From Minisyncoccota bacterium (GTDB lineage Bacteria; Patescibacteriota; Minisyncoccia; Phycocordibacterales; UBA2100), in NCBI GenBank assembly GCA_965267345.1, contig OZ253947.1, positions 330,814-394,813 of the forward strand: 64,000 nucleotides of DNA. The letters are read 5' to 3'. Of the stretch, positions 1-64,000 are shown piece by piece (the stretch's first letter is position 1; every line of letters starts with the position of its first letter). Position numbers and translations under genes: made by a program. The notes beneath the pieces are model-generated. The model was given only the letters and a program-made list of their open reading frames with translations, was not told the origin of the DNA and did not search any database.

Positions 1-87
1 TTGGTAAGGATTATGACGACATTTTTAGCGAAGATGTCGAGCCACTCGATCTGCTTCAAAATTTTCTTATTTTTCAATCAGTAAGGA
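1..87 (+). CDS. possible 3' end of an upstream ORF entering the window (AT-rich segment)
   Basis: Frame 1 reads through to TAA at 85-87 (..LVRIMTTFLAKMSSHSICFKIFLFFNQ*). Composition is AT-rich, unlike the bulk of the window. Confidence 0.15.
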
Positions 88-98
88 CATTAAACAAA

Positions 99-368
99 AT
101 GGATGTGCATAAGCAAAAATACCACTTTTTGAATGACGCATCACTTCATCTTGCAGCGCTTATCTATCGAATGGGGGGTGCTAGTATAGCAATAGACGAT
201 ATACATACAGACAACAAAAACTTTATCAAACTTTATCAAAAAAGTGTTAAAGCAACACAGAGACTTGTCAACGAACGAGCTAAAAAGGAAGGAGAGAAAT
301 ACGAGAACCGGAGAACTTTCATTGATCCTGAGACTTATGGGAGATTAGTTGAATTAGTTAGAGGTTAG
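99..368 (+). CDS. hypothetical protein, AT-rich and foreign-looking
   Basis: An 89-aa ORF in a roughly 35% GC segment. It contains an exact 10-nt tandem duplication (221-240). No family recognised. Confidence 0.35.
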   Translation: MDVHKQKYHFLNDASLHLAALIYRMGGASIAIDDIHTDNKNFIKLYQKSVKATQRLVNERAKKEGEKYENRRTFIDPETYGRLVELVRG

Positions 369-425
369 TACTATCCACTGCCAACTGCAAACTGCTCACT
401 CGTCTGGCATGTATAATCAGTACCA

Positions 426-1253
426 ATGAGCGTACTCATCACCAAAATGAACGGCGAGCAGGAACCCTTCGTCGCGGAAAAACTCGACCGCTCGCTGAAG
501 CGTGCGGGGGCGCACCAAGAGGTGCGCGACGAGATCGTGCAGCATATCGAGGAGGAGCTCCGCGAGGGAATGACCACACAGGAAATTTACGAACACGCAT
601 TTGATTTGTTGCGCAGCCACGAGCAAAAACCTGTCGCTGCACGCTACTCGGTTAAACGCGCCGTACTGGACCTCGGGCCATCGGGATTTCCGTTCGAGCG
701 CTTTGTCGGACGTATTTTCGACGCCATTGGCTACACTGACGTGCAAACAGGTGTTGCTGCGCAGGGAAGTTGCGCACCCCACGAAGTAGACCTTATTGCC
801 AAGCACAACGGCAAGACAGTTGCTGCGGAAGTGAAATTCCATAATAGCCTCGGGATTAAAACCGATCTGAAAGTCGCGCTCTACGTCAAGGCACGCTTCG
901 ACGACCTTGCACATAAGAACATGGACATCGGTGAGCAATGGCTTATCACCAATACGCGCTTTACCCGCAACGCAGCGCGCTATGGACAGTGTGCGGGACT
1001 CCAGCTTCTCGGCTGGGACTACCCACGCGACCGCGGGCTGGAAGTACTCATTGACGAAGCAGGCGTCCACCCGCTGACCGCACTCACCACACTCTCAGAT
1101 CATGAAAAGCGCCGCTTGCTTGATGACAGCGTCGTCCTGTGCCGCGAAATTGATACTGAGCGTGATGCACTACGTCGCTACGACATTCACGACAACAAGC
1201 ATGAAGCCGTCCGCGACGAAGTGCAACGTTTGTGCAAAGTAGCACGAGCCTAG
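426..1253 (+). CDS. ATP-cone domain fused to Mrr/PD-(D/E)xK restriction-endonuclease-like domain
   Basis: The N-terminal 90 aa resemble the NrdR-type ATP-cone (ITKMNGEQEPFVAEKLDRSLKRAG...VAARYSVKRAV). The middle part has a Mrr_cat-like nuclease core (EVDLIAKHNGKTVAAEVKFH). A TATAAT -10 lies upstream at about 404. The antisense 217-aa ORF 417-1070 is rejected. Confidence 0.6.
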   Translation: MSVLITKMNGEQEPFVAEKLDRSLKRAGAHQEVRDEIVQHIEEELREGMTTQEIYEHAFDLLRSHEQKPVAARYSVKRAVLDLGPSGFPFERFVGRIFDAIGYTDVQTGVAAQGSCAPHEVDLIAKHNGKTVAAEVKFHNSLGIKTDLKVALYVKARFDDLAHKNMDIGEQWLITNTRFTRNAARYGQCAGLQLLGWDYPRDRGLEVLIDEAGVHPLTALTTLSDHEKRRLLDDSVVLCREIDTERDALRRYDIHDNKHEAVRDEVQRLCKVARA

Positions 1254-1276
1254 CATTTTTTGTATTATTAGAAAGT

Positions 1277-1819
1277 ATGAACGATTACACAAAAATGGCA
1301 CTCGGATTTGCCGCAGGATTTATTATCGGTATTGCCCTTATTTGGATTTTTAACCTCTCGCAGGATGCCACGTCCGATGACATCATTACGGGTGAATCAA
1401 CCACACCCGACATTGTTGTCGATGCTGACACCACTGACAGCACCACGGGCGGCGACACCGGCTCGGTGCTCACCGAGGAGATCACTGAGACCAGCACTGA
1501 CACTGCCTCGGTTATCGCCGGCGACCAGCCTGCCGGTGCATCGGTACGCATTACCTCAGCACAGCTGCCTGCCGACGGCTGGATCGTCGTCCACGAAGAG
1601 CGTGACGGCTTTGTCGGTAACGCGCTTGGCGCCGTGCGTCGCGACAGCGGTACCTACACCGACGTCGCAGTACCACTGCTGCGTGACACTGTCAGCGGCG
1701 CACGCTACTGGGTGGTACTCTACACAGATGACGGCGACCGCACGTTCTCACTTGAAAACGACTTTCCCGTACGCACCGGCGGCGGCGAGCCCGTCACCAC
1801 GTCATTTACGACAAACTAA
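1277..1819 (+). CDS. membrane-anchored hypothetical protein with Thr/Asp/Gly-rich linker
   Basis: N-terminal TM helix (MALGFAAGFIIGIALIWIF) followed by a low-complexity T/D/S linker and a C-terminal globular domain. The start is uncertain (1277 or 1295); the ORF overlaps the previous stop. Confidence 0.45.
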   Translation: MNDYTKMALGFAAGFIIGIALIWIFNLSQDATSDDIITGESTTPDIVVDADTTDSTTGGDTGSVLTEEITETSTDTASVIAGDQPAGASVRITSAQLPADGWIVVHEERDGFVGNALGAVRRDSGTYTDVAVPLLRDTVSGARYWVVLYTDDGDRTFSLENDFPVRTGGGEPVTTSFTTN

Positions 1820-1821
1820 GT

Positions 1822-2328
1822 ATGCTACTTGAGCTCGAGCCACACGTTACGACACTATTCATCCAACTGAGCGTTGCCACGATGCTCGGGCTCGTTATCG
1901 GCGCTGAGCGTTCTGTCGCAGGGAAAGTTGCCGGCATGCGCACCTTTGCGCTGGTGGCACTGGGTTCAACACTCTTTACCATCATCTCCATTGTGATCAC
2001 GACCCAATACCTAGGCAAGGTGAACTTCGACCCAATGCGCACCACCGCCGCGATCATCACGGGTGTCGGCTTCATCGGCGCCGGCCTCATTGTCTTTCGT
2101 CAAGACCTGCTGCGCGGCCTTACCACCGCTGCGGGGTTGTGGGTCTCTGCGGGCGTTGGTATCGCCGTTGGCTTTGGTTTGTATTCAATTGCTGTCTTCA
2201 CCACATTGATGACACTTTTCGTCTTCACTGCAGTGTGGTTTGTTGAAACGCACCTCAAACGTCGCTTTGGTCGTCGCGTGACACCACCGGCAGCAGAGCA
2301 CGACTTGTTAGTTGCTGACGACGGCTAG
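1822..2328 (+). CDS. mgtC: MgtC/SapB family membrane protein
   Basis: MgtC signature LGLVIGAERSVAGKVAGMRTFALVALGSTLF with multiple TM helices. Confidence 0.6.
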   Translation: MLLELEPHVTTLFIQLSVATMLGLVIGAERSVAGKVAGMRTFALVALGSTLFTIISIVITTQYLGKVNFDPMRTTAAIITGVGFIGAGLIVFRQDLLRGLTTAAGLWVSAGVGIAVGFGLYSIAVFTTLMTLFVFTAVWFVETHLKRRFGRRVTPPAAEHDLLVADDG

Positions 2329-2329
2329 T

Positions 2330-3163
2330 ATGTCGCAGTTCTACAAACCACACCGCAACCCGAACTGGAATTACGGCGGCGCCAACTTTCGCCTGTCACG
2401 ATCGAAAATTGACCTGTTTATCGACTGTCCGCGCTGTTTCTACGTCGACAACAAACTCGGTGTCGCCCGACCACCCGGATACCCGTTCAACCTCAACAGT
2501 GCCGTTGACGAGCTGCTCAAGCGTGAGTTCGATGTGCACCGCGCCGACGAGACGCCGCACCCGCTCATGGAAACGTACGGCATTGATGCTATACCGTTCC
2601 ACCACGTGCAGCTCGACGCGTGGCGCGACTCACTACGCCACGGCGTGCAGTATCTACATGAACCTACGCAGCTCCTCGTACGCGGCGGCATCGACGACGT
2701 CTGGAAAGATCGCACAGGCAAGCTCATTGTCGTTGACTACAAAGCAACGAGCAAAAAAGGGGAGGTGAATCTCGATGCACCGTGGCAAGACGGCTACAAG
2801 CGACAGGTGGAAGTCTACCAGTGGCTCTTCCGCAAAAACGAATTCGAGGTGAGCGATACCGCCTACTTTGTCTACGCAAATGCAGACGCCGACCGCGAAG
2901 CATTCGATGGCAAACTTGAATTTGATGTAAAAATTATTCCCTACGTCGGTGACGACGCGTGGGTTGAACCAACACTTTTCGAAATTAAAAAATGTCTTGA
3001 TGATCCACGGGTACCAAAGGCGTCACCCGAGTGCGACTATTGCCGGTACCGCGAAGCGGCTGGTACCGTACTGCTCAAGAACAAAGAAGAGCGACAAGCG
3101 GCAAAAGCACCGGCAGCACACAAAGACACCCCGCCACAGAAGAAAACCGATTCACTGTTTTAA
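2330..3163 (+). CDS. PD-(D/E)xK nuclease with 4-Cys (Fe-S) cluster, Cas4/RecB-nuclease-like
   Basis: N-terminal CPRCFY and C-terminal CDYCRY cysteine pairs flank an IVVDYKAT..QVEVYQ core typical of the Cas4/AddB nuclease domain. Start taken at MSQFYKP (2330), one nt after the mgtC stop. Confidence 0.55.
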   Translation: MSQFYKPHRNPNWNYGGANFRLSRSKIDLFIDCPRCFYVDNKLGVARPPGYPFNLNSAVDELLKREFDVHRADETPHPLMETYGIDAIPFHHVQLDAWRDSLRHGVQYLHEPTQLLVRGGIDDVWKDRTGKLIVVDYKATSKKGEVNLDAPWQDGYKRQVEVYQWLFRKNEFEVSDTAYFVYANADADREAFDGKLEFDVKIIPYVGDDAWVEPTLFEIKKCLDDPRVPKASPECDYCRYREAAGTVLLKNKEERQAAKAPAAHKDTPPQKKTDSLF

Positions 3164-3167
3164 GTGT

Positions 3168-3425
3168 ATGCGTACTTTTACTGAAAACGTGCTTGATGTT
3201 GTCCGCGCCATTCCTAAAGGCCAGACGCGTACCTACGCGCAGGTTGCCGCCGCAGCGGGTTCGCCCAATGCAGCGCGCGCTGTCGGCTCGATTATGAAGA
3301 AAAACTACTTGCCTGATGTACCGTGCCATCGGGTGATCACCAGCTCTGGTGCCGTGGGCAACTACAATCGTGGTGGTGCTGTGCAGAAGCGTGCATTGCT
3401 TCGCAAAGAAGGTGCGGTACGCTAG
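3168..3425 (+). CDS. ogt: methylated-DNA--protein-cysteine methyltransferase, C-terminal domain only
   Basis: Active-site motif PCHRV plus the HTH region (TYAQVAAAAGSPNAARAVG). The longer ORF 2949-3425 is an upstream in-frame extension overlapping the nuclease gene. Confidence 0.6.
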   Translation: MRTFTENVLDVVRAIPKGQTRTYAQVAAAAGSPNAARAVGSIMKKNYLPDVPCHRVITSSGAVGNYNRGGAVQKRALLRKEGAVR

Positions 3426-3429
3426 TGGT

Positions 3430-3840
3430 ATGCCACTGATGGTACAGCGACTTCTCGTTGCCCTTGCCGCCGGCGCCGCACTCGCATTGCTGGATATTTA
3501 CCTGACATCCGGCAGCTTACAGGACGCGTGGGATGTGGGGAGTCCCGCATTCTGGACGGTATTCATCAGTCGCCTGTCAATTGGCTTTTTTGTCGCTATT
3601 GCGGGCGTCATTACCATTCATCCACTGTTTAAATTCCGTATGTACCTGCTGCGTGGTGCTGTCATCGGCATCTGGGTGTCGCTGCCGCTGGCCACTGCAG
3701 TTTTTGTTGATCCGCTCGCCACATGGTTTGCCTTCGGTATCGTTATTGCTGCCGGTGCTATCTACGGCATCCTCATTGACTTTGTTGCGACGACCGTTGC
3801 CGGTCATGGCACGAAGCTCCTCGCGCCGGAAAACGACTAG
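3430..3840 (+). CDS. hypothetical polytopic membrane protein
   Basis: 136 aa with 4 predicted TM segments. Start taken at MPLMVQ within ORF 3349-3840. Confidence 0.45.
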   Translation: MPLMVQRLLVALAAGAALALLDIYLTSGSLQDAWDVGSPAFWTVFISRLSIGFFVAIAGVITIHPLFKFRMYLLRGAVIGIWVSLPLATAVFVDPLATWFAFGIVIAAGAIYGILIDFVATTVAGHGTKLLAPEND

Positions 3841-5111
3841 ACGTGCAGTAGACTGCGCAATGTCTTTTCTTTTCCTTTGTGCGGACCAATGACCATCAAG
3901 TTCAGGTGGTCGGTGCGGAATAGCTCCTTGGCGACACGCTTAATGTCTGCGGCTGTTACGGCGTCTATTTTTGTGTTAAATGCAGTCAATGGCTCGAGTG
4001 TGCCACGCACCAGTGTGGCGTGGCCAATGTAGTGTGCCAGTTCATTACTTGCCTCAAGTGAGAGCGCTGTCGTGCCCTTTACATATTCCTGTGCTTTTTT
4101 GAGCTCTTCAGCAGTGATAGTCGTGCGCGTAAGCTTTTTCAATTCGGCAAGTATCACGGTAACTGCATCAGCAAGCTTGCCATTCGTCACACCCGCGCGC
4201 ATGTAGAAGTTGCCGATCCCGTCGTACTGTGCAACGTCGGCTTTCACGTAGTAGGCAAGGCCGCGACGCTCACGTACCTCGCTAAAGAGCCGGCTCGACA
4301 TACCGCCACCGAGCACTGCTGCGAGCACTTCTGCAGCAACTTCGTCGACGTGATGGTGTCCGTATGAGGGCACGCCGAGTACAAAGTGTGTCTGATCAGT
4401 TTTTTTCTGCTTAATGCGTACTTGCGGCTCATGTTGCGTGTGACTATACGATTCGGCCTCCGGTACCGCACCATCTCGCATATCCGAGAAGCGATCTCGG
4501 ATTGCCGAGATGGCCTGCTGTGGCGAAAAGTTACCTGCAATACACACTGCTGAATTACCCGCAATGTAGTTGCGTTCAAAGTAGTGCTTGAATTGTGCAC
4601 GGGTAAAGCTGCGAATATTTTCTTTTGGACCGAGAATACTGCGACCGAGCGGGTGATCAGTGCCAAACATGAGTTGATCAAACTCGTCAAGCACATTTGC
4701 CATCGGCATGTCTTCATAGAGGTTGATCTCTTCAAGGACCGCACCACGCTCACGCTCGATTTCTTTTGCAGGCAGTGTTGCATTGAGGAAAATATCACTT
4801 ACAACATCAAGTGCGGTTGCAAAGTGGCGTGCATCAACTTTGGCGAAGTAGGCGGTGTGGTCACGGTCAGTAAATGCATTTGACACGCCCCCAATACCGT
4901 CGAGCTCCTCGGCGATACGCTTGGCGGTCGGCCGCTGCTTGGTGCCCTTGAAGAACATGTGCTCAAGAAAGTGCGCCATGCCGTTTTCTGCTTTCGTTTC
5001 AAAGCGCGAGCCCGTACCCGACATAATCATCACCGTCACGCTCTGTGCATCTTTTTGTGGCGCCAGCACGATGCGTAAGCCATTTGGTAGTGTGTATGTT
5101 TCGTATTTCAT
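3837..5111 (-). CDS. M16 family zinc metallopeptidase (insulinase-like)
   Basis: HFLEHMFFKGT inverted zinc-binding motif (HxxEH). About 424 aa, with start at MKYETYTLPNGLRIV. Confidence 0.75.
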   Translation of the reverse strand: MKYETYTLPNGLRIVLAPQKDAQSVTVMIMSGTGSRFETKAENGMAHFLEHMFFKGTKQRPTAKRIAEELDGIGGVSNAFTDRDHTAYFAKVDARHFATALDVVSDIFLNATLPAKEIERERGAVLEEINLYEDMPMANVLDEFDQLMFGTDHPLGRSILGPKENIRSFTRAQFKHYFERNYIAGNSAVCIAGNFSPQQAISAIRDRFSDMRDGAVPEAESYSHTQHEPQVRIKQKKTDQTHFVLGVPSYGHHHVDEVAAEVLAAVLGGGMSSRLFSEVRERRGLAYYVKADVAQYDGIGNFYMRAGVTNGKLADAVTVILAELKKLTRTTITAEELKKAQEYVKGTTALSLEASNELAHYIGHATLVRGTLEPLTAFNTKIDAVTAADIKRVAKELFRTDHLNLMVIGPHKGKEKTLRSLLHV

Positions 5112-5177
5112 CGCGGCATCATAGCGCACACTCGGCACGCAACACAACTACGCACACTGAAGGCGCGTTGCTGTGCT

Positions 5178-5411
5178 ATGCTAGAGGCAATGCTTTTTTG
5201 GGGCCTGACATTAAGTTTTGTGGGCAAAGCGCTGCTGGCCGCAGCGGTGGTGCTCGTGCACAACAAAATCACAAAGGAAAAACGCATCGACGGCATCGTG
5301 CTAATGGAAATGCGCCACGAACGTACGGTTGCTATTATCGGTCTCGTCTGTATCACTGTCGGCTACGCACTTGAGATTGCACACTTTGGCTTTCAAGGCG
5401 CATTGTGGTAA
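5178..5411 (+). CDS. small hypothetical membrane protein
   Basis: 77 aa with two hydrophobic segments. No homology recognised. Confidence 0.3.
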   Translation: MLEAMLFWGLTLSFVGKALLAAAVVLVHNKITKEKRIDGIVLMEMRHERTVAIIGLVCITVGYALEIAHFGFQGALW

Positions 5412-5422
5412 GACAAAGGGCA

Positions 5423-7324
5423 ATGGACACGCAAACCATACGAAAAAAGTATCTCGATTTTTTTGCTGCACGCGAGCATGCCATCGTGCCGTCGGCGTCA
5501 CTCGTACCGGCCAATGACCCTACAACACTCTTCACCGGCAGCGGCATGCAGCCGATGCTGCCGTACTTATTGGGTGAGTCGCACCCGAAAGGCACCCGCA
5601 TCGCCGACTCGCAAAAGTGCTTTCGTGCCGAAGATATTGATGATATCGGCGACAATCGCCACACGACCTTTTTTGAAATGCTGGGGAACTGGTCGCTCGG
5701 TGACTACTTTAAAGACGAGCAGATCGAATGGCTCTTTACCTTCTTAACCAACGAGGTCGGTATCGACCCGAGCAAGCTCTGTGTCTCGGTGTTTATCGGC
5801 GATGAGCGCAACGGTATTCCGCGCGACGAGTACACACCGCAACTCTGGCAGAAACTGTTTGCCGACGCCGGTATTGATGCACCTATTGTGGAAATGGGCT
5901 CACAGGCCGACGGCAGTGCGCGCGGCATGCAGGGCGGCCGCATTTTCTACTACGATGCAAAGGAAAATTGGTGGAGTCGGGCAGGGGTGCCGGAGAACAT
6001 GCCGGCAGGCGAACCGGGTGGACCTGACTCGGAAGTCTTCTTTGATTTTGGCATTCCGCATAACCCCGACTTTGGCGAACACTGCCATCCCGCCTGCGAT
6101 TGCGGCCGCTTTATGGAAATTGCCAACTCGGTGTTTATGGAGTACGTCAAGAATGCTGACGGTTCATTCGGGAAGCTCGCACAGAAAAATGTGGACTTCG
6201 GCGGCGGGCTTGAACGCATTGCGGCCGCGGCAAATAACAACGCTGATGTCTTCTCAGTTGACTCACTCGCCCGCATTATTGCGCACCTCGAAGCGGCAAG
6301 CGGCAAAGTCTACAGCGATCCGGCGTACACGGTGAGCTTTCGTGTTATTGCTGACCACCTCCGCGGCGCCACCTTCATGATGGCCGACGGCGTGCAACCC
6401 GGTAACACTGAACAGGCCTACTTCGTACGACGCCTCATTCGACGCAGCGTGCAGTATGCTGACACGCTCGGCATCAGTGAGGGCACCCTCCCTGAGGCTG
6501 TGGCGATTGTCGCCGAAGCTTACCGCGAACACTACCCTGAACTCACCGAGCAGCAAGAAGCAATTACAACACTCATTGCCGCCGAAGAAGCCAAGTTTCG
6601 TCGTACGCTCGAGAAGGGTATGCGCGAATTTGAAAAGTATGCCGCACGTGGTTCGCTCTCCGGTCACGACGCATTTGTACTCTTCACGAGCTACGGATTT
6701 CCCGTCGAGCTCACCCAAGAACTTGCCCAGCGACAGGGGCTGACTGTCGACACTGATGCCTTTCGTGCCGAAATGGAAGAACACCGTGCACAGAGTCGCG
6801 CCGGTGCCGAACAGCGCTTCAAGGGCGGGCTCGCTGATCACTCGGAAAAAACCGTGCAGTACCACACCACGCACCATATTTTACTGCGCGCACTGCAGGA
6901 CGTACTCGGCCCGCACGTCAAACAGCGGGGGAGTAACATCACCAGCGAGCGACTCCGTTTTGATTTTGTCCATGGTGAAAAACTGACTGACGAGCAAAAA
7001 GCAGAGGTGGAGCGACTTGTGAATGAGCGCATCGCCGCTGAATTGCCGGTGCTCAAAACCGTGATGCCAAAAACCGAAGCAGAACAGCTCGGTGCCGAAC
7101 AGGAATTTGGCTTGAAGTACGGCGATATGGTCAATGTCTACTCCGTCGGTCCAAAAACCGCAACACCTGAAGACCCGCAGTTTGCTGACGCCGTCTCACT
7201 GGAGTTTTGTGGCGGGCCGCACGTTGAGAACACGCGCGACATTCACGGCACATTCACTATTGTGAAAGAACAGTCGAGCGCCGCCGGTATTCGTCGCATC
7301 CGCGCGGTGCTTAAAGAAGACTAG
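5423..7324 (+). CDS. alaS: alanine--tRNA ligase (short form, about 634 aa)
   Basis: Class II AlaRS catalytic core plus the editing-domain motif HHILLRALQDVLGPHVKQRGSNITSERLRFDF. The C-terminal C-Ala domain is missing. Confidence 0.85.
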   Translation: MDTQTIRKKYLDFFAAREHAIVPSASLVPANDPTTLFTGSGMQPMLPYLLGESHPKGTRIADSQKCFRAEDIDDIGDNRHTTFFEMLGNWSLGDYFKDEQIEWLFTFLTNEVGIDPSKLCVSVFIGDERNGIPRDEYTPQLWQKLFADAGIDAPIVEMGSQADGSARGMQGGRIFYYDAKENWWSRAGVPENMPAGEPGGPDSEVFFDFGIPHNPDFGEHCHPACDCGRFMEIANSVFMEYVKNADGSFGKLAQKNVDFGGGLERIAAAANNNADVFSVDSLARIIAHLEAASGKVYSDPAYTVSFRVIADHLRGATFMMADGVQPGNTEQAYFVRRLIRRSVQYADTLGISEGTLPEAVAIVAEAYREHYPELTEQQEAITTLIAAEEAKFRRTLEKGMREFEKYAARGSLSGHDAFVLFTSYGFPVELTQELAQRQGLTVDTDAFRAEMEEHRAQSRAGAEQRFKGGLADHSEKTVQYHTTHHILLRALQDVLGPHVKQRGSNITSERLRFDFVHGEKLTDEQKAEVERLVNERIAAELPVLKTVMPKTEAEQLGAEQEFGLKYGDMVNVYSVGPKTATPEDPQFADAVSLEFCGGPHVENTRDIHGTFTIVKEQSSAAGIRRIRAVLKED

Positions 7325-7376
7325 TCCACACACACGCCCGCTCGGCGACGCACGATCGTTGCTATACTAAACGAGT

Positions 7377-8531
7377 ATGGGCGCTCTTTCTTGGCTTAGT
7401 TCGCGCGGGGAACCGGAGTACACGGTCGTATTTGATATCGCCAGCGGCAGCATTGGCACAGCACTCGTGCACCAGCAAAACCAGCGCGCGCGGATTCTCT
7501 TTGCCAAACGCCTCCCACTTCAATTTGTACAGGAGCATACTGCGGACGAATTTGCCGCGCTGATTGCCCGCACCATTGCCACGGCCGCGGAACTCGTGCG
7601 TCGTGAAATCGCCACGCATGACCTCAAACCTGCCGACTACACTGTGCAGGCACTACTGCACACGCCATGGGCCTTTTCACACTCAGTGGCAATCGACACC
7701 CATTTGGAAAACGAAACACCGATCACCCGTGAGCTACTGCGCAGCTTTGTTGCCGACACGCTCAAGCCCGACGTGCCGTCGGGACACACAATTTTCAATC
7801 AGCACATCACTCGTATTGAGCTCAACGGGTACAGTACGACTGATCCATACCGCAAAAAAGCATCACACCTAGCTGCGAGCGTGTTGGTCAGCACCACACC
7901 GACGGCACTCCACACCCGCGTTACCACGGCACTTGAAGAAGCCTTTCCTGCGCACACGCCCTCGCTCGATGCGTACCTCTACGCGGCACTGCAGTTGCCC
8001 GAGCTGCGCGACGCGCCGGACGACATTACGTTTATTGATATTGGTGGCGAGTATATGTCCGTGGCGATTATTCGTGACGCTGCCGTTATTGCCAGTGCGC
8101 AGAGCTCGTTTGGCACAACACACCTCATTCGCGCTGTTGCCGATGAGAATCCCGATGCGCATGCATCTGCACTGTCGCTGGTGACGATGTACCTCGCAAA
8201 TACCTGCACGCCGTCGCAGTGTCGCCAAGTTGAGCAGGCACTCACCAGCGTCGATACGCAGTGGAGTGAGGCATTTGGTACAACCGCCGCAACACTCAAC
8301 AAGAGCAATCGACTGCCGACGCACACCTACGTGAGTGTCGATCAACGATTTGCGCCGTGGTTTACCCACGCACTCGGCAAAATTGATTTTGCCCAATTTA
8401 CCGTAACGGCGCGGCCGCTTGAACCGGAACTCATTGATATGGCCCGCGCCACGCACGCAGTCCAGCTTGCCGACGGTGTGCCACGCGACGCAGCATTGAT
8501 ACTTGCGGCGCATTTTATTGTGGATAAATAG
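7377..8531 (+). CDS. actin-fold (ASKHA) ATPase, FtsA/PilM-like
   Basis: Phosphate-1-like VVFDIASGSIGTALV and phosphate-2-like FIDIGGEYMSVAII motifs. A TATACT -10 lies upstream at about 7352. Confidence 0.5.
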   Translation: MGALSWLSSRGEPEYTVVFDIASGSIGTALVHQQNQRARILFAKRLPLQFVQEHTADEFAALIARTIATAAELVRREIATHDLKPADYTVQALLHTPWAFSHSVAIDTHLENETPITRELLRSFVADTLKPDVPSGHTIFNQHITRIELNGYSTTDPYRKKASHLAASVLVSTTPTALHTRVTTALEEAFPAHTPSLDAYLYAALQLPELRDAPDDITFIDIGGEYMSVAIIRDAAVIASAQSSFGTTHLIRAVADENPDAHASALSLVTMYLANTCTPSQCRQVEQALTSVDTQWSEAFGTTAATLNKSNRLPTHTYVSVDQRFAPWFTHALGKIDFAQFTVTARPLEPELIDMARATHAVQLADGVPRDAALILAAHFIVDK

Positions 8532-8580
8532 GCCGTGGGTATCTGTCCATAGGGCATATTCCTCTGGTATACTTGTAGCT

Positions 8581-9975
8581 ATGGCACGACCATCATTTGA
8601 CGACATTACACCGCCAGCTCGCGGAAATGATACCGAGACTCCGTCCACTGCACCGCACGCACAGGACGACACACCCACTGCGGAAGAATCGAGTGCGACA
8701 TCTGAGCCTGCATCGATTCGTAACGTTGCGGCGCCGGAGACAAAAGCACGTGTCGAACGACGCGCACGACGAGCTGAGCGTCGCACGCTCGGCGGCAGCG
8801 ACGGCCCAACTGGCCGCTCACACAAAGGAATGACACGCATGGCCATGTGGGGCGGTGCAATCGTGGTGCTGCTCATTGCACTCACGGGAGTTGGGTTTCT
8901 CTTCATTGGCAAAACAACCCTGACCGTTGAGCCACTATCTGAGCGCATCACGCTCGGCGAAAATGTCGTCCACACTGCCTACACTGAGCCGGAAATCGGC
9001 GAATTGGGCTACACCGTGGTATCAGCAACACAGGAAGCGTCGGAAACGATCACCGCAACCGGTAGTGAGTATGTTGAGGAGCGCGCATCAGGGCGCATCG
9101 CTGTGTACAATAACTACAGCTCGGCAAGTCAGCGCCTCATCAAAAACACGCGCTTTGAAGCACCTGACGGCCGCATTTACCGTGTGACAAACTCATTCGT
9201 CGTACCCGGAATGCCCGACGAGGATACCGCAGGGCGCATTGAGGTCACGGTGCACGCTGATGTTCCCGGCTCTGATCAGAATCTCACCGCACTGGGTACA
9301 CGCCTGACCATTCCCGGCCTTGAAGGCGACCCGCGCTACAATGCATTCCACGCTGAGTTGATCACGCCAATTACAGGCGGCTTTGAGGGTGAACGTCCTG
9401 TCGTTGACGAAGCAACCCGTGAGGCAACCCGCACGGCATTGCAGGACCAGTTGCGCCGGCAAGCAGCGGATGCAGCACACGCGGCAGCCGGTGATCTGTA
9501 CGTATTCGACACCGCACTCCAAGTGCAGTTTGAATCACTTCCCATGACCACTGATACCGAGGGCAACGCAACCGTACGTGAACGCGCGCTCATTTCAGCA
9601 GTCGGCTTTACCATGCACGAACTCGCACGTACGCTCGCGCAGAGCGCACTGGCAACGCCGGCTGACGGCACCATCCGCATCGCAAATCCTAACGAGCTTA
9701 CCTTCCGCTTTGTGGGCGACGATGTATCAGTTGCCAATGATGCACTCATTCAGTTCACCCTCAGCGGCACCAGCGTGCTCGTGTGGGATATTGATGTTGA
9801 CGCACTCAAGCAAGACCTCGTCGGTAAGCACAGCACTGTCTTAAATTCGGTCATGAGCGGCTATCCGGGTATTGAGAGCGCCCAAGCAACCATTCGGCCG
9901 TTTTGGAAGAGTGAGTTCCCGAGTGACACTGATAATATTTCGGTCGAAATTACTGATCCCGTACAGAGCCAGTAG
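8581..9975 (+). CDS. hypothetical membrane-anchored protein (charged N-tail, one TM, large extracytoplasmic domain)
   Basis: Start at MARPSFDD. TM helix AMWGGAIVVLLIALTGVGFLFIG. No family recognised. Possibly a partner of the upstream ATPase. Confidence 0.45.
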   Translation: MARPSFDDITPPARGNDTETPSTAPHAQDDTPTAEESSATSEPASIRNVAAPETKARVERRARRAERRTLGGSDGPTGRSHKGMTRMAMWGGAIVVLLIALTGVGFLFIGKTTLTVEPLSERITLGENVVHTAYTEPEIGELGYTVVSATQEASETITATGSEYVEERASGRIAVYNNYSSASQRLIKNTRFEAPDGRIYRVTNSFVVPGMPDEDTAGRIEVTVHADVPGSDQNLTALGTRLTIPGLEGDPRYNAFHAELITPITGGFEGERPVVDEATREATRTALQDQLRRQAADAAHAAAGDLYVFDTALQVQFESLPMTTDTEGNATVRERALISAVGFTMHELARTLAQSALATPADGTIRIANPNELTFRFVGDDVSVANDALIQFTLSGTSVLVWDIDVDALKQDLVGKHSTVLNSVMSGYPGIESAQATIRPFWKSEFPSDTDNISVEITDPVQSQ

Positions 9976-10044
9976 CGCCACTCCGGCGATACGCACACAA
10001 GGGCTTGTCAATACGGCATCAGTCTGGTACGATACGCGCGCACT

Positions 10045-10272
10045 GTGAGTGAAGAGAAGAAGAGCAATACCAACGACAACGTACAGGGCGTTGTCACCGA
10101 GGCGCTGCCAAATGCGCTTTTTCGCGTTGAGCTCGACGACAGTGGCGAAGAGATCCTTTGTTATCTTGCGGGAAAGATGCGATTGCATCGCATCAAAGTG
10201 CTGATCGGTGACACGGTAACCGTGACAGTGGACCCGTACGGCGGCAAAGGGCGCATTGTACGACGCGGCTAA
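10045..10272 (+). CDS. infA: translation initiation factor IF-1
   Basis: S1-like fold with [46 protein letters not shown]. Confidence 0.85.
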
Positions 10273-10291
10273 GGCTGCGCAGCATGTATCT

Positions 10292-10405
10292 ATGAAAGTT
10301 AAAAGTTCAGTAAAAGCTTTGTGTAAGGATTGCAAAACGGTGCGACGACAGGGCCGTGTCTTCATCGTGTGCCGTAATCCACGCCATAAGCAACGCCAAG
10401 GATAA
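10292..10405 (+). CDS. rpmJ: 50S ribosomal protein L36
   Basis: 37 aa, [37 protein letters not shown]. Absent from the ORF track because it is shorter than 60 aa. Confidence 0.8.
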
Positions 10406-10407
10406 CT

Positions 10408-10788
10408 ATGCGTATTGCAGGTATTACAATTCCCGAGTCGAAGCGACTCGAGATCGGACTCACCGCCATTTATGGCATTGGACGTGAACGAGCGAAAGAC
10501 ATCCTCGCGCAGGCGAAGGTTGATGCAGGTAAAAAGCCTGCTGACCTCACCAGCGAAGAGGAGAGTACGCTCAGTAAAGTGGTCAACGAATTTCGTATTG
10601 AAGGTGAGCTCCGCCGCGAAGTATCAGGTAATGTTAAGCGCCTGAAAGATATTCAGTGTTACCGTGGTAGCCGTCACTCACGACTCCTCCCTGCACGCGG
10701 CCAGCGCACCAAGACAAACTCACGCACCGTACGTGGTAACGTGCGCAAGACGATGACCAGTGGACGCCGTAAAGTTGAGAAGAAGTAG
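10408..10788 (+). CDS. rpsM: 30S ribosomal protein S13
   Basis: MRIAGITIPESKRLEIGLTAIYGIGRERAKDIL. Confidence 0.9.
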   Translation: MRIAGITIPESKRLEIGLTAIYGIGRERAKDILAQAKVDAGKKPADLTSEEESTLSKVVNEFRIEGELRREVSGNVKRLKDIQCYRGSRHSRLLPARGQRTKTNSRTVRGNVRKTMTSGRRKVEKK

Positions 10789-10791
10789 CCT

Positions 10792-11226
10792 ATGGGTAAA
10801 AAACGCATTGTTAAAAAGAGTGGTGGTTCGGTTAATAAGGGACTTAAGTCGCGCGCATTGAACCGTGCACCAAAACGCAAGCTGCAAACAGGTGTCCTGT
10901 ACGTACACGCAACCTACAACAACACCAAGGTACTACTTGCCGACACCGAAGGAAACACGGTGATGTGGTCATCAAGCGGCAGCCTCGGTTTTGCGGGCGC
11001 AAAGAAGGGAACACCATTTGCCGCCGCAAAGGTAGGTGAGCTTATTGCAGAAAAGGCACAGATGATCGGCCTGCAGTCAGTACGCGCGGTTATCAAGGGT
11101 GTTGGTGCCGGACGTGAGTCTGCACTGCGCGCATTTGCCGCACGTGGCATCGAAGTAACCGGCATTGCAGACGTAACGCCGATTCCATTTAATGGTCCAC
11201 GACAGCGTCGTCCGCGACGTGTTTAA
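10792..11226 (+). CDS. rpsK: 30S ribosomal protein S11
   Basis: GVLYVHATYNNTKVLLADTEGN..GSLGFAGAKKGTPFAA. Confidence 0.9.
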   Translation: MGKKRIVKKSGGSVNKGLKSRALNRAPKRKLQTGVLYVHATYNNTKVLLADTEGNTVMWSSSGSLGFAGAKKGTPFAAAKVGELIAEKAQMIGLQSVRAVIKGVGAGRESALRAFAARGIEVTGIADVTPIPFNGPRQRRPRRV

Positions 11227-11246
11227 ACACAGAGCGTTATTTTTAT

Positions 11247-11849
11247 ATGTTGAGCAAACCAAAATATAAAGTGTGTAAGCGCCTCGGCAGCGGCGTCTAC
11301 GAGAAGTGTCAGACGCAGAAGTTTGCGCTCTCGGAAGCACGTGCCAAAAAAACCTTTAAGCGTCGTCGCAACGTCAGCGACTTCGGCCGCCAGCTTCTAG
11401 AGAAGCAGAAAGTGCGCTACGCCTACGGCATTACCGAGCGCCAGCTCCGTCGCTACGTTGATTTCGCCAACAAGGCAAAGGACCCTGCGGCAACACTCTT
11501 CCAGCAGCTTGAAATGCGTCTCGACAATGCGGTGTACCGTTTTGGCCTCGCGGCAACACGTCGCGCTGCACGTCAGCTCGTCAGCCATGGTCACATCACC
11601 GTGAACGGCCGCAAGATGAACATCCCGTCACACCACGTTGCCGTTGGAGATGTGATCGCCGTACGTGACGGCAGTAAAGACAAGCCGGTATTTGCCGAAG
11701 CGCCAACACAGGTGAGTGACCACACGGCACCCGCATGGCTCAAGAGCGAGCCAAAGAAACTTGCGGCAACCGTACAGGGCACGCCTGAATTTACCGTTGG
11801 CGACGGGCTCTTTGACCTGCCGGCCGTATTCGAATTTTACAGTCGATAA
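11247..11849 (+). CDS. rpsD: 30S ribosomal protein S4
   Basis: MLSKPKYKVCKRLG...LEMRLDNAVYRFGLA. Confidence 0.9.
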   Translation: MLSKPKYKVCKRLGSGVYEKCQTQKFALSEARAKKTFKRRRNVSDFGRQLLEKQKVRYAYGITERQLRRYVDFANKAKDPAATLFQQLEMRLDNAVYRFGLAATRRAARQLVSHGHITVNGRKMNIPSHHVAVGDVIAVRDGSKDKPVFAEAPTQVSDHTAPAWLKSEPKKLAATVQGTPEFTVGDGLFDLPAVFEFYSR

Positions 11850-11892
11850 TATTACTAGCAGCACTGTTTATTAGTCGTTTTCACCATTACGT

Positions 11893-12879
11893 ATGTCAGA
11901 CTACCAAGTAACACTTCCGTCAAAGCCACGCGCGATTACCGAAAAGGAATTCGCGGGCACGTACGAGATTGACGGCCTCTATCCAGGATACGGACACACA
12001 CTCGGCAATTCGCTGCGTCGTATCATTTTGTCGTCACTCCCTGGTGCTGCGATTACGCAAGTCAGCATTGACGGCGTACCGCATGAATTCACAACGATTG
12101 ACGGAGTCGTGGAGGACACCATCGTGCTGCTCCTCAATATTAAAAAGGTGCGTATCAAAATGCTCACGGATGAGCCACAGACGCTGAAGCTCAACATCAA
12201 GGGCCCAGGTACCGTGACTGCAGCAGATATTGATGCACTCGGACAGGTTGAAATTTTGAATCCTGAACAGCACATCGCTGAGGTCACCGGCAAGGTGACA
12301 CTCGAAATCGAGATGCAGGCAGAGCGTGGCTTGGGCTACGTAGCAAAGGAAACGCTCCACAAAGACCGTGTTGAGATCGGTGCCATTGCACTTGACGCCG
12401 TATTTTCACCAATTAAGCGCGTCAACTACGAAGTTGAAAACATGCGTGTCGGCGACCGTACCGACTTTAACCGCCTGCGTATGTTCATCGAAACTGACGG
12501 CACCATGACGCCACGTGAAGCGCTGGAGAGCGCTATCGAGACGATGATTCACCAATTGAAGGCTGTGGTCGGCTTCCAAGAGGAGAGCGAGCACGGTGAC
12601 ACTGACACGACACCTGCAGCTGATACCGTTAGCGCACCTGAAGAGCGCGCGGTTGCGGCAACAAAGGAAGCAGACAAAGAAGTCTTCAAGACTCGCGTTG
12701 CTGAACTTGAGCTGTCAGCGCGTGTTGAGGCATCGCTCGACGAGGCGGGTATTCGCACCGTCGGTGGACTTGCCCGCAAGCGAGAAGAGGACATTCTTGG
12801 TATTGAGGGACTCGGACAGAAAGGCTTGCAGGAAATTAAGCGTGCACTGTCGAATCTTGGTATTACACTTCGCGTATAA
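11893..12879 (+). CDS. rpoA: DNA-directed RNA polymerase subunit alpha
   Basis: N-terminal dimerisation domain plus C-terminal alpha-CTD (ELELSARVEASLDEAGIRTVGGL). Confidence 0.9.
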   Translation: MSDYQVTLPSKPRAITEKEFAGTYEIDGLYPGYGHTLGNSLRRIILSSLPGAAITQVSIDGVPHEFTTIDGVVEDTIVLLLNIKKVRIKMLTDEPQTLKLNIKGPGTVTAADIDALGQVEILNPEQHIAEVTGKVTLEIEMQAERGLGYVAKETLHKDRVEIGAIALDAVFSPIKRVNYEVENMRVGDRTDFNRLRMFIETDGTMTPREALESAIETMIHQLKAVVGFQEESEHGDTDTTPAADTVSAPEERAVAATKEADKEVFKTRVAELELSARVEASLDEAGIRTVGGLARKREEDILGIEGLGQKGLQEIKRALSNLGITLRV

Positions 12880-12901
12880 TCTGTGGTAGGGTACTGTCGC
12901 T

Positions 12902-13258
12902 ATGAAGCATCACAAAGCACAACGAAAACTGGGACGCGTACGCAAAGTGCGCGTGTCGCTGCTGCGCAGCCTCGTGCGTTCGCTCGTGATGCATGGCCGT
13001 ATTGAAACCACAATCGCTAAGGCAAAAGAGCTTCGTCCGCAGATTGAAAAGCTCATCACGCTCGCAAAGAAAGACACCTTAGCATCGCGTCGCCTCCTTG
13101 CGGCACGTCTGGGCAATGATCGTGACGTCTCAGCAAAACTGCACGATGAGATCGCCCCACGTTTTAAGGATCGAGCGGGCGGCTACACACGTATTGTGAA
13201 GCTCGGCGCATTTGCTGACACCGCACGTGATAAAGTCATTATCGAATTTGTTGACTAG
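12902..13258 (+). CDS. rplQ: 50S ribosomal protein L17
   Basis: MKHHKAQRKLGRVRKVRVSLLRSLVRSLVMHGRIETT. Confidence 0.9.
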   Translation: MKHHKAQRKLGRVRKVRVSLLRSLVRSLVMHGRIETTIAKAKELRPQIEKLITLAKKDTLASRRLLAARLGNDRDVSAKLHDEIAPRFKDRAGGYTRIVKLGAFADTARDKVIIEFVD

Positions 13259-13259
13259 T

Positions 13260-13613
13260 ATGGGAACGGCTCGCACACATACCTTCGATGCTCATGGAAA
13301 GCGCCTCGGGCGCCTTGCGTCTGATATCGCACACATCCTGCTTGGTAAAGATGCACCTGACACGGCAAAGCACGTCGTTGCACCCGTGCGCGTCACTGTT
13401 GAGAATGTCGCACAGCTCGACATTCCTGAGGAAAAGCGCACCACAAAAGTGTACACACGATACTCAGGACACCCGGGCGGATTGAAAAAGGAAACGCTCG
13501 AAGACGTTATTGCCCGCAAAGGGGAGGCAGAGGCACTGCGACGCGCCGTGTATAACATGCTCCCTGCAAACCGCCTGCGTAAAGCACGCATGAAAAATTT
13601 GATCATTTCATAA
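13260..13613 (+). CDS. rplM: 50S ribosomal protein L13
   Basis: MGTARTHTFDAHGKRLGRLASDIAHILLGK. Start chosen at the internal Met of ORF 13212-13613. Confidence 0.85.
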   Translation: MGTARTHTFDAHGKRLGRLASDIAHILLGKDAPDTAKHVVAPVRVTVENVAQLDIPEEKRTTKVYTRYSGHPGGLKKETLEDVIARKGEAEALRRAVYNMLPANRLRKARMKNLIIS

Positions 13614-13615
13614 TT

Positions 13616-14017
13616 ATGGCCACCAAGGAACAGACATACATTGAAACAGTAGGGCGCCGCAAAACGGCAACGGCACGTGTGCGATTGCACCCTGCGCAAA
13701 AGAGCACCTACAGCATCAACGACCGTAAGCTTGATGAGTACTTTCCGACTGCCGATCTACAGCGCACGGTAAAAGCGGCACTCGATGCACTCTCAGGAAC
13801 ATCATTTAAGGTAACGGCAAAGGTTACCGGTGGCGGACTCCCCGCACAGGCTGAAGCAATTCGCCACGGTATTGCACGCGCACTCGTCAAAGACGACGAA
13901 ACACGCCGCAAGGAGCTCAAAGGACGCGGCTACCTCAAGCGCGACCCACGTACCAAAGAGCGCAAGAAATTCGGATTGCGTTCGGCACGCCGCGCACCAC
14001 AGTGGTCGAAGCGATAG
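13616..14017 (+). CDS. rpsI: 30S ribosomal protein S9
   Basis: ETVGRRKTATARVRL...C-terminal GLRSARRAPQWSKR. Confidence 0.9.
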   Translation: MATKEQTYIETVGRRKTATARVRLHPAQKSTYSINDRKLDEYFPTADLQRTVKAALDALSGTSFKVTAKVTGGGLPAQAEAIRHGIARALVKDDETRRKELKGRGYLKRDPRTKERKKFGLRSARRAPQWSKR

Positions 14018-14095
14018 TCGCTTCAATACGTACGCAGTGCTCACCGGCGCTGCGTACTGCGTGATGCATAGTCACAACCGTAGTACACTGCACGT

Positions 14096-14629
14096 ATGAC
14101 TGATACGCACAACGAACACGACGACATTGATGAGATCGAATACGACGAGGACGCTGGGGCTGCGCAGCTGCAAAAACTGCGTGCAAAGCTCAAGGCGTGT
14201 GAGCAAGAGAAGCGCGATAACCTCGACGGGTGGAAGCGGACACAGGCTGACCTCGTCAACGCGCGCACCAAGCACGCGCAGGCACTCACTGACGCGCGCA
14301 CTCGTGCTACGGAAGACGTATTAGTCGATGTCATTACGGCACTTGATAGCTTTGATGTAGCGTTCCGCGGTGACGCGTGGGAGTCCGTCGATGCCAACTG
14401 GCGCACGGGCATTGAGTACATTTACACACAACTCCAGTCGGCACTTGAGCGGCACGGCGTTGCGGCCTATGGAGCGGAAGGGGAGCCATTCGACCCGCAA
14501 CTGCACGAAGCGGTCGGTCAACAACCTACCGATGACGATGCGACTGATACCATCGTACGTGTTGAACGTCGCGGCTACAAAAGTGCCTCACGCATTCTTC
14601 GCCCCGCACAAGTCGTCGTTAGTGCCTAA
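14096..14629 (+). CDS. grpE: nucleotide exchange factor GrpE
   Basis: Coiled-coil N-terminus followed by the GrpE fold. Lies directly upstream of dnaK/dnaJ. Confidence 0.85.
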   Translation: MTDTHNEHDDIDEIEYDEDAGAAQLQKLRAKLKACEQEKRDNLDGWKRTQADLVNARTKHAQALTDARTRATEDVLVDVITALDSFDVAFRGDAWESVDANWRTGIEYIYTQLQSALERHGVAAYGAEGEPFDPQLHEAVGQQPTDDDATDTIVRVERRGYKSASRILRPAQVVVSA

Positions 14630-14654
14630 GTGCACAATACTTTTTTTGAGTGTC

Positions 14655-14690
14655 AATATTGTTGTGTGGAACACATTTTTTATAATGTGG
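14655..14690 (+). promoter_or_regulatory. putative sigma70-like promoter TTGTTG-16-TATAAT with overlapping palindrome TGTGTGGAACACA
   Basis: The -35-like element is at 14659-14664, the -10 TATAAT at 14681-14686, and the palindrome at 14664-14676. They sit in a 145-nt AT-rich gap between grpE and the RHH gene/dnaK. Confidence 0.3.
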
Positions 14691-14774
14691 CCACACATGA
14701 CGTTTCGGAAACATTACATTATCATTGGCAACCGACGTCACGGGTACACACTGCGTCCCGCGCGTGGTGTCACC

Positions 14775-15029
14775 ATGCTCATTTGCGAAAGCGCCAATAT
14801 TAACGACCGCTTTCCGAATGATGAGATCCCGCGCATGCTCGCCGAATTGCCGCGTCTGATCGCTGAGCGGCACGCTGCGCAGCGCGACGCGGCACAGAGC
14901 GAAGTGCTGCGCTTCCGCGTCACCCCTGAGGAGAAGCAGCGCATTGAGCGCAATGCATTCGACGCAGGGTTTGATACGGTATCAGCATACTTGCGGCAGG
15001 TGGCGCTTGGTGACGAAGCAGATACATAA
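14775..15029 (+). CDS. ribbon-helix-helix (MobC/CopG-like) small DNA-binding protein
   Basis: 84 aa. The C-terminal segment LRFRVTPEEKQRIERNAFDAGFDTVSAYLRQVALG matches the MobC/RHH pattern (LRVRLTPEE...SEYLR..AL). There are 37 nt to the dnaK start. Confidence 0.5.
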   Translation: MLICESANINDRFPNDEIPRMLAELPRLIAERHAAQRDAAQSEVLRFRVTPEEKQRIERNAFDAGFDTVSAYLRQVALGDEADT

Positions 15030-15066
15030 GTGATTACACAGCGTTATAAATCATAGCTATTCGTAT

Positions 15067-16968
15067 ATGGGAAAAATATTAGGTATTGACCTCGGTACAA
15101 CAAACTCAGCAATGGCCATCGTCGAAGGCGGTGAGCCAGAAATTATTGAAAATAACGAAGGAAATCGCACCACACCGTCGATTGTCGGTATTTCAAAAAA
15201 CAAGGAGCGCCTCGTTGGTGTCCTCGCAAAACGACAGGCGGTGACCAATCCGCAGAACACCATTTTTGGCGTCAAGCGTTTCGTCGGCCACAAGTTTGGC
15301 GACGCATCGGTACAGCGCGACAAAGACCTCGTGCCGTACGAACTCAAGGAAGGCACTGACAAAGGTGTCCTCATCCACCTCGGCGAGCAAGACTATCGCC
15401 CCGAGGAAATTTCCGCAATGATCCTCCAGAAAATGAAGCGCGACGCAGAGGAGCGCATCGGTGAAGAAATTACCGAAGCGGTAATCACCGTACCCGCCTA
15501 CTTTGACGACGCGCAGCGAAGCGCCACCAAGGCAGCCGGAAAAATTGCCGGTCTCGAGGTGAAGCGCATCATTAATGAGCCAACGGCTGCAGCACTGGCG
15601 TACGGCTTCAACAAGAAAAAGGACGAGCAGATTGTCGTATTTGACTTCGGTGGTGGTACTTTTGACGTATCGGTGCTCGAGGTTGGTGACGATGTGATTG
15701 AAGTGAAGGCAACCGACGGTGACTCACACATGGGTGGCCGTGACATTGATCAGAAAATTATCCAGTGGATTATTGCTGAATTCAAAAAAGAGTCCGGTAT
15801 TGATGTCAGCAAAGACCCGCTCGCACTGCAACGCTTGGATGAAGCAGCCGAGAAGGCAAAAATTGAGCTCTCAAATGCGAGCGAAACAGAAATCAACATC
15901 CCATTCATCACCTCGGATGACTCAGGACCAAAGCACCTCTTGCTCACCCTGACACGCGCAAAGCTGCAGGAACTGGCACAAGAGTACATTGATCGCGCAA
16001 TTGAAATCACTAAGCGTGCTGTTGACGCGAGCCCATTTGAGACAGGTGACATCGACGAAATTATTCTCGTTGGTGGACAGACGCGCATGCCGGCAATTGC
16101 AGAGGCGGTGAAGACACTCTTTGGTAAGGAGCCGAACAAAAGCATCAACCCCGACGAAGTGGTTGCACTCGGTGCCGCCATTCAGGGTGGCATCATGCAA
16201 GGCGACGTGAAGGACGTGCTGTTGCTCGACGTGATTCCGCTGTCACTGGGTATTGAAACCATGGGCGGCATTGCGACAAAACTTATTGAGCGCAACACTA
16301 CCATTCCGACCAGCAAGTCACAGGTATTCTCAACTGCAGCTGATAACCAGCCGTCAGTTGAGATTGTGGTCACGCAAGGGGAGCGCGAGATGGCTGCTGA
16401 CAACAAGACACTGGGCCGATTCGTACTCGACGGCATTGCGCCCGCGCCGCGTGGTGTACCGCAGATTGAGGTAAGCTTCGACATCGATGCCAACGGAATT
16501 CTCAACGTAAAAGCAGTCGACAAGGGCACCAATAAGGAACAGTCCATTCGTATTGAGGGAAGTGCCGGCCTGTCAGAAGAAGAGATCGAGAAGATGAAGG
16601 CTGATGCGGAACAGCACGCAGAAAGCGACAAAAAGAAACGTGAACTCATTGAGGCAAAGAATGCGGCCGAACAGCTTATCTACGCGGCTGAAAAGGCGGT
16701 GAAAGAGCACGGCGACAAGGTTGGCGAGGATGTCACCACGCAGATCACCGAGAAGGTGACCGCACTGAAAACAGCACGCGACGGTGACGACGTTGCGGCA
16801 ATAACCGCAGCATTTGAAGAGCTCAGCAGTGCCATGAGTAAAATCGGTGAGGCAATGCAGCAGCAAGCATCTGAAAGCGACGTGGCTGATGCGACACAGA
16901 ACACTGATACTACAGAAAACGACGACGCACGCGATGCTGAGTTTGACGAGAAAGACGAGAACAAGTAG
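15067..16968 (+). CDS. dnaK: molecular chaperone DnaK (Hsp70)
   Basis: [30 protein letters not shown] and the full Hsp70 architecture. Confidence 0.95.
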
Positions 16969-16974
16969 TCTTGA

Positions 16975-18045
16975 GTGGTCATGAAAGACTACTATGACAT
17001 CCTCGGCGTTGCGCGTGACGCGAGCGATACTGACATAAAAAAGGCCTTTCGCACACTTGCGCAAAAGTACCACCCTGACAAAAAAAGTGGCGACGAGGCA
17101 AAGTTCAAAGAAATTAGCGAGGCCTATGCGGTACTCGGTGATAAAAAGAAGCGCTCTGAGTATGATGCGTACGGCCGCACCTTTGCGGGCGGCGCACAGG
17201 GCGGTGGCTTTAACGGCTTTGATTTCTCACAGTTTCAGCAAGGCTTCGGGAACGGTGTGGAGTTTGACCTTGGTGACATCTTTAACGAGATGTTTAGCGG
17301 TGGTGGCGGGCGGCGCAACCAAAAGCGCGGCCGCGATATCTCAATTGATGTCGAGCTCGAATTTACCGACGCGGCATTCGGCGTCACCCGCACGGTACTC
17401 CTGACGAAAACGAGCACCTGCAGCACGTGTAAGGGCTCAGGCGCAGCAAAGGGGAGTGAACTCGTCACCTGTAGCACCTGTAACGGACGCGGTGCGGTGC
17501 ACGAGACGCGCCGCTCGCTTCTGGGGACCTTCACGAGCACGCGGCAGTGTCAGGAGTGCGCCGGAGTGGGGAAGATGCCCAAAAAGAAATGTAAAGACTG
17601 CGCCGGCACCGGTGTTCGCTCGCAACAGGAGGAAATTAAACTCGCCATTCCGGCGGGTATCGACAATGGAGAGATGATTCGCATGCCCGGCAAGGGTGAG
17701 GCGGTTCGCGGTGGCGTTGCGGGTGATCTGTACATCAAGGTCCACGTGAAGCCACATAAACACTTTACGCGCCACGGTAACGACATTCGCATGCCACTGC
17801 AGATTAAGCTCAGTGATGCCCTCCTTGGTGCAACGTACAGCGTGCCGACACTCGAAAAGGAGATCGAGCTCAAGATTCCTACTGGGATCACGCACGGCGA
17901 AATTCTGCGGGTAAAAGGGAAAGGTATTCCGACCCCACAGGGCGGCCGCGGCGACTTGCTCGTCACGATTACCATCGATCTACCCAAGCGTCTCAGTCGC
18001 AAGGCAAAAAAACTCGTCGAAGAGCTCAAAGAGGAAGGTATCTAA
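16975..18045 (+). CDS. dnaJ: molecular chaperone DnaJ
   Basis: J-domain ([23 protein letters not shown]), G/F region, and four CxxCxGxG zinc-finger repeats. Confidence 0.9.
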
Positions 18046-18096
18046 ACTGGACAAGTAGGGCTGTCCCTTGCCCACCAATGACGCTACAATTGCGGC

Positions 18097-18564
18097 ATGG
18101 ATTTTGTGCTGACCAATGCGAGCGACCTTGCTATTGTCGGCATGCTCTGTGCCGTCTTGATTCTCGTGGCCGTCACGCGCGGCGGCACGGGACTGCTGGT
18201 CCTTGGCGGCATTGCACTCGTCCTTGGCGGGTTTATCACGAGCATCTTTCCATACACCGACACACTTGCAACGACACTTGGTATACCGGCAGTCTGGGGC
18301 GGCATGTTGGTGCTCCTCCTTGCGACACTCGGTAGTGTCTTGCTCCTGCGCAACACCGTTGGATACGGATTGGGGAGCAGTAGCCCTCGCGCGATCATCG
18401 GCACCGCAGTTGCACTAACCGCACTGGTCATTGCATTTTCGTACCATATTGTGCCACTTGATGTCGTGTACAATTTCGGTGCGCCATTTGACGCAGTATT
18501 CGCACCTGCAGCGCACTTCTTTTGGATTGTGATCGCAGCGCTGGTACTCTTTTTTATACTCTAA
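18097..18564 (+). CDS. hypothetical polytopic membrane protein
   Basis: 155 aa with 4-5 TM helices. A TACAAT -10-like element lies upstream. Confidence 0.45.
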   Translation: MDFVLTNASDLAIVGMLCAVLILVAVTRGGTGLLVLGGIALVLGGFITSIFPYTDTLATTLGIPAVWGGMLVLLLATLGSVLLLRNTVGYGLGSSSPRAIIGTAVALTALVIAFSYHIVPLDVVYNFGAPFDAVFAPAAHFFWIVIAALVLFFIL

Positions 18565-18566
18565 GT

Positions 18567-19286
18567 ATGCGCGTACCACTTTTTATTCCAACACTGCTTC
18601 AGGCACTTGCATGGGGACCGACCAATCTACTCCTCCGATTTTTTTGCCACTTTACGGTCGTCGGGCGGACACATGCACTCGTTCCGAGCGGCACGCCATT
18701 GGTACTTGCGGCAAATCACCGCTCTGAGTTCGACCCGATCGCCGTTCGTGCAGCACTGCCGCTATTCTGGCGTCAGGCACCACTGCTGTACGTCACCGCA
18801 CCACTATCGAACTTCAAAAAGGAGAAAATGAATTGGCGCTTTCGTCTCTACAGCTCACGCTGGTTCTTTGCCGCGTGGGGTGCCTATCCCGCACTGACCA
18901 AAACAGGTGACTACGCGACGGCGCTGGCAACACACGAGGCATTTTTAACGCAGTGCCGTCGGTGCGTCCTTATTTTCCCCGAGGGAAAAATTGTGCGCGC
19001 GGGTGATGAGCCACGTATCCGCGGCGGCGTCGGCTACTTGGCGCTCCTTCCTGATACCATCACGGTGCCGGTGGCCATCAGCGGATTTGAAGGTATGAGC
19101 GTGAAAAGTTTTTTGCGTCGCTCCCACCACGTGCGCGTCGTATTCGGTGAATCGTACACTTCGCGTACACTGCGCGCACTCCGTCCCGCCACAGCCGAAG
19201 ACACCGTCTACCTTGCCGTGGCCCGTCAGTTGATGGGCGACATTACGCGCGTTAATAAGTCGCCCGCTACGCCGTCGGAGATGTAG
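18567..19286 (+). CDS. plsC: 1-acyl-sn-glycerol-3-phosphate acyltransferase family (PlsC-like)
   Basis: HxxxxD acyltransferase motif (ANHRSEFD) and FPEG motif (IFPEGKIVRAGDE). Confidence 0.7.
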   Translation: MRVPLFIPTLLQALAWGPTNLLLRFFCHFTVVGRTHALVPSGTPLVLAANHRSEFDPIAVRAALPLFWRQAPLLYVTAPLSNFKKEKMNWRFRLYSSRWFFAAWGAYPALTKTGDYATALATHEAFLTQCRRCVLIFPEGKIVRAGDEPRIRGGVGYLALLPDTITVPVAISGFEGMSVKSFLRRSHHVRVVFGESYTSRTLRALRPATAEDTVYLAVARQLMGDITRVNKSPATPSEM

Positions 19287-19298
19287 TACTATAGACAC

Positions 19299-20450
19299 AT
19301 GAAGCTCTTCTGGGGAATCCTTATGGACATTGTGGTGCTCTGGCGTCCACGGCTATTCACACCACGGGCGTATGGATACGCATTCCTCGTGCATCCGCGA
19401 AACCATCGCGACATCTTTCGCAAATTCCCGTTTTTGCGCTTCCTGCCGGCATGGGGCATGCGGCTATTCGAACGCTACTGGTTTCCGACAACGGTATCCC
19501 GTATTACGGGACTGACTGACACCGAGACCGGTGAGCCGGTGCGCGGGTTTGTCATCTCAATTCCAATGACCGCACAGAGTATGCTCGATGATCGCACACA
19601 CGCACTGGCACAAATTCGCCGCGCCACCCGACTGGCCCGTAACAAGGGTGCAAAAATAATCGGACTTGGTGCACTCACGGCATCGCTCTCGGCGGGCGGG
19701 CGGGCCCTGACCGACATAGACGGCATCGTTATCACCACCGGCCATGCCTATACGGGACACACGGTGAGCAACACACTGCTGCGCACGTACGAAGATATGG
19801 GCGTCGACCCGACACAGGTCACCGTGGCCATTGTCGGCGCGGCCGGTTCCATCGGGTCAACATCAGCACGCCTGCTTGCCCAATCGGGTGTGCCGCACAT
19901 TATTTTGATTGACCTGCAGCGAAAACTCGACACGGTCGTGCGTTTGCGCGATGAGCTGCAGCGGCAGTATCCACGCGGCACCTTTGCCGTGACAGACGAC
20001 CTGAGCAGCATTCGAAAGGCAACCGGAGTCATCACCGCTACTAATGCACCCGACGCACTCGTACGATCCGATCATGTCGCTGACGGTACGATCATTGTCG
20101 ATGATGCACAGCCAACTGACGTCGCCGAAGAGCTCTTTGACCGCCAGGCAGTGTTGGTGCTGGAAGCCGGCGCGGTGCGCACACCCGGTATCAGTGCGCA
20201 CTTCAAGATGGGGCTCGCACACCCCGAGGATAACTTTTGCTGCATGGCCGAGGTACTCATTCTCGCGGCACATCGCTGGAATACGAGTACTGTGGGCGAC
20301 GTGCAGATTGACACCGTGACGCACATCGCTGCACTTGGTGATGCACTCGGCTTCACACTGGCACCGCGCCAGAATGAGCGCGGTCTTATTACCGATGCAC
20401 ACTTTGCTGCAGTCGCCACGGCGGTCCGTGCGCGCATGCTACCCGCTTAG
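19299..20450 (+). CDS. NAD(P)-binding reductase resembling long-chain acyl-[ACP] reductase (AAR family)
   Basis: Rossmann motif VTVAIVGAAGSIGSTSARLL. The C-terminal block FCCMAEVLILAAHRWNTSTVGDVQIDTVTHIAALGDAL parallels the cyanobacterial AAR block [39 protein letters not shown]. Confidence 0.55.
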   Translation: MKLFWGILMDIVVLWRPRLFTPRAYGYAFLVHPRNHRDIFRKFPFLRFLPAWGMRLFERYWFPTTVSRITGLTDTETGEPVRGFVISIPMTAQSMLDDRTHALAQIRRATRLARNKGAKIIGLGALTASLSAGGRALTDIDGIVITTGHAYTGHTVSNTLLRTYEDMGVDPTQVTVAIVGAAGSIGSTSARLLAQSGVPHIILIDLQRKLDTVVRLRDELQRQYPRGTFAVTDDLSSIRKATGVITATNAPDALVRSDHVADGTIIVDDAQPTDVAEELFDRQAVLVLEAGAVRTPGISAHFKMGLAHPEDNFCCMAEVLILAAHRWNTSTVGDVQIDTVTHIAALGDALGFTLAPRQNERGLITDAHFAAVATAVRARMLPA

Positions 20451-20464
20451 ATTTACGTACTCCG

Positions 20465-22108
20465 ATGGATATTGCGTTTGACGCCATAAATATTCTGATC
20501 ATTTTTGCCTCAATCGGCAGCCTGATTTACGGCTGGCTCGTGTATTCGCGCCACCATGGCTCATACAGCAATATCCTCTTCTTCTTGCTCACCATTTCGG
20601 TCGCGCTGTGGGGATTTTTCATGGTGCTCTACCGCAGCACCGATGATATCGCGGCGACGATCGTATTTGCGCGATTACTCTACGCCGCAGCTGCGGCAAT
20701 TCCGATTTTATTCTTTCTCTTTGCCTCAGTATTTCCGGCAGAGCGACGAAAGCTCTCGGCACTGGTGCGCTTTGGCGCACCGTCGGTGCTGGTGATCATG
20801 CTCGCCGTTGCACTGCTCCCCGACGCGCTTATCCGCGACGTACTTCTGCGCGCACCGGACGAGCCGTTTATTGTATTTAATCACGGCATGCATTTGGCCT
20901 ACGCGCTGTTTATCGTGTCATTTTTCCTCCTCGGCTACGTGCAGCTTATCCGCACCTATCTGCGCGAGCAGCGCATCATTCGCACACAGGTGATCTACAT
21001 ATTCCTCGGCACGCTCGTGCCCACATCACTGAGCCTCATTACCAACTTGCTGCTGCCTATCTATGGCATCTTCGATTGGAACTGGTTCGGGCAAATTAGC
21101 ACCGTCATTATGTCGAGCTTGATTACGTACGGTATCTTTAAGCACCGTATTTTCAACGTTCGCATCATCGTCACGGAGGTACTCATTTTCTTCGTGTGGC
21201 TCACCGCATTCCTGCGCATCGTCTTTGCTGAAACAACCGCTGCGGTGATATTCAACACCATTGCATTTAGCATTCTCGTTATCATCGGTTACTGGCTGGT
21301 GCGCAGCGTTACCCGTGAAGTGGAGACACGCGAAAAGCTCGAAGAACTCACCGTGAAGCTGCGTTCGACCAATGCACGACTGCGCGAACTGGATCGCCAA
21401 AAGTCGGAATTCCTCTCAATTGCCACACACCAGCTACGCGGCCCGCTGGCAGCAATTCGTGGCCACCTCTCGCTCATACTCGAGGGAAACTACGGGGCGG
21501 TATCTGACAAGACACACGAGGTCGTGAGCCAAATGTATCGCACAAGTGGCCTAATGGCGCAGACGATTACCGACTTTCTCAATGTCTCCCGCATTGAGCA
21601 GGGGCGCATGCAGTATGAAAAAACGGTCTTCGATTGTCGCGAACTGACGGCAGAAATTGTCGACGAGCTCGCGGCAAGTGCCACGGCCAAAGGGCTCTCG
21701 CTTACGCTGCAGGAACACAAAGATGCACGACCGGCGTACGTCTACGCTGATTACCCGAAAATTCGCCATATTGTGTTTAACCTTGTCGACAATGCAATTA
21801 AGTACACACCTGAAGGATGGGTGCACATTAGCGTCATGCGCACCGATGCACGGCGCACCGTGCGCATTATTGTTGCCGACACCGGTATCGGTATTTCGGC
21901 GCAGGAACTTCCGGGGCTCTTCGAAAAGTTTGTGCGTGCGCGAAAAGCCTCAGGCATCAATATCAACGGCACGGGACTCGGCCTCTACGTCGCGCGCGAA
22001 ATGGTGCGCGCACACGACGGACGCATCTGGGCTGAGTCAGAGGGAGAAGGGAAGGGGTCACGCTTTGTGGTTGAATTACCGCTCACGACAAAAGAGCCTG
22101 ATGCCTAG
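20465..22108 (+). CDS. sensor histidine kinase with N-terminal 7-TM sensor domain
   Basis: About 7 TM helices, then HisKA (SEFLSIATHQLRGPL) and HATPase_c (DTGIGI..GTGLGLYV). No adjacent response regulator. Confidence 0.75.
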   Translation: MDIAFDAINILIIFASIGSLIYGWLVYSRHHGSYSNILFFLLTISVALWGFFMVLYRSTDDIAATIVFARLLYAAAAAIPILFFLFASVFPAERRKLSALVRFGAPSVLVIMLAVALLPDALIRDVLLRAPDEPFIVFNHGMHLAYALFIVSFFLLGYVQLIRTYLREQRIIRTQVIYIFLGTLVPTSLSLITNLLLPIYGIFDWNWFGQISTVIMSSLITYGIFKHRIFNVRIIVTEVLIFFVWLTAFLRIVFAETTAAVIFNTIAFSILVIIGYWLVRSVTREVETREKLEELTVKLRSTNARLRELDRQKSEFLSIATHQLRGPLAAIRGHLSLILEGNYGAVSDKTHEVVSQMYRTSGLMAQTITDFLNVSRIEQGRMQYEKTVFDCRELTAEIVDELAASATAKGLSLTLQEHKDARPAYVYADYPKIRHIVFNLVDNAIKYTPEGWVHISVMRTDARRTVRIIVADTGIGISAQELPGLFEKFVRARKASGININGTGLGLYVAREMVRAHDGRIWAESEGEGKGSRFVVELPLTTKEPDA

Positions 22109-22152
22109 CCGTACAATTCGCTTTTTCAGCACGTTTTGGTACCATTGCTGCA

Positions 22153-23103
22153 ATGACAACAGACGGAACACAGCGATTACTCACCGGATTGCAGCCATCG
22201 GGCACCCTCCACCTCGGCAACTATTTTGGCTCACTTAAGCCATTTGTTGACACTTACCGCGACTACGACAGTTTTTTGCTTGTGGTTGACTACCACGCAC
22301 TGACAACACTGCGCGACGGCGCTGCACTGCGTCAGCACACAATCGACATCGTGAAGGACTACCTCGCCGCCGGCGTTGACCCTGCGCACGCACTGGTATT
22401 CAAGCAGTCTGACGTGCCGCAGCACACAGAGCTGGCGTGGATCTTGGAGTGCTTGGTCAGTGTCCCGTTCCTACAACAGGCGCATGCGTACAAAGACAAA
22501 GTGGCCAAAGGTCTTGAGGCAAATGCCGGGCTCTTTAACTATCCGATGCTCATGGCAGCTGACATCTTACTCTACGACGTTGACGTGGTCCCCGTTGGTA
22601 AAGACCAACAGCAGCACATTGAGTACGCTCGCGAAGCAGCAGGGAAATTCAACAATGCGTACGGCGAAACGTTTACCGCACCACAGGAACGCATTACTGA
22701 CGGCGTTGGCACGGTTGTCGGTACCGACGGACAAAAGATGAGTAAAAGCTACAATAATACGATTCCGCTCTTCGGCAGCACTGATGACATTCATGCCGCG
22801 GTGATGGGTATCGTGACCGACTCAACCGGCGATCGTCCCGAACACGTGTACGCACTCCACCGTCTCCTGAAGTCTGAAGACGAGCTGAAACCACTGTACG
22901 AACAGCACGCAGGACAGTACAAGGCACTCAAGGAGGCACTGGCCGCAGATATCGATGCGCTCGTGGCACCGATGCGCGAGGCGCGAGCGCAGATAACCGA
23001 TGCCGATGTGCGCGCACTCCTTACCGAGCACGGTACGCGCGCGCGCGAATGCGCAGAGGCGAAAATGGCTGATGTGCGAGCAAAAATTGGCGTAACGATA
23101 TAA
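22153..23103 (+). CDS. trpS: tryptophan--tRNA ligase
   Basis: GLQPSGTLHLGNYFG (HIGH-like) and KMSKS (QKMSKS). Confidence 0.9.
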   Translation: MTTDGTQRLLTGLQPSGTLHLGNYFGSLKPFVDTYRDYDSFLLVVDYHALTTLRDGAALRQHTIDIVKDYLAAGVDPAHALVFKQSDVPQHTELAWILECLVSVPFLQQAHAYKDKVAKGLEANAGLFNYPMLMAADILLYDVDVVPVGKDQQQHIEYAREAAGKFNNAYGETFTAPQERITDGVGTVVGTDGQKMSKSYNNTIPLFGSTDDIHAAVMGIVTDSTGDRPEHVYALHRLLKSEDELKPLYEQHAGQYKALKEALAADIDALVAPMREARAQITDADVRALLTEHGTRARECAEAKMADVRAKIGVTI

Positions 23104-23109
23104 TAGTGT

Positions 23110-24438
23110 ATGGAACGAACGCGCATAGCAGCATTAGGAGAGCATATCGGCGAGACGAGATCCATCTCGGGATCCATCTCGGTACGCCGAGATCACGGCA
23201 AATTGATGTTTCTGGTCGTCCGCGACCGCAGCGGCAGTGTTCAAGCCGTCATCAAGAGCGATGCACCCGCGTTTGAACAGGCGGAACAACTACGTGAAGA
23301 GTGGGTCGTGCGCATGGAGGGCGAGGTGAAGGCGCGTCCCGAGAACATGCGTAAGGACGAACAAAATGGTGATATTGAATTTGTCATCACGGCGATCACG
23401 ATACTGAGCTCGGCCCGTGAGTTGCCGTTTGCCATTGACGCTGAATTGAATTTGGATACCTACCTTGACCATCTGCCGCTTACGCTCCGCACCCAGCGGT
23501 CGCGCGATGTCTTTGCGGTGCAAGAAACCATTATCGCCACCTTCCGTGATGCGCTGCGTGAGCAGGACTTTACTGAGTATCAGGCACCCGCACTCGTTGG
23601 CGGTGACGCTGAAGGCGGTGCCGCGGCGTTCTCCGTGAACTACTACAACGACAAAGCGGCGTACTTGGCGACGAGTCCGCAGCTCTACAAGCAAATACTG
23701 GTTGGCGTATTCGAGCGCGTGTTTAGCACCTCAAAAGTCTTCCGCGGTGAGAAATCAGCAACGACGCGGCATCTTGCTGAATACACTTCACTTGACTTTG
23801 AAATGGGGTTCATCACTGACCACACTGACATCATGCGCATGACCGAACACGTGTACCGGCGCATTGTGGCAGCTGTTGCAGAGCGTCACGCTGACGTTTT
23901 TGCACGGTTCGGCATCGATGCACCCCGCGCGCCGGAGAACTTTCCCGTGCTCACGCTAGCGCAGGCACAGGAATTGCTTGAGCGCGACTACGGCGCAACC
24001 GACGTTGTCGGTGAACCTGATCTTGAGCCCGAGCACGAGCGCCAGCTCAGCGCATGGGCCCGCGAGCACCACGATTCAGACTTTGTCTTTGTCACGCACT
24101 ATCCGGTTGCAAAGCGCCCGTTCTACACCCAGGAAGATCCGGAACAGCCAGGCTTTACGAAGAGCTTTGACCTGCTCTTCCGCGGCCTTGAGGTGACAAC
24201 CGGCGGGCAACGCGTCCATGAGTACGATGCACTGGTCGCCAAGATGGAAGCGCGCGGGCTCAACCCTGATACGTTCGCGTTTTACCTTGAGGCATTCAAA
24301 TACGGCCTGCCGCCACACGGCGGTGTCGGGAATGGTCTCGAGCGCATCACCGAGTGCATGCTCGGCTTGCACAACATCCGCGAGGCAACACTGTTCCCGC
24401 GTGACATGAACCGCATTGACCGCCGCTTATCCGAGTAA
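23110..24438 (+). CDS. aspS: aspartate--tRNA ligase, archaeal/type-2 (AspRS/AsnRS-like, 442 aa)
   Basis: OB-fold anticodon-binding N-terminus plus class II motifs (FRGE, GLPPHGGVGNGLER). Confidence 0.85.
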   Translation: MERTRIAALGEHIGETRSISGSISVRRDHGKLMFLVVRDRSGSVQAVIKSDAPAFEQAEQLREEWVVRMEGEVKARPENMRKDEQNGDIEFVITAITILSSARELPFAIDAELNLDTYLDHLPLTLRTQRSRDVFAVQETIIATFRDALREQDFTEYQAPALVGGDAEGGAAAFSVNYYNDKAAYLATSPQLYKQILVGVFERVFSTSKVFRGEKSATTRHLAEYTSLDFEMGFITDHTDIMRMTEHVYRRIVAAVAERHADVFARFGIDAPRAPENFPVLTLAQAQELLERDYGATDVVGEPDLEPEHERQLSAWAREHHDSDFVFVTHYPVAKRPFYTQEDPEQPGFTKSFDLLFRGLEVTTGGQRVHEYDALVAKMEARGLNPDTFAFYLEAFKYGLPPHGGVGNGLERITECMLGLHNIREATLFPRDMNRIDRRLSE

Positions 24439-24450
24439 TACATCCAGCAC

Positions 24451-25842
24451 ATGAACATTACCATCGGCACCGCCACAAAAAAGCACGTTCGTATTGTCTG
24501 CGATGAGCAGAAGACGCTCCGCAGCACCGAAGGGGAACTGACGTTTGGCGTCAAGAAGTATAAAACCGTATCGCGCCGCGACGTACTCCGTTTGTTTCGT
24601 AAAATGATCCGCACGGCGCGCACGCACGAGCACACCCACCTTGCGCTCGATTGGCGCACATTCGACGCATTTCCCGCGCTTGCTGATGAGACTCCCGCAC
24701 GGCGCGCTGAGCTACTCAGCATCGAAATGACACTCGCGAATTACGCATTCGTCCAGTACAAGACAAAGCCAAAAGGAGGGTGGCGCGCGGTACAGGAGGT
24801 AGTGCTCACACACGTACCCCAGCGCAACAACGCAAAGGTACGCGCCGGCCTCAAGCGCGGTCGCATTATCGCTGAAGAAATGAATGCGGCACGCACGCTG
24901 GCAAATATCCCCGGCAGCGACATGTCGCCAAAGCAATTGGCTGCGGCCATCAAAAAGGCGGCCCGTGGTGTCAAAGGGCTCCGCGTACGTGTACTGGGTC
25001 GGGCAGAAATGAAAAAGCGCGGAATGGGTGCCATTCTCGGTGTCGGACAGGGTTCGGCGCATGAGCCACAACTGATTGTCGTTGAGTATACGGGTGCTGC
25101 CAAAACGCAAAAGCCAATTTGCCTCGTCGGCAAAGGGATCACGTACGACACCGGTGGGTTGAGCCTTAAACCGAGCGACTACATGCTCGGTATGCAGATG
25201 GATATGACAGGCGGGGCACTGGTGCTGCACAGTGTCATTGCCGCAGCAAAACTCGGTATGAAGAAAAATGTTGTGGCCGTTGTCGGTGCAGCGGAAAATG
25301 CCATCGGTAAAGACAGTTACAAACCGGGTGACGTCCTCAAGAGCCTCTCGGGTAAAATGATTGAGGTAAAAAACACCGACGCGGAAGGACGTCTCGTACT
25401 TGCTGACGCACTTACCTACGCACAAAAAACCTACACGCCACGCCTGATCGTTGACGTGGCGACGCTGACGGGCGCGTCGCTCGTTGCCGTCGGGCAGGTT
25501 GCCTCAGTGGTGATGTCACGTGATGAGGATTTTGCATGGCGTCTGCGCCACATGGGCGAGACTGAAGGGGAGTACATGTGGCCACTGCCGCTCTGGGACG
25601 ACTATCGCGCCGAACTCGTGGAGAGCCATATTGCCGACGTTGCCAATATCGGCAAAACGCGATGGGCGGGCACCATTGAAGCAGGTATGTTCCTTGCTGA
25701 ATTCGTCGACAAAAAGCAGCCGTGGATTCACATTGATATTGCACCGCGCATGGAAGCAGTGGCACGCGACTGCCTCGCCGAAGGCTCGACGGGTGAACCG
25801 CTTCGCACACTGCTTTCATTAACACAGGAGTACCGCGGATAG
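24451..25842 (+). CDS. pepA: leucyl aminopeptidase (M17)
   Basis: NTDAEGRL motif and the conserved VGKGITYDTGG. Confidence 0.85.
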   Translation: MNITIGTATKKHVRIVCDEQKTLRSTEGELTFGVKKYKTVSRRDVLRLFRKMIRTARTHEHTHLALDWRTFDAFPALADETPARRAELLSIEMTLANYAFVQYKTKPKGGWRAVQEVVLTHVPQRNNAKVRAGLKRGRIIAEEMNAARTLANIPGSDMSPKQLAAAIKKAARGVKGLRVRVLGRAEMKKRGMGAILGVGQGSAHEPQLIVVEYTGAAKTQKPICLVGKGITYDTGGLSLKPSDYMLGMQMDMTGGALVLHSVIAAAKLGMKKNVVAVVGAAENAIGKDSYKPGDVLKSLSGKMIEVKNTDAEGRLVLADALTYAQKTYTPRLIVDVATLTGASLVAVGQVASVVMSRDEDFAWRLRHMGETEGEYMWPLPLWDDYRAELVESHIADVANIGKTRWAGTIEAGMFLAEFVDKKQPWIHIDIAPRMEAVARDCLAEGSTGEPLRTLLSLTQEYRG

Positions 25843-25868
25843 CTGCCCAGATACGGTATACTGGGGGT

Positions 25869-26588
25869 ATGGCGCACGCGCATTTTACCGTTGCAGTAGG
25901 GGATTTTCGGGGACCATTGGAGGTGCTGCTTGACTTAATCGAAAAGCGGCAGCTTTTTGTAAACGATATCCCGCTGGCTGAAGTTGCGGACGACTACATC
26001 CGCTACATTCAGGAAACACCCGACGTGCCGCTGACGGAAACAGCACAGTTTGTCCTCGTCGCGGCAACACTGCTCCTCATTAAGTCGCGCTCGCTTCTGC
26101 CACGCATTGCACTCACCAGCGAGGAGGAAGAGGACATACGGGATTTGGAGCACCGCTTGGCACTGTACGCCCGCATTCGCGACGCACAACGCACGCTTAA
26201 AAAGCAGTGGGGTCATGGCTACCTGCGCACCACCGCGCACCGGCGTGAGCCGATACCCACATTTGCACCGGCGTCTGACATCACCCGCAATGCGCTACAC
26301 ACCACTGCGACACAGCTCATTGCCGCGCTCCCGAGCGCCCAGCGCACACCGACGGCACGAGTCACGCGCACCATTAATCTCGATGACGTTATTGCGTCGC
26401 TGCATGATCGCATACAGCAGGCGTGCGACGACACCTTCCGCACCATGACGGCGCATGCCGATCGCATCGAGACGATTGTGCACTTCCTCGCACTGCTTGA
26501 ACTCGTCAAGCGCGAATCAATTACTGCTCAGCAAGATGTACACTTTGCTGATATACAGCTCGCACGACGCGACACCGCACACGTATGA
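25869..26588 (+). CDS. scpA: segregation and condensation protein A
   Basis: N-terminal FRGPLEVLLDLIEKRQLFVNDIPLAEVADDYIRYI. Overlaps scpB by 4 nt. Confidence 0.75.
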   Translation: MAHAHFTVAVGDFRGPLEVLLDLIEKRQLFVNDIPLAEVADDYIRYIQETPDVPLTETAQFVLVAATLLLIKSRSLLPRIALTSEEEEDIRDLEHRLALYARIRDAQRTLKKQWGHGYLRTTAHRREPIPTFAPASDITRNALHTTATQLIAALPSAQRTPTARVTRTINLDDVIASLHDRIQQACDDTFRTMTAHADRIETIVHFLALLELVKRESITAQQDVHFADIQLARRDTAHV

Positions 26589-27157
26589 ATACAACTGAAC
26601 GAAATATCGAAGCGCTGCTCTACGCCAATGGCGGTGAAATGAAAAAGACTGCTCTTGCCCACGCGCTCTCACTTTCAGACACAGCCCTTGATGAAGCGCT
26701 TGCGCATCTCAACGAAGCGCTGGACGGCCACGCACTCGTACTGATTGTCACTGACACGACCGTCTCGCTTCGCACTGCTGCTGAGCAGGATACGTTCTTA
26801 CGTGAGCACGAGCGCGCGACGCTGCTGCGCGACGTGGGGCAAGCCGGGCTTGAGGTGCTCACCATCGCACTGTACAAGGGTCGTGTCGCGCGCAGTGACA
26901 TTGACTACATACGTGGTGTAAACTCTGCACAGACGCTCCGCCACCTCGTTATGCGTGGACTGCTTGAGCGTCTCCCACATCCCGATGATAGCCGCCAGTG
27001 GCTATATGCGGTCACGCCGGAGTTGTTAGCACATCTTGGTATCACTGACGTCGCTGCACTGCCTGACTATGAACACATCGTGAGCGCTCTGGCTGCTCCC
27101 CAGGAGGAAGCAGCGACCGAGCGTGCCAAGGATGGCGATACGCAGTTACCTACATGA
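26585..27157 (+). CDS. scpB: segregation and condensation protein B
   Basis: Tandem winged-helix pattern (EALLYANGGEM..; LEVLTIALYKGRVARSDIDYIRGVNSAQTLRHLVMRGLL). Confidence 0.75.
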   Translation: MNTTERNIEALLYANGGEMKKTALAHALSLSDTALDEALAHLNEALDGHALVLIVTDTTVSLRTAAEQDTFLREHERATLLRDVGQAGLEVLTIALYKGRVARSDIDYIRGVNSAQTLRHLVMRGLLERLPHPDDSRQWLYAVTPELLAHLGITDVAALPDYEHIVSALAAPQEEAATERAKDGDTQLPT

Positions 27158-28098
27158 ACAATTGTATGCACGACACATCAACATCACACGATTCGCAACT
27201 AGTGCTGACCTACGCAGCGCTGCTTTCTGCATGCGGGTTGTTGCTGCTTGTTGTGCTGGCGGCGCGCACACCGCTCATAACACCGCAACAGCCACACGTA
27301 GCTGCAGTGAGTGCTGCCGTACCGACACCAACGCATGCATTTGACGACGTGCGTATTGTCGGCGATGCGGCCTACGTATACGATGTGTACAACGACCGAC
27401 CGCACTACGCGCAAAATGAACACGCACAGCTCCCCTTGGCATCACTGACAAAGATTATGCTCGCACTGATTGTTGCGGAGGAACTTGATCTGAACAGCGT
27501 CATTCGTATTACCGCCGACGACCTCACGCCCGAGGGTGAATCGGGGTTTGTTGCCGGTGAACGCTGGCGCGTGCGCGAACTGCTCGATTTCACACTGATG
27601 ACATCGTCAAATGACGGGGCGACCGCACTGGCACGAGTCGTGGAGCGCGAAACGGGGCGCGACATCGCAACACTCATGAATGCCCGTGCACGTGAACTAG
27701 GTCTCGCCCAAACGTACTTTTTAAATGAAACCGGCCTCGACAACAGCGTACTCTCAAGTGGTGCGTACGGCTCTGCTGCCGACATCGGAGCACTGTTTTC
27801 GTATGCGTACACCCACGTGCCGGAAGTGCTTGCAGCCACCGCGCACGAAGCGCATACATTCAGCAACTTTGACGGCAAGGCGTATGAGGCGACGAATACC
27901 AATGTCGCGCTGCATGAGCTTCCGGGAATTGTGTTTGGTAAGACCGGCTTTACCGATCTTGCAGGCGGTAATCTCGCGGTCGTCATCGAGCCTGAACCAC
28001 AGCACGCACTCGTTGTGGTGGTACTCGGCTCAACGATCGACCAACGCTTTACTGACGTACTCACCCTAGCGCGCACGGCGCGATCACCCGCACACTAA
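27154..28098 (+). CDS. D-alanyl-D-alanine carboxypeptidase (serine-type, PBP5-like)
   Basis: SxxK (SLTKIM), SxN (SSND) and KTG (KTGFT) motifs, with an N-terminal TM anchor. Confidence 0.75.
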   Translation: MNNCMHDTSTSHDSQLVLTYAALLSACGLLLLVVLAARTPLITPQQPHVAAVSAAVPTPTHAFDDVRIVGDAAYVYDVYNDRPHYAQNEHAQLPLASLTKIMLALIVAEELDLNSVIRITADDLTPEGESGFVAGERWRVRELLDFTLMTSSNDGATALARVVERETGRDIATLMNARARELGLAQTYFLNETGLDNSVLSSGAYGSAADIGALFSYAYTHVPEVLAATAHEAHTFSNFDGKAYEATNTNVALHELPGIVFGKTGFTDLAGGNLAVVIEPEPQHALVVVVLGSTIDQRFTDVLTLARTARSPAH

Positions 28099-28110
28099 TA
28101 CGCTACTGGT

Positions 28111-29181
28111 ATGGATATTGAACTTCTCAACCTCATCAAAGTAATTACACCGGCCGTTGTTGCCTTTGCCGTTGGTATTGCCATTACGCCGCTCATTACG
28201 CACTACCTCTACCATTACCGCGCGTGGAAGAAAACGCCGGGGAAACAGGCGCTCGACGGCAGTGAAGCCGTGGAATTTAATCGACTGCACAAGGAGCGCG
28301 AGCGGCACGTGCCGCGTATGGGCGGCGTAGTGATCTGGGGGAGCGCACTCATTACCATCTTGAGCATCTGGCTACTGTCGCTGCTCTGGCCAACCGCCGG
28401 TACCGTAAAAATGGACTTTTTGAGTCGTGCGCAAACATGGATTCCGCTCTTTGCACTGAGTATCGGTGCACTGGTCGGACTGGCGAATGACCTTCTTGAC
28501 GTATACGGAAAGGGGAGCGGCCTGCCGCTTCGCGGCCGCCTGAGCGTGGTGATTGCGCTGGCACTGTTTATCGGATGGTGGTTCTTCGCACGGCTGGACA
28601 TCACTGCCATCGGCATTCCCTTTGCAGCGCAGCCACTTGAGGTCGGCTGGCTTATCATTCCATTTTTCGTGATTGTGTCGCTGGCAGTGTACGCCAGTGG
28701 TGTTATTGACGGCCTCGACGGGCTTTCGGGTGGTGTCTTTGCAAGTATCTTTGCAGCCTACGCAGCAATTGCGCTGGCACAGAATCAGATCGACCTCGCT
28801 GCATTTTGTGCCATGCTTGTCGGCGCGATTCTTGCGTTCCTCTGGTTTAACATTCCACCTGCTCGCTTTTTTATGACCGAAACGGGGAGCATGGCACTTA
28901 CGCTCGCCCTTGCCTCGGTGGTATTCATGACCGACACACTCGGAGACGGCGTCGGCATCGCAGTGCTCCCGATTATCGGCGCACTCCTCGTCGTCACCGT
29001 CGCCAGCTCGATCGTACAAATGCTCACGAAGCGCTACTTCGGACGTAAACTCTTCCGTATTGCACCGCTCCACCACCACTTTGAAGCTATCGGATGGCCG
29101 ACGAGTAAAGTAGTGATGCGCTACTGGGTGCTGAGCGCAATTTTTGCATTTGTCGGCATTATTATTGCCTTGATCGGCTAG
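28111..29181 (+). CDS. mraY: phospho-N-acetylmuramoyl-pentapeptide transferase
   Basis: Polytopic membrane protein with the MraY motifs (DD..DGLDGL, HHHFE). Confidence 0.9.
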   Translation: MDIELLNLIKVITPAVVAFAVGIAITPLITHYLYHYRAWKKTPGKQALDGSEAVEFNRLHKERERHVPRMGGVVIWGSALITILSIWLLSLLWPTAGTVKMDFLSRAQTWIPLFALSIGALVGLANDLLDVYGKGSGLPLRGRLSVVIALALFIGWWFFARLDITAIGIPFAAQPLEVGWLIIPFFVIVSLAVYASGVIDGLDGLSGGVFASIFAAYAAIALAQNQIDLAAFCAMLVGAILAFLWFNIPPARFFMTETGSMALTLALASVVFMTDTLGDGVGIAVLPIIGALLVVTVASSIVQMLTKRYFGRKLFRIAPLHHHFEAIGWPTSKVVMRYWVLSAIFAFVGIIIALIG

Positions 29182-29194
29182 GGGACACGAGGCT

Positions 29195-30292
29195 ATGCGA
29201 ACAAAGAAGACCATCGACCGGCCACTGCTATTTATTGTATTGGCACTCGTCACGGTCGGATTTTTCCTCTTTTCCTCCGCATCACTCGGGCTACTCGCCC
29301 GTGAAGGTGCGCGCTTTTCCTCAGTCGCCTTTAACCAGTTAGTGCTGGGTATTGGCCTTGGCGTTACGGCACTTTTCTTTGTCAGTCGCATTCACTACCG
29401 CATTTGGAAAGAGTACGCGCTCTACCTCTTTATCGCCGCTGCAGTTGCCACAGCGCTCGTTTTTATTCCATTTTTCGGCTTTTCTTCAGGCGGTGCCACA
29501 CGTTGGATTGCACTGGGCCCGCTGACACTGCAGCCCGCTGAGTTACTCAAAATTGGCGTGGTGCTGTACTTGGCAGCATATTTATCCAATGTACGCAGTG
29601 CAATTGCCGATCCGCGGCAGGGCATTATTCCGTTTTTACTTATTTTACTCGTACCGGCAGTACTCCTGCTGCTGCAGCCTGATACCAGCACGCTCGTTGT
29701 CATCGCAACAGCGGCAGCCGGCATGTTTTTTGTGACCGGCTGCCGCTGGCGCGACGTGGGAATTTTAGTGCTCGTCGGCTTTATCGCACTCTCGGCACTC
29801 GTTGCAGCCCGCCCGTACATTCTCGATCGCGTGGTGACATTCATCAGCCCAGCTGCCGATCAGCTCGACTCGGGCTACCAGATTAAGCAGTCGCTCATTG
29901 CGGTTGGCTCCGGTGGCGTATTCGGCCGTGGATTCGGGCAGAGTGTGCAAAAATTTGGCTACTTACCGGAGCCGATCGGCGACTCGATTTTTGCCGTTGC
30001 TGCTGAGGAGTTTGGCTTTCTCGGGGCAACACTCATTGTCGGGCTCTTTATTGCATTTGTGGTCCGCGCGTTTTGGGTTGCCGCCCGCGCCCCCGACTAC
30101 TTCGGTGCACTGGTGGTGGTTGGTATTACACTACTCGTTGCCACACAAGCACTGATTAACATTGCATCGATGCTCGGTATTATTCCACTGACCGGCCTGC
30201 CGTTGCCGTTTATCAGCCATGGCGGCACGGCGATGCTCGTCATGCTCAGTGCCATGGGTATCGTGCTGAGCGTGTCAAAATATGCAAAATAG
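29195..30292 (+). CDS. ftsW: FtsW/RodA (SEDS) family peptidoglycan polymerase
   Basis: 10-TM SEDS architecture with PEPIGDSIFAV..EEFGF. Confidence 0.85.
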   Translation: MRTKKTIDRPLLFIVLALVTVGFFLFSSASLGLLAREGARFSSVAFNQLVLGIGLGVTALFFVSRIHYRIWKEYALYLFIAAAVATALVFIPFFGFSSGGATRWIALGPLTLQPAELLKIGVVLYLAAYLSNVRSAIADPRQGIIPFLLILLVPAVLLLLQPDTSTLVVIATAAAGMFFVTGCRWRDVGILVLVGFIALSALVAARPYILDRVVTFISPAADQLDSGYQIKQSLIAVGSGGVFGRGFGQSVQKFGYLPEPIGDSIFAVAAEEFGFLGATLIVGLFIAFVVRAFWVAARAPDYFGALVVVGITLLVATQALINIASMLGIIPLTGLPLPFISHGGTAMLVMLSAMGIVLSVSKYAK

Positions 30293-30331
30293 CAGCTGCT
30301 GCCGCTAGGGTTATACGGTATACTGTGCGGT

Positions 30332-31471
30332 ATGAGGATTGTATTTACAGGTGGCGGTACGGGTGGGCACTTCTACCCGATAATCTCAGTCGCTGAAGAA
30401 CTCCACGAAATTGTTCAGGAAGAAAAACTGATTGAACCTGAGCTCTACTACATTGGTCCCGACGTACTCGATCCGCAGGCGCTCGCCGAGCAAAATATCA
30501 CCTTCAAACGCAGTAGTGCCGGGAAGATGCGCCGCTACCTCGCCATCGAAAACGTCTTTGATCTTTTCAAAACCATTTGGGGTATCATTCAAACAACCGT
30601 ACAGCTTTTCTTCCTCTATCCTGATGTGGTCTTTAGTAAAGGCGGATACGCAAGCTTTCCCACAACGTGCGCTGCACGACTGCTCAATATCCCTGTCATC
30701 GTACACGAGTCTGATGCCCACCCGGGGCGTGCCAACGTGATCACGGCAAAGTGGGCGCAGTCGGTTGCCATCTCATTCTCAGGCGTCGCGAAGTATTTCC
30801 CTGAGAGCGTCAAAGAAAAGATGGCGCTGGTGGGCAACCCGATCCGCCGCGTACTCTTTAAGCCGGCGCGTGAAGGTGCACACACATACCTGAACCTTGA
30901 TCCTGAAGTGCCGACACTGCTTATTCTCGGTGGCTCGCAAGGGGCACAGGCGATCAACAGTGTCGTACTGAATGCGCTGCCGACACTGCTTGAGAAGTAT
31001 CAGGTGATTCATCAAACAGGGAAGGACAACATCGAATCAGTGCGAAATGTGGCGCGCGTTGCCCTGAAAGATCACCCGAACAAAGAACGCTATCGTGCAT
31101 TCGGTTTTCTCAACACATTGGCAATGCGTATGGCGGCCGGTATTGCATCGCTCGTAGTGACCCGTGCCGGCGCAGGATCAATTTTTGAAGTTGCCGCGTG
31201 GCACCTGCCGGCCATCGTCATTCCGCTTCCTGAGGAAATTTCACACGATCAGACCGAAAATGCTTTTGCCTACGCACGTGGCGGCGGTGCCGTCGTGCTC
31301 AAGCAGCAAAACCTGACCGAAAACATACTGGTCGCGGAGATCGATCGCATCATGAGCGACAGCACAGTGCGCGAGCGTATGGTCACCGCCGCAGAAGAGT
31401 TTGCACGCCCCGACGCCGCACGTAAAATTGCACGCATGATTATTACCACGGCACTCACGCACGAAGCATGA
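30332..31471 (+). CDS. murG: UDP-N-acetylglucosamine--N-acetylmuramyl-(pentapeptide) pyrophosphoryl-undecaprenol N-acetylglucosamine transferase
   Basis: N-terminal GGGTGGHFYP G-loop and the C-terminal GT-B domain. Overlaps gltX by 4 nt. Confidence 0.85.
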   Translation: MRIVFTGGGTGGHFYPIISVAEELHEIVQEEKLIEPELYYIGPDVLDPQALAEQNITFKRSSAGKMRRYLAIENVFDLFKTIWGIIQTTVQLFFLYPDVVFSKGGYASFPTTCAARLLNIPVIVHESDAHPGRANVITAKWAQSVAISFSGVAKYFPESVKEKMALVGNPIRRVLFKPAREGAHTYLNLDPEVPTLLILGGSQGAQAINSVVLNALPTLLEKYQVIHQTGKDNIESVRNVARVALKDHPNKERYRAFGFLNTLAMRMAAGIASLVVTRAGAGSIFEVAAWHLPAIVIPLPEEISHDQTENAFAYARGGGAVVLKQQNLTENILVAEIDRIMSDSTVRERMVTAAEEFARPDAARKIARMIITTALTHEA

Positions 31472-32826
31472 TGACGACAAATGCCGCAGCATCAGTGGTA
31501 ACTCGCTTTCCGCCGTCACCAACGGGGCGTTTACACATCGGCAACATCCGTACGATGCTGTTTAACTACCTCTTCACGCGCAAACATGGCGGCGAGATTG
31601 TCATGCGCTTTGAGGACACTGATCGCGAGCGCAGCGATCAGGCACATGAGGCTGATGCACTCGAGGCACTTGCTGAGTTAGGGCTTTCGTTTGATCACGG
31701 ACCGTTCCGGCAATCCGAGCGCACCGACCGCTACATTGCTGCGCTTGAACAATTACTTGCATCAGGACATGCCTACGAGGCCGAGGAATCAAAAGGGGAG
31801 GAGGGCGCACGCGTCATCCGCTTCAAAAACCCGAATACCACACTGTCGTTTAGTGACACGGTCCGTGGCGAGGTGCGCATCGACACAACGGACTTTGGCG
31901 ATTTTGTCATCGCCCGATCGCGTACGAACCCAATCTATCACTTATCGGTTGTTGTTGATGATATGGATATGGGAGTCACCCACGTGATCCGTGGGGAAGA
32001 TCACATCACCTCAACACCACGGCAGATGCTTCTGATTCAAGCGCTCGGCGGTAGCGTGCCGACGTACGCGCACCTCCCGCTCATCATCGGCCCTGACAAA
32101 AAGAAGCTGAGCAAACGACACGGCGCGGTAACCTACCAGGAGTTCAAACGTCTTGGCTATATACCGGCAGCAATCGTGAATTACCTTGCGCTGCTCGGCT
32201 GGAACCCAGGAACTGATCAGGAATTCTTCACCATGGATGAGCTTATTGACACCTTCAGCCTCGAGCGCGTGAACAGTGCTCCCGCCATGTTTTCGTACGA
32301 GAAACTTGCATCGATCAATCGCCACCACATCATGCAATTGTCAGATATCGCGTACCAGAACTATATCCGCGATTTTGTTGGTGATAGTGCGGCTGCTGAG
32401 GCACTCGTAGCACACCCACGATTTGCAGCGATTGTCGATCTGGTGTTCAAAGATCGTGTCTACGCATTTGACGACGCGCGGGCAATGATTGAAGGGGGAG
32501 AGCTCGACTGGTTAGCTGCGCTGCCGGAGTATGATGCGGCGACACTCTGCTGGAAAGATAGTGCCCCTGAGCGCATTCGTGAGCATCTCACGCATACGCG
32601 TACGGTCTTCGCCGACATGCCGGATGACCAGTGGCACCACGAACAGCTCAAAGCGGCGCTCTGGGAGTACGCAACCGACGCAGGCCGTGGTGAAGTGCTC
32701 TGGCCGCTCCGTTTTGCACTCACCGCACAGGAGAAATCGCCTGATCCTTTTACCGTTGCGGATATACTCGGCAGGGAAACTACCGTGGCACGGATTGACT
32801 ACGCGCTTACACAGCTCGCTACGTAA
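31468..32826 (+). CDS. gltX: glutamate--tRNA ligase
   Basis: RFPPSPTGRLHIGNIRT (HIGH) and KLSKR (KMSKS-like). Confidence 0.9.
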   Translation: MMTTNAAASVVTRFPPSPTGRLHIGNIRTMLFNYLFTRKHGGEIVMRFEDTDRERSDQAHEADALEALAELGLSFDHGPFRQSERTDRYIAALEQLLASGHAYEAEESKGEEGARVIRFKNPNTTLSFSDTVRGEVRIDTTDFGDFVIARSRTNPIYHLSVVVDDMDMGVTHVIRGEDHITSTPRQMLLIQALGGSVPTYAHLPLIIGPDKKKLSKRHGAVTYQEFKRLGYIPAAIVNYLALLGWNPGTDQEFFTMDELIDTFSLERVNSAPAMFSYEKLASINRHHIMQLSDIAYQNYIRDFVGDSAAAEALVAHPRFAAIVDLVFKDRVYAFDDARAMIEGGELDWLAALPEYDAATLCWKDSAPERIREHLTHTRTVFADMPDDQWHHEQLKAALWEYATDAGRGEVLWPLRFALTAQEKSPDPFTVADILGRETTVARIDYALTQLAT

Positions 32827-32827
32827 T

Positions 32828-34111
32828 ATGAAGCTATTCACGCGACAGAGCAGTGCATTTTTCATCGGCATGGCCGTTGCAATGCTACCGGCAACGGGTG
32901 TATTCGCGCAGAGCGTAGATGAACTTCGCGGAAAAATTGATGAGCAGCAGAGCGAAATTCAGGAGCTCGAAGCGGAGATTGCACAGTATGAACAGGAACT
33001 CCAATCGATTGGACGCGAGAAGCAAACGCTCGAGAGTGCGGTGCGCGAGCTTGATGTCGCTCGTCAACAAGTTAATGCGAAAATAGCGCTCGCCCAACGC
33101 CAGATTAATCAAACAAGCGAACGCATTGATGAGCTCAGCGGCGACATTAATGAAAAAGAGGCTAGAATTGAACGAAACTCGGAAGCGCTTGCCGAAGCGA
33201 TTCGTCGCATGCACGAATCAGAGTCAGAATCGATGGTGGAAGTGGTACTCGGCAGCGACAACATCTCGACGCTTTGGACTGACTTAGAGACGCTACGTCA
33301 GTTCCAGACAGTCGTGCGTAGCGAAGTGGACGAGCTCATAGTACAAAAGCGTGATCTTGAGGATGTGCGCGTTGAGTCACAAGAAAAACAGGAGCAACTA
33401 GTTGCGCAAAAGCAAGAGCTTGCCACACAACAGCGCGCACTCAATATTAACCGCGCCGCAAAGAACGAGCTTCTCGAACAGACAGAGAACGAAGAATCAA
33501 ACTACCAGCAACTCCTTGCCGAAAAACGCCAAGCAAGAGATGAGTTTGAGGCACAGCTGCGTGAGTTTGAGGCACAGCTACAGTATCAACTCGACCCAAC
33601 TTCGATCCCACCTCCAGGGAAGGGAGTATTTCGCTGGCCACTTGATAACGTCACCATCACCCAGTACTTTGGCAATACGCAATTTGCACAATCGGGGGCC
33701 TATAATGGCCGCGGCCACAACGGCATCGATCTGCGCGCCGCAATCGGTACACCCGTCAAAGCGGCGCTCTCCGGAAATGTTTTGGCGACAGGGAACACGG
33801 ATGCCATTCGCGGTTGCTACTCATACGGAAAGTGGGTTGTCGTTGAACACGTGAACGGCCTTGCGACACTCTACGCACACCTTTCAGAAATTCGCGTATC
33901 AGAAGGCCAAGCAGTTGGCACCGGAAGCGTCCTCGGGTACTCCGGCAACACCGGTTACTCAACCGGTCCGCATTTGCACTTTACGGTCTACGCAGCAGAT
34001 GCAGTCGAAATTGTGCGCTTGGGTGATATTAAGGCACGCACTAACTGTGCTGACGCCTACATACCCGTCGCACCGTACGAAGGTTACCTCAACCCACTCA
34101 ATTACCTGTAG
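32828..34111 (+). CDS. M23 (LytM) family peptidase with coiled-coil N-terminal region
   Basis: Signal peptide (MKLFTRQSSAFFIGMAVAMLPATGVFAQ), a long coiled coil, and a C-terminal M23 domain (HNGIDLRAAIGTPVKAALSGNV..GYSGNTGYSTGPHLHF). The in-frame upstream extension overlapping gltX is rejected. Confidence 0.8.
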   Translation: MKLFTRQSSAFFIGMAVAMLPATGVFAQSVDELRGKIDEQQSEIQELEAEIAQYEQELQSIGREKQTLESAVRELDVARQQVNAKIALAQRQINQTSERIDELSGDINEKEARIERNSEALAEAIRRMHESESESMVEVVLGSDNISTLWTDLETLRQFQTVVRSEVDELIVQKRDLEDVRVESQEKQEQLVAQKQELATQQRALNINRAAKNELLEQTENEESNYQQLLAEKRQARDEFEAQLREFEAQLQYQLDPTSIPPPGKGVFRWPLDNVTITQYFGNTQFAQSGAYNGRGHNGIDLRAAIGTPVKAALSGNVLATGNTDAIRGCYSYGKWVVVEHVNGLATLYAHLSEIRVSEGQAVGTGSVLGYSGNTGYSTGPHLHFTVYAADAVEIVRLGDIKARTNCADAYIPVAPYEGYLNPLNYL

Positions 34112-34374
34112 TGTGTATCGCGCATGCTAAACGTCGCACAATTTTAAGAGTGCTGAAACAGTGGTAGAGGAGCGAGAGGTTTCATTAGCGACGAAAACGA
34201 CACTGGAAATCGATACGATAGGATAAGAATGGATACTCACTCATGCGCGCGGATCTTTTTTTATGCACCAAATACATGTATAGCGCAGCGAGATCACGGA
34301 ACGAAGCCACATCGCGCCCAGCGGCTGTAGCGCGGTGTAGTGCGCTATGCACATATATATACGTCGCAAAAGAT

Positions 34375-34390
34375 ATATTGTACGACACAT
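34375..34390. repeat. 16-nt exact repeat ATATTGTACGACACAT, copy 1 (copy 2 at 36429-36444)
   Basis: The two copies are identical. Copy 1 lies in the AT-rich non-coding stretch, amid several TGTACGAC-like motifs. Confidence 0.6.
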
Positions 34391-35097
34391 ACATATATTC
34401 TAATACGTCCGCTCTATAATGCAACCTCTCACTTCCCTGTGGTTCTTGTGCGACGTGGTGTGTGGATGTTCTTTTGCGATGCACATGTTGTTTCTTGTAC
34501 GACGCTCGCCCTACCGTGGCTGTGTTGTGTTGAATGCTTCGCAAAAGAATGGATACAAGGTCGTGGTGTAAACCTTTTCGGAAGGTCCCCTTCCCTCTAG
34601 GTATACGACACGTTCTTTGAAAGCTTGGTGGAAACAAAAAGAGCCACACAGTGTGTGACTCTTCAGTTGTGTAATTCACTCAGTGGTACATAGTACCAAC
34701 ATCGGCCGGGATAACACCCGCTACGATTCTCGTGAGGACAACGGTTCTGCTCGAATACCATCAGGTCAGAGACGTACTAGTGTAAAAGAAGACGTACGTA
34801 CTTCCCCGCACTACAATGACCCTATGGTTTACAGATCGTCCCCGTGTTTCACTTTGCCGTTTACGCGAGACCAATAGCTACCGCGGCCACTATAAAAATG
34901 CGCCAGTCCGGTAGGTACTACTATGCACCACTCAATGAACTACTTATTCAATTACGTAGAGCTTGCGCACTCACACAACTGAATGCCTAAAGTATAACAT
35001 ATTCCCTTCCACCCAGCTTTCAGTGATGAAAGCAAACCACAAGACACTCACCTACGACAGTGATACAATTACCACGAATCTTTATGGTGATCATGAT

Positions 35098-35499
35098 ATG
35101 AAATGTAAGCTTGAGTACGCCCTGGTGGCAGAGAATGCAATTATCGACTCCGATTCAAATAAACTCACTGTCGTAGGCCTTTTCAGTAAAATACGAATAC
35201 CGACTGATGGTGGGTCTGTAAGAGTTAATTTTGTTGTTGCAGGAAAAATATCATTGGAAGACATCGCCGGCGAAGATCCTCGGGAACTCACGGTGAAGAT
35301 CGTCAAACCGAACGGAAAGGTTCTCGCTCAAGAAAGTATGAGAGGGCCGCTTGATACCGACGTCACGTTTAGAGCATTTTTCACGCTGATTGAGTTTAAG
35401 GAGGTAGGTTCCTACCATGTGAAGGTTGAGTTTGGTGGCGAAGAGCTCGAGATTAGCAATACTATTGGTTCTTTCAAGGTTGTTGAACGCGAAGCGTGA
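35098..35499 (+). CDS. hypothetical beta-rich protein (island ORFan)
   Basis: 133 aa. A GGTGA ribosome-binding site sits 7 nt upstream of ATG 35098. Low-GC codon usage. A 4-nt gap separates it from the next gene. Confidence 0.45.
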   Translation: MKCKLEYALVAENAIIDSDSNKLTVVGLFSKIRIPTDGGSVRVNFVVAGKISLEDIAGEDPRELTVKIVKPNGKVLAQESMRGPLDTDVTFRAFFTLIEFKEVGSYHVKVEFGGEELEISNTIGSFKVVEREA

Positions 35500-35503
35500 G
35501 CCT

Positions 35504-35884
35504 ATGGAACGAATACAGAATCCGTGGAGCACTTCTCAAGATGACGGAACGGGACATAATCGGCCGAGGATAATTACTTTGGGCAAAAGCCAGTCAGATG
35601 CCATTGACGAACTACGTGACCTTTACAGCAAAACAAGTAAAGACCTAGAGAGAACTCAGGAAGATGTATCGGAGCTGAGAGGACTAAAAACTATAGTAGA
35701 TAAGTACAGCAACCTTCTTATTCTTGGGTTCGCCATTTTGCTTGTAATGGTTGTAAGTATTCTAATGATCACTTTCCAATCCTTTATGGAAACGTATCGC
35801 TACAAAGAAGCGAAGTACAATGAGTACGTAAAGGCTGTTGAGTCACTGGATTCAAAAATAGAAGCCTTACAGACTGAAAAATGA
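35504..35884 (+). CDS. hypothetical protein with coiled-coil segments and a C-terminal TM helix (island ORFan)
   Basis: 126 aa (MERIQNPWSTSQDDG...LLILGFAILLVMVVSILMITF..). Co-directional with, and 4 nt after, 35098-35499. Confidence 0.45.
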   Translation: MERIQNPWSTSQDDGTGHNRPRIITLGKSQSDAIDELRDLYSKTSKDLERTQEDVSELRGLKTIVDKYSNLLILGFAILLVMVVSILMITFQSFMETYRYKEAKYNEYVKAVESLDSKIEALQTEK

Positions 35885-35887
35885 AAA

Positions 35888-35907
35888 ACACCACCCTACT
35901 CTCTTGG
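35888..35907. repeat. about 20-nt direct repeat ACACCACCCTACTCTCTTGG, copy 1 (copy 2 at 36392-36412, ACCACCGCCCTACTCTCTTGC)
   Basis: Two near-identical copies bracket the minus-strand gene 35915-36388 almost exactly. Confidence 0.55.
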
Positions 35908-35914
35908 GGTGTCT

Positions 35915-36388
35915 CTAGTGTGCCTTTCTAAGGAGTGTACTTGGTTTGTACCCAACGACCGTGAACTTCACAGCAACATTCGGCGCACCACCGGATGTGT
36001 AATACGCCAAAGGAGTTCCTACAAAACGAAATAGATCAGCTGATGGAATCTGTTCGTCCTTTAACTTCCCAAAGTCCACATGGACACTTGGAATAACAGG
36101 TAAGTATACGAAAGTATAGTCGTCTATGGGTTGCACTTGATAGTACCATTGTGTAGCTTCTTTACCTTTTACTGGGACCACGTTGACCACAATATCTTTA
36201 TCCCCTTCTGCACGAGTTCCATCTGGATTAAAAAGTGCTTTCTTAACGTTGAGTTCCTCAGCGTGTTTATCAAGGTATTCAAGCAGCGCCAGAACATCTG
36301 CAATAACCATGTCGTGAATAATAGCATCAAACTCCTCCTGAGTTATCTTCGAGGGGTCTATCTCTAAGGTGTGTTGCTCTTCGAGCAC
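35915..36388 (-). CDS. hypothetical protein (island ORFan)
   Basis: 157 aa, acidic N-terminus (MLEEQHTLEIDPSKITQEEFDAIIHDM..). Convergent with the upstream two-gene operon. Flanked by the 20-nt direct repeats. Confidence 0.5.
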   Translation of the reverse strand: MLEEQHTLEIDPSKITQEEFDAIIHDMVIADVLALLEYLDKHAEELNVKKALFNPDGTRAEGDKDIVVNVVPVKGKEATQWYYQVQPIDDYTFVYLPVIPSVHVDFGKLKDEQIPSADLFRFVGTPLAYYTSGGAPNVAVKFTVVGYKPSTLLRKAH

Positions 36389-36391
36389 ATG

Positions 36392-36412
36392 ACCACCGCC
36401 CTACTCTCTTGC
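36392..36412. repeat. direct-repeat copy 2 (ACCACCGCCCTACTCTCTTGC)
   Basis: See 35888-35907. Confidence 0.55.
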
Positions 36413-36428
36413 GACCAGCGCAGAGGTC

Positions 36429-36444
36429 ATATTGTACGACACAT
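36429..36444. repeat. 16-nt exact repeat ATATTGTACGACACAT, copy 2
   Basis: Identical to 34375-34390. Immediately followed by TATAAT (36445-36450). Confidence 0.6.
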
Positions 36445-36510
36445 TATAATACCTGCTTTACCGCTACCCTATAAGTACCGAGGCTCTGCGGGGCGAATTG
36501 ATGATAGTAT

Positions 36511-36759
36511 GTGTTTATGTCCTCCGGCATCAAGGTACAGCGAGGCAGAGAGAGTTGGGACTACATTTACACTACACTCGGCTTTACCCTAACCATAGAG
36601 GGTGTCTTGGTGAGCTATGTTCCCTTTCCCCACTGGCAGGCAAATATTTTTATTGCCGGTTCTCTGTTTATACTCACCATTAAATGCTTCCTAGAAAGCG
36701 AGTGGCTGCACAATGAACTGATCGGGATTAAGGAACGTTATGAAAACGAGTGGCGATAG
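36511..36759 (+). CDS. small hypothetical membrane protein
   Basis: 82 aa with two hydrophobic segments. Weak ribosome-binding site. Confidence 0.3.
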   Translation: MFMSSGIKVQRGRESWDYIYTTLGFTLTIEGVLVSYVPFPHWQANIFIAGSLFILTIKCFLESEWLHNELIGIKERYENEWR

Positions 36760-36861
36760 TCTCCCCTTTTTAGTGCAAGCACGTACGGAACATGTTCTAT
36801 TGACACAATATATATTTTATGTGATAGTTTTATTCCTCGAACTACAGCATGGAGAAATGGT

Positions 36862-36963
36862 ATGGATCGGCAGAATGCGCAGCAATTCGGATTGGGACTA
36901 GGAAAATACGTCCTGGTTCCGATGCTCATCTTCATCATTGCGGCTCTTGCCATTTGGGGCTAG
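36862..36963 (+). CDS. 33-aa single-TM peptide (MDRQNAQQFGLGLGKYVLVPMLIFIIAALAIWG)
   Basis: Upstream TTGACA (36800-36805), 17-nt spacer, TGtGATAGT extended -10, and GGAGA ribosome-binding site. Followed by a hairpin plus T-run terminator. Confidence 0.45.
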   Translation: MDRQNAQQFGLGLGKYVLVPMLIFIIAALAIWG

Positions 36964-36975
36964 GACGTCCGTGGG

Positions 36976-37014
36976 GGCTCGGCTAAACGATTCTGAGGCC
37001 GAGCCCTTTTCGTT
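36976..37014 (+). terminator. intrinsic terminator (GGCTCGGC...GCCGAGCC + CTTTTCGTT)
   Basis: 8-bp GC-rich stem followed by a T-run, directly after the 33-aa ORF. Confidence 0.5.
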
Positions 37015-37136
37015 GCCACCATGCGTCGCTTTCGGGCAGCCTAACCAAAGGGGTGCTCTAAGCGCCCCGCCTCACTCTTTTTACTCTTTTTGTTACGAGT
37101 CACTACCCTACACTATTTCGTATAGGTAAAGTAAAA

Positions 37137-37174
37137 CGCTCGGACCCCGAGGGACAGGGAAAAGGGTCCGAGCG
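37137..37174. repeat. strong hairpin (CGCTCGGACCC...GGGTCCGAGCG, 11-bp stem) in a non-coding hairpin cluster
   Basis: One of four consecutive stem-loops in the non-coding stretch 36964-37345. No flanking T-run on either strand. Confidence 0.4.
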
Positions 37175-37291
37175 CTACCGGCTATGTCTTTGGGGTTCCG
37201 AGACCTTTTCGGGTTTGGGGGGGAAGGTCTCAAAAAAGACACACCGGCACTTCTAGTGTGCCCCTATTAGCAGCATGAGTCAAATGTACAA

Positions 37292-37319
37292 GCGGCCTGT
37301 CGTCGAAACGACAGGCCGC
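37292..37319 (-). terminator. hairpin (GCGGCCTGTCG-TCGAAA-CGACAGGCCGC), probable terminator of minus-strand gene 37346-37591
   Basis: 11-bp stem immediately downstream (minus sense) of the stop at 37346, followed by a U-rich stretch in minus sense. Confidence 0.4.
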
Positions 37320-37345
37320 CCCTTCGTGAACGATCGCCGAGGATG

Positions 37346-37591
37346 TCACCATGACTCGAGAAATAGTGGCTGTAGCCGAGCTTGGTATACTCCCGCGAAA
37401 GCAGTCTCGTAAGAACTCACTACATAGAAACCGTTCGCTCCGTCCACGGACAGGACAGTTTTGCAACACACTGGGAACAGTTGCGTATGTGCCTCATCGT
37501 CAGCATACATGGGCGTCGTAATTTCACTACCCACTGGAAAACCGACTCCGGGGCAACCAACCTGCGTAACGTTCTCATAATCTGAGCTCAT
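37346..37591 (-). CDS. hypothetical 81-aa Cys-containing protein (island ORFan)
   Basis: An AAAGGGGA ribosome-binding site lies 5 nt upstream of ATG (MSSDYENVTQVGCPGVGFPV...). A TATACT -10 lies upstream in minus sense. Confidence 0.45.
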   Translation of the reverse strand: MSSDYENVTQVGCPGVGFPVGSEITTPMYADDEAHTQLFPVCCKTVLSVDGANGFYVVSSYETAFAGVYQARLQPLFLESW

Positions 37592-37852
37592 CGCTTTCCC
37601 CTTTCTTCTTATATGCTGTCTTGTCTGCAGCTGAGTATATGCGCAAATAGCACGAAAAGAAAGACGCACCGCGCAATAGAAGTAAGGCGAGGCGCTCCAA
37701 GCGGCCCCGCCGCGTTGGTATCTCCTGGTACCCCACTGCTTTGACGAGAGAGACGGTCGATAGCTGTTTCCACGTATCCAAATCAAATACCGGTATACAT
37801 GAAAAGAGTGCGTTTAGGGGGTCTCGGAGACAGCGAGAAATGAGAGCACTCG

Positions 37853-38215
37853 TTAGTAGTGACGCCGCCCACGCAAGTGGTGCATCCGTGGATGCAGATA
37901 GATGTAAGCAATGTGTTTGAGTGAATCTGTTATGTGAGCATATGCGTAGCTCCCTACTTCCCTGATCTGAGACGCCGCATAGACACCTATATCGGCGAGT
38001 GCTTCATAGAGCCCGCGAACAAACAAACGGCGTATTGCGTAGCTTCGTCCAAACCCAATGGCGATCTGAATGACGGCCAATATGCCGAAATTGGTGACAT
38101 TGTAAGGCATACCAAACAGTGGTAGCAAAATGAGATTGACCCCAAACATGAGGGCAACCCCGACGGTGACATTAAGTGCGCTTTCAGTAAGCGATTTTCT
38201 ACACGTATCTCGCAT
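37853..38215 (-). CDS. hypothetical membrane protein (2 TM plus basic C-tail)
   Basis: 120 aa. TM segments VTVGVALMFGVNLILLPLFG and NFGILAVIQIAIGFG. No clear ribosome-binding site. Confidence 0.35.
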   Translation of the reverse strand: MRDTCRKSLTESALNVTVGVALMFGVNLILLPLFGMPYNVTNFGILAVIQIAIGFGRSYAIRRLFVRGLYEALADIGVYAASQIREVGSYAYAHITDSLKHIAYIYLHPRMHHLRGRRHY

Positions 38216-38351
38216 ATATGCTTGCGGTGCTTACTAACCCCATAGTTACACTACCACAGACCAATGCAATGGCGTCGTGTTTATAACCCGTTGACGTACA
38301 GTAAAAATCGCTGCACTATGTGAAGGGCTGGTAACGTAGAGGAGGTATCCA

Positions 38352-38477
38352 ATGCGTAGTAAGCCAAGTACCGTGGGAACTGAAGAGGAGCATATGGGCG
38401 TTAAGGATGCTCTCGTGCTGGTCATCCTGGCGAGCATCGCGTTCGTCTTCGTCTCATATATCTTTTTTGGCCCATAA
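38352..38477 (+). CDS. 41-aa single-TM peptide (MRSKPSTVGTEEEHMGVKDALVLVILASIAFVFVSYIFFGP)
   Basis: GGAGG ribosome-binding site 6 nt upstream. Upstream TTGACG-17-CACTAT. Terminator at 38486-38520. Absent from the ORF track (shorter than 60 aa). Confidence 0.5.
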   Translation: MRSKPSTVGTEEEHMGVKDALVLVILASIAFVFVSYIFFGP

Positions 38478-38485
38478 GACCTTTT

Positions 38486-38520
38486 GCGCTGCCTCGCCAT
38501 CACGAGGCAGCGCATTCTCT
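38486..38520 (+). terminator. intrinsic terminator (GCGCTGCCTCG...CGAGGCAGCGC + T-rich)
   Basis: 11-bp stem followed by ATTCTCTTTT. Confidence 0.5.
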
Positions 38521-38688
38521 TTTAACAAACGACCATGGTACCAGCTAGGACTTGAATATGCAGTGCTGAGTACCAAACGGGTCGTGAGAGCCCTCCTTTT
38601 TCAGTGAGAAGTAGGGGCCATGTTATTTTTTGACAATTCACTTTTACGGGTACATCATTACCGTCCAACATGTAAAGGAGGTCAACGA

Positions 38689-38829
38689 ATGACGATACTG
38701 GGATCTCGGCCCAACGAGCTGACTCGGTTTCAGAAGGAGCATCCACGACTTTGGGCGTTCCTGTGCTTCAGTTTGCCGGCACTCGTCTTGGGCATGGGCA
38801 TCGGCCTTGCCCTGCACGGTCATTTCTGA
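38689..38829 (+). CDS. 46-aa single-TM peptide (MTILGSRPNELTRFQKEHPRLWAFLCFSLPALVLGMGIGLALHGHF)
   Basis: AAAGGAGG ribosome-binding site 6 nt upstream. Upstream TTGACA-17-CATCAT. Terminator at 38852-38882. The ORF-track entry 38620-38829 is an upstream extension. Confidence 0.5.
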   Translation: MTILGSRPNELTRFQKEHPRLWAFLCFSLPALVLGMGIGLALHGHF

Positions 38830-38851
38830 CCTATTTTTTCACTCTGTTGGA

Positions 38852-38882
38852 GCCCCGCTGCGTACCAGCGGGGCTTTTGTTT
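38852..38882 (+). terminator. intrinsic terminator (GCCCCGCTG-CGTAC-CAGCGGGGC + TTTTGTTTT)
   Basis: 9-bp GC stem plus T-run. Confidence 0.55.
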
Positions 38883-38954
38883 TATAGGTTTATTGACAGC
38901 TCAGTGAAATGAGCGTATCGTCACAGGTCCAACCAATGAAAGGAGGGTTGCACA

Positions 38955-39158
38955 ATGTCTGACGTTGCAGAACACACCGTCGTCGATGATGGACCGGAAG
39001 AACACGAGCACGACGAGAACTGCGGCCACGACGAGGGGGTATCCGAGGATACTACTCCTGCGGGATTCCCTCGTTGGGCACGCATCCTGATCGTCCTTGC
39101 TATGATCATCCTGATCATGTTCGGCGGCGGCGAGTTGCTCAACACGTTCATGCGCTAA
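38955..39158 (+). CDS. 67-aa single-TM protein with acidic His/Cys-rich N-terminus (…EEHEHDENCGHDEG…FPRWARILIVLAMIILIMFGGG…)
   Basis: AAAGGAGGG ribosome-binding site. Upstream TTGACA-17-TATCGT. Terminator hairpin at 39181-39218. Confidence 0.55.
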   Translation: MSDVAEHTVVDDGPEEHEHDENCGHDEGVSEDTTPAGFPRWARILIVLAMIILIMFGGGELLNTFMR

Positions 39159-39180
39159 CCGCACCGAGTACCTGAGTTGG

Positions 39181-39218
39181 GAGAGCCCTGCTCTTCTTGA
39201 ATGAGGAGCTGGGCTCTC
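39181..39218 (+). terminator. terminator-like hairpin GAGAGCCCTGCTCTTC-TTGAAT-GAGGAGCTGGGCTCTC
   Basis: Imperfect long stem with a TTGAAT loop, directly after the 67-aa ORF. Related to the hairpin at 39458-39494. Confidence 0.45.
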
Positions 39219-39301
39219 TTCATACCTGCGTCATTTGACATTACCCTGTTTCCTATGGCACGGTACACCTCCACCCACTGAGAACGGAAAGGAGGATTCA
39301 T

Positions 39302-39436
39302 CATGGAAAAAGAAGAAGCACCACGCAAGGTTAAAGATCTCGGGGCGACGATGCACAAGTGGGCATTCGTCCTCGTCAGTCTCGCTATCATTATCTGGGT
39401 TGCGTGGGATCAGCTGATCGGCCCCATGGTCAACTA
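39302..39436 (+). CDS. 44-aa single-TM peptide (MEKEEAPRKVKDLGATMHKWAFVLVSLAIIIWVAWDQLIGPMVN)
   Basis: AAAGGAGG ribosome-binding site 7 nt upstream. Upstream TTGACA-like promoter. Shares the H-x-(K/R)-WAF motif with the 46-aa peptide. Terminator at 39458-39494. Confidence 0.55.
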
Positions 39437-39457
39437 ACGAGTACAAGTATCACGGTG

Positions 39458-39494
39458 GAGAGCCTAGCTCTCTTGAATGAGAGCTAGGCTCTTT
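39458..39494 (+). terminator. intrinsic terminator AGAGCCTAGCTCTC-TTGAAT-GAGAGCTAGGCTCT + TTT
   Basis: Perfect 14-bp stem, the same TTGAAT loop as the hairpin at 39181-39218, and a T-run. Confidence 0.6.
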
Positions 39495-39512
39495 TACTGT
39501 CCGCCGCGTTTT

Positions 39513-39947
39513 CTACTCGCTCAATTCTAAGTCGTGTATCTCGAGCTCCCCGCTGGTGGCGTCGAGCCACCGTGCTTTTGTCGGCACGATTTTGAACATA
39601 ACAAAGTCGTCATGATCTTTGACGTAGTACTTCGCAGGGTTTTTTGCCGTAAACCATGCCAAGCGCTCCTGTGTCTCTTCAGATGACACGCGCTCGGCAA
39701 CACCCTGCATGTCGAACACCCGCAGCGGATCAATCCCCTCCTCCACTACCGCAAGGGCCACGTGGTTGTTTGCGGTAACCGCCTTATATTTACCAAAACA
39801 CTCACAGGTCCCGAAATAGATAGTGAGGTCGTCATCGGCTGCGTAGAGCATCAGTGACGAATTCGGGTGGCCGTTTTCATCAAGCACCGTCAGTACCATT
39901 TTGCGGTGATCGTTAAGAAATGCACGTGCTTCCTGTAGGTAGTGCAT
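39513..39947 (-). CDS. pyridoxamine 5'-phosphate oxidase-like FMN-binding protein (general stress protein 26 family)
   Basis: MHYLQEARAFLNDHRKMVLTVLDENGHP... shows the split-barrel PNPOx-like pattern. Start taken at the internal Met to avoid overlap with the downstream gene. Confidence 0.65.
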   Translation of the reverse strand: MHYLQEARAFLNDHRKMVLTVLDENGHPNSSLMLYAADDDLTIYFGTCECFGKYKAVTANNHVALAVVEEGIDPLRVFDMQGVAERVSSEETQERLAWFTAKNPAKYYVKDHDDFVMFKIVPTKARWLDATSGELEIHDLELSE

Positions 39948-39957
39948 GGGGATGTGA

Positions 39958-41670
39958 TTAATTTGTTGTACGAATTGCCTCAATGATAGCAAATTTTGGA
40001 TTCACTTTCTTGCCGGGATTAAATCGATCATGCGGGTCAAACGCGCATTCAAGATCACGGAAAAGTGACAGCATCTGTTTGCTAAACATTTGTTTTGTGT
40101 ACGATGTTCGAATGATGCCGTCATTGTGCTCACCACAGATGTCACCTTCATATTTCTCCGCAAGCGCAAAGACGTCCTCGGCCATGCGCATGATGATGTC
40201 TGGTGTTTCAGGGTTAGTGAAATCAAGCAGTGGATAGAAATGAAAGTGGCCGTTTCCGCCGTGACCGTGCATGGCGTACTCTGCCTTGTAGGTTTTGAGT
40301 ACTGCGGTGAGCTCTTTCAGGAATGCACCCATGTGCTTTGGCGGTACCACAATATCCTCCAGAAATGCCGCCGGTCGGCGGTTATCCTTACCGAGTTTTG
40401 CCAGTGAGTAGCTTGCGAAGCGGATATTCCACAGCATCTCTTTCGCGCGTGCATTAGTGATACGATGCACCGCGAACCCTTTTTTCTCTAGCGTCTCGCG
40501 CGTTGGTATAATCGCCGCATTCGCTGCTTCAACAGTCGGCGCGTCAAACGTAATGAGGACAGTAAACGCGGGTGTTGTGCGATTAAATACGGTGACGTAG
40601 GCACGCGCGAACTGCCAAAGAAAGCTCACAAATGCGCGCCAGCTCTCGGGATAAAAACGGTGTTTAAAAAAGAGTGGGTGTCGCTTGGCCAACTCGTATG
40701 TTCGATTATCAAAAATCTCAACGTTGCAGGGATGTGCTTCGAGTGTCGTTTCAATGAGTGCCCCGATGTGTTTTACCTTTGCAACCGGCACCACCAGCAA
40801 ATCTGACACTACCGTAACGGGTATCACGCGGCACTCAGCGCGCACGATGATGCCCAGCGTCCCTTGCGAGCCGACACACAATGGTACGAGCGAGAAAGTC
40901 CCCTCTCCGTTTTTGAATGCGTCCAGTGAGTCAGCCTGCAGTACACTCCAGAGTGCATATCCTGACGAATTTTTTGACGCTTTTGGTTTCCCTGCTGTAA
41001 TTGCCGCATACTCTTCCTCGAGCATACGCCATACAGCGCGGTACGCATCGCCGGCGACATCTTTTCGTTTGAGCTCAGCCTTGAGCTCATCATATGTGAG
41101 ATCGGTGAACGTGTAGGTATGTGCATCGTGCAGCACCACGTCAAGCGAGCAAATGTACTGCGCGGTGTGACCGTATTTCAACGAGTACGGACCGGCGGCA
41201 TTGTTGGCAATCATTCCCCCAATGGTGCAAATGTCGCGTGATGAAGGATACGACGGAAGGAAGTAGCCGTGGCGTTTGGTGTATGCATCAAGGTCGCGAA
41301 ACATAACGCCAACCTGTGTACGCGCACACGCCGTGCCGTCGCTACGCGTTTCAAGTGCACCAAGTTCGGTGAAGTGGCGGCACATGTCGATGATAACCGA
41401 GTCATTCAGTGATCCGCCCGCAAGGCCGGTGCCGGCAGCGCGCGCGGTTAACGATAACGTCGTGCCCTCGGGATCAATCTCATTGGCACACGCTACAATG
41501 TGCTCAACCTCTGCAGCCGTACGCGGAAATACGACGAGCTTTGGCATAACGGCAAACACGCTCTCATCAGTCGCATAGCGCGTCAGTGTTTCTGGTGCGT
41601 CATCGCACGTAATGTGTCGCTCACGCAGCGCAGCGCGAAACTGTGCGTATATGTCACCGGCGTCCGCCAC
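39958..41670 (-). CDS. FAD-linked oxidase (GlcD / D-lactate dehydrogenase-like, PCMH-type FAD-binding plus FAD-oxidase C domain)
   Basis: FAD-binding 4 domain (VVFPRTAAEVEHIVACANE..ARAAGTGLAGGS) and C-terminal oxidase domain. Confidence 0.8.
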   Translation of the reverse strand: MADAGDIYAQFRAALRERHITCDDAPETLTRYATDESVFAVMPKLVVFPRTAAEVEHIVACANEIDPEGTTLSLTARAAGTGLAGGSLNDSVIIDMCRHFTELGALETRSDGTACARTQVGVMFRDLDAYTKRHGYFLPSYPSSRDICTIGGMIANNAAGPYSLKYGHTAQYICSLDVVLHDAHTYTFTDLTYDELKAELKRKDVAGDAYRAVWRMLEEEYAAITAGKPKASKNSSGYALWSVLQADSLDAFKNGEGTFSLVPLCVGSQGTLGIIVRAECRVIPVTVVSDLLVVPVAKVKHIGALIETTLEAHPCNVEIFDNRTYELAKRHPLFFKHRFYPESWRAFVSFLWQFARAYVTVFNRTTPAFTVLITFDAPTVEAANAAIIPTRETLEKKGFAVHRITNARAKEMLWNIRFASYSLAKLGKDNRRPAAFLEDIVVPPKHMGAFLKELTAVLKTYKAEYAMHGHGGNGHFHFYPLLDFTNPETPDIIMRMAEDVFALAEKYEGDICGEHNDGIIRTSYTKQMFSKQMLSLFRDLECAFDPHDRFNPGKKVNPKFAIIEAIRTTN

Positions 41671-41672
41671 GG

Positions 41673-42416
41673 CTATTTGGTGCTAAAGTTCTCAAATGCG
41701 CGCAGCACCTCAATTGGTGTGGCAAAGACAACCGTATTACTCTGGTCTGAGCTTAGGTCGTTGAGTGACTGTAGAGTGCGCAGGTGGAGTGCTCCTGTCG
41801 CACCCGAGAGAATGCCGGCGGCTTTTGCCATGTTCTCGGCTGCCATAACCTCTCCCTCGGCCTTGATGATGACCGCACGTTTTTCGCGCTCAGCCTCAGC
41901 CTGTTTTGCAATAGTACGCTCCATTTCGCCCGGCAAAATTACGTCTTTGAGCTCTACGTTGTCTACCTTGATACCCCACTCGTCACTTGCCTCATCAACG
42001 ATCGAACGGATGCGTTCCGAGATACGATCGCGACCGGCGAGCAACTCATCGAGCTCAACCTCACCGACAACATTGCGCATAGTTGTCTGCGCAAGCTGAC
42101 TCATCGCAAAGAAGTAGTCTTCGACGTTCAGCACTGCCTTGTCAGCATCGGTTACTTTGTAGTAAATAACGGCATTAACACCAACGGCGATGTTGTCTTT
42201 GGTAATTGCCTGTTGCTGCGGCACGTCGACTGCTTTCACTCGCATATCCACCTTCTCCATACGCTGAAAGACGGGAATGACAATGCGCCATCCTGCCTCA
42301 CGCAGGCCGGTGTAACGCCCCATGGTGAACATCACCCCGCGCTCATACTGGTTAACCTGTCGCAAGATTGCCACCGCGATAGCAATGGCGAGAATAACAA
42401 TAAGTACAAATTCCAT
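41673..42416 (-). CDS. SPFH/band-7 (stomatin/prohibitin-like) membrane protein
   Basis: N-terminal TM followed by the SPFH domain (YERGVMFTMGRYTGLREAGW..). Confidence 0.8.
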   Translation of the reverse strand: MEFVLIVILAIAIAVAILRQVNQYERGVMFTMGRYTGLREAGWRIVIPVFQRMEKVDMRVKAVDVPQQQAITKDNIAVGVNAVIYYKVTDADKAVLNVEDYFFAMSQLAQTTMRNVVGEVELDELLAGRDRISERIRSIVDEASDEWGIKVDNVELKDVILPGEMERTIAKQAEAEREKRAVIIKAEGEVMAAENMAKAAGILSGATGALHLRTLQSLNDLSSDQSNTVVFATPIEVLRAFENFSTK

Positions 42417-42452
42417 ATGAATATAATGCTACTGATTAGTCTGTATTGTACC

Positions 42453-43046
42453 TTACTGCCATGGGATATCGTACTGCTCAAATTCGGGGAGTAACTTCTT
42501 GTCGTAAAGCAGGCGCGAGATGACTTCAGCGTGACTGAGTGCCCCCGTGAGAGCGTTGTGCGGCTCGGGCTCGTTCGGGATGCCGGTATAATTCAACACG
42601 GCGTCTAAATTCAGTGCGCTACGGTGATGCTCTGCATCAATAGGTGGTGTCATACCCCGCTTGATCATGTGCATCCACGCAAGTGAATGGCTATCAATGG
42701 TGCGATAGGCAAACGTGTAGTTGAGACCGGCACGCTGACACGCTGCTTTGACGAAGTCGCGGTCGAATGAAACATTTTGGCCGGCAAAGGTACGGTCGGC
42801 GAGCTCGCCAGCCCATGCGACGAACTTCTCAATCAATTCCTGTTCGCTCTGCTTACTGGGATCAATGATCTGTTCTTGGGTAAAGCCGTTTACTTCAAGC
42901 GCCTCGTCCATGACATGCGCACCATTCCAGATGCGACACTCCTCATAAAAACGGTTCTCGGGGTTGTTGAGGTCGAGCGCACCAAGACTCACGATGGAGT
43001 GTTTCTGATACTCGGTACCTGACGCTTCAATATCTAATACCAACAT
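42453..43046 (-). CDS. DnaQ-like 3'-5' exonuclease (DEDDh family)
   Basis: Exo I (LVLDIEASG), Exo II (AGQNVSFDRDF) and Exo III (H..ALTGALSHAEV) motifs. Confidence 0.75.
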   Translation of the reverse strand: MLVLDIEASGTEYQKHSIVSLGALDLNNPENRFYEECRIWNGAHVMDEALEVNGFTQEQIIDPSKQSEQELIEKFVAWAGELADRTFAGQNVSFDRDFVKAACQRAGLNYTFAYRTIDSHSLAWMHMIKRGMTPPIDAEHHRSALNLDAVLNYTGIPNEPEPHNALTGALSHAEVISRLLYDKKLLPEFEQYDIPWQ

Positions 43047-43082
43047 AACCTAACTATAAACTACCCGTCGCTAACCACCAAC

Positions 43083-43430
43083 TCACTGCAACCCGCTGCA
43101 ATTACCTGCCGGCGTATAGCCGGCGGCACGTGCTGCGTCGATCGTTTTAAACCATCGTTTGTTTTCCTCATTCATTGCCTGCGCGCCGGCACACCACGGA
43201 TAGTGGTATTTCGTGCCATGTTGCGAGGCAACCACCATGCCGCCGATGCGCAGTGGCTCAGCATCTGTCGTTGCGGCGCTGTGTATCCGCACCGGCGGTT
43301 GCGCTTGTTCGTATGCCGAGAGACGCCCGAGCCCGAATGCGCTCACGCCCACCAGCACAATGAGCGCCACTGCCAGCACATCGCCGTGCAGTGGGGCGCT
43401 ATATGCCTTGATTTGCTCGCTTTTCTCGCG
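43083..43430 (-). CDS. hypothetical membrane-anchored protein with C-terminal Cys/His motif (YHYPWC…AGYTPAGNC)
   Basis: TM helix VLAVALIVLVGVSAFGLG. C-terminal motif resembles Ada-type Zn-binding (…AAGYxPC..C). The start is uncertain. The ORF-track extension to 43754 runs antisense through rpmA and is rejected. Confidence 0.35.
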   Translation of the reverse strand, partial: REKSEQIKAYSAPLHGDVLAVALIVLVGVSAFGLGRLSAYEQAQPPVRIHSAATTDAEPLRIGGMVVASQHGTKYHYPWCAGAQAMNEENKRWFKTIDAARAAGYTPAGNCSGLQ

Positions 43431-43512
43431 TATACTTCCCCACCAGTTATTCACGGGACCATTGTATCGTCTTACGGGAATAGCGCATAATTCATTTTGA
43501 TACAAAGCGTAT

Positions 43513-43788
43513 ATGGCACATAGAAAAGCTGGAGGTTCAGCAAAAAACCTACGCGATTCAAACCCAAAATATTTGGGTACAAAACTCGGTGACGGCCAAG
43601 CGGCAAAAACGGGGTCTATTATTGTGCGCCAGCGGGGTACCCGCATTCTTCCCGGCAAAAATGTCGGCCTGGGTAAAGACCACACGCTCTTTGCACTCGC
43701 AAACGGCATTGTGAAGTTCCGCAGCGCACGTCGCACCCGCTTTAACGGCACCACCGTTCAAAAGCGCATCGTTGACGTTATCGCCTAG
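43513..43788 (+). CDS. rpmA: 50S ribosomal protein L27
   Basis: [29 protein letters not shown]. Confidence 0.9.
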
Positions 43789-43820
43789 CGCCACCCGAAA
43801 TACTCTCAAAACCTCAAAAC

Positions 43821-43845
43821 AAAAACGCGCCCCCGGCGCGTTTTT
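43821..43845. terminator. bidirectional intrinsic terminator AAAAACGCGCC-CCCG-GCGCGTTTTT
   Basis: GC stem flanked by an A-run and a T-run, between convergent rpmA and rplI. Confidence 0.6.
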
Positions 43846-43870
43846 GTGTGTGGATCAGGAAATTGGTTTG

Positions 43871-44314
43871 TTACTCACTCGCGACAACCACCACAGTAAC
43901 CTTGAGTGATTCAGTACCAACTTTCACTGCGGCGGTGTGTTCTCCTACTTCTTTAATGGCGGCGTCGAGTACAATGCTGCCTGCGTTCACCGCCACATTC
44001 ATGTTCTTGCTAAGCGCGTCGGCGATGTCATCTTCATGCACGCCTTCAAAAAGGTGACCCTGTTCATTTGCTTTTGCGGTAATGGTCACCCCGTCTTTGA
44101 GAGACGCAATACCACTCTTAAGGGCCTCAGTGGTTGCTTCTTTTTCCTGCGCGGTGTGCTCGGCCGAACGCTGTGCTTTGGCAATACGCTCAGGCGTGGC
44201 CACATCGGCAAGTCCGCGACGAATCAAAAAATTCTGCGCGTAGCCATCAGACACGTCTTTGATGTCATGTTTGCTGCCGACATTCGGTACATTCTTTCGT
44301 AAAATCACTTTCAT
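43871..44314 (-). CDS. rplI: 50S ribosomal protein L9
   Basis: MKVILRKNVPNVGSKHDIKDVSDGYAQNFLI. Confidence 0.85.
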   Translation of the reverse strand: MKVILRKNVPNVGSKHDIKDVSDGYAQNFLIRRGLADVATPERIAKAQRSAEHTAQEKEATTEALKSGIASLKDGVTITAKANEQGHLFEGVHEDDIADALSKNMNVAVNAGSIVLDAAIKEVGEHTAAVKVGTESLKVTVVVVASE

Positions 44315-44356
44315 GGTGCTGTGTTGATTACAGTAACGCTCTTATACTACGCAAAC

Positions 44357-45613
44357 CTAAGAGTTCTGCAAGAATTCCACCGCCGCGTCGAGTATGTAGT
44401 CGGTGTCGGGGTCTGCGTCATCGGGAATAGTAACGACAATGTCAGGTTCGATGCCTTCGCGCGTGATAAATACATCGCCTGCCAAAAGCCATCGGGCGAC
44501 CGTGAGTTTCAGTGATGTGTCGGGGGTAATATCAACGAGCTCCTGCACTGAACCTTTCCCAAAGCTGTTCGTACCCACCAGTGTTGCCACGCCATGCTCC
44601 TGCAGCGAGCCGGCAAGAATCTCTGAGGCACTCGCTGAACCACCGTCAATGAGGATGACCAACTCCAGATTTTCGTTGAACACATCATAGCCACGACTTC
44701 GGTGGATGCTGGTGTCCTGATCGGTGCCGTAGTCCTCAGTGACGACAATTTTGCCGCTCGGTAGGAACCAACTTGCCATATCAACAGCTGCTTCGAGGTA
44801 GCCTCCCGGATTACCGCGCAGATCAACAACGAGCTTGTCGCTACCGCTGTCGATAAACTCACGCAATGCCTGACGGAACAAGTCGGGCGATTTTGCCGAG
44901 AAGTTAAGCAGTTCAACGACGAAAATGCCGTTGTCGAGTTGCGTCGTTTCAATCGTCGGAATTTCAATAACGTCACGGGTCACTGTGATGGTGCGGAGTT
45001 CGGAAGCGCCATCGCGAAGAATCGTAAACGTGACATCGGTTCCTTTTGGTCCTCGAATGCGCTGTACTGCCGCGTCAATGCTGATGCCCTTTGTTGCTTT
45101 GCCGTCAATTTCCAGAATGCGGTCACCGCTTTTAATGCCCGATTCCGACGCCGGTGTCCCCTTCAGTGGTGAAACAACCGTGAGTGTGTTGTCGCGAATC
45201 GAAATTTCCATACCGACACCTTCAAAGCTGCCGCTGATGTCATCGTTAAACACTTCAGCCTCAGATGGTGGCAGGAAAACCGTATACGGGTCGTTGAGGG
45301 ACCCAGCGAGCCCCTGAATCATACCCCAGATGCGGTCTTGCGCTTCCTCAGGCGTCGTTGTTGCTATTGCGTCAGTTGACGTCGCGTATGCATCAACAAA
45401 ACGCTCATCAATAACATTCCATGCTTTCCATACAGGTGAAAAGTCTGCCTGTGGCTGCGCATCAGAAATGGCGCCTGCTGCAAATGCTGAAAAACCGTAT
45501 GCAGAAAGTGTCTGGGCGAATACCCCGCGATGGCCCGCAATGAGTCCCGCGCTGAAGGCAAATACAATAATGACACCGCTAGTGAGGAGTGCGCGCATTG
45601 AGTACAATCTCAT
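44357..45613 (-). CDS. ctpA: carboxyl-terminal processing protease (S41, PDZ-containing)
   Basis: PDZ domain plus the S41 catalytic region (GGSASASEILAGSLQ). Confidence 0.8.
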   Translation of the reverse strand: MRLYSMRALLTSGVIIVFAFSAGLIAGHRGVFAQTLSAYGFSAFAAGAISDAQPQADFSPVWKAWNVIDERFVDAYATSTDAIATTTPEEAQDRIWGMIQGLAGSLNDPYTVFLPPSEAEVFNDDISGSFEGVGMEISIRDNTLTVVSPLKGTPASESGIKSGDRILEIDGKATKGISIDAAVQRIRGPKGTDVTFTILRDGASELRTITVTRDVIEIPTIETTQLDNGIFVVELLNFSAKSPDLFRQALREFIDSGSDKLVVDLRGNPGGYLEAAVDMASWFLPSGKIVVTEDYGTDQDTSIHRSRGYDVFNENLELVILIDGGSASASEILAGSLQEHGVATLVGTNSFGKGSVQELVDITPDTSLKLTVARWLLAGDVFITREGIEPDIVVTIPDDADPDTDYILDAAVEFLQNS

Positions 45614-45715
45614 CGCCCTATTATGCCACCGTGCGAGTAATTTTCAAAAACACAGGTGTGTTATACACCCAGTAGTGCTGGTCGCCACAGGAAACAGGCG
45701 GTACGCTATAGCTAC

Positions 45716-46627
45716 ATGCTCCATCGCCACGAATACAAAGATCTTGTGTGGGTTGACCTTGAGTCGCCAAGCCTTGATGAGATAAATAGCATTGCCGGCG
45801 AGTTTGGTATTAACTCACTCGTCGCCGATGAACTGCTCGCGTCGACATTAAAGCCACGCACCGAGCGGTACGCTCACTTTTTGTATCTCATACTACACTT
45901 CCCCAACCTTCACCACACACACTCAGGACCTGAGCAGGAAGTTGATTTCCTTATCGGGCACGATTTCGTTATTACCGTGCGCTACGAACCTATCGAGGCA
46001 TTCGTTGAGTTCCGAAAAATTTTCGAAGTAAATGCGACACTCGGCGAGAATACCTTCACGGAAAACCCGTTTGATATCTTTTTACTGCTCACAAAACGCC
46101 TCTATCGTTCGGTTGAAGTGGAGATAGATGAGGTAAACGACTCTCTCGAACATATTGAACGCGGCATTTTTGCAGGCAAAGAAAAAGAGATGGTTGTTGC
46201 GCTCTCGCGTGCCGGTCGAGAAATCCTGACACTCAAGCAAGCACTTGATCCACATCAAGATGTGTTGAATTCGCTGCAAAACCACGTGAGTGACTTTGCC
46301 GGCGAGGACTACGTCGCGCGGGTGCGTGCCGTGCAAAACATGTACTTCCGGGCCCGCAAACACATTACGCGCATCTGGCAAAACATGACTGAATTACGTG
46401 AAACAAATAACTCGCTGCTCACCACAAAGCAAAACGAGGTAATGAAAATTTTTACTATTTTGGCATTCGTCACCTTCCCACTCTCGCTGTTTGCCTCCAT
46501 TTTCGGCATGAATACGCTGTACACGCCGTTTGTCGGTGATCCGTATGACTTCTGGTACGTCATCGGTATTATGGGAACGGCGACACTCATCATGTTCTTC
46601 TTCTTTAGACATAAAAAGTGGCTCTAG
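45716..46627 (+). CDS. corA: CorA family magnesium transporter
   Basis: GMN motif (FGMNTLYTPF) and two C-terminal TM helices. Confidence 0.8.
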   Translation: MLHRHEYKDLVWVDLESPSLDEINSIAGEFGINSLVADELLASTLKPRTERYAHFLYLILHFPNLHHTHSGPEQEVDFLIGHDFVITVRYEPIEAFVEFRKIFEVNATLGENTFTENPFDIFLLLTKRLYRSVEVEIDEVNDSLEHIERGIFAGKEKEMVVALSRAGREILTLKQALDPHQDVLNSLQNHVSDFAGEDYVARVRAVQNMYFRARKHITRIWQNMTELRETNNSLLTTKQNEVMKIFTILAFVTFPLSLFASIFGMNTLYTPFVGDPYDFWYVIGIMGTATLIMFFFFRHKKWL

Positions 46628-46667
46628 GGTTGCTCGTGCCACTTCGCTCACGCATACTGAACGCTAC

Positions 46668-48113
46668 ATGAAAGACGCTGAGTTGCACTTCTTCAACACG
46701 CTCACCCGCACGACGGATGTGTTCACGCCGCGCGCCGGCACCACGGTGCGTATGTATAACTGTGGACCGACGGTCTACGGCCGCTCAACAATTGGCAACC
46801 TACGCTCGTACGTTTTTGCCGATCTGATCCGTCGCACACTTGAGTACAGTGGCTACACCGTTGCTCAAGTGATCAACATCACCGATGTCGGCCACTTAAC
46901 GAGCGACGCTGATGAGGGCGAGGATAAAATGACACTCGGTCTTCAGCGCGAAGGCATGGAGCTGACACTCGAAAATATGCGCGCGCTCGGTGAACGCTAT
47001 GCTCAGAGCTTCTTCCATGATCTTGCAGCGCTCAATATTGAAACCACCGACACGCAATTTCCGCGTGCCAGTGACTACATCGATGCACAAATTGCGCTGA
47101 TTAAGACACTCGAAGAAAAAGGCTACGCGTACACCACCTCTGATGGTGTCTACTTTGAAGTGGCGCGCTTCCCGAACTACGGCGCGCTCGGCGGTATCGC
47201 CGCGTCAGACCAGCAAAGCGGCGCACGTGTGTCCGTAAATGAAGAAAAGCGCGACCCGCGCGACTTTGCACTCTGGAAACTCAATGCCGATCTTGGCTGG
47301 GACTCACCGTGGGGCACCGGCTTTCCCGGTTGGCACATTGAGTGCAGCAGCATGATTCTCAGTACGCTCGGCAAACAAATCGATATCCATACGGGTGGCA
47401 TCGACCACATTTCAATCCACCACAATAACGAGATCGCGCAATCAGAAGCGGCAACCGGTAAGTCACCGCTCGCACGTTTCTGGCTGCACAATGCATTCAT
47501 CACCATCGAAGGACGGCGCATCGGTAAATCGGTTGGCAACATGGTGTACCTCGACCAACTCGTCGATCGCGGGTACGCGCCACTCGCTTACCGCTATTGG
47601 CTATTAACTGCCCACTACGCAACACCTGCCAACTTTACGTGGGGCGCACTCGCCGGTGCACACACGAGCCTCAAACGCCTGCACCGCTACTTCGTTGACG
47701 TACTCGGCGTAACACGCACGGACGCCGCTCCTGACGCCGTATACACAAAGCGTTTCGCTGCTGCCATACGCGACAATCTCGACACTCCGAAGGCGCTCTC
47801 ACTACTCTGGGAGCTCGTCAAAGACGAGTCAATTGAACCGGCCGTTACGCGCGCCACTATCCTCGATATGGATCGTGTCTTAGGCCTCGGATTTGCACAG
47901 TCACACGACACCTTGGCGCAATTGCGGGCCGGCGACGGCACCCATCTTGCCATCTCGGATACCCCAGATGCTGTTCAGGCGCTCGTGCGCCAACGGGAAG
48001 ACGCACGCGCCGCCGGTGATTACGCACACGCCGACACGCTTCGCGAGGAAATTACCGCACACGGATTCCACGTCGACGACACCTCTAACGGCCCACAACT
48101 GAGCCGTCTGTAG
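46668..48113 (+). CDS. cysS: cysteine--tRNA ligase
   Basis: MYNCGPTVYGRSTIGNLRSY and KSVGN (KMSKS-like). The upstream in-frame extension overlapping corA is rejected. Confidence 0.9.
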   Translation: MKDAELHFFNTLTRTTDVFTPRAGTTVRMYNCGPTVYGRSTIGNLRSYVFADLIRRTLEYSGYTVAQVINITDVGHLTSDADEGEDKMTLGLQREGMELTLENMRALGERYAQSFFHDLAALNIETTDTQFPRASDYIDAQIALIKTLEEKGYAYTTSDGVYFEVARFPNYGALGGIAASDQQSGARVSVNEEKRDPRDFALWKLNADLGWDSPWGTGFPGWHIECSSMILSTLGKQIDIHTGGIDHISIHHNNEIAQSEAATGKSPLARFWLHNAFITIEGRRIGKSVGNMVYLDQLVDRGYAPLAYRYWLLTAHYATPANFTWGALAGAHTSLKRLHRYFVDVLGVTRTDAAPDAVYTKRFAAAIRDNLDTPKALSLLWELVKDESIEPAVTRATILDMDRVLGLGFAQSHDTLAQLRAGDGTHLAISDTPDAVQALVRQREDARAAGDYAHADTLREEITAHGFHVDDTSNGPQLSRL

Positions 48114-48188
48114 GTATCCCCACACAGCCCACATACTCACAGACCTGTCTACCGACCCCGTGCACGCGCTCGTGGTAGAATAGCCGCT

Positions 48189-49565
48189 ATGGCAGAAAGT
48201 CGTATACCGCCACAGGATCTGGAAGCGGAGCGCGCACTCCTTGGTGCCATCATGCTCAAGAGTAACGCCATGTACGACGTTGCTGACATCATTACGCCTG
48301 AGTCGTTCTACGCGCGTAAGCACGGTGACATATTCGAAGTCATGCTCGCGCTCTTCAACAAAGGCGAGCCGATCGACCTCGTCACCCTCTCCGGCCGACT
48401 CGAATCGCAAAAACGCCTTGAACAGATCGGCGGACGGAGCTACTTAGCTGAGCTTGCCAACGCAGCGCCGGCAGCCACCAATGCGGTCCACTATGCAAAC
48501 GTCGTTAAAGCAAAGCACATCCACCGCGAGCTTATCGATGCGGCGAATCACATCGGTGAGCTCGGCTACCAAGAAGACTCGGAAATTGAAGCGCTGCTCG
48601 ACGAGGCACAGTCGACCGTCTTTCGGATCGCCAACACCTCGACCCTCCAGAAGTTCTCGTCTATCGGTGACGAGTTGAAAGATGCATGGAAGCGCCTCGA
48701 AGCACTGCAGGAAAACAAAGATGAGCTGCGCGGTATTCATACGGGATTCAAAGAGCTCGATAGCCTCCTCGCCGGTTTGCAGAAATCTGACCTCATTATT
48801 CTTGCGGCACGTCCGTCGTTTGGTAAAACCTCGCTCGCACTTGATATCGCGCGAAAAACCGCCATTGAGCACGGTAATGCGGTCGGTCTCTTTTCTCTTG
48901 AAATGAGTGCGCAGCAGCTCACTGACCGCATGCTTGCCGCTGAAGCCGGCGTCGATTCGTGGCGCCTGCGTACTGGTAAACTCTCTTCCGACAACGAGTA
49001 CGACCAGATTCGCAACGCTATGGATCACCTCTCGACCGCGCCAATTTATATTGATGACAAAGCTGAACGAACCGTACTACAGATGCGTTCGATTGCCCGA
49101 CGCCTGAAGGCAGAGAAAGGATTGTCGCTCGTTATTGTCGACTACCTGCAACTCATTATGCCCGGCTCAACACGCAACAGCGACTCAATGGTGCAGCAGG
49201 TCACCGAAATCTCCCGCTCACTCAAAGCGATGGCCCGCGAGCTCGATGTGCCCGTTATTGCCCTATCACAGCTCTCCCGTGCAGTGGAACAGCGGCGCGA
49301 TCGCCCGCGCTTGTCGGACCTTCGTGATTCAGGTTCGATTGAACAGGACGCCGACGTAGTGATGTTTATTCATCGCGAAGACAAGATGCGCGAAGATTCC
49401 GACCGACCGAACATTGCCGACATCCTTATCGAAAAACACCGTAATGGTCCCGTTGGTAAAGTCGAATTGTACTTTGATGACAAAAAGGCCACTTTCGTTT
49501 CCGTCGAACGCAGTGACTTTGGCGATTTTGCGGCGACCACGGCTGACGCTGACGACGAATTCTAG
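48189..49565 (+). CDS. dnaB: replicative DNA helicase DnaB
   Basis: N-terminal DnaB domain plus RecA-like core (Walker A ARPSFGKTS, DYLQLI). Confidence 0.9.
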   Translation: MAESRIPPQDLEAERALLGAIMLKSNAMYDVADIITPESFYARKHGDIFEVMLALFNKGEPIDLVTLSGRLESQKRLEQIGGRSYLAELANAAPAATNAVHYANVVKAKHIHRELIDAANHIGELGYQEDSEIEALLDEAQSTVFRIANTSTLQKFSSIGDELKDAWKRLEALQENKDELRGIHTGFKELDSLLAGLQKSDLIILAARPSFGKTSLALDIARKTAIEHGNAVGLFSLEMSAQQLTDRMLAAEAGVDSWRLRTGKLSSDNEYDQIRNAMDHLSTAPIYIDDKAERTVLQMRSIARRLKAEKGLSLVIVDYLQLIMPGSTRNSDSMVQQVTEISRSLKAMARELDVPVIALSQLSRAVEQRRDRPRLSDLRDSGSIEQDADVVMFIHREDKMREDSDRPNIADILIEKHRNGPVGKVELYFDDKKATFVSVERSDFGDFAATTADADDEF

Positions 49566-49567
49566 GT

Positions 49568-50179
49568 ATGTCTGAAATTGATAAGCTGACTGAACTTTTT
49601 GTACGCTTTCCCGGTATCGGACCACGACAGGCGCGGCGCTTTGTATACTTTCTCTTGCGACAAGACGAGCGCTACCGAAGTGCTCTCACCCGCGCCATCA
49701 GCGATGTCGTCGCAGCAATACATCAGTGCGCACAGTGTATGCGCTACGCGGCACTCGACGGCACAGTCTGCGCCATTTGCGCTGATCCGAACCGTGACCG
49801 CACCCAGCTGCTTATTGTGGAGAAAGATACCGATGTTGATTCTATTGAAAAAAGCGGTTCCTACCATGGGCAGTACTTTGTGTTAGGTGGTGCGCTGTCG
49901 CTGACACAAACACGCACACAACCCGTGATCCGCGAGCGCGAACTGCTACAGCAGTGCACCACCCACGCTACTGAGTTGCAGGAAATCATTCTGGCGCTAT
50001 CAGCAACCCCTAACGGTGAACACACAACCGAACACCTCAGTGGCGTGCTTGGTGCCCAATCTGAACTTGCGAACGTATCGCTGACGGTACTCGGACGCGG
50101 CCTCTCCACCGGCTCGGAACTTGAGTACGCAGATCCGCGCACGCTCTCAAGCGCCCTCACGAATCGTACGCGCACGTAA
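49568..50179 (+). CDS. recR: recombination protein RecR
   Basis: HhH, C4 zinc finger (CAQCMRYAALDGTVCAIC) and Toprim. Confidence 0.9.
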   Translation: MSEIDKLTELFVRFPGIGPRQARRFVYFLLRQDERYRSALTRAISDVVAAIHQCAQCMRYAALDGTVCAICADPNRDRTQLLIVEKDTDVDSIEKSGSYHGQYFVLGGALSLTQTRTQPVIRERELLQQCTTHATELQEIILALSATPNGEHTTEHLSGVLGAQSELANVSLTVLGRGLSTGSELEYADPRTLSSALTNRTRT

Positions 50180-50182
50180 AAA

Positions 50183-50210
50183 CCCTCGGTGTCTCCGAGG
50201 GTGTTTTTTT
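50183..50210. terminator. intrinsic terminator CCCTCGG-TGTCT-CCGAGGG + T7 (serves recR, and likely rplU on the opposite strand)
   Basis: 7-bp GC stem followed by a T-run. Confidence 0.6.
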
Positions 50211-50211
50211 G

Positions 50212-50652
50212 CTAGGCAATCGCGGTGATGCGCACGCGTGTGTACGGCTGTCGATGCCCGCGATTTTTGAAGTAGCGACTCTTCGCACGGAAGCGAATCA
50301 CTGACACCTTTTTGCCGCGACCCTCTTCCACACACTCAGCTGACACTTTTGCGCCGGCAACAGTTGGTGTGCCGACTTTCGTGGTCGTGCCGTCGTCAAC
50401 GAGCAGTACCTCCTTGAATTCGATTTTTGCGCCCTCTTTTCGCTCTCCTGCAAGCTTTTCAATGTTGATGGTGTCCCCCTCGCGGACAATGTACTGCTTA
50501 CCACCTGTAGCAATAATGGCAAGCGCACCGCTTTTCTTTTCAGCCGTTTTCTTTGACGGTGTTTTTTTAGCAGCACTCTTCTTCGCCGGCGCCTTTTTTG
50601 CCGCTGTTTTCGGTGTTGCCTTTTTCGCTGTGGCCTTCTTTGCTTCTGCCAT
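50212..50652 (-). CDS. rplU: 50S ribosomal protein L21 with N-terminal Lys/Ala-rich (histone H1-like) extension
   Basis: The C-terminal 100 aa are the L21 fold (YAIIATGGKQYIV...). The N-terminal 45 aa are AKKA/TPKK repeats. Confidence 0.8.
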   Translation of the reverse strand: MAEAKKATAKKATPKTAAKKAPAKKSAAKKTPSKKTAEKKSGALAIIATGGKQYIVREGDTINIEKLAGERKEGAKIEFKEVLLVDDGTTTKVGTPTVAGAKVSAECVEEGRGKKVSVIRFRAKSRYFKNRGHRQPYTRVRITAIA

Positions 50653-50690
50653 AGTTGGGAAATAGTAGCAAAAAAGCCCTAAAACGCAAG

Positions 50691-51788
50691 TTATTCGTCG
50701 TCCCTCACGGGTCGCTCGAGCTCCAGTGGCGCGATATCGGCACTTTCACCGGTAATGCGCACCACGTCTTTATCGATCTTTTTCAACTCGCCTTGCGCCG
50801 CATTATAGTGCCCAACCGTCACGCCGAGCGAATTACCCAACTTTTTGAAGTACTCATCGTACGCTGACATGTGCCGCCGCAAGTCTTCGATGCGCTTTCC
50901 AATCAATTTTGCCGACTCTTCAATTTTAAAGGCGTTAAAGCCGTACAAGACCGACTGCAGGTATGCAGCAAACGTTGTCGGCGACACGATGATGACATTC
51001 TTGTCTTTGTAGGCATAGTCGATGAGCGAACGCGTATTCACTTTGACCGAGCCGACTTCGTTTACCAGCAGGTCGTAGTAAATCGCTTCGGCAGGAATGT
51101 ACATAAAGGCAAAGGGTAGAGTGTTTTCCTTCGGGCGAATATACTTCGCCGTCTCATCAATGCGCTTTTTAAGATCGTTTTTAAACTCTTTCTCGAGATC
51201 AGCGCGCTCCTCGTCCGGTGCATCAACCAGCCGGCGGTAGTTATCGAGCGAGAACTTTGCATCAACGGGGATAATACCGTCGCGCGTGATGATAGCAGCA
51301 TCAACAGCGTTGCCATCTTCGAAACGATACTGGAGTTTGTACGCCGTTGCCGGCAGCATATTCTCCAAAGCGAGCTGCAGTGATGCCTCGCCGAGGTTAC
51401 CGCGCTGCTTTTGGTGCTTGAGTACCTTTTCGAGATTTTGCAGCTGCTCGGCAACGGTAAATACCTGTTTCGATGATTCAGAGACTTCACTCACCCCTTT
51501 CACCACATTCTGCAATTGCTCATTGACGGAGCGGTTAATTTCGTTGATTAGCTTTTGCGATTCGCTAAATTGCGTCTTCACTGACTCATGCATTGAATGC
51601 GTGGTCTCCCCCATACGCTTATCAAGCGTTGCGCGTAGCTCTTGAATCTCGCGTTGCATCAGCAGCATACTCTGCGAGTCGCCACTCTCGCTGCCACGGC
51701 GCCATATCAGCACCAACATCGCGAGAATAGCTGCAAAAAGTGCGACAATAATGCCGATACCAACGGTCATTGTATCCATAGCGGTCAT
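50691..51788 (-). CDS. rmuC: DNA recombination protein RmuC
   Basis: N-terminal TM, coiled coil, and C-terminal RmuC nuclease-like domain. Confidence 0.75.
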   Translation of the reverse strand: MTAMDTMTVGIGIIVALFAAILAMLVLIWRRGSESGDSQSMLLMQREIQELRATLDKRMGETTHSMHESVKTQFSESQKLINEINRSVNEQLQNVVKGVSEVSESSKQVFTVAEQLQNLEKVLKHQKQRGNLGEASLQLALENMLPATAYKLQYRFEDGNAVDAAIITRDGIIPVDAKFSLDNYRRLVDAPDEERADLEKEFKNDLKKRIDETAKYIRPKENTLPFAFMYIPAEAIYYDLLVNEVGSVKVNTRSLIDYAYKDKNVIIVSPTTFAAYLQSVLYGFNAFKIEESAKLIGKRIEDLRRHMSAYDEYFKKLGNSLGVTVGHYNAAQGELKKIDKDVVRITGESADIAPLELERPVRDDE

Positions 51789-51792
51789 TGTA

Positions 51793-54459
51793 TCACGACT
51801 GCAGGCGGCGGCGATTAACGAGGAATTTTACCGTTTCGACGAGGGTGAGATTTACTATACCAAAAATCACCAGTAGGCCGACTTCGCCCCAGGTCATCGG
51901 CTCAAGCGACAAGAGTGTTACCAGCGGCGCAAAAGTCAACGCAGCAAGGAGAAGCGCAAAGCTGGCCACAAGCGCGGCGAGGAGGTAGCGGTTTGAAAAG
52001 AGTTGAATGCGCCATATGGGTTCGTGTAGATTCTTGAATGAAAAGGCGAAGAACATCGAGCCGATTGACAGGGCGACAAACATCACCGTGCGTATCTCTT
52101 CGATGGGGGTGTGCGCCCATGAGAGCAGTAAAAAGAGGCCGAACAGTAGTAATCCCGTAATACCGCTGACGATGAGGATCAACCAGCGTACGCTGCTGGT
52201 CATAATGCGATTAATGCCGCTGCGTTGCGGCTGTGTTGTCATGGCGTCTTTCTCACGTGGCTCAAATGCAAATGGAAAACTCATAAAACCTTCTTGTACA
52301 AGGTTCGCCCAGAGAATCTGTGTGGGAAGCAACGGCACAGGCGAGCCAATTGCCAGCGCACCACTAATGACGACAATTTCGCTAAAACCCGTCGAGAGTA
52401 AGAATGCAACAATTTTACGCAGGTTTGCAATGATGCGACGTCCCTCGGCAATAGCGGTAGTAATAACGGAAAAGCTATTCTCAATGAGAATCACGTCGGC
52501 TGCTGCCTTGGCGACATCAGTACCACTGCCAACAGCAACGCCAATGTCTGCAGCGGCAAGTGCCGGCGCGTCGTTCACCCCATCACCCGTCATCGCCACT
52601 ACTTCCCCGCTGTTACGCAACACATGCGCCATGCGCAGCTTTTGTTCCGGCAGTACACGTGCAACAATGCTGTGTTTCTGGAGTGCTTTGAGAAGCTGCT
52701 CGTCATCATACTGCGAAATATCCGCGCCAGTGAGAATTGGTGCGTCCTGCTTAGTGACAATACCAACTTCGTACGCAATCGCCCGCGCCGTTTCGGGATA
52801 GTCGCCGGTTGCCATAATCACACGTGCACCCGCCTGCTGTGTTACCGCAATGGATTCGGCAACATCGGGACGAACAGCGTCGGCAAATGCCAACAGCCCG
52901 ACAAAGACAAATTCCTGTGCCCCTTCCGCCTCCTTGAGCTTCTCAGGGACTGCCGCTTCAGTCGTGCGCATGTACGCAATAGCAGTAAAGCGCATGCCTT
53001 CAGCTGAGATATCCTTTTGTGTTTTGGCAATGCGCTCACGCATCTCGTCGGTGAGTTTGCGCTCACGTCCGTCATAAAAAAATTTCTGTGACCGTGCAAG
53101 AAGGTACTCGGGTGAGCCAGAAAAGTATAGTCGATTCCCTCGTTGGGGCGACTCATTAAGTGAGATCGCAAAACGACGACGCGTTTCAAACTGCACGAGC
53201 TGCAACCGCTCATTGCCGTTTGCAAAAAGCTCCTTTTGCGATAGGCCGGCTTCAAGGCCGGCTTCGATAATCGCCTTTTCGAGCGGTCGCCCCTGCACAA
53301 TAAGCGTGCCAGTTTCTTTCGGATCTTCCTCAATAAATGCATCTGATGCCAGCACGGCCATTTTAAGCAGTTCGCGGTTATCGCCTTCCGGTTCAGTCTG
53401 TTCATTCTCAATGCCTTGCGCCGTATAAAAATTGCTCAATATCATGCGCCCTTGGGTGAGCGTTCCGGTTTTGTCGGTAAGCACCACCGTCGTCGAGCCG
53501 AGTGTCTCGGCTGCGAGGAGACTCTTCACCAGACCGCCTTTGCGGAGAATGGCTTCCATTCCTAGCGCCAAGACCACGGTGACAGCTGCCGGTAGCCCTC
53601 CAGGCATTGCCGCAACGGCAACGGCAATCGCCAGCAGCAGCATTGCTGCCAATGACTCACCGCGAAGTATGCCAAAGACCACAATCACGACAATGGCAAT
53701 GAAAATGACACCGATGAGGAAATGAGCGAGTCGCCGAATACTCTTCTGCAGTGGCGTCAGGGCGTCGAGTTCCCGATTCGTTTTTTCGGCGATTTGCCCA
53801 AAGCGCGCCTCTTGTCCAACCGCAGTGACCACCGCCGTTCCTGTCCCTTCCGCAACGAGCGTTCCCATCCAGACCATGTTCGTCTGCTCCGATGCCGGCA
53901 GCGCGCGACCAAGCGCTTTCGCTTCTTTTTTCACCGGCAACCACTCACCGGTGAGTGCCGCTTCATTGTTACTGAGCTCGTCTGCGGTCAGTACCCGTGC
54001 GTCAGCCGGCACCACACCGCCGGTTGTTAGCACAATAATGTCGCCGACCACGACTTCATCAGTGGGAATCATCTGTCGCTTACCGTCACGAAGCACGGTT
54101 GCAAACTCTTCCTGCGACTGTGCGAGTACATCGAAAATGCGGGCCGCTTTTCCCTCCTGCAGCACACCAACGACAACGTTTATTACCAGCGCGATGGCAA
54201 TAACGACGGCATCAAGGTATTCGTGCAGGAAGAGCGTAGCAACACCTGCACCAATGAAGACAATCGAAAGCGGGCTTTTGAGTTGCCCGTAAATCGAGCG
54301 TAGAATGCGAAATCGCTCTTCTTTCGGCAATGCATTGCGGCCGTACTGTGTCCGCTTTTTTTCAACGCGCGCCGACGAGAGACCGCTACGGCCGTCCGTC
54401 CCCAGTACGGCAAGTGCTTTCTCGGCTGGGTAGCTATGCCACGGATGTGTGTCTGTCAT
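51793..54459 (-). CDS. P-type cation-transporting ATPase (P2-type, Ca2+/Mg2+-like)
   Basis: DKTGTLT phosphorylation site, TGDGVNDAPAL hinge motif, and about 10 TM helices. Confidence 0.85.
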   Translation of the reverse strand: MTDTHPWHSYPAEKALAVLGTDGRSGLSSARVEKKRTQYGRNALPKEERFRILRSIYGQLKSPLSIVFIGAGVATLFLHEYLDAVVIAIALVINVVVGVLQEGKAARIFDVLAQSQEEFATVLRDGKRQMIPTDEVVVGDIIVLTTGGVVPADARVLTADELSNNEAALTGEWLPVKKEAKALGRALPASEQTNMVWMGTLVAEGTGTAVVTAVGQEARFGQIAEKTNRELDALTPLQKSIRRLAHFLIGVIFIAIVVIVVFGILRGESLAAMLLLAIAVAVAAMPGGLPAAVTVVLALGMEAILRKGGLVKSLLAAETLGSTTVVLTDKTGTLTQGRMILSNFYTAQGIENEQTEPEGDNRELLKMAVLASDAFIEEDPKETGTLIVQGRPLEKAIIEAGLEAGLSQKELFANGNERLQLVQFETRRRFAISLNESPQRGNRLYFSGSPEYLLARSQKFFYDGRERKLTDEMRERIAKTQKDISAEGMRFTAIAYMRTTEAAVPEKLKEAEGAQEFVFVGLLAFADAVRPDVAESIAVTQQAGARVIMATGDYPETARAIAYEVGIVTKQDAPILTGADISQYDDEQLLKALQKHSIVARVLPEQKLRMAHVLRNSGEVVAMTGDGVNDAPALAAADIGVAVGSGTDVAKAAADVILIENSFSVITTAIAEGRRIIANLRKIVAFLLSTGFSEIVVISGALAIGSPVPLLPTQILWANLVQEGFMSFPFAFEPREKDAMTTQPQRSGINRIMTSSVRWLILIVSGITGLLLFGLFLLLSWAHTPIEEIRTVMFVALSIGSMFFAFSFKNLHEPIWRIQLFSNRYLLAALVASFALLLAALTFAPLVTLLSLEPMTWGEVGLLVIFGIVNLTLVETVKFLVNRRRLQS

Positions 54460-54514
54460 TGCTCTGTATTGTACCGCATTACGCAGTCACACCGAGATGC
54501 TATAATGCACACCT

Positions 54515-54967
54515 ATGCTTCATACGACCATTAAAGACGATATGCGTACAGCACTGAAAGCACGCGACGAGGTGCGCCTCACCACACTGCGCAGCCTCCT
54601 GTCAGCGTTTACTAATGAACTGGTGGCGAATAAACACAAACCCGACGAAGTGCTCGATGACGACGCAGCGACGGCGGTGATTAAACGAGCGGTTAAGCAG
54701 CGACGTGACTCAATTGAGCAATTTGAATCAGGCGGCCGTGCAGATTTAGCAGAGAGAGAAAAAGCCGAGCTCGCCGTACTTGAAGACTACCTGCCTGCCC
54801 AAGCCTCACGTGAAGACATCGTGCGTGTCGCGCGCACGAAAATGGATGAACTGGGCACTATTGACCCGAGCAAGAAAGGGATCCTCGTTGGTGCGGTCAT
54901 GAAGGAGCTCCACGGAGATGCAGACGGAGCGCTTGTAAAAGCAGTGGTGGACGAGATGGTGCAGTAG
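54515..54967 (+). CDS. yqeY: GatB/YqeY domain protein
   Basis: Small helical protein with the YqeY pattern (MRTALKARDEVRLTTLRSLLSAF). Confidence 0.7.
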   Translation: MLHTTIKDDMRTALKARDEVRLTTLRSLLSAFTNELVANKHKPDEVLDDDAATAVIKRAVKQRRDSIEQFESGGRADLAEREKAELAVLEDYLPAQASREDIVRVARTKMDELGTIDPSKKGILVGAVMKELHGDADGALVKAVVDEMVQ

Positions 54968-55034
54968 CTACTTGACGCACCCCAAATGTCGGCGTACTCT
55001 CCACTATGTCGTTAACCCCACACAAGGAGGAACA

Positions 55035-55251
55035 CGTGGGTAAGAAGAGCGGGAAAGGTAGCCGGCAACGCGCACGAGCGCAGTTGAAACAGCGCGTGAG
55101 GAGTAACAACATCACTCGCCTCATCGACGGCGACGTTGCGACGCATGCCGTTTCTTCTGGGTGCTACCCTGGGGAGACCGAGCATCGTATGGCAAACGTC
55201 ATCGTCGAGCGCAAAAGACGCCACGCCGGCAAGCCGCATCACGCACAATGA
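55035..55251 (+). CDS. hypothetical small basic protein (72 aa, GTG start)
   Basis: AAGGAGG ribosome-binding site 5 nt upstream of GTG. Followed by the GGGGCGGAAG...CTTCCGCCC+TTTT terminator at 55257-55295. Confidence 0.35.
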
Positions 55252-55305
55252 CGACAGGGGCGGAAGTACTGCACACGCAGAGCTTCCGCCCTTTTCATAT
55301 GGTAG

Positions 55306-56481
55306 CTAGTAGAGCGACACTTTCTTATTCAAAACGAGCATAAACAGTGCAACTGTTGCCGCAATGACGAAAACGATGCGAATATCAACGAGTGATGCAA
55401 GGGCAAAAATGACTAAGAGCATCGCCACTCGTCCGAGTGAGAGCGCCATCTCTTTGAGGGCTGTGTACTCATCAACATAGCGCCCGTTGTCTGCAGACTG
55501 CTCATACGTCACCGCATCAAATGAAAGTGTATTCACGGTCCGGCCGGCGTTATGATAGCTGTCGGCGGCCATCACCTGAAATGGTGTCTGCACAAATATT
55601 TTACTGATCCACCCCGTCGTTGCCATGAGCACACCAACCATGAGCACGCGTTCGTGGCTCCACCGGTCAAAGAGCTCTCCGATGAGCCAGCGCAGCGCAA
55701 CAACCACCACAATTGTCAGTGACGCAATCAATCCCAGTACTGTGTAGCGCTCATCAAGCAACATGAAGACGTACACCGGCCAGAAGAACAGTGTCACAGC
55801 CCCTTGCGCGCCATTTGAGGCGTGCGCTAAAAACAATGCGCGGTTGCGTCGTGCAAACAAGTGCTTGAAGGTTTCAATGTAGCGCCAACTATATTGTTCA
55901 AACGTGGTGTTGAGAAACCACAATGGCGCCATCGAAATGAGCATAATGCAGATTGAGATAAGAAAGACGGTGCTGAAGCCAAAGGCGGTGATGATGACGC
56001 CGCCAGCCAGCGGAACGAGCACCAAGATCACGCTGGCAATGTTCCCCAAAATAGCCAATTGCCGCCCGCGCATGGTCTTGTCGAGAGCATGCGAGAGATC
56101 AACGTGGTACGGTACCCAGTAGAGAGTGCGGTGAATTGCATTCGTAATGACGTAGGCCACTGCCGCAATTGCGGGGTGAAGCGGGAAAAAGTACAATGCC
56201 ATAATTGAAACGAGCCCAAAACACATACCGAGCATGATCATTTTTCGTGTCCCGATGCGTGAGAGAATTTGCACACCGACGGGGATAAAAAGCATGTAGA
56301 GCGCGTACAGTGCAATGAAAATTGCCAGTACGACTTCGAGATCGTAGTTAAACTCCTTGTAGAAAAAAATGGGAAGAAAGACACCAAGCACACCGAGTGA
56401 AATGCGCATGAGTGTGCGGTTACCAAAGAGCGCGATGAGATCGCGAGAAAAATGGGTCTTTACGTATGCCGCATTGACCAT
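55306..56481 (-). CDS. MFS-type transporter (about 12 TM)
   Basis: Polytopic membrane protein. Start uncertain (56481 or 56511). Lies divergent to miaA. Confidence 0.6.
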   Translation of the reverse strand: MVNAAYVKTHFSRDLIALFGNRTLMRISLGVLGVFLPIFFYKEFNYDLEVVLAIFIALYALYMLFIPVGVQILSRIGTRKMIMLGMCFGLVSIMALYFFPLHPAIAAVAYVITNAIHRTLYWVPYHVDLSHALDKTMRGRQLAILGNIASVILVLVPLAGGVIITAFGFSTVFLISICIMLISMAPLWFLNTTFEQYSWRYIETFKHLFARRNRALFLAHASNGAQGAVTLFFWPVYVFMLLDERYTVLGLIASLTIVVVVALRWLIGELFDRWSHERVLMVGVLMATTGWISKIFVQTPFQVMAADSYHNAGRTVNTLSFDAVTYEQSADNGRYVDEYTALKEMALSLGRVAMLLVIFALASLVDIRIVFVIAATVALFMLVLNKKVSLY

Positions 56482-56601
56482 TTTTTCAACATTCTCCTCC
56501 AAGGTACGCATACGTTGCTCAATTATACGCGACAAGCGGCTGTGACGCCCGCGCGGCAATACACACTTGCACTTGCGAGCGCACGTGCGCATGATGTGCA
56601 C

Positions 56602-57504
56602 ATGAAGTCAAAAGTTGTCGCACTTGTAGGCACCAACGCATCGGGGAAAAGCGCATTGGCGCTTGATCTTGCACAGACATACAGCGGAGAGATTATCTCG
56701 GCCGACTCGCGTCATGTATACCGCGGTCTTGATATTGCCACGGGTAAAGTAACGTCCGATGAACAACGTCGTATACCACATCACTGCATCGACATTGCTG
56801 ACCCGCGTGAGCGTTACACTGCGGCTGACTTTGTGCGCGACGGGCGAAATGCCCTGCGCGGCATTTGGCAACGAGATCACCTTCCCTTTGTCGTCGGCGG
56901 CACAGGATTCTATATCGATGCCCTATTGGGTCGCGTCGCACTCGGTGCCGTGCCACCCAATGAGGCGCTCCGCGATGAGCTGGACGCTGTTCCCGCGCAC
57001 GGGCTATTTGAGCGTCTGAACACTATCGATCCCGCACGCGCTGCTGATTTGGCGCGCAAGGGCGAACATACACTGCACCGACGTATTGTGCGTGCACTTG
57101 AAATTGCAACTGCGCCGCAGACGAGCGAAGCCGCACTGCACCTCCCTGCTGGTGTATCCATACTCTGGATTGGCATCGCACTCACCGATGCTGAACTGAA
57201 GGCGCGCATTCGACAACGCACTACCGAACGGCTCTCTCGCGGCATGATTGATGAGGCACGGCATCTGCATGTGCACGGTCTTTCCTATGCGCGCATGGAA
57301 GAGCTTGGTCTTGAGTACAAACATCTGGCGCACTTTTTGCGTGGCGAAATTGATGAACAGGAATTGCGCGAGTGTATTGAGCGAGATGATTGGAAGTATG
57401 CGAAACGCCAGCGTACTTGGTTTAAACGAAATGAAGCTATTGAGTGGTTTACACCTGCACAGATACAAGAGATTGATGCACGAATACGCGAGTTTTTGGC
57501 ATAA
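56602..57504 (+). CDS. miaA: tRNA dimethylallyltransferase
   Basis: P-loop GTNASGKSALA. Start taken at MKSKVV; the upstream extension is rejected. Confidence 0.85.
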   Translation: MKSKVVALVGTNASGKSALALDLAQTYSGEIISADSRHVYRGLDIATGKVTSDEQRRIPHHCIDIADPRERYTAADFVRDGRNALRGIWQRDHLPFVVGGTGFYIDALLGRVALGAVPPNEALRDELDAVPAHGLFERLNTIDPARAADLARKGEHTLHRRIVRALEIATAPQTSEAALHLPAGVSILWIGIALTDAELKARIRQRTTERLSRGMIDEARHLHVHGLSYARMEELGLEYKHLAHFLRGEIDEQELRECIERDDWKYAKRQRTWFKRNEAIEWFTPAQIQEIDARIREFLA

Positions 57505-57533
57505 ATCACTCATATGACGTCATATGAGTGATT
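57505..57533 (+). terminator. perfect palindrome/hairpin AATCACTCATATGACG|TCATATGAGTGATT after miaA
   Basis: 14-bp stem immediately after the TAA stop, followed by a T-rich stretch. Confidence 0.55.
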
Positions 57534-57693
57534 TAGTCCTCTTTTCGATTCCCACACTACTGGTGACTTGAGGGAATCGGTCACCTTTGCTAAGTATTTT
57601 ACATCACTATCGCTCGTAAAATACTAAGCGACGCGACCCCGACGTCGCTGACAAGCCGCTGCCACAGGCAGCTCTTGTATACCAGCGACTCTT

Positions 57694-57711
57694 TTCGATT
57701 CCCTCATCGCC
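57694..57711. repeat. inverted copy of the tRNA-Trp 3' end (TTCGATTCCCTCATCGCC)
   Basis: Exact reverse complement of 57761-57778. The 15-nt CTCTTTTCGATTCCC occurs at 57539-57553 and again at 57689-57703. CCCCGACGTCG occurs at 57637-57647 and again at 57780-57790. Confidence 0.6.
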
Positions 57712-57768
57712 GTGAAATGTAAAAGACCGAAGACATGCTTCGGTCGTAACGTTTCAGGCGGGCGATGA

Positions 57769-57839
57769 GGGAATCGAACCCCCGACGTCGGTTTTGGAGA
57801 CCGAAGTTATACCACTTAACTAATCGCCCGTGAAAAAGA
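57769..57839 (-). tRNA. tRNA-Trp (anticodon CCA)
   Basis: Cloverleaf on the minus strand: GGGCGAT-TA-GTTA..TAAC-TCGGT-CTCCAAA-ACCGA-CGTC-GGGGGTTCGATTCCCTC-ATCGCCC-G. Downstream hairpin terminator at 57725-57745. Confidence 0.85.
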
Positions 57840-57887
57840 GCTCCGTGGTGGAGCTCTCACACTATATCAAACTCTGCTTACTTCTTC

Positions 57888-58049
57888 AGCTCTTTGTGCG
57901 GGCTTTTCTTGCGGCACCACTTACAGAACTTGTTGAGCTCTAGCTTCTCGAGATTTTCACCCTTAATACGACGTGACGTCCAGTAATTAATGCGCTTACA
58001 GTCGCTGCACGCCAGCTTTTTCAATTTATCCTGTGACATAGTTGCCCTA
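57888..58049 (-). CDS. rpmG: 50S ribosomal protein L33
   Basis: 53 aa, MSQDKLKKLACSDCKRINYWTSRRIKGENLEKLELNKFCKWCRKKSPHKELKK, with the CxxC…CxxC zinc ribbon. Confidence 0.8.
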
Positions 58050-58051
58050 CA

Positions 58052-58453
58052 TTACCCAATCCGCCGCGCAGTGTCAACGCTCTGTGGAAACTGGTCTTGG
58101 CGATCATCAAGACCCTCTCCCGTAAACACTTCGAGAATGGTGTTAACGATAAGCCACGCAACCAAAATGATGATGATACCAATCGCCACGGCGGCAAAAA
58201 TGCCGTGTGCTTTTTTGACCTTTTCGGTATTGCCACCTGCCGACAGATAGAGCCAGCCGGCATACGCAAACATCACGGCGGCGATGGGAATCGAAATGAG
58301 AATGAGAAAGTTCAGGATATTGTCAAACAGTGTGATGAGCGCTGCAAAGTCACACTTTGTGTTGACGCCATCACACGGCACGAGTTGCGCAAATGCAATC
58401 GTCGGCAGACTCAGCGCTACACTCATGGCAAGTGTCAGAAGGGCTATTCGCAT
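58052..58453 (-). CDS. small secreted membrane protein (signal peptide plus 2 TM; TrbC/VirB2-pilin-like topology)
   Basis: 133 aa. MRIALLTLAMSVALSLPTIAFA|QLVPCDG… followed by two hydrophobic helices. Its stop lies 2 nt before rpmG. Confidence 0.5.
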   Translation of the reverse strand: MRIALLTLAMSVALSLPTIAFAQLVPCDGVNTKCDFAALITLFDNILNFLILISIPIAAVMFAYAGWLYLSAGGNTEKVKKAHGIFAAVAIGIIIILVAWLIVNTILEVFTGEGLDDRQDQFPQSVDTARRIG

Positions 58454-58543
58454 GCCTGTATAGTAGCACTTTCGCAGTGGTGACACAGTGGCTGTGTGGG
58501 TAGTTATGAAAAGCGCTAGCAAGAGCTGCTAGCGCTTTTCATA

Positions 58544-58629
58544 TGGTGCGCCGGGAGGGATTCGAACCCCCGTAGACCGAAGTCGCGAGGTTTACAGCCT
58601 CGTGCATTTGACCACTCTGCCACCGACGC
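58544..58629 (-). tRNA. tRNA-Tyr (anticodon GTA), long variable arm
   Basis: Minus-strand cloverleaf GCGTCGG…CTGTAAA…GACTTCGGTCTAC-GGGGGTTCGAATCCCTC-CCGGCGC-A-CCA with an encoded CCA. Palindromic hairpin at 58508-58538 downstream. Confidence 0.85.
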
Positions 58630-58692
58630 ATTTCGCGCGCATCTCGAACGCGCATGCTCCGTAATGAGTAGCCGCCCAAGTGTACCAAACTC

Positions 58693-61380
58693 CTAACGCG
58701 AGGCAACTGCCTGCGGCGTTCGCTTTTTGTGAGCACGTTTGCGCGTTGTATTTTTCTTGGCGTTAAATGTAAATTCGTCACCCTTAACACCAACCTTCAC
58801 TACCCCGCCAGCGAGCATGCCCTCAGACACCATCATGGTTGCGATCGGTGTGAGGATTTTACTCTGAATGAGGCGCTTGAGTGGACGGGCACCATAGTGT
58901 GGATCGTATCCGCGCTTTGCCAAATACTCGAGCGCCGGAGCAGAAAGCTGCAACGTGATGTTCTTCTCGGCAAGGCGCTTGGCGACAATGTCTACCTGCA
59001 TTTTGACAATATTCTTAACGGCCGCTTCCGAAAGAATGTCGAAGAGGATGATTTCATCAAGGCGATTGAGGAATTCCGGACGGAAAAAGTCACGCAGTGT
59101 CTTCATCACTTTGTCCTTCGAGTGTGCATACTGCGCCTGCTCGCCCTGATCGGCCGCAAATCCGAGCTGCGACATCTTGTCGATATGCTCAGCACCAAGG
59201 TTGCTCGTCATAATGATAATCGTGTTTTTGAAGTTCACGGTGCGCCCCTTCGCATCGGTCAGGCGGCCGTTATCCAGAACTTGGAGCAGAATGTTAAACA
59301 CCTCTGGGTGTGCTTTTTCAATTTCGTCGAAGAGCAGCACAGAGTACGGTCGGTGGCGCACCTGTTCAGTCAGCGATCCGCCTTCATCGTGGCCGACGTA
59401 GCCTGGTGGTGAGCCGATCATTTTCGACACCGAATGTTTCTCCATGAATTCAGACATGTCCACGCGAATGAGTGCCTGCTCATCGTCGAACATAAACTCT
59501 GCCAAGCCTTTCGTGAGTTCGGTCTTACCGACACCCGTCGGCCCCAAGAATAGGAATGAGCCGATTGGGCGATTCGGGTCGGCAATACCAACACGCGAAC
59601 GCTTAACCGCATCGGCAACACGCTGCACCGCATCATCCTGACCCACAATGCGCTTCTTGAGTGCGTCTTCCATGCGCGCCAGCTTACTGATCTCTTCTTC
59701 GAGCATGCGTGATACGGGAATGCCCGTCCATCGTGATACGACATCCGCCACATCCTCATCGGTAATTTCTTCGCGCAGAATGCGGCGCGAGCTCTGCAAC
59801 TTAGCCAGACGCTTCATTTTTGTCTTGAGCTCCTTCTCCAGTTCGGGAACACGACCGTACCTGATTTCAGCAGCACGTGAAAGATCGGCAACTGCCTCAG
59901 CGCCGTCAGCTTCAATGCGCAGCTCTTCCAGTTCGCGCTTGATCTCTTTAATTGCCGTTAGGGTTTCTTTTTCGTTTTTCCACTTCACCTCAAGCTCGTG
60001 GGTATCTTCTTTCAGATCGGCAATCTCTTTTTCAACTGTTTTGATGCGCGTTTTGGCACCCTTCTCCCCTTCTTCGATGTCTTTGCGCAGTGCCTCACGT
60101 TCAATTTCGAGGCGCATAATTTTGCGATGTGCCTCTTCAAGTTTTGGTGGCTTGTTTTCGAGCGAAATGCGAAGTGCACTTGCCGCCTCGTCAATGAGGT
60201 CAACTGCTTTGTCGGGTAGGTACCGCTCCGTAAGGTAGCGGCTTGAGAGTTCAACAGATGCAACAATTGCGTCATCGGTAATGCGCACGCCGTGGTAGAG
60301 CTCGTACTTCTCTTTAAGCCCGCGCATAATGGCAATCGCGTCTTCAATTGAGGGCTCATTAACGTGGACGGGCTGGAAGCGTCGGGTCAGTGCCGCATCG
60401 CGCTCGATGTGCTTTTGGTACTCATTGAGCGTGGTGGCACCGATCACGCGCAACTCCCCGCGTGCCAGTGCAGGTTTGAGCATGTTTGCGGCATCCTGTG
60501 CCCCTTCGGCAGCGCCGGCGCCCACGATGGTGTGGATTTCATCAATAAACAGAATGATGTCGCCTTCGGCGCGTTCAACTTCTTTCATGATGGACTTGAG
60601 CCGCTCTTCAAATTCGCCGCGAAACTTCGTGCCGGCAATGAGCAGCCCGAGATCAAGTGATACGAGCTCTTTCTCTTTGAGTGATTCGGGTACATCGCCG
60701 CTTGCCATGCGCTGCGCAAGCCCTTCGGCAATTGCCGTTTTACCGACACCCGCCTCCCCGATAAGTATCGGATTGTTCTTGGTGCGACGCGACAAAATTT
60801 GAATGACGCGGGTAATTTCCCGATCGCGGCCGATAACCGGATCAAGCTTATTGTTGCGCGCCAAATCAGTCAGACTGCGCGTGAAGCGCGCCAGTGCACG
60901 ATTTTGCTTTGGCTGCTCCATGTCGGTAATTTTGCCCTCTTTGATATCCGTATAGATGTGCGCAACATCATCGCGGTTAATCTGAAATTGTGCGAGTACG
61001 TCTGCTGCAGTTCCCGGATTATCGAGAATCGCCAACAGGAGGTGCTCAGTAGATACAAACTGATCGTCAAACGAGGAGGCAATGCGCGGCGCACCATCTT
61101 GCAGCACCTGCGCAAGCTCCGGCGTCAGGTAGAGCTGGAATGATGGCGACATCGTTGCACCGCCCTCTCCCCCGTCGAGCGATTCAAGAATAGCATCGGT
61201 GAGGTGGATCGTGTCAATTTCCAGACGCTCCAAAATGGAGATCGTCATACTCTCATCTTGCAGCAAAAGTGCCGCAAGCAAGTGCAGTGGGTTCACGTGG
61301 CTCTGTCCACGCTCAATCGCGAGCTGGTGTGCCCGATGAATTGCTTCCTTGGCTTTTGTGGTGAAATTTTGAAATGGCAT
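58693..61380 (-). CDS. clpB: ATP-dependent chaperone ClpB
   Basis: Two AAA+ modules (Walker A GEAGVGKT and GPTGVGKT) plus the middle coiled-coil domain. Confidence 0.9.
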
Positions 61381-61434
61381 ACAAAAATAGTGTGTGATGA
61401 CTGCACCAATGGCACGTGTGTGCGCTTTCGGCAC

Positions 61435-62286
61435 TTACCGTGCCTGTGCAGCTGTGGTGGTTGCGCCACCGGTGTCTGCCGGTGTATCGCCCTCTGCGCC
61501 GGTGGCAGTCAAGAGCGCGACAACGGCGCGAATGGGAACGAATGCTGCGGGGGCATGCTCTCGTGATGCATGAGTGCTAATGCCGATTGCTTCGCCGTCA
61601 ACATTGATTAACACCGTTCCCGATACAATGTACTTCGGATCAATATCTGTTTCAACATATCCGCCATCACCCAGCGCCGAGACCAAACCGGTGGCAATAG
61701 TTTCCCCGCCGACAAGCGCAACCACCGTTTGACCGAGCTGTAGTGGTATCTCCGATGGCGTTACCGCTTCCTGCGGCAATGTCTCGTCTTGTGGTGGTGC
61801 GAGCAATGCAACGCCGCGTGCGCCACCGTCAGCAACAACAGAGAGCGGCACACGTGTTTCCTCTTCCGCAGCGACGTAGTATGCACCGGATGCTACCAGC
61901 GCGCCGGCGTCTGTGGCGATCGTGCCCGACGCATCAATGCGCACGCCGTACGTAACAACTGCACCCGTACTTCCACTGCGTATTGCAATAATGCGTGACT
62001 TATTTTGTGCCACTGCTGCGGCAATGAGGTCTGCCTCCCGTACAATCACCGTTTTTTCTTTCGTAATCACGGTTGCCTGTTGGTCTGCGGGCGCCACCTG
62101 TTCAACGGTCCGCTCAACCACACGCTGCACCACGCGCGTCACATCAGTTGGCGCTTTTTCAACCAGTGACACCGTAACAATGCCGGTGGCAATAGAGGTA
62201 ACAAACGAGACGAGCAGCGTCAGGAGTACGATTTGTGACTTGTTGAGCTGCTCGAGATTCATATCAGTATAGTACCGCGAAGGCAC
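61435..62286 (-). CDS. membrane-anchored trypsin-like (HtrA/S1C-like) protease domain protein
   Basis: N-terminal TM. C-terminal GTVLINVDGEAIGIST resembles the HtrA GGPLVNLDGEVIGINT. The catalytic triad was not verified. Confidence 0.5.
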   Translation of the reverse strand: MPSRYYTDMNLEQLNKSQIVLLTLLVSFVTSIATGIVTVSLVEKAPTDVTRVVQRVVERTVEQVAPADQQATVITKEKTVIVREADLIAAAVAQNKSRIIAIRSGSTGAVVTYGVRIDASGTIATDAGALVASGAYYVAAEEETRVPLSVVADGGARGVALLAPPQDETLPQEAVTPSEIPLQLGQTVVALVGGETIATGLVSALGDGGYVETDIDPKYIVSGTVLINVDGEAIGISTHASREHAPAAFVPIRAVVALLTATGAEGDTPADTGGATTTAAQAR

Positions 62287-62339
62287 GGCTGCGCCAAATG
62301 CGTGCCCGTACAGACGTATAGTGCCTGCACTCCTTACCG

Positions 62340-63554
62340 TTACCGCGTTGCAAAGGAGCGATACGTCTTGACACCCTCAGCAATACAGTCGAGTGCACGT
62401 TCAATTTCCGTCGTCATCGTCGCACGTCCGAATGAAAGACGTAGTGCGGTCTGCGCGCGCCATGCATCATCAGTACCGGTCAGCGCAGCCACGACGTGTG
62501 ACGCTTTCTGATCGGCACGCTCTAGGCAGGCGCTCTTTGTAGAGAGTGCCACACCGCGCTGATCAACATACAGCGCGATGTACTCTGCGTCGATATCAGG
62601 AATTGACACGTTGACGATATGCGGTGACTGCTTTGCGGCAGTGCCGTTAATGACAGCATCAGAAAATCGCTCACGAATGCCCTGCAGGCACGCTACGCGC
62701 AGTTCACTGTAGTGTGCCGCCTGCTCGGTACGCGTTGTGGTGACTTCATCAAACGCAGCGGCAAAGCCGGCAATAAGTGCGGTATTTTCAGTTCCGGGTC
62801 GCAGCCCATTCTCCTGACTGCCTCCGCGAATCACCGGCTCAAGTGTAACGTCGGGTGCTGCATACAACACCCCCACCCCGCGCGGGCCATAGCATTTGCC
62901 CGAGTCGAGTGTCATCAAGTCAACATTGAGACCGTGTGGCACGAGCGACACGAGTGCTGCCTGACAGGCGTCCGTGTGCACCATCGTGCGCGGGAGTGGC
63001 ACGCCCGCACTGCGTGGTGTGTGCTGATGCACAACCTGCCCAATTGCATGGAGTGGCTGTATGGTGCCGATCTCGCTGTTAACCAACGCAACTGAGACGA
63101 GCACGGTATTTGGCTTGAGTGCCGCAGCAACTGCCTCAGGGCGAATAGTGCCGTCTGCCGACGGCGCGACATAGTCAACAGCAAGCCCGCGCCGCACAAA
63201 TGGCGTCACCACGTCGGCTACTGACGGATGCTCAATGCTGCTGAGCACCACATGACACGCCGACAGTGCAGCTCCCTGCGCTTCAAGTGCCAACAGGAAC
63301 CCTGCAATGGCGAGGTTGTTACCCTCAGTACCGCCGGAGGTAAAGGTGAGTTCGCGAGACTTGACCGCCATGTGCTGCGCAATGCTGCGTCGCGCGTCAT
63401 CGCGAATGCGTGCAGCTGCAAGCCCTTCAGCATACAGTGCCTGCGGGTTTGCAAAAGCCTCTTGCGTCTGCGCGTACGCCTCGCGCGCCACCGCGCTCAC
63501 CGGCGTCGCTGCGGCGTAATCAAGAAAAATGCGTGGCTGTGTATCACTCGACAT
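62340..63554 (-). CDS. cysteine desulfurase (aminotransferase class V; IscS/NifS/SufS-like)
   Basis: PLP-dependent fold with the catalytic Cys region (…SACLERADQKASHV…) and the SGGTEGNNLAI motif. Confidence 0.85.
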   Translation of the reverse strand: MSSDTQPRIFLDYAAATPVSAVAREAYAQTQEAFANPQALYAEGLAAARIRDDARRSIAQHMAVKSRELTFTSGGTEGNNLAIAGFLLALEAQGAALSACHVVLSSIEHPSVADVVTPFVRRGLAVDYVAPSADGTIRPEAVAAALKPNTVLVSVALVNSEIGTIQPLHAIGQVVHQHTPRSAGVPLPRTMVHTDACQAALVSLVPHGLNVDLMTLDSGKCYGPRGVGVLYAAPDVTLEPVIRGGSQENGLRPGTENTALIAGFAAAFDEVTTTRTEQAAHYSELRVACLQGIRERFSDAVINGTAAKQSPHIVNVSIPDIDAEYIALYVDQRGVALSTKSACLERADQKASHVVAALTGTDDAWRAQTALRLSFGRATMTTEIERALDCIAEGVKTYRSFATR

Positions 63555-63600
63555 ATGTGCTCACCATTGTAAGCAGCAAAGCGGTAATGTCCATGCTACA

Positions 63601-64000
63601 ATGCCGCGCATGGACAGCATGGTATCAGCAGACATCTGGACGCAGCTCACTGACTTACTGCCCCTCATTGCCCTTGGTGGAGTCGTCCTGCTGCTTATCT
63701 GGAACGGACTACTTGAATGGCGCCTCCGTCGCGCAACGCGTGGTAGCAAAGGAGAAAACCTCGAACAGCATATTGCGCGCATCGCGCGTGACTACGAAGA
63801 ATTCGTGGCATTTCGCGATGCGACACGCGGCACTCTCGCAACGCTCGACACCCGCATGCGCGGGAGTATCAGCGGCGTGGGATTGGTAAAATTTAACCCC
63901 TTTGCGGGTCACGGTGCGAGCAAACCAAGCTTCGCAGCTGCATTTGTAAGCGAAGACGGTAGCGGCGTGATTATTTCAACACTCCACGCACGCGAGAGCG
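63601..64000 (+). CDS. DUF4446-like membrane-anchored protein (partial, runs off the window end)
   Basis: Open frame with no stop to the window end. N-terminal TM (LLPLIALGGVVLLLIWN) and the conserved GVGLVKFNPFAG…VIISTLHARES. Absent from the ORF track because it is incomplete. Confidence 0.5.
   Translation, partial: MPRMDSMVSADIWTQLTDLLPLIALGGVVLLLIWNGLLEWRLRRATRGSKGENLEQHIARIARDYEEFVAFRDATRGTLATLDTRMRGSISGVGLVKFNPFAGHGASKPSFAAAFVSEDGSGVIISTLHARES

Follow-up and report, generated by a model that had tools for sequence, protein, structure and literature searches.

In E. coli, MgrB, MgtS, AcrZ, KdpF and CydX are small single-pass membrane proteins that modulate larger ones. Modulators of this kind are 30-70 aa long, often have their own promoter and terminator, are narrowly distributed and are commonly missed or left unnamed in annotation. 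Other compact genetic elements are also relevant here: type I toxins usually carry their helix at the N-terminus and a polar stretch at the C-terminus, prophage morons are promoter-gene-terminator cassettes, and the C-terminus of SlyD, the N-terminus of HypB, Hpn and the CobW-type tails are His/Asp/Glu/Cys-rich metal-binding tails. In Patescibacteria, whose genomes are reduced and do not explain many membrane functions, small membrane proteins are under-annotated and have hardly been studied. We analysed a 64-kb stretch of a chromosome from this group, hereafter the window, in which a sequence-only reading had pointed out a tandem array of four single-helix micro-protein genes with a fifth nearby. 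The explanation we favor, with a probability of roughly 0.55, is that these are five monocistronic genes for small tail-anchored inner-membrane proteins that form a lineage-restricted accessory set, one of which would bind metal while the others would modulate larger membrane proteins.

All five ORFs were found at the positions described, on the + strand: four in tandem of 41, 46, 67 and 44 aa (p41, p46, p67 and p44) spanning 38352-39437, and one of 33 aa (p33) at 36862. The peptide strings quoted for them (HPRLWAFL, MHKWAFVL, FPRWARIL and EEHEHDENCGHDEG) are likewise correct. A TTGACA or TTGACG box lies 59-68 nt 5' of every ATG. The 17-nt spacer ascribed to every unit does not hold for p44, in which it is 18 nt, and because the -10 boxes of p41 (CACTAT) and p44 (CACGGT) are weak, a standard promoter scan recovers only three of the five promoters. 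The strong ribosome-binding sites were borne out, with a GGAGG core 6-8 nt 5' of the ATG in the four array genes and GGAG at 7 nt in p33. The predicted transcripts of all five genes end in a strong 3' hairpin; the T-run that was said to follow in each unit is poor in p67, and read-through into p44 is therefore possible. Predicted leaders are 24-30 nt long, with a mean unpaired probability of 0.16-0.67 in the Shine-Dalgarno region. Coordinates are collected in Table 1.

Table 1. Coordinates in the window of the accessory segment, the five small genes and their predicted signals.
Feature	Position	Strand	Details
Hypervariable lower-GC accessory segment with array	34112..39512		between M23-peptidase gene and PNPOx/FAD-oxidase genes
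p33 promoter	36800..36828	+	TTGACA, 17-nt spacer, (TG)GATAGT; 10/12 matches, with TG extension
p33 CDS, 33 aa, C-terminal transmembrane helix	36862..36963	+	GGAG 7 nt 5' of ATG; called as P0005
p33 terminator hairpin (GGGGCTCGGC...GCCGAGCCC), then TTTTC	36974..37011	+	
p41 promoter	38291..38319	+	TTGACG, 17-nt spacer, CACTAT
p41 CDS, 41 aa	38352..38477	+	helix core residues 21-37; GGAGG 6 nt upstream; P0002
p41 intrinsic terminator	38485..38524	+	12-bp stem and T-run
p46 promoter	38630..38658	+	TTGACA, 17-nt spacer, CATCAT
p46 CDS, 46 aa	38689..38829	+	AAAGGAGG 7 nt upstream
p46 intrinsic terminator	38849..38887	+	12-bp stem and T-run
p67 promoter	38893..38921	+	TTGACA, 17-nt spacer, TATCGT
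p67 CDS, 67 aa	38955..39158	+	residues 1-39 acidic disordered His/Cys tail; PRWAR; helix 40-66
p67 invariant motif codons H17-x-H19-x3-C23-x-H25	39003..39029	+	
p67 terminator hairpin	39180..39219	+	GGAGAGCC..GCTCTC-type arms, weak U-tract; kept in L001 and L082
p44 promoter	39235..39264	+	TTGACA, 18-nt spacer, CACGGT
p44 CDS, 44 aa	39303..39437	+	AAAGGAGG 7 nt upstream; P0004
p44 terminator	39457..39498	+	perfect 14-bp inverted repeat, 6-nt loop, T-run

The combination of signals in the array is far beyond chance. Among ORFs of 25-80 aa on both strands of the window, exactly the four array genes have both a 5-nt Shine-Dalgarno core and a hydrophobic 17-mer (KD > 2.0), and the succession of TTGAC[AG], Shine-Dalgarno and an ORF of at least 25 aa occurs at seven sites, four of which are in the array. 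We rejected the idea that the ORFs are fragments of one multi-helix gene, since every unit is equipped with its own promoter, ribosome-binding site and terminator, a layout that recurs in a related genome (L001). The view of the array as independent transcription units for single-helix micro-proteins is supported by the gene anatomy, which is conserved in two related genomes.

Coding potential was examined through codon usage. In-frame codon log-odds are +22.9 for p41, +33.6 for p67, +30.2 for p44 and +11.3 for p33 (32 codons); on the same scale, 45-codon windows of real genes score +25.7 ± 8.4 in frame and -32 out of frame. In these four the actual frame is the best of six. It is not the best of six in p46, which scores +0.1 and is the weakest coding case with its neutral codon usage. 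A longer 69-aa ORF in the p46 frame, from 38620, runs over the promoter and is not the called product. The antisense ORFs said to mask the small genes do exist, but their codon scores are -24, -21.5 and +9 bits against +23 to +34 for p41, p67 and p44; nor are the genes masked, as all five are already called as proteins, each a singleton, in public collections.

Four of the peptides are 33-46 aa long and p67 has 67 aa, and every one of them contains a single hydrophobic 17-mer with a KD of 2.1-2.8. The helix lies close to the C-terminus in each peptide, after a polar N-terminal tail of 16-41 aa. Lys and Arg are on the N-terminal side of the helix, and the C-terminal tail of 0-18 aa has almost none. 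From the positive-inside rule we infer a topology in which the charged N-terminal tail would be cytoplasmic and the very short C-terminal end would be outside. AlphaFold2 models p67 with residues 1-39 disordered and residues 40-66 as one helix.

The peptides had been described as diverged paralogues because of a motif shared just before the helix, a proposal that proved weak. In comparisons with architecture-keeping shuffles, p67-p44 is the only suggestive pair (p = 0.005, uncorrected for the 66 pairs compared); p46 resembles neither p67 nor p44. An (R/K)xW element is expected in any case from the positive-inside rule together with an interfacial tryptophan, and the L001 gene at the p44 position lacks it. 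No shared DNA repeats were found among the units, and recent tandem duplication was rejected on this ground. As judged from these comparisons, the five genes are not a uniform paralogue family and paralogy among them is weak. Pfam and NCBIfam scans of all peptides gave no meaningful match, and by these profile scans the peptides belong to no known family; Rfam gave nothing at the gathering threshold.

The array is located in a segment of roughly 5 kb, flanked by conserved M23-peptidase and PNPOx/FAD-oxidase genes, with a GC content of 0.46-0.51, compared to 0.53-0.57 in the flanks. At the same site, five other genomes carry different contents: it is empty (410 bp) in L091 and contains a phage-type integrase in L092, PemK with a ThsB-like TIR protein and a caspase-like peptidase in L088, Fic and an aminoglycoside-resistance gene in L086, and a C39-like peptidase and a deaminase in L093. 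This hypervariable hotspot setting is a point that the sequence-only reading had missed.

Equivalent monocistronic arrays are present at the same place in two relatives with 56% identity in the oxidase, namely L001 (Patescibacteria UBA3458), which has five small single-helix genes, and L002/L082, which has two; both arrays are convergent with the oxidase gene. Most genes of the L001 and L082 arrays have TTGACA or TTGTCA, a 17-18-nt spacer, CACAAT, CACTAT or TACTAT, a ribosome-binding site and a hairpin with a T-run. The p44 promoter has a conserved counterpart before the positionally equivalent L001 gene (TTGACG, 18-nt spacer, CACCGT), and the window and L001 share 65% identity over the terminator and promoter DNA that separates the His-rich gene from p44. 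The coding DNA of p44 and of this L001 gene is 46% identical, compared to 42% for shuffles, and the two peptides are not significantly similar (p = 0.135). Outside p67, no peptide conservation was detectable between the array and the relatives, so the constraint on the other peptides may be only on hydrophobicity. Conservation in related genomes, on which the earlier proposal was staked, takes a divided form: the anatomy and the array are kept in two relatives, and peptide sequence is detectably conserved for p67 only. Among 80 metagenome loci with oxidase homologues (L002-L081), an array is kept only in L002, and the others have at most 47% oxidase identity. The collections searched contained no relative above 80% identity.

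Homologues of p67 are P0008 in L001 and P0009 in L002/L082, and a full HMMER profile search of 1.84 billion representative proteins yielded a family of these three members. The pair of p67 and its L082 homologue is significant against architecture-keeping shuffles (z = 6.3). The proteins are 67-89 aa long and the frame is kept despite N-terminal tails that range from about 40 to 70 aa; the tails contain 4-13 His and have a net charge of -8 to -17. H17, H19, C23 and H25, which form the motif HxHx3CxH, are invariant in all three members, and the tails are otherwise poorly conserved. The earlier suggestion of metal binding, made from the composition of the N-terminus, gains support from this invariance, and on composition and motif conservation together p67 is probably metal-binding. 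CorA and a P-type ATPase are encoded 6-13 kb away, and no metal transporter or regulator adjoins the array. In ZIP transporters, cytoplasmic loops rich in His have been documented to sense Zn (PMC10256678).

A 12-residue segment, EHEHDENCGHDE, recurs exactly in a phage protein, with six synonymous and no non-synonymous differences at the DNA level, and HVHDENCGHD is present in a second phage protein. Searches of Pfam, NCBIfam and the PDB did not turn up the motif HxH(D/T)(E/P)xCxH, and the PDB gave no match at the sequence level. When 5.8 billion proteins were searched by word index, p67 and the three-member alignment retrieved nothing beyond the queries, and tblastn of p67 against phage records gave no match. 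Literature searches on small proteins in Patescibacteria, on UBA3458 and on the motif string found nothing relevant. The family was also not found in the scanned DNA of three other relatives, including the closest one found (66% oxidase identity), for which the contig breaks off about 3.3 kb beyond PNPOx. With only three members and no copy found in these three relatives, the p67 family would appear to be dispensable. A ZAS (zf-HC2) anti-sigma factor was considered and rejected for p67. The standard ZAS form is Hx3Cx2C in an anti-sigma domain of about 80 aa beside an ECF sigma gene; p67 has Hx3CxH instead and no zf-HC2 match, its tail is only 39 aa and is modelled as disordered, and there is no sigma factor among the annotated neighbours.

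Several other explanations of the locus were weighed. The array could carry small membrane effectors, or immunity or exclusion proteins directed at phages, competitors or a host, as moron-like cassettes in an integration hotspot island. The contents of the hypervariable segment in relatives (integrase, PemK, TIR and Fic among them), its lower GC, the match of the neighbouring DUF7220 protein to phage family phrog_4276, the p67 motif in phage proteins and the promoter-gene-terminator layout, which is that of prophage morons, all favor this, and the toxin and defence genes of the relatives are as compatible with a conflict-related role as with housekeeping. We nevertheless consider it unlikely. 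The island in the window (34112-39512) holds no integrase, phage structural gene or recognisable defence gene; PADLOC matched none of the peptides or neighbours; PHROGs gave one weak match to p41 (E = 0.04) and none to the other peptides; and plasmid records (blastn) had no match to the array. The array was also inherited vertically at the same position in at least three diverged genomes. An IMG/VR scan with the DUF7220 neighbour found no relative. The comparison with Ldr, Hok and TisB, which had been offered as one possible identity of the array, fares worse, and we regard type I toxin genes of this sort (or Ibs-like ones), each repressed by a cis-encoded antisense RNA, as highly improbable. 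Small hydrophobic single-helix peptides in tandem with individual promoters and terminators would suit such toxins, as would a hotspot that holds toxin genes such as PemK in L088. However, a sequence scan with a relaxed model that recovered four of four sense promoters found no antisense promoter in 38250-39500, and the standard scan gave neither promoters nor terminators on the minus strand of the array; the same relaxed model gave one weak antisense match each in the L001 and L082 arrays. The intergenic spacers are nearly filled by terminator and promoter, the 24-30-nt leaders leave no room for long structured 5' UTRs, the units share no DNA repeats, and no toxin family (Ldr, Hok/Gef, TisB, Ibs, Fst and others) was matched in Pfam or NCBIfam at E up to 1. 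The helices are C-terminal, the reverse of the typical type I layout. Moreover, given consensus -35 boxes and strong ribosome-binding sites, the genes should be expressed constitutively at a high level, a state hard to square with toxicity, and the peptides are presumably not toxic.

That the five cassettes encode small non-coding RNAs, or are decayed remnants, with incidental, untranslated ORFs is a very remote prospect in our judgment. It would accommodate the lack of a codon-usage signal in p46, the very fast divergence of the peptides and the expression signals of p44, which are at least as conserved as its coding DNA (65% against 46%). It does not account for GGAGG or GGAG 6-8 nt from the ATG in all five genes, for the four that score as real genes in the best of six frames, or for the equivalents in L001 and L082, which keep open frames ending in a hydrophobic helix despite indels; and at E up to 1 Rfam offers only two sub-threshold matches, both to the terminator hairpin of p46. 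Precursors of exported peptides, either bacteriocins or signalling peptides, are hardly credible. The ORFs are indeed small and clustered, and a C39-like peptidase occurs at the hotspot in L093, but no double-glycine or Sec-type leader is present, the hydrophobic segment is C-terminal, and no ABC exporter, C39 peptidase or modification enzyme is near the array in the window. Because the C-terminal tails are only 0-9 aa long, nothing would be left to release.

We thus return to small tail-anchored inner-membrane proteins from monocistronic genes. Each of the genes, four in tandem at 38291-39498 and one at 36800-37011, would be transcribed from its own sigma-70-type promoter into an mRNA of 180-300 nt with a 24-30-nt leader and its own hairpin end, and each mRNA would be translated from a strong GGAGG site. 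The products would sit in the membrane with the charged N-terminal tail on the cytoplasmic side and the very short C-terminal end outside. The disordered acidic tail of p67 may bind a divalent transition metal (Zn, Ni, Co or Cu) via H17, H19, C23 and H25, and p67 at the inner face of the membrane could serve a partner membrane protein as buffer, chaperone or sensor. The most likely role of the remaining peptides would be to bind and modulate larger membrane proteins, as known small membrane proteins do. The array as a whole would represent fast-evolving, lineage-restricted accessory genes that occupy an insertion hotspot on a chromosome of the Patescibacteria (CPR). A bolder version, which we hold to be doubtful, is that the p67 family forms a new class of membrane-tethered disordered metal-binding mini-proteins with an HxHDExCxHD-type module that is also found in phage proteins, and that the array is a hotspot-borne accessory toolkit for metal handling or phage exclusion at the membrane of ultra-small Patescibacteria. 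In either form the general picture is unchanged; the families are very narrow and their functions are proposals. The locus provides clean testable examples in the form of five autonomous cassettes with near-consensus signals, the four-ligand His/Cys motif of the three-member family is directly testable for metal binding, and the insertion hotspot between the M23 peptidase and the PNPOx/FAD oxidase marks a site for studies of accessory-gene turnover in the clade.

The window genes share with MgrB, MgtS, AcrZ, KdpF and CydX their size class, the single helix and the stand-alone gene. There is no sequence relationship to these modulators and no partner gene adjoins the array, and in contrast to them the window genes are clustered, five in one accessory hotspot, and all have the tail-anchored layout. 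With ldrABCD, ibsA-E/sibA-E, hok/sok and tisB/istR the array has in common tandem small hydrophobic ORFs with their own transcription signals, but it lacks the antisense or divergent sRNA genes of those systems, and its translation signals are strong and unmasked. Prophage morons are likewise autonomous promoter/terminator cassettes in a variable segment, whereas the cassettes in the window have no prophage around them and occupy the same chromosomal site in three diverged genomes. The tail of p67 resembles the His-rich tails and loops of SlyD, HypB, Hpn, the CobW-type proteins and ZIP transporters in being acidic, HD/HE-rich and, as modelled, disordered, and as in such metal-binding tails it is predicted to be cytoplasmic, here beside the membrane; the p67 family adds a conserved Cys flanked by His. 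While the segments of the SlyD, HypB and ZIP type sit within a chaperone or transporter, p67 is free-standing and would be anchored by its own helix.

The coordinates and sequences of the five small plus-strand ORFs proposed by the sequence-only reading, here named by length in amino acids, were all correct (see table). In all five genes a TTGACA or TTGACG box lies 59-68 nt 5' of the ATG, followed after a 17-18-nt spacer by a -10 box (GATAGT in p33, CACTAT in p41, CATCAT in p46, TATCGT in p67 and CACGGT in p44). A standard promoter scan accepted three of the five promoters and missed those of p41 and p44 because of their weak -10 boxes. The four array genes p41, p46, p67 and p44 carry a GGAGG Shine-Dalgarno core 6-8 nt 5' of the ATG and p33 carries GGAG; the predicted mRNAs of 180-300 nt have leaders of 24-30 nt and each ends in a strong hairpin. 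The U-tract of the p67 terminator is poor, therefore some read-through into p44 is possible. On both strands of the 64-kb window, ORFs of 25-80 aa combining a 5-nt Shine-Dalgarno core with a strongly hydrophobic 17-mer were the four array genes only, and 4 of 7 sites with TTGAC[AG], a Shine-Dalgarno and an ORF belong to the array, a clustering of gene signals that is beyond chance. A further monocistronic small gene with array-like anatomy was seen at 54972-55300 (TTGACG box, AAGGAGG, GTG start at 55036, terminator hairpin near 55258-55292); its very basic 71-aa product has no transmembrane helix and no Pfam match.

Features of the array, its chromosomal site and related loci
Feature	Position	Content
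Variable segment	34112-39512	~5.4 kb between M23-peptidase and PNPOx/FAD-oxidase genes; contains the array
p33	36862-36963	ORF, + strand
p41	38352-38477	ORF, + strand
p46	38689-38829	ORF, + strand
p67	38955-39158	ORF, + strand
p44	39303-39437	ORF, + strand
L001 array		Five small single-helix genes (46, 38, 59, 80, 50 aa)
L002/L082 array		Two small single-helix genes (43, 89 aa)
Same site, L091		Empty, 410 bp
Same site, L092		Integrase
Same site, L093		C39-like peptidase and deaminase
Same site, L088		PemK, ThsB-type TIR protein, caspase-like peptidase
Same site, L086		Fic, aminoglycoside-resistance gene, two tail-anchored proteins (98 and 102 aa)
Same site, L089		Genes without known function
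GTCGCA inverted-repeat element	34353-34424	GTCGCA-N12-TGCGAC/TACGAC
Same element, L001	15031-15101	
Same element, L082	5263-5304	
Same element, L091	9730-9757	
Same element, L093	3208-3237	

A codon-usage log-odds model was trained on 21 long genes of the window; 45-codon stretches of real genes scored +25.7 +/- 8.4 when read in frame and -32 when read out of frame. The model scored p67 at +33.6, p44 at +30.2, p41 at +22.9 and p33, over 32 codons, at +11.3, with the true frame the best of six in each case. p46 scored only +0.1 and is the weakest coding case of the five. The antisense ORFs overlapping the array scored -24, -21.5 and +9. All five products are present in public collections as called proteins from one 644,490-bp NCBI/ENA contig, each a singleton at 90% identity; the genes are unannotated, not undiscovered, and the claim that they are real was borne out.

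The genes on either side of the variable segment are unremarkable and keep their synteny throughout the clade, with murG, gltX and the M23 peptidase on one side and PNPOx, the FAD oxidase, a Band-7 protein, an exonuclease, an S41 peptidase, CorA, cysS, dnaB and recR on the other. GC content is 0.46-0.51 within the segment against 0.53-0.57 in the flanks. The content of this site is hypervariable among relatives, therefore the array sits in an accessory-gene hotspot, a setting that the sequence-only reading had no means of revealing. A short conserved inverted-repeat element was observed 3' of the M23-peptidase gene, also inside the "empty" gap of L091, and kindred GTCGCA/TGCGAC/TACGAC words occur at 34130, 34450, 34497 and 34603; candidate roles for the element are a shared terminator, an operator or an attachment site. 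Directly 5' of p33, positions 36511-36759 encode a protein of ~75-82 aa with two transmembrane helices, whose start codon is uncertain because there is no clear ribosome-binding site; its two halves are kept in L002/L082 (68% and 50% identity, tblastx), and it had no family match in Pfam, NCBIfam, PHROGs or PADLOC. The stretch at 37012-37345 has few ORFs and several GC-rich hairpins, including the apparent terminator of a minus-strand 82-aa ORF (37346-37594), and neither matched Rfam nor resembled the related loci. Within the hotspot of relatives, stretches longer than 1 kb in L082 (7800-8960) and L089 (10160-11515) lack both called genes and convincing ORFs.

The best genome match of the flanking FAD-linked oxidase, at 56% identity, is in Patescibacteria group bacterium UBA3458 (L001), and farther homologues carry the names Paceibacterota, Kaiserbacteria or Nomurabacteria; from this the window is inferred to be part of a Patescibacteria (CPR) chromosome. 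Equivalent arrays, in the same place and orientation and convergent with the oxidase gene, are present in L001 and in a second relative (L002/L082), both at 56% oxidase identity. Most of their genes show a TTGACA/TTGTCA box separated by 17-18 nt from a CACAAT/CACTAT/TACTAT -10 box, together with a ribosome-binding site and a hairpin followed by a T-run, so the promoter, ribosome-binding site and terminator anatomy is conserved. Peptide similarity was assessed by Smith-Waterman scores against shuffles keeping the tail/helix/tail architecture. Kinship was clear among the His-rich proteins only (p67 against the 89-aa L082 protein, z=6.3); a common helix-proximal segment may underlie the scores of p44 against the latter (z=5.0) and of p67 against p44 (p=0.005 among 66 tested pairs), and p46 resembled neither p67 nor p44. 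The proposal of three diverged paralogues is therefore weak; a basic residue and then Trp directly before a helix would be expected in any case from the positive-inside rule plus an interfacial aromatic residue. p44 and the 50-aa gene of L001 are orthologous by position and flanking DNA, with a terminator-promoter-leader stretch 65% identical, whereas their coding DNA is hardly more alike than shuffled sequence (46% identity against 42%). Conservation of the peptide sequences held for the p67 family and failed for this pair. The terminators of p67 (39176-39221) and p44 (39457-39494) were seen to be made of near-palindromic GGAGAGCCnnGCTCTC units, whose five matches in the window (0.3 expected) all lie there; they are kept in the window, L001 and L082 better than neighbouring coding sequence. 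About 100 nt of surplus spacer (38525-38629) separates the p41 terminator from the p46 promoter and contains GTCGTGAGAGCCCTCCTTTT (38581-38600), 80% identical to the 5' arm of the p67 terminator; this spacer may be a remnant of a lost cassette.

All peptides have a helix near the C-terminus with K/R on its N-terminal side, followed by 0-18 residues almost without K/R, therefore an N-in, tail-anchored topology is predicted. We favor, with a probability of roughly 0.55, an array of accessory, lineage-specific small tail-anchored membrane proteins, each of which would be expressed constitutively and independently; p67 would provide a membrane-tethered metal-binding tail, and p33, p41, p46 and p44 may modulate larger membrane proteins. 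That the ORFs are non-coding or remnants is unlikely given the Shine-Dalgarno cores near the ATG, the codon-usage scores and the anatomy conserved in relatives, and export of the peptides is unlikely too, since the hydrophobic helix lies near the C-terminus with so few residues after it. The suggested analogy to type I toxins was rejected on four tested criteria, as the sequence shows no antisense gene, long leader, family match or repeat unit; the helix/tail polarity is also wrong. A role in conflict, be it defence, exclusion or immunity, is a less likely but real rival in view of the hotspot contents of relatives, although no known defence system was matched by the island in the window.

Within the array, the most useful handle is p67. 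When p67 is aligned with its homologues from L001 (80 aa) and L002 (89 aa), an invariant H-x-H-x3-C-x-H (H17, H19, C23, H25) stands out, followed by PRW or RRRFW and then the helix; outside the motif the tails are poorly conserved. They are strongly acidic, their net charge lying between -8 and -17, and contain 4-13 His. An AlphaFold2 model of p67 has residues 1-39 disordered and 40-66 as a single helix. The earlier suggestion of metal binding is strengthened by this putative site in three family members, and is directly testable. Neither 5.8 billion proteins searched by word index nor 1.84 billion representatives scanned in full with HMMER yielded a further member, none was found in the available DNA of L086, L088 and L089, and the family has no relative in PDB. 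In the phage locus L094 (IMG/VR), a 120-aa protein (4989-5351) of no family and without a transmembrane helix starts MSLFEHEHDENCGHDEE, an exact 12-residue match to p67 over which the DNA shows 6 synonymous and 0 non-synonymous differences, and contains the p67 motif unchanged as EHEHDENCGHDE; a protein of no known family in L096 (IMG/VR, 8222-8848, minus strand) contains HVHDENCGHD. A degenerate DNA pattern of the motif gave five IMG/VR matches, near a rough chance estimate, two of which have in common both residues left free by the pattern. These phage occurrences are suggestive, not proof, of a portable metal-binding mini-motif. Small single-pass membrane proteins as autonomous cassettes are a known kind; the families here are new but tiny, and their function is only proposed. 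A documented analogue of the p67 tail is found in ZIP transporters, whose His-rich cytoplasmic loops are Zn sensors (PMC10256678).
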